From the UHGV virus genome UHGV-0150765: a DNA stretch of 13,996 nt. The stretch is one strand, 5' to 3'. Numbering within the stretch: position 1 is the first letter of the stretch; each line of letters opens with the position of its first letter. The position numbers were made by a program, and so were the translations under genes. This document shows positions 1 to 13,996 of this stretch, piece after piece. The notes under the pieces were generated by a model that saw only the letters and a program-made list of their open reading frames with translations, had not been told where the DNA came from and made no database searches. The stretch is from a virus.

Positions 1-514
1 GCTTGTGTGTTACTTCATCAGCAATAACCCAGTCCTTAACATGAACTGTATTTGTACGGTCATCGCCCGCGGTAAACAGTTTGCGAGCATGCTTAAAAAG
101 CATATTCACTTGAGTATTGAATTGACAAGCAAATTTATCAGCAAATTTAGTTTCAGGAATGGTAGATAACCAATCAGCCAAATGGGTCTTTTTAACATCG
201 TTAATAATAGTAAATTCAACCAAATCGGTTATAGATGTCGCAGTTTTAATGAAGCTCGGCTTCATAAAGTTTTTAATGTTATCACGAGCTACAGTAGAAG
301 ATAACATACGAGAACGTTTAAACCATTCAAGCAAATTGCCTAACGAATGAGAATAAGCGTTCTGAGTATCTTTACAGATATGATTTTCCTGGCCAACATA
401 CTGAAGGAAATCACGAAGAATATTATTGATTACTGCTCTGTGTCCTATCTGATAATCACGATGTTTAGTAATAAGACTGTCAAAATAATCAATATAATGT
501 TTACGAGTTTTCAT
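1..514 (-). CDS. hypothetical protein, C-terminus cut by window start; member of tandem paralog family
   Basis: ATG at 514-512 on minus strand, frame open to position 2 (about 171 codons, no stop). N-terminus MKTRKHY... and motifs LEW, LSSTVAR, NIKNF match the 339-aa protein at 1628..2647. Confidence 0.6.
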   Translation of the reverse strand, partial: MKTRKHYIDYFDSLITKHRDYQIGHRAVINNILRDFLQYVGQENHICKDTQNAYSHSLGNLLEWFKRSRMLSSTVARDNIKNFMKPSFIKTATSITDLVEFTIINDVKKTHLADWLSTIPETKFADKFACQFNTQVNMLFKHARKLFTAGDDRTNTVHVKDWVIADEVTHK

Positions 515-568
515 GTTCTTCTCACTTGGTTAATGATTTATACTCCGAGCCATCCTTGGCTTTAAATT

Positions 569-1570
569 TTACTTAATTAACTGTAAAGCTTGTTCAAGAC
601 GATCCAGGCGATTAACAGATTCTTCCCAAATCCTTTTAGCCTGCTCATATTCTTTCTGTGCTTTATTAGAAATTTCTAGAACTTCTTTATAAGCTTTTTC
701 CAGTGCAATAACTTCTGGACGAATTTCTACCGGTTCAGGCGAATCGTCAAGACATTCCATTAGTTCCTCAAGGGTAGTTTCTTCTTTAGGAGTATTCACA
801 ATTTCATCACATTTTTGTTGGTAAATTTCTTTATCAGTCGGTGAGTACGCGCACTTTACTTCACGAAGGCTAATTACAATTTTATATCCTTCCCAACCGC
901 ATATATTCTTAAAAGGATATGTATGAATATTTTCTACTGTTTCCATACAAAGTAATGCGGTCTCTAATTGACGAGTTATAGTGCTAGCAATTGAGAAAAA
1001 TTTATTAATATTCTTTTGGTTAGTTTCTGGTGTAAAAAATTCATAATTCACAAAAATAGCTGCTTTATTTTTATCAAGTTCATATTCTTTTATGATAATC
1101 ATATCAGAAGCCAAAGGATGAATTTGACGATAATCGCCATAACATAATTTAGAAGCTGATTTTAGAATTTGCTTCTTAAAAAGTCTGAAATTACTAATCC
1201 AACGACGAGTAAAAATGTTCTCAGGGTCTTCTTTGACATTAAGATGATAAGAATTAACATCACCGAACCAATTGTATCCTACTACATCTTTAGTTCGTTT
1301 AATTTCTTTCCCAAAATTACCAAGAATATCCCGATTAACCAAATATGAAAGAAGACGAGACTCTTTAAAGGTTTTCTTGATAACATCTTTATCTACACGG
1401 CTAGAAATTTTACGAATTTCATGAATAAATTTAGCAGAAGAAACAATACTTGCATCAACACTATTGAGCCATTGATTGATAATAGAAAGAACGCTATTTT
1501 GGCCAAACATCGGTATAGCTTTATCATCAATAACTCTATTGAATGATTTGATATATTCGTTACGAGTCAT
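569..1570 (-). CDS. hypothetical protein, 333 aa, paralog family member with coiled-coil-like C-terminus
   Basis: Track ORF 569..1621 starts at an in-frame TTG inside the promoter. First ATG at 1570-1568 has GGAG 6 nt upstream. LFKKQILKSASKL aligns with LFRKQLKQILSTASRL of 1628..2647. C-terminal 60 aa are E/K/Q/L-rich. Confidence 0.75.
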   Translation of the reverse strand: MTRNEYIKSFNRVIDDKAIPMFGQNSVLSIINQWLNSVDASIVSSAKFIHEIRKISSRVDKDVIKKTFKESRLLSYLVNRDILGNFGKEIKRTKDVVGYNWFGDVNSYHLNVKEDPENIFTRRWISNFRLFKKQILKSASKLCYGDYRQIHPLASDMIIIKEYELDKNKAAIFVNYEFFTPETNQKNINKFFSIASTITRQLETALLCMETVENIHTYPFKNICGWEGYKIVISLREVKCAYSPTDKEIYQQKCDEIVNTPKEETTLEELMECLDDSPEPVEIRPEVIALEKAYKEVLEISNKAQKEYEQAKRIWEESVNRLDRLEQALQLIK

Positions 1571-1598
1571 AATAATCTCCTCAGTAGAAAGTAAGAAC

Positions 1599-1628
1599 AT
1601 TATACCACATCCTTGTGGCAAAGTAAAC
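1599..1628 (-). promoter_or_regulatory. T4-type early promoter for 569..1570
   Basis: Minus strand GTTTAC (1628-1623), 18-nt spacer ending in TGG, TATAAT (1604-1599). The -35 overlaps the stop codon of the upstream gene. Confidence 0.7.
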
Positions 1629-2647
1629 TAGTTCAGTGCATTTAGTGCATTGTTCAGTTTAGAACGTTGCTTTGTCAGATTTTGAACCCTTGACTGAGCT
1701 TGTTCTAACACCTTTTCAGCTTCTAGCACTTCATTGGTCGCTTTAATGAGTTCAGCATCTACTGCCTTAAGAGACTTCTCAATCGCGTCAGCGTGCCATT
1801 TTTCTACAGGTTTAAAATTTGAATTTTCAGTAGGAAGAAAACTCACTTTATTAAGTTTACATGCATCTATATTGCTTGAGCTATACATCCAAAATTTAGG
1901 ATCGTTTGATGAGTAATTAGATAAATTTAAGATATCTTGCACTTCCTGCTTTTTCTCTTGAACAACTTCGTCCTTTCTCAAAAATTCATATTTAAATGAA
2001 ACGACCATATCAAGTTCATACGTTGTTGTGTCTAATTTAAATCGCTCAAAACGAGGTAAAATCTTAGAATGAACACTAGCAACAACATCCATATACTTAA
2101 ATGCTTCTGTCAACTGTGATTTAAGGCATTCACAAATTGAAAGAGAATTTTTTGTGTTAGGTTTAAAGCTAATTCGTGCAGTTCTATTATTTTCTTTTAG
2201 CGGTCTTACTTCCATCTGGAGAGTATAACCGTCAAATTTCAGATTCTTTAAGTTAATATCAGAACCTTTTAATCGACTAGCAGTAGACAAAATTTGCTTT
2301 AATTGTTTACGGAATAGAGCAATAAATCTCCATTCAAGACGATAATGATTTGGATTAAAAAATCCAGTTGATAGATCGATCTTACTTTGACCGACGCCTC
2401 GAACAAATAGAGGATTTTTATAATCAATAGTTTTACAGAAATCGGTGAGCTGCTCACGAGCAGTCATTTGTGTAATATACCCTGCTTCGTTAAAATGACG
2501 TAACCATTCACTGCTATTCATATACTTAAAGTGAATGGAACTATTAACTCTATCAGGGTCTAAATTATTTTGACACAAAAATGTCATAACATCACGAGTA
2601 TAGCTGGCATTACGAACCATATCTTCAATTTGAGAACGAGTTTTCAT
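1628..2647 (-). CDS. hypothetical protein, 339 aa, paralog family member with coiled-coil-like C-terminus
   Basis: ATG at 2647-2645 with AAGGAA SD. Long ORF. Collinear similarity to 569..1570 and to the partial CDS at 1..514. Confidence 0.8.
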   Translation of the reverse strand: MKTRSQIEDMVRNASYTRDVMTFLCQNNLDPDRVNSSIHFKYMNSSEWLRHFNEAGYITQMTAREQLTDFCKTIDYKNPLFVRGVGQSKIDLSTGFFNPNHYRLEWRFIALFRKQLKQILSTASRLKGSDINLKNLKFDGYTLQMEVRPLKENNRTARISFKPNTKNSLSICECLKSQLTEAFKYMDVVASVHSKILPRFERFKLDTTTYELDMVVSFKYEFLRKDEVVQEKKQEVQDILNLSNYSSNDPKFWMYSSSNIDACKLNKVSFLPTENSNFKPVEKWHADAIEKSLKAVDAELIKATNEVLEAEKVLEQAQSRVQNLTKQRSKLNNALNALN

Positions 2648-2655
2648 AGTGTTCC

Positions 2656-3546
2656 TTAAGATTTAAGTAAATCAACAATTTTAATTAACTTTTCACGCTC
2701 AGATTTAGCTTTACTACTCAATCCAGATAGTCTGAAAATTTCATCATCATATTGTTGAATAGAAATATTCAGCTCTTCAATCTGCTTATTAAAATAATCA
2801 ATTTGCTCAGAATGTTTTTCGTTACTACGAACTGGCGCAGGTTTTGTAGGCAATTTAGTTGAACTGGATTCATCCGGGCGATAAATTAAAATACAACTTG
2901 AACCAATCGGACATTTTGCCCCAGATGAATATTCTAATGTTCCAGCTTCTTTTAAAACTTCAAAAGCTAAACAGAGATGATGCCCCATATTAACATAATC
3001 TGTAGAGCGAGCTCTGACGTAATAATCATCTCCACGAGTGCTAAATTTAAAGCATTTAAGGTCTTCTGTATTATTAGTTTTAAAAATCATTTGTTTATCT
3101 AGACCTTTAGCTAATCGAGCGCCTAATGCTAATAATCGTCGTTGATTTTCCCACAAATCCGCAATCATTTGGTCGAATGATAATTTCGGCATTAGTCGGC
3201 CATAAAGGTCATATCCTTTATTATAATTACGAAGGATTTCACTCGCGTTAATACGAGACAACGCTCCAATTTTATTAAGGGCTTTCATGATGCGATTAGA
3301 TAAACTCATTCCAGACCCATTTGTTCGCTGTAAATGTTTTTCTAATCCAAACCCAATATCAACTTTAAATTTATCTAAAATTTCAGCATGAACATCTCTG
3401 TCAATAACATTCAAATCCAAAGTTGGGTTAAATCTATGAAAAAAATTATCTGGCTCTCCACGACGAAATACAGTCCATTCATTCATCATTTTTTTATTAA
3501 CTAAAGATTTAATTACTGCGTTGACATTATTAATTACTACTGACAT
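2656..3546 (-). CDS. hypothetical protein, 296 aa, probable distant member of the same paralog family
   Basis: Track ORF starts at TTG (3567). First ATG at 3546-3544 has GAGGAAA SD. Weak similarity to neighbours (FNP motif; LAxxLxxxAxxLAKG region) and the same E/K-rich helical C-terminus. Confidence 0.7.
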   Translation of the reverse strand: MSVVINNVNAVIKSLVNKKMMNEWTVFRRGEPDNFFHRFNPTLDLNVIDRDVHAEILDKFKVDIGFGLEKHLQRTNGSGMSLSNRIMKALNKIGALSRINASEILRNYNKGYDLYGRLMPKLSFDQMIADLWENQRRLLALGARLAKGLDKQMIFKTNNTEDLKCFKFSTRGDDYYVRARSTDYVNMGHHLCLAFEVLKEAGTLEYSSGAKCPIGSSCILIYRPDESSSTKLPTKPAPVRSNEKHSEQIDYFNKQIEELNISIQQYDDEIFRLSGLSSKAKSEREKLIKIVDLLKS

Positions 3547-3553
3547 ATTTTCC

Positions 3554-3961
3554 TCACTCAATTTCAATTTTACTAAATATACAGAATATGATGGAAAAGA
3601 CTATATAAGCACCACACACAGATTGAACTAATACCATTCCAAAGAACCAGACAATATTATCAAACCATGTCTGTTTTACGTCGAAAGGACGTAAACTTAC
3701 AGTAATATTATCTCCTTTTTCTATTGAAGAATACATCTCCGGTGAAATATATTCGCTAAATCTATAACCGTCTTTGAGTTCATATACGGCAATAAACGAT
3801 AAACTAGACCCCTTTCCTTGAGTTCCTGTAAGGGTATTAACTACAGCAACATCATAATCTTTATAATGCATATAATCATTAATAGCATAATAACCATATG
3901 CAACTACTACACATAAACAACATATCAATAAATTCAATCTTTTAATTATCAACTGTTTCAT
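3554..3961 (-). CDS. small membrane protein, 135 aa, hydrophobic segments at both ends
   Basis: ATG at 3961-3959. N-terminal LNLLICCLCVVVAYGYYAI and C-terminal IVWFFGMVLVQSVCGAYIVFSIIFCIF look like TM helices. Stop is 7 nt from the next start. Confidence 0.7.
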   Translation of the reverse strand: MKQLIIKRLNLLICCLCVVVAYGYYAINDYMHYKDYDVAVVNTLTGTQGKGSSLSFIAVYELKDGYRFSEYISPEMYSSIEKGDNITVSLRPFDVKQTWFDNIVWFFGMVLVQSVCGAYIVFSIIFCIFSKIEIE

Positions 3962-3990
3962 AATAATCTCAATTAAAAGGGCTTAGAACC

Positions 3991-4015
3991 ATTATACCAT
4001 CCTTGGTATAAAGCG
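3991..4015 (-). promoter_or_regulatory. candidate MotA-dependent middle promoter for 3554..3961
   Basis: Minus strand CGCTTTA (MotA-box-like, consensus TGCTTtA), 12-nt spacer, TGGTATAAT (-10 at 3996-3991). No GTTTAC -35 present. Confidence 0.45.
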
Positions 4016-4016
4016 G

Positions 4017-4544
4017 TTATGCGAGTACCGTCTTTAACCGTTCTTCAAACTTCCGAAGAGTATTTTGGCGTTCAGCTCTTTGCTTTTTGTAAGTTTCAAT
4101 ACGCTCTGAAATGAGAGTGTATCGTTCATTTACTGATTCTTTCATAAAATCAGGAATTTCACGAGAAGCTTTAATCTCATCAAATTTATCAATAACAGCT
4201 TGCTCTTCAGCAATTAAGTTATCATACATCAAAATATCTTTCTTGATGAACTCAATATCTTCTTGAGTTACACGAGATAATTTAGATGCTTTATCCTTTT
4301 TGTACTGTTCGTTAGTATCACGAGACCAGTGTAATGTACGATTTTTATTCGTATTCTTGTAAATTTCTACAATACCAATCTCATCGATAATAACGATCCA
4401 ATTCCAACGGGATTTGTAAATTTGTCCTCCATTAACAGTGATTTCACCTCCGATTGAGATGTCATTAAAGAACTTGCTTTGTGCTTCAGATTTAAATTTA
4501 CCATCGTTGTAATTTACCAGGTTGAAAATATCTTTAGCGTTCAT
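4017..4544 (-). CDS. hypothetical protein, 175 aa
   Basis: Track ORF 4017..4604 starts at a TTG inside the early-promoter box. First ATG at 4544-4542 has GGAGG SD. The promoter at 4573..4602 would place the mRNA 5' end just upstream. Confidence 0.75.
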   Translation of the reverse strand: MNAKDIFNLVNYNDGKFKSEAQSKFFNDISIGGEITVNGGQIYKSRWNWIVIIDEIGIVEIYKNTNKNRTLHWSRDTNEQYKKDKASKLSRVTQEDIEFIKKDILMYDNLIAEEQAVIDKFDEIKASREIPDFMKESVNERYTLISERIETYKKQRAERQNTLRKFEERLKTVLA

Positions 4545-4572
4545 TTTGTGTTCCTCCGTAGTTGATAGTTGT

Positions 4573-4602
4573 ATAGTACCACAGAGGAACGGTCTTGTAA
4601 AC
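4573..4602 (-). promoter_or_regulatory. T4-type early promoter for 4017..4544, with conserved downstream box
   Basis: Minus strand GTTTAC (4602-4597), 18-nt spacer, GTGGTACTATACAACTATCAAC. The 21-mer at 4561..4581 is identical to 6000..6020. Confidence 0.7.
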
Positions 4603-4604
4603 AA

Positions 4605-4907
4605 CTAAAAGAAACTTCTTTCACAATTTTTTCCACTGAACCAAGCGCTCACTGCTTTCTTAGTCTCAGGAGCGGTGTTATCCATAAACCATTCAAAGGC
4701 AGCCTTTTTATGATTCTGGAGGGCTTCTCGGGCTTTAATCTGCTCACGGTCTATTAACACTAACATATGAGCCTTTCTTGTCACCATGGGCTTCTTATGA
4801 TTTTTTGAATACTCCCAATCATTTGTCCATCGCATCGTTGTTGCGAATTGAAGTACAGCTTCTTTAATCTTAGTTTCGTAAATTTCACGAGCCTTTGAGT
4901 ATAACAT
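4605..4907 (-). CDS. hypothetical protein, about 100 aa, predicted helical
   Basis: ATG at 4907-4905 has GGAGG 5 nt upstream; an in-frame ATG at 4919 lacks an SD. The 3' end runs into the -35 of the downstream early promoter. Confidence 0.65.
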   Translation of the reverse strand: MLYSKAREIYETKIKEAVLQFATTMRWTNDWEYSKNHKKPMVTRKAHMLVLIDREQIKAREALQNHKKAAFEWFMDNTAPETKKAVSAWFSGKNCERSFF

Positions 4908-5008
4908 CACTACCTCCATTTACCAGTTTAATTCTAGTCATCTTTTTAATGGCAGTCCATATAATCTATTTCTGAACTGCCTTTTTGTCTTAGAAGGCCT
5001 CTTATGAA

Positions 5009-5977
5009 TTATTTCAGAAGAGTAACCTCAGCGATTTCTTCCCAACCGTTTTTGTCGGTCATAATAAAGTCAGCAAGATAAAGTGCAGTACGCAGTGAAA
5101 CATTGCGTAAACGGTTAACATTGACTTTCATCCATGATAATGCTTTATAAGTTTCTTCATCAGAAAGACCGCGTTTTTGCATCATGTCAGTTGAAAGAAT
5201 AACATCTTCAACCCTGACCATAATTTCTTCATTAGTGTGAACACCCAAATCTAAATAAACTGAGCGGGACACTAATGCTTGTAAATGTGGAGCAAGTTTA
5301 GTACCACGGTCTAATTCGCGGTCAATATCAACGTTTGTGATAAAAACAATCGTTCCTTTAAATTCAAACTCACGCTCAATGCCTTTTTCTTCTAAGTAAG
5401 AAGATGCAGTGCTCCAGCAGACTTTACGGGTCTCTCCAGTGTCCAGAGCAGCTTTCAGAAGATTAAGAATGTCCATATCAGAGAAAACATCCACATCATC
5501 AATCAAAAGGACAGAATTCTCTTCACGATTATTCCAGAGCTGTTCATAAAGACCGATACCAGAGATTTTACCATTAATGCTTTTATACTCAATGTATCCA
5601 ATATCATTTGCTTTATTTAAAGCTTTATCTAAAGAATACGTTTTACCAATACCTGCCGCACCAGAGATAATTAATGAACGAATATTTCCGTTAATAATAC
5701 CATTCGTCATCATTCCCATAACATTAAATCTTTTATTAATGCGGGTTTTCATATCTTCATATGATTCTTTAACTTCTTCAACTTTTACACCATCATATGA
5801 AATGTCTGATTTGTAAACCCAAACACCGCGACGTTTACCGTCAATTTCAACAAAAACTTTACCATCTCCTTGTGCATCTACTGGTGCATTATCAGGGAAC
5901 CATTCACCTAAGAACTCAAAAGTTCCAGAGATTTCTTTACCGAAGTAGATACCCTTATTGATAGTTACAGTTTTCAT
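5009..5977 (-). CDS. P-loop NTPase, Walker A GAAGIGKT and Walker B VLLIDDVD, 322 aa
   Basis: Track ORF 5009..6043 starts at a TTG inside the promoter. First ATG at 5977-5975 has GGAG SD. Walker A and B motifs read directly from the translation. N-terminal domain of about 110 aa has no recognised motif. Confidence 0.8.
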   Translation of the reverse strand: MKTVTINKGIYFGKEISGTFEFLGEWFPDNAPVDAQGDGKVFVEIDGKRRGVWVYKSDISYDGVKVEEVKESYEDMKTRINKRFNVMGMMTNGIINGNIRSLIISGAAGIGKTYSLDKALNKANDIGYIEYKSINGKISGIGLYEQLWNNREENSVLLIDDVDVFSDMDILNLLKAALDTGETRKVCWSTASSYLEEKGIEREFEFKGTIVFITNVDIDRELDRGTKLAPHLQALVSRSVYLDLGVHTNEEIMVRVEDVILSTDMMQKRGLSDEETYKALSWMKVNVNRLRNVSLRTALYLADFIMTDKNGWEEIAEVTLLK

Positions 5978-6011
5978 TTTATTCTCCAAATCCGTATCAG
6001 TTGATAGTTGT

Positions 6012-6041
6012 ATAGTACCATAAAGCTTTATGCTTGTAAAC
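6012..6041 (-). promoter_or_regulatory. T4-type early promoter for the P-loop ATPase gene, with conserved downstream box
   Basis: Minus strand GTTTAC (6041-6036), 18-nt spacer, TGGTACTATACAACTATCAAC. Lies directly downstream of the terminator at 6062..6090. Confidence 0.7.
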
Positions 6042-6061
6042 AACTTTGTGAAAAATTTTTG

Positions 6062-6090
6062 AAATAAAAAAGGGAGCCCGAAGGCTCCCT
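6062..6090 (-). terminator. rho-independent terminator with UUCG tetraloop, after the NTase gene
   Basis: Minus-sense RNA: AGGGAGCC-UUCG-GGCUCCCU (8-bp GC-rich stem) followed by UUUUUUAUUU. Begins 2 nt after the stop codon. Confidence 0.85.
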
Positions 6091-6091
6091 A

Positions 6092-7105
6092 TCATTTATA
6101 ATAACTTCGGTGGTTTTCAAGATAGACCTTCTCAAGGAAGTCATCCCAGAAACTCATGTCTACTTTTTGCTGCATACCGTTCTTAGAAGCTTCAGTAGAT
6201 GCTGCTTCTACTTGATCGACCACATCTTCCAAAAACTCTTGAACCGTTTTAAATGGATGTTTACCCAACTTCACGTCGAGAATAAATGGAGCATCTTGGA
6301 GTGGATAAATCAAGTCGCCAGTTTTGTAAATTTCCAATAGTTGAAGTCCACCACGACAAGCATGACTCAGAGCTTTCCAGTCAATACCTTCATTGGCTTC
6401 AGCCTTACGAGCACGTTCACCATATTCAGCATCTAATTTGTTCAGTGACTGCTTAAGCTCAATAAGAGAAAGCGTTGTCTGATATTTACGACCCAACACA
6501 GTGTAGAACGTTTGTGGGCCTGTTTTCTCATGATTATGGAACACCCATTCACAGAATTCGTTTTCTGGAAGACGATGCTTAATATCTTCAACTTTAGTGC
6601 GACGCTGCTTAATAGAACCATCTTCTTGGTAATCAACCCATTGCTCAGGGATTTGATTAACTACTTTCAATACATCACGTAATGCAGCCAAACGAGAACC
6701 CTTGACACCGTATTTAGAAGCTTGCTTACGGACATATCCTAAATATGATTTCATGTTAGTCGTATAAAAACGAGAACGGTTGTCTTGAATAAACTTCCAC
6801 ACATCAGGCAAATCAGATTTAACCACTAGTTCAGGTGGAGTGTGAAGCATATCTAATGCTACAGTTTCACCATCTGCTGCTAATTTAAAGAAATATTTAA
6901 GACTGTATAGTTCATGGTCAATATCATCTTTAGTGTTTTTAGATGATGTGTTGTTAGTGTTTTTACTCATGTGCTCTTTGACATTTCCGATAAGAATATC
7001 GCGAGCAGGAGGAACAAAGATTTCTTTAAAATCTACATCAGATTCTGGGGTAGAAGTTCCATAAAGATGACTACCAAAATAGCTTTTCATTACTGTTTTC
7101 ATCAT
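6092..7105 (-). CDS. pol-beta superfamily nucleotidyltransferase-like protein, 337 aa
   Basis: N-terminal FGSHLYGTSTPESDVDF fits the minimal NTase signature G-S-x3-G-x5-S-D-x-D. A possible third acidic residue lies in VALDMLH. ATG at 7105 overlaps the upstream stop (ATGA). A UUCG terminator follows immediately. Confidence 0.75.
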   Translation of the reverse strand: MMKTVMKSYFGSHLYGTSTPESDVDFKEIFVPPARDILIGNVKEHMSKNTNNTSSKNTKDDIDHELYSLKYFFKLAADGETVALDMLHTPPELVVKSDLPDVWKFIQDNRSRFYTTNMKSYLGYVRKQASKYGVKGSRLAALRDVLKVVNQIPEQWVDYQEDGSIKQRRTKVEDIKHRLPENEFCEWVFHNHEKTGPQTFYTVLGRKYQTTLSLIELKQSLNKLDAEYGERARKAEANEGIDWKALSHACRGGLQLLEIYKTGDLIYPLQDAPFILDVKLGKHPFKTVQEFLEDVVDQVEAASTEASKNGMQQKVDMSFWDDFLEKVYLENHRSYYK

Positions 7106-7575
7106 TCAGCCTTATATTCAATAACAGGACATACTTTAGCTTTACGAGCTTTTAAAAATTCAACGATAATCGATTTCTTGGGTTGAATAGGAGGTAAACC
7201 TTTATACGCCCTATCAATATTTTCTATGTGTAAAGCATAATCCTTTTTCCATTTATAATCTTTATATTTTTCATGCAAATGTGCAGGAATAACAAATGAA
7301 CCAATAATAAGTAAAACAAGCAAAATGGCAAGTATAAATGCTGATGGAATAAGAGTCCATAAACTACCAAAAATAAGCCATTTCTGTATGATTTCTGCGC
7401 AGATGATAGTTAGACCTGCGAGTATAGTACATCCGAAAAAAGAAACGAAAAATGTAGGGATAACAATAGACCAAAAGTATGCACACAGTGTCTTAGGTCG
7501 TTTCCATTCGTCGTTAAACAGTTTGAATAATTTATAGTGCCAAGAGTTTTCATTAATAACCATAATTATAATCAT
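7102..7575 (-). CDS. integral membrane protein, 157 aa, at least two TM segments
   Basis: Hydrophobic stretches FWSIVIPTFFVSFFGCTILAGLTIICAEI and LIPSAFILAILLVLLIIGSFVI. ATGA overlaps with the genes on both sides. A second in-frame ATG at 7563 is an alternative start. Confidence 0.75.
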   Translation of the reverse strand: MIIIMVINENSWHYKLFKLFNDEWKRPKTLCAYFWSIVIPTFFVSFFGCTILAGLTIICAEIIQKWLIFGSLWTLIPSAFILAILLVLLIIGSFVIPAHLHEKYKDYKWKKDYALHIENIDRAYKGLPPIQPKKSIIVEFLKARKAKVCPVIEYKAE

Positions 7576-8093
7576 CCTTTCATTGAAGGTGTAACGTATG
7601 TTAAATACTTAATCATAGCCTCAGCTTCTGATTTTGACAATGAAATTTCTTCACCGTTTTGGCGAATAGAAACAAAATCTGGATGACGGTCACCGCCAGC
7701 CTTTAAAACACACATGTAAGTATCAACTTCGCCTTCAATATTTGAAATGATTGAAGCAGTTCCACATGAATGTGGTTGTTGATAAACTAATACAGCTTTT
7801 CTTCCACCGTTTGACTGTTCATAAACTTTTAACACATCAAACAAATCACTTCTTTTATCAATAGCTAAGATGTTGTTTTCATCTTCAATATTAAATCCTT
7901 CGGATACTTCATAAAGTGTCACCCATAAATCACCAATATCAATAACAGCGTTCACTTTTCCATGACTTTCAAGAGCATTACAAATTTTCTTAATTTCATC
8001 ATAACTCATTTTAATAATATCATCTCCTTGAATAAGGAAGATGTCATTTTTAAATTCAACACGAATTAAACCACTTCCACTTGAAATAAACAT
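7572..8093 (-). CDS. hypothetical protein, 173 aa, paralog of the adjacent 185-aa protein
   Basis: ATG at 8093-8091 with GAGGAAA SD. Shares GFNIE and a C-terminal SxxEAxAxxxYLxxVxPxM motif with 8100..8657. Confidence 0.8.
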   Translation of the reverse strand: MFISSGSGLIRVEFKNDIFLIQGDDIIKMSYDEIKKICNALESHGKVNAVIDIGDLWVTLYEVSEGFNIEDENNILAIDKRSDLFDVLKVYEQSNGGRKAVLVYQQPHSCGTASIISNIEGEVDTYMCVLKAGGDRHPDFVSIRQNGEEISLSKSEAEAMIKYLTYVTPSMKG

Positions 8094-8099
8094 ATTTCC

Positions 8100-8657
8100 T
8101 CACTTTGAAATCATAGTTGGAATGACAGAATCAAGATAAGTCTTTAGCGCAATAGCTTCGTCTTTGGTAAATGTGACAATATGTGATCGAAAATCGTCAA
8201 TTTGGCGAATAGTTAAGACATCTCCATCTTCATAACATTTTGATACGTTTAAAACAGTTTCATCATTCTGACTGCAAGCGTTAGTAATAATAGCATTGCA
8301 ATTTTTAAGCCATTTTAAACTATGTTTTCTTTCATTAGAATAATAAAAATATTTAATCTTATCTATAAAACTATCCCAATGGATAACTGATAAACACATT
8401 GACTCGCTTTCAATATTAAATCCTGGGCATGAAGAATAAAAATGAACTTTATTCTCATCATTGATGCTTACAATTTTATCAGTATAAGAATTTTCAATTT
8501 GGGTTAAATGAATAATTTCGTTAGGCGTAAAATATAGCATATCGTCTTCTTGTGTCAAACGATACATATTATTTACTTTTTCTATAGCCAATTCACCAAA
8601 AAGTGAACTAACTTCTAATACTAATCGTTTCATATTGATTCTCTTCGACTCACTCAC
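8100..8657 (-). CDS. hypothetical protein, 185 aa (or 177 aa from ATG 8633), paralog of 7572..8093
   Basis: GTG at 8657 has AAGGAG 9 nt upstream; an in-frame ATG at 8633 has only a weak SD. C-terminal FTKDEAIALKTYLDSVIPTM matches LSKSEAEAMIKYLTYVTPSM of the neighbour. Confidence 0.75.
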   Translation of the reverse strand: MSESKRINMKRLVLEVSSLFGELAIEKVNNMYRLTQEDDMLYFTPNEIIHLTQIENSYTDKIVSINDENKVHFYSSCPGFNIESESMCLSVIHWDSFIDKIKYFYYSNERKHSLKWLKNCNAIITNACSQNDETVLNVSKCYEDGDVLTIRQIDDFRSHIVTFTKDEAIALKTYLDSVIPTMISK

Positions 8658-8659
8658 AA

Positions 8660-8764
8660 TTACATACTCCTTTGAATAATATCAATAATGTTGTTCACCA
8701 GATTATAAGTAAACATTGGGTAATTATATTGAATCATCACATACACAACAAACAAAACTTTCAT
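8660..8764 (-). CDS. possible 34-aa hydrophobic leader peptide (MKVLFVVYVMIQYNYPMFTYNLVNNIIDIIQRSM)
   Basis: ATG at 8764-8762 has AAGGAG 6 nt upstream and sits just downstream of the early promoter at 8793..8822. Too short for the ORF track. Its stop overlaps the SD of the next gene. Confidence 0.25.
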   Translation of the reverse strand: MKVLFVVYVMIQYNYPMFTYNLVNNIIDIIQRSM

Positions 8765-8792
8765 TCTCTTCTCCTTAACAGTTGACAAGATT

Positions 8793-8822
8793 ACTATAAC
8801 ATAACCTTGCCAACTTGTAAAC
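8793..8822 (-). promoter_or_regulatory. T4-type early promoter for the 185/173/membrane/NTase operon
   Basis: Minus strand GTTTAC (8822-8817), 18-nt spacer, TATAGT (8798-8793), then AAGGAG 17 nt downstream. Confidence 0.6.
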
Positions 8823-8824
8823 CA

Positions 8825-8998
8825 TTAAATGGTGTTTTCAATAAAATTCTGAAGCTTTGTGTGAGCATCAACCATGATTTTCATTTCTTCCTTTGCGAAA
8901 GCTGTACCTCTTTCTCGAGCAGAATACTCATAGTCAGAAACTGCATTAGCATATTCTTCAATTAGCTTCATTAAAAACATCTGCTTTTCAGTTTTCAT
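8825..8998 (-). CDS. hypothetical small protein, 57 aa (MKTEKQMFLMKLIEEYANAVSDYEYSARERGTAFAKEEMKIMVDAHTKLQNFIENTI)
   Basis: Hand-translated; below the 60-aa track cutoff. ATG at 8998-8996 has the same GGTGGAATAATG context as the start at 9367. Fills an otherwise empty 160-bp gap. Confidence 0.45.
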   Translation of the reverse strand: MKTEKQMFLMKLIEEYANAVSDYEYSARERGTAFAKEEMKIMVDAHTKLQNFIENTI

Positions 8999-9182
8999 TA
9001 TTCCACCTAATCATTTCAAGATATTGAACTAACTTAGCTTTGGATTTGTCCAAATCCCTTTTAGCTGCTTCTATACCGTCGTATGAATATCCTTCACAAT
9101 GCTCAACTGCTAATTGATATGAATCTATTTCAATATCATGCGCTAATTTAATGATTTTTTCAAACTGTTCGCGTGTTAGCAT
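8988..9182 (-). CDS. hypothetical small protein, 64 aa
   Basis: ATG at 9182-9180. Tightly packed in a run of small early ORFs. Predicted helical. Confidence 0.6.
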   Translation of the reverse strand: MLTREQFEKIIKLAHDIEIDSYQLAVEHCEGYSYDGIEAAKRDLDKSKAKLVQYLEMIRWNNEN

Positions 9183-9184
9183 AC

Positions 9185-9367
9185 TTACACTCTCGTATTA
9201 TGATCGATAATTTCATCAAGAAACATATCTAACGCTTCTACAGCATTATCAACTTTAGCTTCAAATTCTTCAATACCTGATAAGGCAAAGTTAATGCGTT
9301 CCTCATCTGCTTTACGAATTAAAGCTACCAATTCCTTAATTTTATCCGCTTGTTCGATACTAATCAT
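9185..9367 (-). CDS. hypothetical small protein, 60 aa
   Basis: Track ORF starts at GTG 9403. The ATG at 9367-9365 has a GGTGG SD and shares one base with the upstream stop (TAATG), so that start is preferred. Confidence 0.6.
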   Translation of the reverse strand: MISIEQADKIKELVALIRKADEERINFALSGIEEFEAKVDNAVEALDMFLDEIIDHNTRV

Positions 9368-9555
9368 TATTCCACCACATATGAAAGAGAGAATATTGCA
9401 CACGCCATGTGAGTTGCAACTTCATCACACATATTATAACGTTTCTTAAGAAGTTCTACAAGTTCTTCACTAGTAACTTCATCCATGTCGACGAAAAAAT
9501 CACCATTAATGATGACGTAGATATTTCCTTCTTGATTAAGTGCTTCAATTTTCAT
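9367..9555 (-). CDS. hypothetical small protein, 62 aa, first gene after the early promoter
   Basis: ATG at 9555-9553 with GAGGAG SD 6 nt upstream. Promoter at 9584..9613. Confidence 0.65.
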
Positions 9556-9583
9556 GATGTTCTCCTCTTTATCCGATAGTTGT

Positions 9584-9613
9584 ATAGTACCACAGCTTAA
9601 ACGGAAAGTAAAC
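9584..9613 (-). promoter_or_regulatory. T4-type early promoter for the small-ORF run 9555..8825, with conserved downstream box
   Basis: Minus strand GTTTAC (9613-9608), 18-nt spacer, GTGGTACTATACAACTATC. Lies directly downstream of the terminator at 9622..9646. Confidence 0.7.
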
Positions 9614-9621
9614 CGGTAAAA

Positions 9622-9646
9622 TGAAAAAAGTCTCCCGAAGGAGACT
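9622..9646 (-). terminator. rho-independent terminator with UUCG tetraloop, after the rI.-1-like gene
   Basis: Minus-sense RNA: AGUCUCC-UUCG-GGAGACU (7-bp stem) followed by UUUUUUCA. Begins 5 nt after the stop codon. Confidence 0.8.
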
Positions 9647-9650
9647 AATG

Positions 9651-10037
9651 TTATTCGAGGGAAAGAAGATACTTACTCTGGTAAAACATTCCAGTAATAT
9701 CATCTATCGTGCTTTGGATGGCTGGAGGCATTTCTTTATAAATGCTGTTAGATTGGTCTAGTATGCGATCAATCATTTTAATTGTGTCGGTAGGAAGTTT
9801 ACTGGCATCTGGAATTGAAGGTGTGTATTTTCTACCAGAATACCCCAAATACTGCTCACCAAATTTATCAATCAAATTTGGCAACTCGGAAAAAATAAAA
9901 TCGTATGCTTTGTGTCTAGCATAACTTTTAGTTTCAAAATGCGCAGAATGAAAATAAGCTTGTGCAGCCATTAATAAACCTAAGTATTCATCTGCCTTTG
10001 AAGGTTTTCCACTTTGTGAAAAGTCGCTGAATTTCAT
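9651..10037 (-). CDS. hypothetical protein, 128 aa, in the position of T4 rI.-1
   Basis: ATG at 10037-10035 overlaps the rI stop (ATGA). A UUCG terminator follows at 9622..9646. No motif recognised. Confidence 0.7.
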
Positions 10038-10327
10038 TCAGTCTCCAATTTAATTTTCATAATTCTAGCGTATGATTGTGCCATCTCCGCGCCTCGCTCT
10101 ATACATTCAAAATCAGAAGAGCACGGGTCATTTTTATAGGTCGTTCTCATAAAACTATAGAATTGTTCAGACGATTCTACGCTTTTATTTTCAAAAAGCA
10201 TATAAACGTGCCTAATACCAGATTCCATAAATTTATCAAAATGAGGATCGACATTCGCTTCAATCGATGGAGATAAAACAAATGACAATCCTAGCATGGC
10301 AAATAGTGCCGTTGCTTTTAAGGCCAT
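10034..10327 (-). CDS. rI: lysis-inhibition regulator RI (antiholin), 97 aa
   Basis: MALKATALFAMLGLSFVLSPS... has an N-terminal signal-anchor and a periplasmic domain; length and sequence match my recollection of T4 RI. ATG at 10327 with AGGAGG SD. Lies next to tk as in T4. Confidence 0.85.
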   Translation of the reverse strand: MALKATALFAMLGLSFVLSPSIEANVDPHFDKFMESGIRHVYMLFENKSVESSEQFYSFMRTTYKNDPCSSDFECIERGAEMAQSYARIMKIKLETE

Positions 10328-10339
10328 AAAGGCCTCCTA

Positions 10340-10552
10340 TCATTTTTGTCCTGTATTTACTTTATGCCGATGCACGGCCTTAACTTTATCAAGGTATTTT
10401 TCAAAATTTCGCAATCTAGTATAGTCTGCCGGAGATTGGTTGAGTGATACTTCTCGACGCAAAGCTGAAATGATATTTCCAACTTCCCTACGAATTTCAT
10501 CTAATTGAAGCACAGTAAGATTGCGAAGTTGCTTTTCAGTTAATTGTAGCAT
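10340..10552 (-). CDS. hypothetical small protein, 70 aa, in the position of T4 rI.1
   Basis: ATG at 10552-10550. A TATAAATA late-promoter motif lies 25 nt upstream. Confidence 0.65.
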
Positions 10553-10577
10553 ATATACCCCTTTAGTTAGATAAACC

Positions 10578-10585
10578 TATTTATA
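10578..10585 (-). promoter_or_regulatory. T4 late-promoter motif TATAAATA upstream of the rI.1-like and rI genes
   Basis: Exact TATAAATA on the minus strand in the 42-bp tk/rI.1 gap, 25 nt upstream of the ATG at 10552. No other exact copy found on the sense strand by eye. Confidence 0.5.
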
Positions 10586-10594
10586 ACTTTTGCA

Positions 10595-11176
10595 CTAACC
10601 GAGCTTTTTAGTTAATTCATTCCAATGTTTTCTACACAAAGAAACATAAATTTCATCACCAATACAGATTTGATTACCTTCTTTAACTGGTGTTCCATCT
10701 TCCATTAATCGAGCTGTCATAATCGCTTTTTTACCACAATGACAAACTGCCTTTAGTTCAATAAGTTTATCTGCAATCGCTAAAAGTTCTTTAGAACCTT
10801 CAAACAATTTTCCAGCGAAATCAGTCCTTAATCCATAAGCCATAACAGGAACATTATATGTATCAACAATTCGGCTTAATTGATGCACCTGTTCAGTTTT
10901 TAAAAACTGTGCTTCATCTACAAATACACAATGAATATCTTTTTGTGCTTCAGCCCATTTATAGAACTCAAAAATATCCATATCATCCGTAATAATATTC
11001 GCTTCCTGTTTAATTCCAATGCGAGAAACGACTTCACAGACAGAATCGCGAGTATCAATAGCAGGCTTAAGAACTAATACACCCATTCCGCGTTCTTTAT
11101 AATTATGCGCAGCAGTCAAAAGAGAAGCAGATTTTCCAGCATTCATTGCTGCGTAAGTAAAAATTAAACTCGCCAT
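10595..11176 (-). CDS. tk: thymidine kinase, 193 aa
   Basis: P-loop AAMNAGKS near the N-terminus, Walker B-like VFVDEAQF, and a C-terminal zinc-binding Cys cluster (CHCGKK ... CIGDEIYVSLCRKH), as expected for type II thymidine kinase. ATG at 11176 with AAGGTGA SD. Confidence 0.93.
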   Translation of the reverse strand: MASLIFTYAAMNAGKSASLLTAAHNYKERGMGVLVLKPAIDTRDSVCEVVSRIGIKQEANIITDDMDIFEFYKWAEAQKDIHCVFVDEAQFLKTEQVHQLSRIVDTYNVPVMAYGLRTDFAGKLFEGSKELLAIADKLIELKAVCHCGKKAIMTARLMEDGTPVKEGNQICIGDEIYVSLCRKHWNELTKKLG

Positions 11177-11185
11177 ATCACCTTC

Positions 11186-11371
11186 TTAAAGCGTATTCAC
11201 ATAAGCTATTAATTCGTTTTCTTTCTTATCAAACCGATCAGCAAATTCTTCTTGCTGTTCGGGAGATAGCGGGCCATATTCATCATAAAAGGTGTTTGCT
11301 TCTGTATGCTCATCTAGAAGTTCATGGATAAGCTCAAACAATTTATCTTTTTGTTCTTTACTCAGACTCAT
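11186..11371 (-). CDS. hypothetical acidic small protein, 61 aa
   Basis: ATG at 11371-11369 overlaps the upstream stop (ATGA). Highly acidic (D/E-rich). Confidence 0.6.
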   Translation of the reverse strand: MSLSKEQKDKLFELIHELLDEHTEANTFYDEYGPLSPEQQEEFADRFDKKENELIAYVNTL

Positions 11372-11541
11372 ATATTAATTTCCAGGAGTTTTAAAATAAT
11401 TCGCTTTTGCTTAAATATTTCCATAGTTAAATGACCAGTATCTTTTTGACCGATTCCAATGGCAAAACCTTTATTGACAGCGAGTTCAATTAAATTATCA
11501 AGCTCACGTAACACTTCATATTGTAACTCAAAACTATTCAT
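11368..11541 (-). CDS. hypothetical small protein, 57 aa (MNSFELQYEVLRELDNLIELAVNKGFAIGIGQKDTGHLTMEIFKQKRIILKLLEINI)
   Basis: Hand-translated; not in the track. ATGA overlaps at both ends fill the gap between the flanking genes exactly. Confidence 0.5.
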   Translation of the reverse strand: MNSFELQYEVLRELDNLIELAVNKGFAIGIGQKDTGHLTMEIFKQKRIILKLLEINI

Positions 11542-11744
11542 TTTGGTTTACCTTCTTTAACGAAATCAGGATAAGGATAAAATCCTGAATAAAATCCTTC
11601 ACCTTTATGATTGATGCATCCTTTATTAGAACAATAGCACCAATAATCGAAATTACAAGCCATTTCATCGTTGCATAAAGCAAAAACAACCGGCCATTTA
11701 CACTTTTCACAGTGGGCATTTTTAAGAATACTAGTTTGGCTCAT
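11538..11744 (-). CDS. small Cys-rich protein, 68 aa, putative zinc-binding (CxxC, C, C, CxC, C)
   Basis: Seven Cys in MSQTSILKNAHCEKCKWPVVFALCNDEMACNFDYWCYCSNKGC. The ATG at 11744 is preferred over 11750 because AAGGTGA sits 7 nt upstream and it forms an ATGA overlap with the upstream gene. Confidence 0.65.
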   Translation of the reverse strand: MSQTSILKNAHCEKCKWPVVFALCNDEMACNFDYWCYCSNKGCINHKGEGFYSGFYPYPDFVKEGKPK

Positions 11745-11953
11745 AACCATGTCACCTTTAAGCAGTATTCTTCTACATGCTGTTTACGACCTTTCTTATC
11801 AATAAAGGTATATTCAACGAATGTTCCAATGTAGTCTTTATCTACATCATGTGGACTATTAATTGGACATTTAGTACGACAAATGCGTTCCCATTGACGA
11901 ATAATTACTGCCTTATTCTTTGGGTCATATGGATGTGGATAATGTATATTCAT
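11741..11953 (-). CDS. hypothetical small protein, 70 aa
   Basis: Track ORF starts at TTG. ATG at 11953-11951 overlaps the stop of the macro-domain gene (ATGA). Confidence 0.6.
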   Translation of the reverse strand: MNIHYPHPYDPKNKAVIIRQWERICRTKCPINSPHDVDKDYIGTFVEYTFIDKKGRKQHVEEYCLKVTWL

Positions 11954-12417
11954 AATAATGGTTCCCAATCAACAATCACAATTTCTAATTTAGAAGAATA
12001 TGTATCTAAAATATCTTCAATAATATCCCAGTTCCCTTTACCTATGCCTGCACCAATCCTAGGCATATAGATTGTAGGTTTAGTCAGTTTATTTTCACCA
12101 AACTCATTTAATTCTAACATACAATTCATTAAAGCGGAATACTCAAAATTTGGCCCTGGTTGAAATTGAGTATAAAGATTAAAGCAGTAAGCTTTATGAG
12201 TCCTAAAGTATTTTTCATAGACTGAGTAAGAACCGAGTTTAGTTACATCACCCCATTCAGTCTGTAATTTATCAGCTTCCAAAATTTTAGGGAAAGCTTT
12301 GGTTAATTGACCCGCTACGCCTGAACCCATAGTATGAAAACAATTGCATCCATGCGCAATATTTTTACCTTCAGCGAAAAGGGCGACAATATCGCCCTTG
12401 ATATATTTTACAATCAT
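11950..12417 (-). CDS. macro-domain protein (TARG1/Poa1p-like ADP-ribose binding or hydrolase fold), 155 aa
   Basis: IKGDIV ... IAHGCNCFHTMGSGVAGQL ... IYMPRIGAGIGKG matches the OARD1/Poa1p-type macro layout: an HxxxxC...MGAGIA-like motif plus a second glycine-rich loop. ATG at 12417 overlaps the upstream stop (ATGA). Confidence 0.7.
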   Translation of the reverse strand: MIVKYIKGDIVALFAEGKNIAHGCNCFHTMGSGVAGQLTKAFPKILEADKLQTEWGDVTKLGSYSVYEKYFRTHKAYCFNLYTQFQPGPNFEYSALMNCMLELNEFGENKLTKPTIYMPRIGAGIGKGNWDIIEDILDTYSSKLEIVIVDWEPLL

Positions 12418-12761
12418 CTAGTACTCAATCCTCGATTATAAGAATCTACCAAACGGTCAACCATTGAATGACAAGCGGCTTTATCTTTCTCCTCCGCAAC
12501 TGAGCATTCTAAGGTATTCCACTTTTTAGCATATCGTTTTAACAATGTATCGTTTTTGTATCTGCTTGATTTATCTCTTTCTCCGTCTTTATATGCATAT
12601 ATTAATTTCTGTGCAAATTCAGCTTGGCACGCTTTATTTTTCCCACAATAATCTGCCGCAGTGCGGTTTACATATTCTCTAATTTCAGTATATGATGTAT
12701 CTGCTGATGCAGAAGCAGAAAATGAAATTAATCCTATACATAAAACCAAAATTTTAGTCAT
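12414..12761 (-). CDS. small secreted protein with four Cys, 115 aa, in the position of T4 vs
   Basis: N-terminal MTKILVLCIGLISFSASASA is a typical Sec signal peptide (AxA site). Four Cys in the mature part. Start overlaps the transglycosylase gene by 8 nt. Confidence 0.65.
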   Translation of the reverse strand: MTKILVLCIGLISFSASASADTSYTEIREYVNRTAADYCGKNKACQAEFAQKLIYAYKDGERDKSSRYKNDTLLKRYAKKWNTLECSVAEEKDKAACHSMVDRLVDSYNRGLSTR

Positions 12762-13299
12762 TTACTATTTCCAAAAGTTTATTATTTTTAAGGTAATTAG
12801 CCTTTTCTAGGACTTCAGAAGCATATTTAGAACCAGCTTTAACATTCCATCCCGAATTATAAGAGGATATTGCTTTTCTTATATCGCCCTTATGTATATT
12901 TAACCAATAAGAAAGTTCAATGTACGCCCAGGAAGCTGAATTGGATCGTTTATTCAACATTCTTTTTATTTCAGCATCGGTCATATTATAACCAAGTTCC
13001 TTAACTCTCGCTCGCATAGTAGGCAAATAATTTTGGAACATTCCATAGGCGTGATGCTTTGGTTTAGATTTTAAATTAACTCCGCCAGAGCTTTCTTGCC
13101 ATAAAATGGCTGCCATTATATGACCTAATCCACTCTTGTGGATGTTTTTGTGTGTTTTATATTTTCCATCCTTAGAAAATTGTTCCCCGAATTGATACGC
13201 GTAACGCATGTTATCGAGTTGGACATTACTGAAAGTATGCTCGGAGCTATGTGCCATCATTGAAATGGCCAATAGACCAGCGAGTAGTGCTTTTCTCAT
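12754..13299 (-). CDS. periplasmic lytic transglycosylase-like (SLT domain) protein, 181 aa, in the position of T4 vs.1
   Basis: Signal peptide MRKALLAGLLAISMMAHS, then SLT motifs: catalytic QESSG (E-S), YGMFQ (GLMQ-like) and SYNSGWN (AYNxG-like). ATG at 13299 with GAGGT SD. Confidence 0.8.
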   Translation of the reverse strand: MRKALLAGLLAISMMAHSSEHTFSNVQLDNMRYAYQFGEQFSKDGKYKTHKNIHKSGLGHIMAAILWQESSGGVNLKSKPKHHAYGMFQNYLPTMRARVKELGYNMTDAEIKRMLNKRSNSASWAYIELSYWLNIHKGDIRKAISSYNSGWNVKAGSKYASEVLEKANYLKNNKLLEIVND

Positions 13300-13306
13300 G
13301 CTTACC

Positions 13307-13768
13307 TCATTGAGTTTTAATTACTGCTTTAGAAGCCTTTCCTGGTAAACGACGACTGTTAATAATTGCCATCCTACATTGAAGTGACGGGTCTTTGAAC
13401 TTCTCATTAGGTTTACAAACTGTAAATCCAAGCCAAAGATTTCCATCCGTGATTTCTAAACGTCCAGGACGATATTCAACCCCATCAATAAAATCCTCGT
13501 CAATGTCAGGACGCGGAGGCATACTCAAGAATTCATTAACTTCTAAAACATGGTCTTTTATTTTGTGGAATAATTCAAAAACATATGTCTCATCAATCTC
13601 CCGTTGAATTGCACGATCAAGAAGATGTTGAGAATATTTTAGATGAAACGATGAGACCCCTGCTGCTTTTGATGCCTCACGAATCTCATTGTTAATTTGA
13701 CGAAACTCCGACTCAAAGTGACGACGGAGCTTATTTCGACGGATAAAAACTTCTGTGTTGATAGTCAT
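13307..13768 (-). CDS. regB: RegB site-specific endoribonuclease, 153 aa
   Basis: Length and sequence (MTINTEVFIRRNKLRRHFESEFRQINNEIREA...) match my recollection of T4 RegB. Its own SD is GAGGAG, containing the GGAG that RegB cleaves. Early promoter immediately upstream. Confidence 0.88.
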   Translation of the reverse strand: MTINTEVFIRRNKLRRHFESEFRQINNEIREASKAAGVSSFHLKYSQHLLDRAIQREIDETYVFELFHKIKDHVLEVNEFLSMPPRPDIDEDFIDGVEYRPGRLEITDGNLWLGFTVCKPNEKFKDPSLQCRMAIINSRRLPGKASKAVIKTQ

Positions 13769-13795
13769 GTTATTCTCCTCTTAACTGATAGAAAA

Positions 13796-13825
13796 ATTAT
13801 ACCACAGTCAAGAGGAAAAGTAAAC
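13796..13825 (-). promoter_or_regulatory. T4-type early promoter for regB
   Basis: Minus strand GTTTAC (13825-13820), 18-nt spacer ending in TGG, TATAAT (13801-13796). Confidence 0.75.
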
Positions 13826-13827
13826 AG

Positions 13828-13996
13828 TCATTCTTTAAATCTAATCAATTTATTCATAGACTTTGAAACTTCTGCACGAACCTCATGTAGATTTTTAAGC
13901 TGTTCAAGACGCTGCGTATAGTAAGCAATTTCATCTTCTTCGAGACAGTCCTGTGAATCTTCTTTAAGATAACGCGCATAGTCCTGGAAATGTCTC
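13828..13996 (-). CDS. hypothetical protein, C-terminal fragment; N-terminus beyond the window end
   Basis: Open minus-strand frame from the window end to TGA at 13830-13828 (...[55 protein letters not shown]). The regB promoter overlaps its last codons. Confidence 0.5.

Follow-up and report, generated by a model that had tools for sequence, protein, structure and literature searches.

The window analysed here, a stretch of viral DNA of 13,996 nt, shares 96–97% identity along its entire length with hundreds of Tequatrovirus genomes and is colinear with the nrdC.4–vs.3 region of T4. Every gene within it lies on the minus strand; consequently, its boxes, promoters and terminators have to be read as reverse complements. 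An earlier, sequence-only reading had described three copies of a short box associated with early promoters, two of them preceded by terminators, and these features proved to be real, although the strand had to be corrected, since they sit on the minus (coding) strand. A search of the whole window against Rfam at gathering thresholds returned no match, and the assignment of the elements to a known RNA family was rejected on that basis.

The box, an 18-mer of sequence GATAGTTGTATAGTACCA, occurs exactly three times in the window, at positions 4564–4581 (site A), 6003–6020 (site B) and 9575–9592 (site C), against a chance expectation of 0.04; none of 200 shuffled sequences reached three copies, and a search of the window allowing up to three mismatches revealed no additional copy. 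On the coding strand the box reads TGGTACTATACAACTATC and can be parsed as TGG-TACTAT-ACAACTATC, which, judged from its sequence, corresponds to the extended -10, the -10 element and the predicted first transcribed bases of a T4-type early promoter. In agreement with this assignment, the pattern GTTTAC-N18-TAnnnT was found six times in the window, always on the minus strand, where 0.15 matches were expected, and each of the six lies between genes, on the coding strand, with a Shine-Dalgarno (SD) sequence and an ATG downstream. They display the organization of T4-type early promoters, i.e. a GTTTAC -35, a TGn, a TAnnnT -10 and a location 20–45 nt upstream of an early gene start. The box is present in three of them (4602–4573, 6041–6012 and 9613–9584) and absent from the remaining three, which are located upstream of regB (13825–13796, with a spacer that pairs with the SD), upstream of mobD.2 (8822–8793, where a 15-bp hairpin encloses the -10) and upstream of nrdC.4 (1628–1599).

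The second component, CTTCGGG-N5-TTTTT, occurs twice in the window versus an expectation of 0.01, and at 6090–6071 and 9646–9629 a G+C-rich hairpin followed by a U-run and preceded by a stop codon constitutes a predicted intrinsic terminator. Very stable C(UUCG)G hairpins were reportedly described in T4 intergenic regions by Tuerk et al. in 1988, and terminators B and C of the window resemble them. The motif counts relative to expectation rule out a chance repeat or low sequence complexity as the source of the box. Thus, both the box-bearing GTTTAC-N18 promoters at three sites (three exact boxes, three promoter matches) and the UUCG-tetraloop terminators ahead of two of them were borne out. 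The distance from hairpin to GTTTAC, previously given as about 20 nt at both sites, had to be revised to 29 nt at site B and 15 nt at site C. Likewise, an identical 21-mer is indeed shared by copies A and C, but the match between A and B extends to 22 nt, and that between B and C is limited to the 18-mer. Beyond the box and the -35, identity among the three sites amounts to only 41–50% when they are compared in register.

Site B occupies the junction between nrdC.11 and nrdC.10. Its terminator stem-loop, AGGGAGCC-UUCG-GGCUCCCU (6090–6071), is a C(UUCG)G hairpin located 3 nt after the nrdC.11 stop codon, with 8 bp, six of them GC, a folding energy of -16.2 kcal/mol and a z-score of -3.5, and all panel genomes keep it apart from IME537, which has a truncated version. 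It is followed by a T-tract and an AT-rich tract, TTTTTTATTTCAAAAATTTTTCACAAAGTT (6070–6042), which supplies the terminator U-run and may additionally play a UP-element-like role; the same tract (TTTTTCACAAAAC.GTTTAC) is found ahead of most of the box-bearing promoters of T4. The early promoter itself (6041–6012) consists of the -35 GTTTAC (6041–6036), an 18-nt interval ending in TGG and the -10 TACTAT (6017–6012), and its spacer holds a 14-nt palindrome, CATAAAGCTTTATG (6032–6019). The -35, the spacer (AAGCATAAAGCTTTA) and the box of site B are identical to those of the T4 frd.3 promoter at 146,846, some 91 kb away. Box copy B (TGG-TACTAT-ACAACTATC, 6020–6003) probably includes the transcription start, near 6005 and 7 nt after the -10, and is followed by a leader and translation start, AACTGATACGGATTT-GGAGAATAAAA-TG (6002–5975), in which the ATG of nrdC.10 lies at 5977–5975. 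The SD segment GGAGAATAAAA (5987–5977) exactly matches the RegB/S1 cleavage consensus, which has been defined as GGAGAAUAAAA (PMC1702504).

At site C, the terminator stem-loop AGUCUCC-UUCG-GGAGACU (9646–9629; 7 bp, -10.8 kcal/mol, z -4.5) lies just after the rI.-1 stop codon and is followed by a run of six Ts (9628–9623). The early promoter (9613–9584) comprises GTTTAC (9613–9608), N18 and TACTAT (9589–9584), with the exact 18-mer box at 9592–9575, and would drive mobD.5 (ATG at 9555–9553). The T4 counterpart of this site, the mobD.5 promoter, which carries one mismatch in the box, was active during T4 infection, since a reverse-transcriptase stop in primer extension experiments was assigned to it, and its transcript was RegB-resistant (PMC1702504).

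The promoter of site A (4602–4573; GTTTAC 4602–4597, N18, TACTAT 4578–4573) begins right after the nrdC.9 stop codon, has the exact 18-mer box at 4581–4564, and would drive nrdC.8 (ATG at 4544–4542). This site had been described as a promoter with no terminator, and no intrinsic terminator is indeed present there, but a stem-loop does exist: a 13-bp promoter-spanning hairpin (4590–4550; -19.4 kcal/mol, z -4.0) in which a spacer arm (4590–4578) pairs with a leader/SD arm (4562–4550) that includes GGAGG, leaving the -10 and most of the box in the loop. The same layout is found in T4 at 53,914, and again at 166,778, where the base pairs differ. In the window itself, the regB and mobD.2 promoters likewise have hairpins with the -10 in the loop. 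A stem-loop of this type, overlapping the -10, constitutes a class within a published description of promoter/stem-loop elements, the PeSLs (PMC2839356). In T4, 14 of 35 early promoters show a spanning hairpin at z ≤ -3, with a mean z of -2.5, and the nrdC.8 SD of T4, which corresponds to site A, is moderately cut by RegB (PMC1702504).

These elements divide the window into units. The stretch from promoter C to terminator B contains ten ORFs, from mobD.5 to nrdC.11, with a further promoter inside it at 8822–8793, and its last gene, nrdC.11, encodes an RlaP-type nucleotidyltransferase (Pfam, above cut-off). Promoter B would drive nrdC.10 and then nrdC.9; the AAA matches of nrdC.10 fall below the Pfam cut-offs, and no terminator was found at the end of this unit, ahead of promoter A. 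The earlier statement that the cassettes delimit a nucleotidyltransferase operon and an ATPase cassette is therefore roughly right but approximate, given that internal promoter, the nrdC.10 unit without a terminator at its end and the AAA scores. For annotation purposes, the transcription units of the window are set by the predicted promoters at 13825, 9613, 8822, 6041, 4602 and 1628 on the minus strand, and the unit ends by the predicted terminators at 6071–6090 and 9629–9646 on the same strand.

To place these sites in the context of T4, 127.9 kb of its genome (1–78,000 and 119,001–168,903) was scanned. Seven exact box copies were found in this sequence, upstream of imm.1, nrdC.8, nrdC.10, e.8, frd.3, motA and in the ndd.6/denB region, together with one single-mismatch copy, the one upstream of mobD.5. 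Every T4 copy sits after GTTTAC-N18 on the coding strand, and most of them have in common the TTTTTCACAAAAC.GTTTAC tract upstream and a leader, AACTACTGATACGGATTTGGAGAATAAAATG, downstream; since most copies share both, the repeated unit is a cassette of about 100 nt. The sites of the window are orthologous to T4 sites at about 53.9, 55.4 and 58.8 kb, and a 161-nt query from site B finds 4–7 places per related genome. An extended consensus is common to about 35 T4 early promoters, and the box is its commonest exact form. The T4 early -35 has been established as GTTTAC at -36 to -31 (PMC1524935), and T4 early promoters have been described as a combination of UP element, -35, TGn, -10 and additional consensus regions, with Alt stimulation varying among promoters with identical -35, TGn and -10 (PMC2988021). 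The promoters of the window share with them the GTTTAC -35, the TGn, the -10, the AT-rich upstream tract and the consensus regions, and no difference was observed.

The PeSLs, as defined by Arbiol and colleagues in 2010, consist of a strong early promoter, a terminating or attenuating stem-loop and an AT-rich upstream tract, with an SD and an ATG at the 3' end, and they are present in many copies, mostly in hyperplastic regions, where they flank indels (PMC2839356). Comeau, Arbiol and Krisch (2014, PMC4122927) extended them to the T4/PST pair, with the consensus TTTACW-N17-TAYWAT, and placed degraded PeSLs near 47, 50 and 51 kb in the PST genome, inside the same nrdC region. All three sites of the window match the T4/PST consensus (TTTACA or TTTACT, N17, TACTAT). 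A stem-loop accompanies each of them, as an upstream hairpin at B and C and as a hairpin spanning the -10 at A, and an AT-rich tract upstream of the -35 as well as an SD and start codon at the 3' end are found at the sites. They are, moreover, dispersed repeats, with three copies in a 14-kb window and seven exact plus one near-exact copy in the T4 early regions, and in PST the same junctions hold all three copies of the box. The proposal that these are PeSL-type terminator/promoter cassettes was thus supported by the promoter consensus, the stem-loop, the AT-rich tract, the SD and ATG, and the multicopy occurrence in T4. When compared with the T4/PST PeSLs of PMC4122927, the elements belong to the same genus and agree in promoter consensus, layout, hyperplastic location and, at site B, indel association, with no difference in kind; the stem consensus given there, AGNA-loop-TCNT, fits sites B and C only loosely.

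The comparison with more distant systems is also informative. The PeSLs of RB49 and phi1 are, like the elements described here, composite, conserved over about 100 bp, multicopy and located upstream of small ORFs, they flank indels, as site B does here, and their stem-loops overlapping the -10 resemble that of site A (PMC2839356). However, RB49 uses near-perfect TTGACA/TATAAT promoters and polyG/polyC stems, in contrast to the GTTTAC -35 and the C(UUCG)G stems of the window, and mini-circles and reporter activity were demonstrated for the RB49/phi1 elements (PMC2839356). Arbiol et al. (2010) regarded the T-even elements as analogues, and not homologues, of the RB49 PeSLs (PMC2839356). Lambdoid morons and integron cassettes likewise involve small accessory genes that bring a promoter and/or terminator of their own into permissive intergenic positions. 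However, morons are not thereby mobilized through their regulatory sequences in the model proposed for them, and neither an integrase nor an attC-type site, as in integron cassettes, is present here. Taken together, these comparisons argue strongly, with a probability that we place at roughly 85%, that the elements are ordinary stop-and-restart signals of T4-like early transcription, belonging to the PeSL class already published for this lineage.

In such an arrangement, for which we infer both the start sites and the efficiency of termination, host sigma-70 RNA polymerase arriving from the upstream early unit would halt at the C(UUCG)G hairpin and its U-run at sites B and C. The T/A-rich terminator tract would then continue directly into the upstream region of what is predicted to be a very strong early promoter, composed of GTTTAC, an 18-nt interval ending in TGG (the extended -10) and TACTAT. 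Transcription would restart about 7 nt downstream, within ACAACTATC, and the RNA would begin with a short, conserved leader bearing a ribosome-binding site of the GGAG type. In the site B leader, the exact RegB/S1 consensus would expose the mRNA to early shut-off.

At site A, where the hairpin spans the promoter, a read-through RNA coming from nrdC.9 would fold so that the nrdC.8 ribosome-binding site is masked, and an RNA started at promoter A would leave it free. T4 early units may be insulated in two alternative manners, either by an upstream terminator or by a promoter-spanning hairpin that hides the ribosome-binding site of read-through transcripts. When terminator and spanning hairpin were compared as alternatives among the T4 early promoters, a strong spanning hairpin was present at none of the 6 promoters preceded by a terminator and at 14 of the 29 others, a difference that is not significant (Fisher p = 0.06; Mann-Whitney p = 0.10).

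We also examined gene content around the cassettes by alignment of the window with 15 related loci; for BYEP02 and ECO07P1, where poor sequence or paralogous promoter copies interfered with automatic chaining, anchored extraction was used. The earlier suggestion that genes are shuffled at the box sites in related genomes holds for site B, exactly at which at least six architectures were observed, but not for sites A and C, which are fixed in about 500 genomes. In the simplest state (S0), present in the window, T4, PST, T6, RB5, KarlGJung, Sf25 and SF7, the terminator is followed by the box promoter and nrdC.10. State S1 (Ge15, BECP11) adds orf66 and a second promoter, S2 (fPS-65, 235Ecol030PP) adds instead orf49/orf87 (DUF4031) and a second promoter, and S3 (FJ1, BYEP02) contains both modules in tandem with three promoters. 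In S4 (ECO07P1), the terminator is followed by a different promoter, an ORF annotated as an ADP-ribosyltransferase (ART), a second terminator and the box promoter, whereas in S5 (IME537), which otherwise corresponds to S2, the loss of 51 nt has brought the terminator stem and the -10 into direct fusion. Among about 677 records, rough counts gave about 300 for S0, 100 for S2, 65 for S1, 9 for S3 and 40 for the ART state.

The modules found in the nrdC.11–nrdC.10 gap include orf66, orf49/DUF4031 and the ORF annotated as a ModA-like ADP-ribosyltransferase. Among the inserted ORFs, DUF4031 alone was recognised by Pfam, and the ART-annotated ORF gave no match at E ≤ 0.01.

Every module inserted at site B is flanked by promoters, and the ART module of ECO07P1 carries its own promoter and terminator. 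The breakpoints of the inserts fall either at 5987–6001, just 3' of the box, or within the T-tract/AT-rich tract, and state S1 corresponds to S3 without one of its modules, joined inside a shared 13-mer, CTATCAAAACAAA; in general, the stretches shared at crossover points are short (13–40 nt). When mapped on neighbour-joining trees of the two flanking genes, the site B states appear in scattered positions, and the two trees are mutually discordant, a qualitative comparison of trees without bootstrap. In Karamvirus PS49, Moonvirus CF1 and Gelderlandvirus STML-198, the same junction is occupied by inserts that are flanked by promoters and accompanied by UUCG terminators. Furthermore, a promoter-orf66-promoter unit 95% identical in nucleotide and 98.5% in amino acid sequence is present in Mosigvirus SHSML-52-1, where it lies near nudE/e, among neighbours with no homologue in the window or in the T4 early regions.

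These observations suggest, as a tentative proposal that we consider possible but short of probable, that the nrdC.11–nrdC.10 gap is a landing pad conserved across Tequatrovirus, Karamvirus, Moonvirus and Gelderlandvirus, in which promoter-flanked modules are swapped through short promoter/leader and T-tract repeats and from which they can jump to other cassette sites, as with orf66 in Mosigvirus; the two alternative insulators described above form a separate part of this proposal. In the explanation favoured earlier, the cassettes, being portable and having short identical stretches in common, already double as module borders, and at site B small accessory genes with their own early promoters have been gained, lost and exchanged, with crossovers that would fall in the promoter/leader repeats or in the T-tract/AT-rich tract.

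The association with indels that characterizes PeSLs is strong at site B and absent from sites A and C, and other indels of the window map at a distance from promoters. Of 502 records, 500 match site C in one uninterrupted piece, and site A is intact in 499 records; with both sites intact in about 500 genomes, a cassette does not by itself confer plasticity on a site. Both exceptions at site C carry a deletion, with a breakpoint inside or beside the cassette. Sf25 is missing 145 nt, a stretch that takes in the -35, the terminator and the rI.-1 3' end, and this deletion, which ends 3 nt upstream of box C, shows no useful microhomology. Shinka carries a 4,278-bp deletion with a breakpoint inside box C. 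A box-to-box deletion was considered for Shinka and rejected, given that box C is joined via a chance 9-nt match, GTGGTACTA, within the nrdC.10 coding sequence (5307–5299). No genome joining two of the three box copies was found; the copies share only 18–22 nt. Away from promoters, a 450-nt ORF098/099 insertion maps at 8636–8659, and further indels affect tk.1–tk.3. An enrichment of indels at promoter junctions is not convincing, with about 3 of 8 variable loci located at 6 of about 30 junctions (rough binomial of about 0.18) and few independent loci. We conclude that the cassettes are good module borders and that plasticity is tied to particular junctions and not to every copy.

The main alternative to exchange through the cassettes is a purely regulatory one, according to which the similarity among copies reflects selection for an optimal early promoter and leader, and the site B indels are ordinary illegitimate or general recombination at a tolerant junction. 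Selection for promoter conservation alone could indeed mimic a recombination substrate. The sharing of the extended consensus by about 35 T4 early promoters, the retention of the box with one mismatch in another genus, the fixed sites A and C, the several indels of the window away from promoters, and the Shinka and Sf25 deletions, as microhomology or illegitimate events, are all in line with this explanation. On the other hand, spacers are not needed for promoter function and yet are identical between distant copies, the site B spacer being that of T4 frd.3 and nearly the same in Moonvirus CF1, which points to the copying of whole cassettes. Nor would a purely regulatory explanation account for the fact that each site B insert brings its own promoter, that S1 is S3 less one module and is joined exactly in the shared 13-mer, or that promoter-orf66-promoter moved as a unit to a non-homologous locus. 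We regard it as rather unlikely, if well worth keeping in mind.

A second alternative is that the 18-mer and the leader form a site for a phage factor, acting in early shut-off, in Alt/ModA-dependent promoter discrimination or as a 5' leader RNA element, and that this role, instead of basal promoter strength, accounts for the exact identity of the copies. Identity does continue for 9–12 nt downstream of the -10, in the transcribed region, promoters that coincide in -35, TGn and -10 are not equally stimulated by Alt (PMC2988021), and the site B SD is an exact RegB/S1 consensus. However, no factor is known to bind the box sequence, other active early promoters lack the box, among them those of regB and mobD.2 in the window, the mismatched mobD.5 copy of T4 is still active, and Rfam gave no match, so that this explanation appears improbable. 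Finally, it is very hard to credit homing endonucleases with the variability of site B: such genes do explain two other differences of the window (mobD, which replaces ORF095 and mobD.1-1, and a seg-like gene at 4993–5028 in T6, RB5 and IME537), but none of the site B inserts (orf66, orf49, DUF4031 and the ART-annotated ORF) encodes one, and S0 genomes exist both with and without neighbouring endonuclease genes.

The stop-and-restart cassettes described here leave the current understanding unchanged, as elements of this kind were already known. What is added is population-scale support, from about 500–680 genomes, for the published idea that promoter/terminator cassettes serve as module borders, with the qualification that certain junctions account for most of the border effect, which does not extend to each cassette copy. 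The most useful by-products of the analysis are the population-scale picture of the nrdC.11–nrdC.10 hotspot, the movement of promoter-flanked modules across genera and loci, and the frequency of promoter-spanning hairpins. In practical terms, the nrdC.11–nrdC.10 gap represents a convenient spot in which to seek accessory or host-interaction genes, as well as a tolerated insertion site for the engineering of T4-like phages.

The variable gap between nrdC.11 and nrdC.10, where site B (the box-bearing early promoter upstream of nrdC.10) lies, accommodates modules that are also found outside Tequatrovirus. Some Tequatroviruses carry a promoter-orf66-promoter module at site B, and a copy of it with 95% nucleotide identity occurs in a phage of a different genus, Mosigvirus SHSML-52-1 (L019, 2501-2833). 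This copy is placed near nudE/e at a non-homologous locus, surrounded by genes that have homologues neither in the window nor in T4 early regions. The nrdC.11-nrdC.10 gap is filled in ECO07P1, UFV-AREG1 and ACG-C40, as well as in Moonvirus CF1 and Gelderlandvirus STML-198, by a 161-aa ORF whose annotation is that of a ModA-like RNA polymerase ADP-ribosyltransferase (regions L015 5108-5846, L021 2459-3197 and L023 1201-1875). This ORF carries its own promoter and a terminator, GGGGACC...GGTCCCC; a Pfam search with the 161-aa product returned no match at E ≤ 0.01.

A box is also found at the junction of a deletion. Phage Shinka has lost a 4,278-bp stretch reaching from mobD.5 into nrdC.10, whose 5' portion is removed, and the junction (L022, 3208-3216) falls within a 9-nt match, GTGGTACTA, between the box of site C, the early promoter upstream of mobD.5 (window 9585), and the nrdC.10 coding sequence (5299-5307).

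Differences in gene content were also identified elsewhere in the window. Most relatives (PST, T6, RB5, IME537, FJ1, BECP11 and 235Ecol030PP) carry at 8636-8659 a 450-nt insertion holding two small ORFs (PST ORF098/ORF099), which is absent from the window, T4 and KarlGJung, and neither a promoter nor a terminator is located at this junction. Between tk and tk.3 (11176-11740), the relatives display at least three patterns of small ORFs, with the indels placed at overlapping stop/start codons and no promoter or terminator close by. The nrdC.4 gene is missing from 235Ecol030PP and apparently from ECO07P1; since this deletion (508-1551) has one end in the nrdC.3 start region and the other in the nrdC.4 leader, the nrdC.4 promoter would drive nrdC.3. 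Homing endonuclease genes are associated with two further differences: at 7113-8075, T4, RB5 and SF7 have mobD and the window has two ORFs (157 and 173 aa), and at the 3' end of nrdC.10 (4993-5028), T6, RB5 and IME537 carry an insertion of 731 nt that includes a seg-like endonuclease gene.

Many early promoters were observed to be enclosed by a hairpin in which the spacer pairs with the sequence directly 3' of the -10, often including the SD. On the minus strand, such hairpins span the promoters of site A, upstream of nrdC.8 (4550-4590, -19.4 kcal/mol), mobD.2 (8765-8824, -19.4 kcal/mol) and regB (13769-13827, -23.1 kcal/mol). At z ≤ -3, they were detected in 14 of the 35 GTTTAC promoters of the T4 loci (L002, L016-L018); none of the six T4 promoters with an upstream terminator has one, a contrast with the remainder that is not significant (p = 0.06). 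Within the site B spacer lies CATAAAGCTTTATG (6019-6032, minus), a perfect palindrome of 14 nt; this spacer is shared by the T4 frd.3 promoter and, apart from a single change, by Moonvirus CF1. Additionally, the nrdC.10 ribosome-binding region, GGAGAATAAAA (5977-5987, minus), matches the published RegB/S1 cleavage consensus at all 11 nt. GGAG is also present in the SD of sites A and C; RegB is reported to cleave nrdC.8 moderately, and mobD.5 to be resistant (PMC1702504).

Other intergenic gaps on the minus strand also contain hairpins. That between nrdC.10 and nrdC.9 (4920-5008; -17.0 kcal/mol when folded entire) harbours a 9-bp hairpin, GGCAGTTCA...TGGACTGCC, with no T-run behind the stem. 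Promoter remnants were found in the nrdC.8-nrdC.7 (3962-4016) and nrdC.4-nrdC.3 (515-568) gaps, one of which retains TGGTATAAT without GTTTAC, and both contain a CCAAGGATGG-type hairpin, as does the nrdC.4 promoter spacer. These remnants resemble the degraded 'half' PeSLs (promoter-early stem-loop cassettes) reported for the T4-like phage PST.

Follow-up and report, generated by a model that had tools for sequence, protein, structure and literature searches.

RNA repair, in which Pnk and RNA ligase counter the PrrC anticodon nuclease, was discovered in bacteriophage T4. RloC-type nucleases have been proposed to defeat Pnk/ligase repair by also removing the wobble nucleotide. It has been predicted that phage nucleotidyltransferases (NTases) of the RlaP family put back, ahead of ligation, the nucleotides that RloC and similar nucleases remove, a prediction made alongside those of CCA-adding enzymes for 3' ends and of nucleotide restoration at 5' ends (Iyer et al. 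2021). Two Pseudomonas RlaPs, PfRlaP and PaRlaP, have been characterised (Carruthers, Fatma and Huang, bioRxiv, December 2025). Both enzymes add 1-2 NMPs to an RNA 3'-OH from any NTP, and also use dATP; they prefer Mn2+, favour the 5' one of the two halves of a cleaved-tRNA mimic, leave DNA and protein unmodified, and raise the aminoacylation of a ligated tRNA lacking one anticodon-loop nucleotide (Carruthers et al. 2025). In the same study, PfRlaP labelled many cellular RNAs with any NTP and left E. coli proteins unlabelled, and nucleotide addition at an undamaged break lowered functional tRNA (Carruthers et al. 2025). The crystal structure of PfRlaP consists of an N-terminal NTase and a C-terminal helical domain, with a cleft between the two; the last helix of the C-terminal domain packs back on the NTase (Carruthers, Fatma and Huang, bioRxiv 2025).

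The T4 protein NrdC.11 was placed in PF10127 SSN cluster 5 and termed an RlaP "of unknown function" (Carruthers et al. 2025), and nrdC.11 orthologs had been recorded as COG3541 nucleotidyltransferases (Nolan et al. 2006). T4 tolerates deletion of the nrdC.11-mobD.3 fragment, and the function of the gene is therefore conditional at best. The annotation of nrdC.11, its family assignment and its hypothesised role are already published, so that gene, family and hypothesis constitute no discovery of the present analysis. What is added here is a distinctive insert in the T4 branch, a strong divergence from the characterised enzymes, and a systematic pairing or fusion with canonical RlaP in bacteria.

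The window, by which we mean the whole stretch of 13,996 nucleotides of UHGV virus genome UHGV-0150765 that was analysed, contains a complete coding sequence of 337 aa plus stop (6092..7105, minus strand), which runs uninterrupted from an ATG at 7105 to a TGA at 6094-6092. The earlier note had given this span correctly and omitted the strand; a plus-strand reading of 6092-7105 was rejected, since stop codons occur throughout its frame, and the gene is therefore on the minus strand, where all substantial ORFs of the window lie. Tequatrovirus genomes, e.g., those of Shigella phage Sf21 and Escherichia phage HP3, share 97.5% identity with the region. Its gene order (regB, vs.1, vs, tk.4, tk, rI, rI.-1, mobD.x, the ORF, nrdC.10, nrdC.9) matches the T4 reference annotation, and the ORF is accordingly the ortholog of T4 nrdC.11. 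In a tblastn comparison its product was 98.8% identical to the T4 protein and 100% identical to its counterpart in Yersinia phage PST. It has the same length as T4 NrdC.11 (NP_049709.1, "uncharacterized 38.9 kDa protein") and is encoded in the same place, between the mobD region and nrdC.10. The NCBI label of T4 nrdC.11 is "nucleotidyltransferase", which is also the label of Sf21 gp93, with the note "pfam10127". Homologs were found by tblastn in 1,565 phage records, mostly of Straboviridae infecting Escherichia, Klebsiella, Aeromonas, Acinetobacter, and Vibrio. In GenBank and UniRef, many records call the NTase a "thioredoxin" or an "HNH homing endonuclease", a widespread annotation error apparently inherited from the gene names nrdC.11 and mobD.

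The upstream neighbour differs between the two phages: in T4 it is the mobD homing endonuclease gene, whereas in the window it encodes a predicted membrane protein of 157 aa (7102-7575, minus), the stop codon of which overlaps the first ATG of the NTase gene (ATGATGA). Most public records place the start of the NTase gene at the second ATG, which gives 336 aa. The T4 mobD gene is absent from the window, where 7102-8657 on the minus strand holds other genes; beyond the membrane protein gene these are a gene for a 173-aa protein (7572-8093, minus), which is a paralog of the product of the adjacent mobD.1-like gene (8100-8657, minus). Both paralogs possess T4_y05I N- and C-terminal "putative transcription factor" domains.

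The ORF belongs to the NrdC.11-type branch of the RlaP (PF10127) Pol-beta nucleotidyltransferases. The Pfam profile search that the earlier note had proposed returned RlaP PF10127 above the family cut-off (E=1.7e-11, 44.7 bits against a cut-off of 23), and PHROG 388, "nucleotidyltransferase", matched over the full length (E=1.3e-136); together with the Pol-beta fold matches described below, these results bear out its claim of a Pol-beta NTase. The PF10127 match covers only aa 7-135, corresponding to positions 23-142 of the 249 in the profile, i.e., its N-terminal half. All 120 of the 120 closest database relatives are already annotated as PF10127. When the representatives of 1.84 billion clusters (50% identity) were searched exhaustively with HMMER, 3,427 clusters reached E<=1e-3 and 825 reached E<=1e-30; among the matches listed, nearly all are full length (about 310-360 aa), and the whole architecture is therefore that of a large coherent family. 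No significant match to NCBIfam or PADLOC was obtained for the NTase, and thus no assignment to a defence system or curated family.

The N-terminal Pol-beta NTase core spans aa 1-132 (6710..7105, minus) and contains the active-site motif G11-S12 ... D23-x-D25 within GSHLYGTSTPESDVDF (aa 11-26; 7028..7075, minus), which aligns with the GS and DxD of MntA. Conservation was assessed in 147 sequences, i.e., the query and 146 full-length cluster representatives. G11, S12, Y15, G16, S22, D23, and D25 are 99-100% conserved, and N57, D61, D63, G79, and D85 are 95-99% conserved (D61 95%, D63 97%, D85 97%). A further group, largely C-terminal to the core, is 90-100% conserved (Y124, Q128, Y132, R138, G229, R231, D242, K244, H248, R251, P268, K279, and G281). 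The G11-S12 ... D23-x-D25 motif and D85 are invariant in an alignment of T4-like and marine-phage proteins, the same conserved residues are identical in 12 bacterial homologs, and the motif is also identical in fusion homologs. The agreement of GSHLYGTSTPESDVDF with an NTase active site, as originally proposed from the letters of the sequence, is far beyond chance.

Residues D61-I-D63 (6917..6925, minus) are located on a beta-strand (aa 62-68) of the AF2 model that aligns with the acidic strand of MntA. Position 63 is Asp or Glu in all homologs seen, with Glu being the consensus in the marine-phage clade, and D63 is probably the third metal-binding carboxylate. The acidic D85 (6851..6853, minus) lies in the helix after the core (VALDMLH), and comparison with the canonical RlaP alignment pairs it, by eye, with the Glu of the canonical motif NPxLLEWL. 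The elements that define a Pol-beta NTase, namely the fold, G[GS], [DE]x[DE] and a conserved third carboxylate, are all present, with D63 taken as the third carboxylate. The earlier note had named the lack of an NTase fold, or aspartates not conserved in homologs, as grounds for abandoning its reading; neither was found, because the catalytic Asp residues are conserved and an NTase fold is predicted.

We also considered whether the protein could be a degenerate, non-catalytic remnant with a fortuitous motif. The gene is dispensable in the laboratory and the Pfam profile matches only half of the protein; however, conservation of 90-100% extends over all catalytic residues and some 25 other positions in thousands of sequences, the most distant of them 27% identical, and the fold is predicted with confidence. 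The probability of a remnant is negligible, conservation having effectively refuted it already. We predict with high confidence that the window protein is an active, Pol-beta-fold NTase of the RlaP family.

The structure was predicted with AF2 from an 87-sequence alignment that combined T4-like proteins with those of a marine-phage clade sharing only 27-35% identity with the query, which gave a mean pLDDT of 83.4 for the full protein. In the model, an alpha/beta core extends to about residue 130 and is followed by a helix (135-150), a beta-rich segment (155-209), a second helix (214-227), and a helical region (230-336). Foldseek against the PDB, a comparison also proposed with the original claim, returned the NTase fold with weak E-values of about 1e-2; the top matches are all Pol-beta NTases, i.e., ANT(4')/KNTase, Hailong HalB, LinB, and MNT. 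A PDB search with the single sequence found nothing, and a profile search produced a marginal match to MntA as the closest (E=0.16) and one spurious coiled-coil match. No RlaP crystal structure was among the PDB matches from the sequence, profile, and Foldseek searches.

What the earlier note had described as one large uncharacterised C-terminal domain divides into two parts. A clade-specific alpha/beta insert occupies approximately aa 139-228 (6422..6691, minus) and consists of a helix, a beta-hairpin, a short helix, a three-stranded sheet, and a helix; modelled alone it reached a pLDDT of 88.1 and a pTM of 0.77, and it is without structural relatives. A helical domain follows at aa 229-337 (6095..6421, minus), with the signature G229-x-R231 ... 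D242-W-K244-x-x-S-H248-x-x-R251 ... P268 ... K279. In the model this domain is a conserved helical bundle, such as many NTases possess, and resembles HEPN-type folds. The description as uncharacterised does hold in that neither the insert alone nor the C-terminal segment alone gave a meaningful Pfam match, a match to DUF1409 being short and below threshold.

Canonical RlaP, exemplified by the Pseudomonas rtcB-rlaP-rtcA operon (SSN cluster 1a), is in the same Pfam family as the NrdC.11-type proteins. In both, the NTase lies at the N-terminus and has GS, DxD, a third acidic strand and an acidic helix motif; the C-terminal part is helical in the PfRlaP crystal structure and is predicted to be helical in NrdC.11. 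RNA ligases and repair genes accompany either type. The two belong to different SSN clusters (1a and 5) and only about 130 N-terminal residues can be aligned. The NrdC.11-type proteins, at about 330 aa, are also longer than the canonical RlaPs seen here (about 215-285 aa), and they carry the alpha/beta insert of approximately 90 residues. A comparison with canonical RlaP by hhalign aligned only the GS ... DxD region, with 24-45% probability; its low-confidence C-terminal path, K119-R126, disagrees with the motif pairing made by eye for K244-R251.

Three kinds of NTase among the structural matches are compared here with the window NTase. The antibiotic NTases ANT(4') (kanamycin NTase), LinB, and ANT(3'')(9) are 10-11% identical to the window NTase and act on small molecules; there is no sequence-level relationship with them and no resistance context. 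The second, Hailong HalB (PDB 9dbh), produces DNA oligomers that control the HalA channel, and a HalB-like enzyme in the phage might make short (deoxy)oligonucleotides de novo, either as decoys or as replacement for a host immune signal that the phage destroys. Identity to HalB is 16%, and the likeness is that of a generic NTase-plus-helical-domain fold; unlike NrdC.11, HalB (217 aa) has no insert domain. The window NTase did not fall into the HalB/CD-NTase defence class, there being no PADLOC match in a 2023 database that may lack Hailong. No effector-like neighbour of the HalA or CBASS type occurs in the window or in the homolog loci, and no HalA-like, defence or signalling partner is near any homolog examined. 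PfRlaP, moreover, does not extend DNA. We consider synthesis of a signal molecule very improbable.

The third is MntA, which raises the question of whether NrdC.11 might AMPylate or nucleotidylate a host or phage protein, as MntA does its HEPN toxin. The GS ... DxD ... acidic-strand core of the MNTs aligns with that of the window NTase, MntA is the closest PDB sequence match, a trace match to the NCBIfam MntA_antitoxin family was seen (13.4 bits), and the C-terminal bundle is similar to HEPN-type folds. Both MntA sequence matches are far below threshold, however, the NCBIfam cut-off being 60 bits. MNTs are proteins of about 100-140 aa with HEPN-toxin partners, whereas the window NTase, with 337 aa, is about 2.5 times as large and has no adjacent HEPN gene. 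The lack of labelling of E. coli proteins by PfRlaP and the RNA-repair contexts of the homologs also argue against a protein substrate, and protein modification by NrdC.11 is highly unlikely.

The CCA-adding enzymes, like the NTase proposed here, are template-independent members of the Pol-beta superfamily, and they rebuild tRNA 3' ends. Their head and body domains (PolyA_pol, PolyA_pol_RNAbd, HD) have no Pfam match in the window NTase, which, lacking matches to PF01743 and PF12627, does not belong to the CCA-adding/poly(A) polymerase class. Matches to PF01743/PF12627 are present in the genuine CCA enzymes that adjoin homologs of the NTase; CCA-adding genes lie directly upstream of NrdC.11-type genes at 6 bacterial loci and in one Vibrio phage.

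To describe the genomic context of the homologs, bacteria were scanned with one genome per species, yielding 50 loci with full-length homologs from Alphaproteobacteria, Desulfovibrio, Synergistaceae, and Campylobacterota. Most are 26-38% identical to the window protein, with two MAG contigs at 52-53%. Neighbouring genes were clustered, checked by Pfam, and recounted by tblastn at the 50 loci. RtcB is encoded at 6/50 loci and the RtcR regulator at 3/50; a Pnkp-type kinase-phosphatase-ligase is found at 3/50, at two of them directly upstream of the homolog; 6/50 have a CCA-adding enzyme with an HD domain and 3/50 a Thg1-like protein. At 30 of the 50 loci a canonical full-length RlaP is encoded immediately downstream of the NrdC.11-type gene or is fused to it, and many of the remaining 20 loci are on short or cut contigs. 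Adjacent pairs were found at, among others, L010-L013, L015, L016, L019-L023, L026, and L028. The fusions, from Desulfovibrio and Synergistaceae, are single polypeptides of about 620-660 aa (L030:1374-3305, L033:5920-7866, L036:3184-5178, L044:4502-6376, and L046:1519-3393), and their N-terminal NrdC.11-type module retains every catalytic residue. This co-occurrence, adjacent or fused, makes NrdC.11-type proteins and canonical RlaPs paralogs with presumably different roles. The conservation of the pairing in bacteria implies that the paralogs are not redundant, and the activity of the NrdC.11-type protein may therefore differ from that of PfRlaP.

An RNA-repair context was also found in a phage. 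In the unrelated Vibrio phage 11895-B1 (L003:1805-5921), the NrdC.11-type NTase gene is the last of a compact cassette, in which it is preceded, in this order, by genes for an AAA_33 P-loop kinase, a CCA-adding enzyme, and a small "hydrolase" that has no Pfam match. The CCA gene contains an intron; its annotation joins two pieces that flank an HNH endonuclease ORF, and genes for tRNA-Tyr and tRNA-Pro are located about 5 kb from the cassette. Canonical RlaP, by comparison, was found in only 80 phage records, mostly of jumbo phages and none of them T4-like, where it stands alone or sometimes 1.4-3.4 kb from an RNA ligase gene. T4-like phages therefore carry the NrdC.11-type paralog alone. Association with RNA-repair genes is thus a feature of the clade, in the bacterial loci and the Vibrio phage, and is not seen in the window.

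Addition of nucleotides to RNA 3' ends, with tRNA repair as an example, was one of the functions listed in the earlier note, and it gains support from RlaP family membership and the RNA-repair gene context of the homologs. We regard RlaP-type 3'-end addition to broken tRNA, as repair against ribotoxins before ligation, as the best explanation of the gene and as rather probable. Through G11-S12, D23, D25, and D63 the enzyme would bind two divalent metal ions (probably Mn2+) and an NTP, and it would add one or a few nucleotides in an untemplated reaction to a broken or trimmed RNA at its 3'-OH. This RNA would most plausibly be a tRNA, held by the helical C-terminal domain and perhaps also by the clade-specific insert. 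The NTase would work with the end-healing and sealing enzymes of the phage (T4 Pnk and RNA ligases), replacing nucleotides removed by base-excising host ribotoxins such as RloC so that ligation would yield a functional tRNA. The biochemistry of distant paralogs and guilt by association are what we infer the substrate from, as well as how many nucleotides are added and the role against ribotoxins in T4-like phages.

Several points stand against tRNA repair: the clade is very divergent from the characterised RlaPs and carries the insert; genes for an RNA ligase, a kinase or tRNAs are missing from the window; unrelated early genes surround the NTase gene in T4-like phages; T4 can lose the nrdC.11-mobD.3 fragment; and HalB, the closest match in structure, produces DNA oligomers and does not repair RNA. 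Together with the pairing with canonical RlaP, the divergence and the insert mean that the activity of NrdC.11 cannot simply be assumed to be that of PfRlaP, and its specificity for substrate or nucleotide may be different. One tentative and rather improbable idea is that NrdC.11-type proteins form a second RlaP paralog with a mechanism of its own, which in bacteria would be the obligate partner of canonical RlaP with labour divided as between the split CC-adding and A-adding enzymes; the insert might then be an RNA-recognition or measuring module, and T4-like phages might have captured this half alone against RloC-type nucleases.

The same chemistry could instead serve offence or regulation, with untemplated nucleotides being added to host or phage RNA 3' ends, either to block tRNA aminoacylation as MenT-type toxins do, or to mark transcripts for decay or stabilisation. 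The broad labelling of cellular RNAs by PfRlaP and the reduction of functional tRNA by addition at an undamaged break are compatible with such tailing, and the gene lies among the T4 early host-takeover genes, with regB, encoding an mRNA endonuclease, within the same 14 kb. The bacterial homologs, however, are in repair operons (RtcB/RtcR, Pnkp, CCA-adding, Thg1-like) and not in toxin or toxin-antitoxin contexts, and there is no toxin-family match in PADLOC or NCBIfam; we consider offensive or regulatory tailing unlikely. Genomic context supports none of the four alternatives to tRNA repair, i.e., RNA tailing, HalB-like signal synthesis, protein modification, and a non-catalytic remnant.

If tRNA repair is correct, a conserved nucleotide-restoring enzyme of T4 would be the missing counter-move to RloC-type nucleases, and if the enzyme counters RloC as a stand-alone protein, this would settle a long-standing question, namely whether "repair-proof" tRNA lesions can be overcome by phage repair. 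The importance is modest; T4 is the best-studied phage, and existing T4 genetics allow a direct test.

Within the 14-kb window there is no RNA ligase, kinase, or tRNA gene, and no functional partner of the NTase is evident; T4 encodes Pnk and RNA ligases elsewhere in its genome. The neighbours of the T4-like NTase genes are unrelated early genes. Two candidate partners were rejected. The AAA ATPase gene nrdC.10 is near the NTase gene only in T4, Sf21, and Acinetobacter phage AbTZA1, and a homolog is near it in none of 5 other loci from more distant phages. A small ORF is directly downstream of the NTase gene in seven distant phages, and these ORFs are mutually unrelated.

A strong hairpin resembling an intrinsic terminator, with an 8-bp stem and a UUCG loop (6071..6090, minus), was found by a terminator scan and direct reading. 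It lies one base after the nrdC.11 stop codon and reads AGGGAGCC-UUCG-GGCUCCCU, followed by the T-run TTTTTATTTC, which suggests that the NTase gene ends a transcription unit or that its transcript is stabilised by a 3' hairpin. Inside the longest nrdC.10 ORF, at 6040-6012, is a promoter-like site (TTTACA-17-TACTAT with TG). As the hairpin and T-run, and then the promoter-like site, separate the two genes, nrdC.10 is probably a separate transcription unit. The longest nrdC.10 ORF (5009-6043, minus) has a TTG start and encodes 344 aa, compared with the 325 aa annotated in T4, and the true start is probably further downstream than the TTG. Its product is a P-loop/AAA ATPase with weak matches to AAA_14 and nSTAND.

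Three consecutive ORFs encoding 300-350 aa are found on the minus strand at 569-3567, at the positions of T4 nrdC.4, nrdC.5, and nrdC.6; those at the nrdC.4 and nrdC.6 positions have no Pfam family, and the one at the nrdC.5 position (1628-2647) is a DUF7235 protein. In T4-like phages of Aeromonas and Klebsiella, NAD-salvage genes encoding NadR-like NMN adenylyltransferase/Nudix proteins and nicotinamide or nicotinate phosphoribosyltransferases are located a few kb from the NTase gene (L005:3382-4440 and 8700-10178, L057:2099-3160, and L059:7472-8914). This proximity may be coincidental early-region synteny, or it may hint at a link to NAD-dependent RNA-end chemistry.

Follow-up and report, generated by a model that had tools for sequence, protein, structure and literature searches.

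Two tandem proteins of the MobD.1 (Y05I) family with a predicted PC4-like fold in the early region of a T4-like phage

Introduction

What do two adjacent, related proteins do upstream of a nucleotidyltransferase (NTase) gene in a phage operon, and with which of their neighbours might they work? This question is raised by a 185-aa and a 173-aa open reading frame in the virus genome UHGV-0150765, of which we analysed a stretch of 13,996 nt (the window). The original prediction, made from the letters of the DNA, took the two for a duplicated pair that may form a heteromer or recognise different targets. About half of the genes of phage T4 lack a function, and MobD.1, the T4 protein closest to the pair, is among them.

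Genomic context and transcription unit

The gene order of the window on the minus strand (regB, vs.1, vs, tk.4, tk, rI.1, rI, rI.-1, mobD.5 to mobD.2, then nrdC.11 down to nrdC.4), together with the encoded products, identifies it as the early region of a T4-like phage (Tequatrovirus), spanning tk and rI through to nrdC with every gene on that strand. A 2-kb stretch around the gene pair shares 96–97% DNA identity with hundreds of Tequatrovirus genomes, and the NTase protein is 100% identical to that of Yersinia phage PST. Both ORFs of the pair sit between the small genes mobD.2–5 and nrdC.11. An Rfam scan of the whole window found no RNA families.

The unit that contains the pair opens with a strong sigma-70 early promoter at 8793–8821 (minus strand; TTTACA-17-TATAGT with an extended TG, 10 of 12 matches in the promoter scan). 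This is the ortholog of T4 Pe57954: positions 8821–8793 align base for base with T4, the −10 hexamer corresponding to T4 57966–57961, ∼7 nt upstream of 57954. PMC6024815 lists Pe57954 by name among the early promoters of T4. The first ORF behind it, at 8660–8764, is the ortholog of mobD.2, a hydrophobic mini-ORF of 34 aa recognised from the T4 annotation, the alignment and its translation; its stop lies 2 nt ahead of the GTG of the next gene. There follow on the minus strand the MobD.1 (Y05I) ortholog at 8100–8657, its paralog at 7572–8093, a gene at 7102–7575 for a membrane protein of 157 aa with two predicted transmembrane (TM) helices and a pI of 9.3 (phrog_944, phrog_22816), and NrdC.11 at 6092–7105, a Pol-beta nucleotidyltransferase of the RlaP family (PF10127; Pfam E 1.7e-11, 44.7 bits against a cut-off of 23 bits; phrog_388, E 1e-136; T4 annotation). 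The unit is closed by an intrinsic terminator-like hairpin at 6071–6090 (minus strand; 8 bp, 6 GC pairs, then a T-run in the terminator scan).

With NrdC.11 as the last gene, the terminator at 6090–6071 behind it and the promoter at 8821–8793 ahead of the unit, the operon indeed ends with the NTase, as had been proposed. The companion statement that the pair heads this operon holds in part: the pair lies in the early part of the NTase-terminated unit, but the 34-aa mobD.2 precedes it. Start and stop codons overlap as ATGA at 7572–7575 and at 7102–7105, joining the genes of the paralog, the membrane protein and the NTase. Judged from these overlaps, the membrane protein is translationally coupled both to the upstream paralog and to the downstream NTase.

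Paralogy and family membership

Both predicted ORFs are present on the minus strand, 8100–8657 with a GTG start (185 aa) and 7572–8093 with an ATG start (173 aa), separated by a gap of 6 nt. The start of the former is ambiguous: an AAGGAG lies 9 nt upstream of the GTG at 8657, by the mobD.2 stop, and the ATG at 8633 would give the 177-aa protein annotated in phage BW-1. The two proteins align with 30% identity over 176 columns (BLASTP, E=1e-10). This similarity is far past chance and covers their full length rather than just two motifs. The outcome that would have refuted the original prediction, shared motifs without statistical significance, is thereby ruled out, and the duplication is real. 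Domain searches agree with the alignment. PF24449 (T4_y05I_N) was found in both ORFs with E values of 1e-35 to 1e-38 and PF24448 (T4_y05I_C) with 1e-21 to 1e-22; for the 185-aa ORF the values are 8e-38 (N, ∼8334–8624) and 3e-21 (C, ∼8112–8321). The PF24449 scores of 129.5 bits (185-aa ORF), 120.0 bits (173-aa ORF) and 146.7 bits (T4 MobD.1) compare with a gathering score of 24.9 bits, and the PF24448 scores of 75.9 and 79.6 bits for the 185-aa and 173-aa ORFs with one of 27 bits. Both ORFs also match phrog_1502 with E values of 1e-64 to 1e-80 (5e-80 for the 185-aa ORF). The 185-aa ORF, with 82% identity, is orthologous to T4 MobD.1, the founder of the Pfam family.

The GFNIE motif and the C-terminal block SxxEAxAxxxYLxxVxPxM that had drawn attention to the pair both proved to be real conserved motifs. 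The N-terminal halves, however, had been described as strongly diverged, which the alignment does not bear out: they are 27% identical, barely different from the 31% of the C-terminal halves. Cysteines number 5 and 3 in the two ORFs, which amends the earlier remark on their cysteine content. At the DNA level the two genes share short matches only (16 nt at GFNIE and 12 nt at the IRQ codons); lying at conserved motif codons, these give no evidence for recent gene conversion between the pair. We also compared nrdC.4, nrdC.5 and nrdC.6 as a possible further paralog set, without significant similarity (E 0.05–0.5).

The family is small. Among 1.84 billion cluster representatives, scanned exhaustively with HMMER, only 21 proteins matched at E<=1e-3, and T4-like phages were the source of every match traced to phage records or contigs. 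The members come in two forms, full-length proteins of 173–186 aa and C-domain-only proteins of 74–83 aa in genera such as Marfavirus and Tegunavirus, with the common core (F/L)TKxEAxALxxYLxxVIPTM. Thirteen of 14 members are acidic (pI 4.2–5.8). Conserved residues of the N domain are Q22, D25, Y61, G66, N68, E70 and E72, none of them basic. A PADLOC scan of the five operon proteins gave no matches to known anti-phage defence models, and a literature search on mobD.1/Y05I yielded, apart from unrelated papers, just a table entry that concerns the site of mobD insertion.

Predicted fold

The pair had been labelled as having an unknown fold. The AlphaFold2 model of the 173-aa protein (pLDDT 84.8) shows this label to be wrong, since it matches the PC4-like/PUR/Whirly fold with a plan like that of Pur-alpha, and the family is already in Pfam. 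The model is built on a shallow alignment of 14 sequences, and with a pTM of 0.54 the relative position of its two domains is uncertain. It comprises three repeats of a beta-sheet and a helix: repeat 1 with four strands and a helix (residues 2–43), repeat 2 likewise with four strands and a helix (residues 49–94), and repeat 3 with five strands and a helix (residues 101–167). Repeats 1 and 2 (residues 1–97; 7803–8093, minus strand) are predicted to form an intramolecular PC4-like/PUR domain, and repeat 3 (residues 98–173; 7575–7802, minus strand) is predicted to be a single beta-alpha half-domain.

The best structural match of the model is Pur-alpha repeats I–II with a score of 10.3, followed by MRP2 (8.4), an SsgA-like protein (8.0), the Whirly protein PBF-2/p24 (7.3), StWhy2 (6.2), Pur-alpha repeat III (about 6), PC4 homologs (5.2–5.8) and the PC4-like protein of phage T5 (4.2). 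A separate model of the C domain (pLDDT 81.4) matches the N-domain of KhtT (6.6), Pur-alpha repeat III (6.0 and 5.7), PC4 homologs (5.0–5.6) and Borrelia Pur-alpha (5.6); a literature search on KhtT yielded nothing relevant. Repeats 1 and 3 are also homologous by sequence (hhalign probability 88%, E 3e-6), and the domain HMMs cross-match each other. Using hhalign, no sequence similarity was found between repeat 2 and repeat 1 or 3, so that only the relation of repeats 1 and 3 is supported by sequence. The resemblance to Pur-alpha is one of fold and architecture, not of sequence family: Pfam gave no PurA match at E<=1, and a profile search of PDB chain sequences gave no relevant match, only a chance one (E 6.3).

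Two types of PC4-like fold are distinguished, type I with two repeats forming a domain within one chain and type II with a single beta4-alpha repeat forming a helix-swapped intermolecular dimer, and Pur-alpha is the only protein given as having both (Janowski & Niessing 2020). By itself, one beta4-alpha repeat would not be expected to fold (PMC7549692). According to the models, repeat 3 stands alone as such a half-domain; all solved relatives complete a half of this type by pairing it with another copy. We are highly confident of both the assignment to the MobD.1 family and the PC4-like/PUR/Whirly fold. As this predicted fold is well known, the pair represents a modest variation within an already catalogued, small and uncharacterised family from T4-like phages of enterobacteria.

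Copy number and comparison with T4

T4 contains MobD.1 only and lacks the paralog. The DNA alignment explains the difference: the segment corresponding to window positions 7106–8075, which comprises the paralog except for its first six codons and the whole membrane-protein gene, is replaced in T4 by mobD, a gene for an HNH homing endonuclease. The mobD cassette is present in 47 records of the phage collection, each with 99% identity or more to T4, and the paralog in about 430–480, which makes the two-copy state common in Tequatrovirus and T4 the exception. Several hundred Tequatrovirus records carry both copies intact. Overall, the copy number varies from 0 to 2, with none in L009 and one in T4 and JS10. 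A single chimera that joins the N part of MobD.1 to the C part of the paralog occurs on six contigs including P0011, where the membrane gene and RlaP still follow, and in a T2 record the family copies are fragmented.

The family genes are under purifying selection yet dispensable. For informative ortholog pairs dN/dS was 0.08–0.28 for both genes; the MobD.1 ortholog gave about 0.13–0.14, leaving out pairs with L007, which were out of register through an indel. The segment from nrdC.11 to mobD.3 can be lost from T4 (PMC9825161).

Conserved neighbourhood

We collected 31 loci from IMG/VR via their NTase. A family gene (N+C or C-only) was present in 23 of them, with a degenerate copy in a 24th, and in all 24 the next gene encoded a TM protein of 117–166 aa. 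Fifteen of these TM proteins were extracted and compared, and all are homologs of the 157-aa protein of the window. They share conserved ends, NSWHxKL...SLCxYFW and KARKxKxCPxIE(F/Y). The membrane protein is basic, and the matches to it are all unannotated proteins of T4-like phages without a Pfam domain. The NTase gene, which usually belongs to one early operon with the family gene, follows the membrane gene either directly or after one or two extra genes. Some relatives carry a Tudor-like gene (PF24144) directly upstream.

Among phage records the NTase is the most widespread of the three, with 1565 records that include phages of Aeromonas, Acinetobacter and Vibrio; the membrane protein was found in 934, and the family in about 730 with a full-length query and about 100 with a C-only query. 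Furthermore, the family is absent from three sampled loci whose NTase is only 51–54% identical. Taken together, the invariant TM neighbour, the record counts and the divergent NTase loci without a family gene point to the membrane protein, not the NTase, as the tightest partner of the family. The T4 protein MobD.1 is intact although mobD has replaced the membrane gene, and MobD.1 can therefore persist without that partner.

T4 NrdC.11 has been placed in cluster 5 of PF10127, whose RlaP enzymes add one or two NMPs to damaged RNA 3′-OH ends and restore tRNA function; RlaP has been described beside RtcB/RtcA (PMC12776372). No RNA ligase is annotated next to nrdC.11 in T4, BW-1 or JS10. In T4, Rnl and Pnk are encoded elsewhere.

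Discussion

Our leading reading, to which we give a probability of roughly 0.4, is that the pair acts as a dimeric soluble partner or regulator, an adaptor, of the co-translated membrane protein. Dimerisation would occur via repeat 3, giving homodimers in phages with one copy and possibly also heterodimers in the phage of the window. The soluble dimer would then serve as partner or regulator of the 2-TM protein and might dock on it via its most conserved surface, the repeat-3 helix and the VIPTM tail. Such proteins would constitute an accessory early host-interaction module, resembling SsgB, an acidic protein of Whirly fold that works with its paralog SsgA and with the membrane protein SepG. 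We prefer this adaptor to a role in RNA binding because of the acidic pI of the proteins, the non-basic nature of their conserved residues, the conserved repeat-3 helix and tail, the basic membrane neighbour and the precedent of SsgB. The repeat-3 helix and tail, the most conserved elements of the family, probably constitute a protein interface. Against this reading stand the persistence of an intact MobD.1 in T4, where the membrane gene has been replaced, and the fact that most solved proteins of this fold bind ssDNA or RNA, including the phage protein ChmC.

A heteromer of the two paralogs, as suggested by the original prediction, is plausible in view of the modelled C-terminal single repeat, which is of the kind that needs a second copy, and of the paralog heteromers known for the fold: that of MRP1 and MRP2 is established, and one of Pur-alpha and Pur-beta has been suggested. 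For the family as a whole it is not obligatory, as phages with one copy (T4, JS10), the single chimera and the C-domain-only forms demonstrate.

Binding of single-stranded nucleic acid by the pair is possible, and ranks second as a somewhat unlikely alternative in which the proteins serve NrdC.11: the PC4-like domain would bind damaged RNA, for example tRNA, and the dimer would present it for the addition of one or two nucleotides at the 3′ end, in RNA repair or counter-defence alongside T4 Pnk and Rnl. The fold family consists mostly of ssDNA and RNA binders (Pur-alpha, MRP1/2, Whirly, PC4, YdbC and the phage T5 PC4-like protein), and ChmC, a Whirly protein of jumbo phages, binds RNA. The pair shares its early operon with an NTase of the RlaP family, in which T4 NrdC.11 belongs with the enzymes adding to RNA 3′ ends (PMC12776372), and the Tudor-like gene upstream in some relatives could also be read in this direction. 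However, nearly all members are acidic, and their sheets carry no conserved basic or aromatic residues: the conserved Q, D, N and E contrast with the clusters of K and R that ChmC needs. In addition, phage records with the NTase outnumber those with the membrane protein or the family by about 600, and in several genera the NTase gene is separated from the family gene by the extra genes mentioned above.

Transcription factors acting on melted or single-stranded promoter DNA, in the manner of PC4, Pur-alpha and the plant Whirly protein p24, and thereby on early host or phage transcription, would account for the Pfam label 'y05I-like putative transcription factor' and for the position of the genes behind an ortholog of a T4 early promoter. 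Structural neighbours of the model include PBF-2/p24, PC4, MoSub1 and Pur-alpha, and Borrelia Bpur has been described as a transcriptional modulator. We nevertheless consider this role very unlikely: the argument from acidic members without conserved basic residues applies as it does to RNA binding, tight coupling to a membrane protein would not be expected, and the genes are deletable or degraded in T4 and T2. The Pfam name itself presumably reflects resemblance in fold only; our search found no literature supporting it.

Equally improbable is that the second copy is redundant cargo, a recent neutral duplicate heading for loss whose motifs are mere remnants, for although the copies vary from none (L009) through one (T4, JS10) to a collapsed chimera (P0011) and fragments (T2 record), and the nrdC.11–mobD.3 segment is deletable in T4, the paralogs are just 30% identical, so the duplication is old, both are intact in several hundred Tequatrovirus records, and dN/dS is low for both.

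The adaptor could also be combined with RNA repair, albeit only as a long shot. In phages with two copies, heterodimers docked on the 2-TM protein would capture damaged RNA on behalf of the RlaP NTase, forming an undescribed membrane-associated module of RNA repair or counter-defence, and the family would be the second natural case, after Pur-alpha, of an intramolecular PC4-like domain joined to a lone dimerising repeat.

The family was already catalogued in Pfam and the fold as such is known; the useful results are the assignment of the family to this fold, its predicted three-repeat plan, the proposed partnership with a membrane protein and the recognition that T4 is without half of the module. 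Placing the proteins in the three-repeat, Pur-alpha-like plan provides a testable handle, namely dimerisation through repeat 3 and binding of ssRNA or of a partner protein. The strict pairing with one 2-TM protein makes that protein a likelier partner than the NTase that the original prediction had stressed. T4 has lost both the paralog and the membrane gene, displaced by a homing endonuclease, so studies confined to T4 would overlook the complete module. The genes can be dispensed with under laboratory conditions and occur in a single group of phages, and we therefore expect a limited impact unless a link to host defence is found.

Among known systems, T4 MobD.1 (UniProt Y05I_BPT4; phrog_1502) is the closest. 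The 185-aa ORF resembles it in sequence (82% identity), in its position after mobD.2 and in its early promoter, and both of its domains recur along the whole 173-aa ORF. T4 differs in that its single copy is followed by mobD, encoding the HNH homing endonuclease, where the window has the second copy and the membrane gene.

In architecture, the three-repeat plan of Pur-alpha (PUR repeats I–II and III; PDB 3k44, 5fgo, 8chw) is mirrored by that predicted for MobD.1. MRP1/2 differ in that they bind RNA, assemble their two-repeat domains into a 2:2 tetramer and lack a third repeat; they are also strongly basic. SsgB and SsgA of the SALP family (PDB 3cm1), together with SepG, offer the likeness of an acidic protein of Whirly shape with a paralog and a membrane protein. 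SsgB is, however, actinobacterial, forms trimers, lacks a third repeat and has no sequence similarity to the phage proteins; the likeness implies no contact of the phage proteins with FtsZ. One-repeat PC4-like proteins are typically basic on the sheet. They include PC4/Sub1, Borrelia Bpur, YdbC and the phage T5 protein (PDB 6ycs, 4bhm, 3n8b, 2ltd, 4bg7), homodimers that are matched by the C domain and by the C-only members of 74–83 aa. These proteins bind ssDNA, whereas most of the phage C domains are acidic, and what is conserved in them is the helix and the tail.

Replacement, fusion and apparent decay of the MobD.1 genes

In T4 (L001, 14451-15258) the stretch corresponding to window positions 7106-8075 is cleanly swapped for mobD, an HNH homing endonuclease gene; T4 has thereby lost the membrane gene and, apart from the first six codons, the MobD.1 paralog. 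The mobD cassette was found in only 47 phage records, each of them at least 99% identical to T4. In a T2 record (PV958097, L003) six short ORFs at 3416-4516 occupy the place of both MobD.1-family genes, and T2 fragments of 50-63 aa are also present in BFVD. Both genes thus look like pseudogenes in T2. Locus L009 contains neither MobD.1 copy nor the membrane gene.

Three loci (L038-L040) carry a natural single-copy chimera at 3001-3540 or 1306-1845, whose product (P0011) starts with the N-terminal part of MobD.1 and continues with the C-terminal part of the paralog. The arrangement is consistent with unequal recombination between tandem copies. Downstream of the chimeric gene the membrane gene and RlaP are both retained, and directly upstream lies a Tudor-like gene (PF24144). 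Protein P0025 (210 aa) consists of the first ~50 residues of MobD.1 fused to the C-terminal part of NrdC.11, which implies a deletion covering the MobD.1 remainder, both the paralog and the membrane gene, and the NTase N-terminus.

At the DNA level MobD.1 and its paralog share an exact 16-nt match on the GFNIE codons (7884-7899 and 8409-8424) and an exact 12-nt match on the IRQ codons (7658-7669 and 8201-8212). Codon bias probably accounts for these matches; they could possibly also serve as microhomology for recombination.

Neighbouring genes and their annotation

The membrane protein with two predicted transmembrane segments (7102-7575, minus strand) was found in 934 phage records and has no Pfam family. 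Its cytoplasmic ends are strongly conserved across genera, with the motifs NSWHxKL...SLCxYFW at the N-terminus and KARKxKxCPxIE(F/Y) at the C-terminus, and each end bears one invariant Cys.

Directly upstream of the early promoter lie three small genes in a row (72, 64 and 57 aa; 8825-9403, minus strand), at the mobD.4, mobD.3 and mobD.2a positions. They are paralogs belonging to Pfam DUF7438 (E 4e-13 to 5e-18) and make up a second tandem gene family of the window. The nrdC.4, nrdC.5 and nrdC.6 proteins (~300-350 aa; 569-3567, minus strand) have a coiled-coil-like C-terminus in common, and nrdC.5 matches DUF7235. Paralogy of nrdC.4 and nrdC.5 is not established, since their BLASTP match is weak (E 0.048).

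Public records matching 7000-9000 (H15, H17, H146, H147 and others) contain propagated annotation artefacts: MobD.x proteins are mislabelled 'molybdopterin-guanine dinucleotide biosynthesis protein MobD', small ORFs 'helicase loader' or 'thymidine kinase', and NrdC.11 is wrongly called 'thioredoxin'.

In the window nrdC.11 and nrdC.10 are separated by only ~48 nt (6043-6092) with a terminator inside. A gene for a Mod-like ADP-ribosyltransferase, either intact or split, occupies this position in BW-1, T2 and L038.

Follow-up and report, generated by a model that had tools for sequence, protein, structure and literature searches.

Tk.4 of a T-even phage is a stand-alone ALC1-like macrodomain with glutamine at the catalytic lysine position

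The tk.4 locus

The window analyzed here, which is the whole 13,996-nucleotide stretch of the virus genome UHGV-0150765, carries the gene order regB - vs.1 - vs - tk.4 - tk.3 ... tk, with all of these genes on the (-) strand and in the same arrangement as in the T4 record AF158101, which confirmed the placement of a macrodomain gene in a tk-regB string that had been proposed in an earlier, sequence-only reading of this DNA. The best whole-window match was to Escherichia phage Ptacy1496 (96.8%) and hundreds of Tequatrovirus records matched at >95%; by these matches the window is assigned as a T-even segment from a relative of T2 and T4 that is not T4 itself. The gene and the features at its borders and upstream are as follows:

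11950..12417, (-) strand: tk.4 (renamed adfM) coding sequence, an ATG-started ORF of 155 aa that encodes a stand-alone macrodomain
12414..12417, (-) strand: ATGA at which the stop codon of vs overlaps the start codon of tk.4, as seen in the sequence
11950..11953, (-) strand: ATGA at which the stop codon of tk.4 overlaps the start codon of tk.3, likewise seen in the sequence
13796..13824, (-) strand: candidate early promoter of the regB-vs.1-vs-tk.4 string, sigma-70-like (TTTACT-17-TATAAT with TG), a consensus match only (10/12)

Judged by its sequence, the ORF at 11950..12417 is tk.4 of a T2/T4-like phage. Its DNA is 98.3-98.5% identical to tk.4 of T2 and T4, and its product is identical to T4 Tk.4 at 153 of 155 residues, with the two differences from T4 (T112I and D135G) both lying away from conserved positions. 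The T4 protein, Tk.4/AdfM, is thus the product of the same gene with the same neighbors (vs upstream and tk.3 downstream). The ATGA overlaps at both ends of tk.4 suggest that its translation is coupled to that of its neighbors, and the tk.3 product, when counted from the overlap ATG, is 100% identical to that of T4. The putative promoter lies just 5' of regB and had 10 of 12 matches in the consensus scan; when the region was scanned for promoters and terminators, the site counts were no higher than those in shuffles. A hairpin resembling a terminator (a stem of 8 bp, of which 5 are GC pairs, then a T-run) at 12379-12399 on the (+) strand, opposite the 5' end of tk.4, is probably a chance occurrence, as such sites were also not above shuffle expectation. 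There is published evidence for expression of the gene in T2, as the Tk.4 protein was detected in the proteome of T2-infected cells and the host sRNA ArcZ was found by RIL-seq to interact with the T2 tk.4 transcript, in a 2026 preprint in which tk.4 is mislabelled as a "putative thymidine kinase" (10.64898/2026.06.19.733364).

Two segments of the window differ from T4. The segment between tk and tk.3 (11186-11750, (-) strand) is a small variable cassette adjoining tk.4, in which T4 tk.1 has no counterpart. It consists of an ORF of 61 aa (11186-11371, DUF7438) that is only 54% identical to T4 tk.2, an ORF of 57 aa (11368-11541) with no match in the T4 locus, and a gene for a Cys-rich "Phage zinc binding domain" protein of 70 aa (11538-11750, PF23895 at 2.9e-29), also with no T4-locus match. 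In addition, the T4 homing-endonuclease gene mobD is absent and is replaced by two ORFs between nrdC.11 and mobD.1 (7102-8093, (-) strand), the first encoding a predicted membrane protein of 157 aa (PHROG 944) and the second a y05I-like putative transcription factor of 173 aa (PF24449 and PF24448). This replacement is consistent with a presence/absence polymorphism of a mobile endonuclease.

[quoted passage not shown]

Tk.4 matched the Pfam Macro model (PF01661) at 28.1 bits (GA 22, E=2.1e-6) over model positions 2-117 of 118, and PHROG 335, labelled "phosphatase", at 2.9e-66. An alignment of 60 homologues with 33-97% identity (A1) was used as input to AlphaFold2, and the resulting model (pLDDT 95, pTM 0.90) has the three-layer alpha/beta/alpha macro fold with Gly-rich ADP-ribose-binding loops that are typical of the superfamily, so that structure prediction bore out the macrodomain assignment at high confidence. 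A Foldseek search of the PDB with the model returned as its top matches, in order, human TARG1 (OARD1; 1.7e-9), yeast Poa1p (2.8e-9), Bt_1257 and then DarG macrodomains; Bt_1257, Poa1p, DarG and TARG1 were accordingly the closest solved structures, and the "TARG1/Poa1p-type" label given to the protein from its sequence alone was correct. As these nearest structural and sequence neighbors are all members of the ALC1-like class, and not of the MacroD-type, PARG-like or macroH2A-like macrodomains, Tk.4 is a stand-alone ALC1-like (TARG1/DarG/Poa1p/SCO6735-class) macrodomain.

The ADP-ribose pocket is conserved and has Gln84 in place of the catalytic lysine

Three conserved elements of Tk.4 were located in the window:

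12304..12360, (-) strand: loop 1 / substrate-binding motif, residues 20-38 IAHGCNCFHTMGSGVAGQL, containing H22, C24, N25, C26 and G31-x-G33
12166..12180, (-) strand: N80-L-Y82-T83-Q84 motif, with Q84 at the catalytic-Lys position of TARG1 (K84) and DarG (K80)
12028..12063, (-) strand: phosphate-binding loop, residues 119-130 PRIGAGIGKGNW, with conserved P119, I121, G122, G124 and W130

The first of these is the macro signature, and residues 121-128 of the third are the second loop, IGAGIGKG, that had both been proposed earlier for this 155-aa ORF; each was present in the translation exactly as quoted. Conservation was assessed in 260 relatives, which include the best 150 representatives of the 17,685 clusters (at 50% identity) that matched a Tk.4 family profile. 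The His/Cys/Asn and Gly-loop positions, on which the macrodomain assignment had been made to depend, were kept in 240-259 of these relatives. In loop 1, H22 was present in 247/260, C24 in 240/260, N25 in 259/260, C26 in 258/260 and G33 in 259/260, and the H-x-C-N-C motif that they form is common to Tk.4 and Poa1p. In the phosphate-binding loop, P119, I121, G122, G124 and W130 were invariant in A1 and present in 252-259 of the 260 relatives (259 for each of G122 and G124). The pocket residues N25, G31, G33, G122 and G124 are therefore conserved. Q84 and Y82 showed no exceptions, as they were found in 260/260 relatives and also in 80/80 bacterial loci, which had been retrieved with search patterns that did not contain the Q84/Y82 motif.

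In TARG1, catalysis depends on a Lys84/Asp125 dyad and in DarG on Lys80 (PMC9411070). Tk.4 does not have the dyad, as Q84 occupied the Lys column and G126 the Asp column of TARG1 in three independent alignments (the HMMER profile against the PDB, a MAFFT alignment designated A2, and an hmmalign alignment of 266 sequences). The hmmalign alignment set the phage PhiKZ macrodomain protein gp104, which is considered below, two columns off register at its FPTK motif, and for that protein the gp104-DarG alignment and MAFFT A2 were used instead. The residue aligned with N25 is Asn in DarG (within TVNxVG) and Ser in TARG1. The Asn equivalent to N25 is needed for activity in two characterized proteins, based on the SCO6735 mutant N27S (PMC9411070) and the PhiKZ gp104 mutant N23A (PMC13309987). 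We considered whether K127 of the IGAGIGKG loop might be a substitute catalytic lysine and rejected the idea because this position is Gly in 241/260 relatives. The signature of the Tk.4 family is HGCNC ... D49 ... N-x-Y-T-Q ... IGAGxxGGxW.

Glutamine at the position of the catalytic lysine, held in position by the loop-1 Asn, is a feature of the subclass of ALC1-like macrodomains represented by SCO6735 of Streptomyces coelicolor (PDB 5E3B) and Bt_1257 of Bacteroides (PDB 2FG1/2AFC), both of which are Gln-type, and Tk.4 has both residues. The equivalence of Tk.4 Q84/N25 with SCO6735 Q85/N27 was derived by transitivity via TARG1 K84 and DarG K80 and from the N...Q of Bt_1257 in the HMMER alignment. 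Bt_1257 is the best match of Tk.4 by sequence and is also among its top structural matches, yet it is only 25-29% identical to it; Bt_1257 and SCO6735 are 54% identical to each other. The subclass is further defined by a mobile loop that is five residues longer than in DarG and TARG1 and carries Lys89/Lys94 (PMC9411070). This loop is absent from Tk.4; when Bt_1257 is aligned to the Tk.4 profile, it shows six extra residues (skglpp) just after the Gln. Furthermore, where SCO6735 has Lys34 in loop 1, Tk.4 has S32 and most of its relatives have Ala. These differences argue against a simple orthology of Tk.4 and SCO6735.

Tk.4 as an anti-DarTG2 factor

Both the macrodomain annotation and the anti-DarTG2 function of tk.4 are already known, from existing GenBank annotations and from a HIDEN-SEQ preprint of November 2025 (bioRxiv 10.1101/2025.11.20.689424). 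Many GenBank records label the ORF "macro domain protein", "Poa1p-like family protein" or "phosphatase". In the preprint, tk.4 was the sole significant T4 hit when a transposon library was grown on a host that expressed DarTG2; a clean deletion of the gene made T4 sensitive to DarTG2, and the gene was dispensable on plain E. coli K-12, being required only in the presence of DarTG2 (bioRxiv 10.1101/2025.11.20.689424). These authors renamed the gene adfM (anti-DarT factor Macrodomain), noted that the AlphaFold model of the T4 protein resembles the DarG macrodomain of M. tuberculosis, and wrote that it "seems likely" that the protein removes ADP-ribose from DNA enzymatically (bioRxiv 10.1101/2025.11.20.689424). 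T4 that lacks both adfA and adfN is still resistant to DarTG2 (PMC11825919), which implied a further factor, and tk.4 closes that gap. The suggestions in the sequence-only reading that the protein could counter a host ADP-ribosylating defense, and that its deletion might sensitize the phage to DarTG, are thus supported by the genetics of the T4 protein, which is 99% identical to the protein encoded in the window. What the sequence analysis adds is the Gln84 in place of the catalytic Lys, the short-loop Gln-type signature and the non-orthology of two proteins that are both named AdfM.

In the mechanism that we favor, Tk.4 would be made early in infection, within the regB-vs-tk string, and its role would be to neutralize the host DarTG2 toxin-antitoxin defense, in which DarT2 ADP-ribosylates thymidines in single-stranded phage DNA and blocks replication. 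Tk.4 would hold the ADP-ribose in its Gly-rich pocket and, most likely, hydrolyze the thymidine-ribose bond to restore normal DNA, by a lysine-independent, Gln-positioned and water-mediated chemistry of the kind proposed for SCO6735. We consider it quite probable that an early-made ALC1-like Tk.4 neutralizes DarTG2 in this way, with thymidine-ADP-ribose hydrolysis as the most likely route.

A direct precedent for this mechanism is SCO6735, which has Gln85 at the position of the catalytic Lys and does not have either of the TARG1 catalytic residues, yet cleaves DarT-made dT-ADPr from DNA and protects cells from DarT (PMC9411070). Its Q85A and Q85E mutants are dead and N27S is nearly dead, and it has been proposed that the Gln positions the distal ribose while a backbone-held water starts the reaction (PMC9411070). 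Given this precedent and the invariance of Q84, a Gln-type, lysine-independent hydrolysis is favored for Tk.4, and we infer that protection occurs by enzymatic de-ADP-ribosylation and that the reaction would be dT-ADPr hydrolysis of the SCO6735 kind. TARG1 also removes dT-ADPr, with K84/D125 where Tk.4 has Q84/G126. Among phage proteins, the macrodomain gp104 of PhiKZ was shown in vitro to clear DNA of the ADP-ribose added by DarT2 (PMC13309987). Two features of Tk.4 count against the hydrolysis reading. It has neither the catalytic Lys of DarG and TARG1 nor the Asp125 of TARG1, and it has neither the long mobile loop nor the Lys34 of SCO6735, both of which are tied to DNA handling.

An alternative is that Tk.4 protects mainly without catalysis, either as a stoichiometric, antitoxin-like inhibitor of DarT2 or as a shield on ADP-ribosylated DNA. 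The catalytic Lys is missing from Tk.4, and dead forms of SCO6735 (Q85A), DarG (K80A) and TARG1 (K84A) all lower DarT activity in vitro, SCO6735 the most (PMC9411070). Since SCO6735 can inhibit DarT through interaction even when its catalysis is abolished, binding alone could protect. However, Tk.4 matches only positions 2-147 of the 338-position DarG model and has nothing that corresponds to the C-terminal domain with which DarG binds DarT. In addition, Q84, N25, Y82 and the Gly loops are strictly kept across the 260 divergent relatives and also in bacterial copies that stand alone, with no DarT neighbors. Such strict conservation of the pocket in copies that have no DarT beside them suggests that an active site, and not an interface specific for the toxin, is being conserved, and we regard protection mainly by binding as unlikely.

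It is similarly improbable, in our view, that Tk.4 is mainly a small-molecule enzyme, such as a Poa1p-like ADP-ribose-1''-phosphate phosphatase or an O-acetyl-ADPR deacetylase, with the DarTG2 phenotype being secondary. Such an activity is suggested by the annotations, by the HxCNC motif shared with Poa1p and by the RNA-repair neighbors of tk.4 homologues in distant phages. Against this, the phosphatase and deacetylase names were transferred by homology, the sole experimental phenotype is specific to DarTG2, which is a DNA-modifying system, and the closest Gln-type relative with characterized biochemistry has ADP-ribose on DNA and on protein as its substrates.

T4 encodes three ADP-ribosyltransferases (ARTs) of its own, Alt, ModA and ModB. 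The Alt and Mod enzymes modify arginine, a linkage that ALC1-like macrodomains normally do not cleave. The presence of three ARTs in the same phage, and the fact that SCO6735 and TARG1 act on protein ADP-ribose as well (PMC9411070), lend some appeal to the proposal that Tk.4 erases or tunes marks made by these enzymes, RNAylation included, and the sequence-only reading had offered tuning of the phage's own ADP-ribosyltransferases as one option. This part of that reading we judge to be very unlikely, as the Alt/Mod marks are arginine-linked and tk.4 is dispensable in the absence of DarTG2; in addition, relatives of Tk.4 occur in many phages and bacteria that have no Alt/Mod homologues. The hydrolysis of thymidine-ADP-ribose is the favored explanation, and if Tk.4 is hydrolytic without a catalytic lysine, a very large family of phage proteins would share the lysine-independent mechanism seen in SCO6735.

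Tk.4 is distinct from DarG and from the AdfM of PhiKZ

The resemblance to DarG was examined against the structures from T. aquaticus (5M31/5M3E) and M. tuberculosis (5M3I) and against two DarG models. Tk.4 scored 30.1 bits against the NCBIfam DarG equivalog NF048014, for which the cut-off is 250 (the two proteins differing in length, ~338 aa versus 155 aa), and 34 bits against the PADLOC DarG model. The C-terminal DarT-binding domain of DarG is absent from Tk.4, and the Lys80 of DarG lies in an FPTK motif, in place of which Tk.4 has LYTQ, with the Gln shared by all 260 relatives. DarG is also encoded with darT, whereas the neighbors of tk.4 in the window are vs and tk.3, with no darT. Tk.4 is not a DarG orthologue.

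PhiKZ gp104 is also a stand-alone phage macrodomain that acts against DarTG2 and was independently named AdfM (Cell Rep 2026, PMC13309987). In contrast to Tk.4, it is a true DarG-type protein, with 132.9 bits to the PADLOC DarG model, a match to 5M3I at E=9e-25 and an FPTKDNW motif that includes the Lys. BLASTP between PhiKZ gp104 and Tk.4 aligned only a 23-aa patch (E=0.004). Since the two proteins fall in different macrodomain subgroups, separate recruitment is probable, that is, the two AdfM proteins were probably acquired by their phages independently. That T4 Tk.4 and PhiKZ gp104 share a name and are not orthologues matters for annotation transfer. DarTG is a common anti-phage defense, and knowing which phage genes cancel it aids the prediction of host range and the engineering of phages.

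Distribution and origin of the Tk.4 family

Relatives of Tk.4 were detected by tblastn in 2,780 of 50,697 phage records (~5%), including T4-like phages, FelixO1-like phages, Ackermannviridae and phages of Pseudomonas, Campylobacter, Vibrio, Acinetobacter and Bacillus. Two homologues from nominally bacterial MAGs (Bacilli and Culicoidibacterales) were considered as a possible cellular source and rejected; both are on T4-like phage contigs with Rnl1, a Dda-like helicase, PNK and dCMP deaminase, and so they are no evidence of a bacterial origin. True chromosomal relatives that have the HGCNC / NxYTQ / IGAGxxGGxW signature were confirmed at 524 loci at least, and are common in Rhodobacteraceae, Desulfobacterales, cyanobacteria, Bacteroidota and others.

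The possibility that these chromosomal relatives are DarT-linked orphan antitoxins was rejected, as there was no recurrent DarT among the best 25 of 74 neighbor families beside the 48 loci with full flanks, and DarT was thus at most a singleton in the immediate neighborhood. The immediate neighbors were heterogeneous, with NADAR found three times and an ADP-ribosylglycohydrolase (ARH) once, the others being unrelated housekeeping genes, and this heterogeneity, with no recurrent DarT, is consistent with descent from housekeeping macrodomains that stood alone and not from DarTG operons. In T4, a NADAR protein (AdfN, anti-DarTG1) likewise occurs together with the Tk.4 macrodomain (anti-DarTG2); bacteria too may have paired, base-specific DNA de-ADP-ribosylases (NADAR and Tk.4-like).

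A wider reading, which we advance tentatively, as a real possibility rather than the expected outcome, is that Tk.4 represents a third group of thymidine-ADP-ribose DNA hydrolases with a distinct mechanism, of a short-loop Gln-type with the signature HGCNC / D49 / NxYTQ, which T4-like and many other phages would have recruited from widespread stand-alone bacterial housekeeping macrodomains and not from DarG antitoxins. If so, Tk.4 would be independent of the DarG-type AdfM of PhiKZ, and it might have a broader range of substrates (protein Glu/Asp-ADPr and RNA-ADPr) and thereby blunt other ADP-ribosylating defenses.

In the distant T4-like contigs (L002, at 41-2397, and L003), the neighbors of the Tk.4 homologue are not vs and tk but an Rnl1 RNA ligase, PNK and a DUF4326 protein. 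This RNA-repair neighborhood could indicate an RNA- or nucleotide-linked ADP-ribose substrate or could be mere early-gene shuffling. Vs.1 of the window (12754-13299, (-) strand), which is encoded two genes upstream of tk.4, has an SLT lytic transglycosylase domain (PF01464 at 25.1 bits versus a GA of 21.3) and a signal-like hydrophobic stretch at its N-terminus, and a gene with an SLT domain is also present near the Tk.4 homologue in one of the distant contigs (L003, at 7387-7893).
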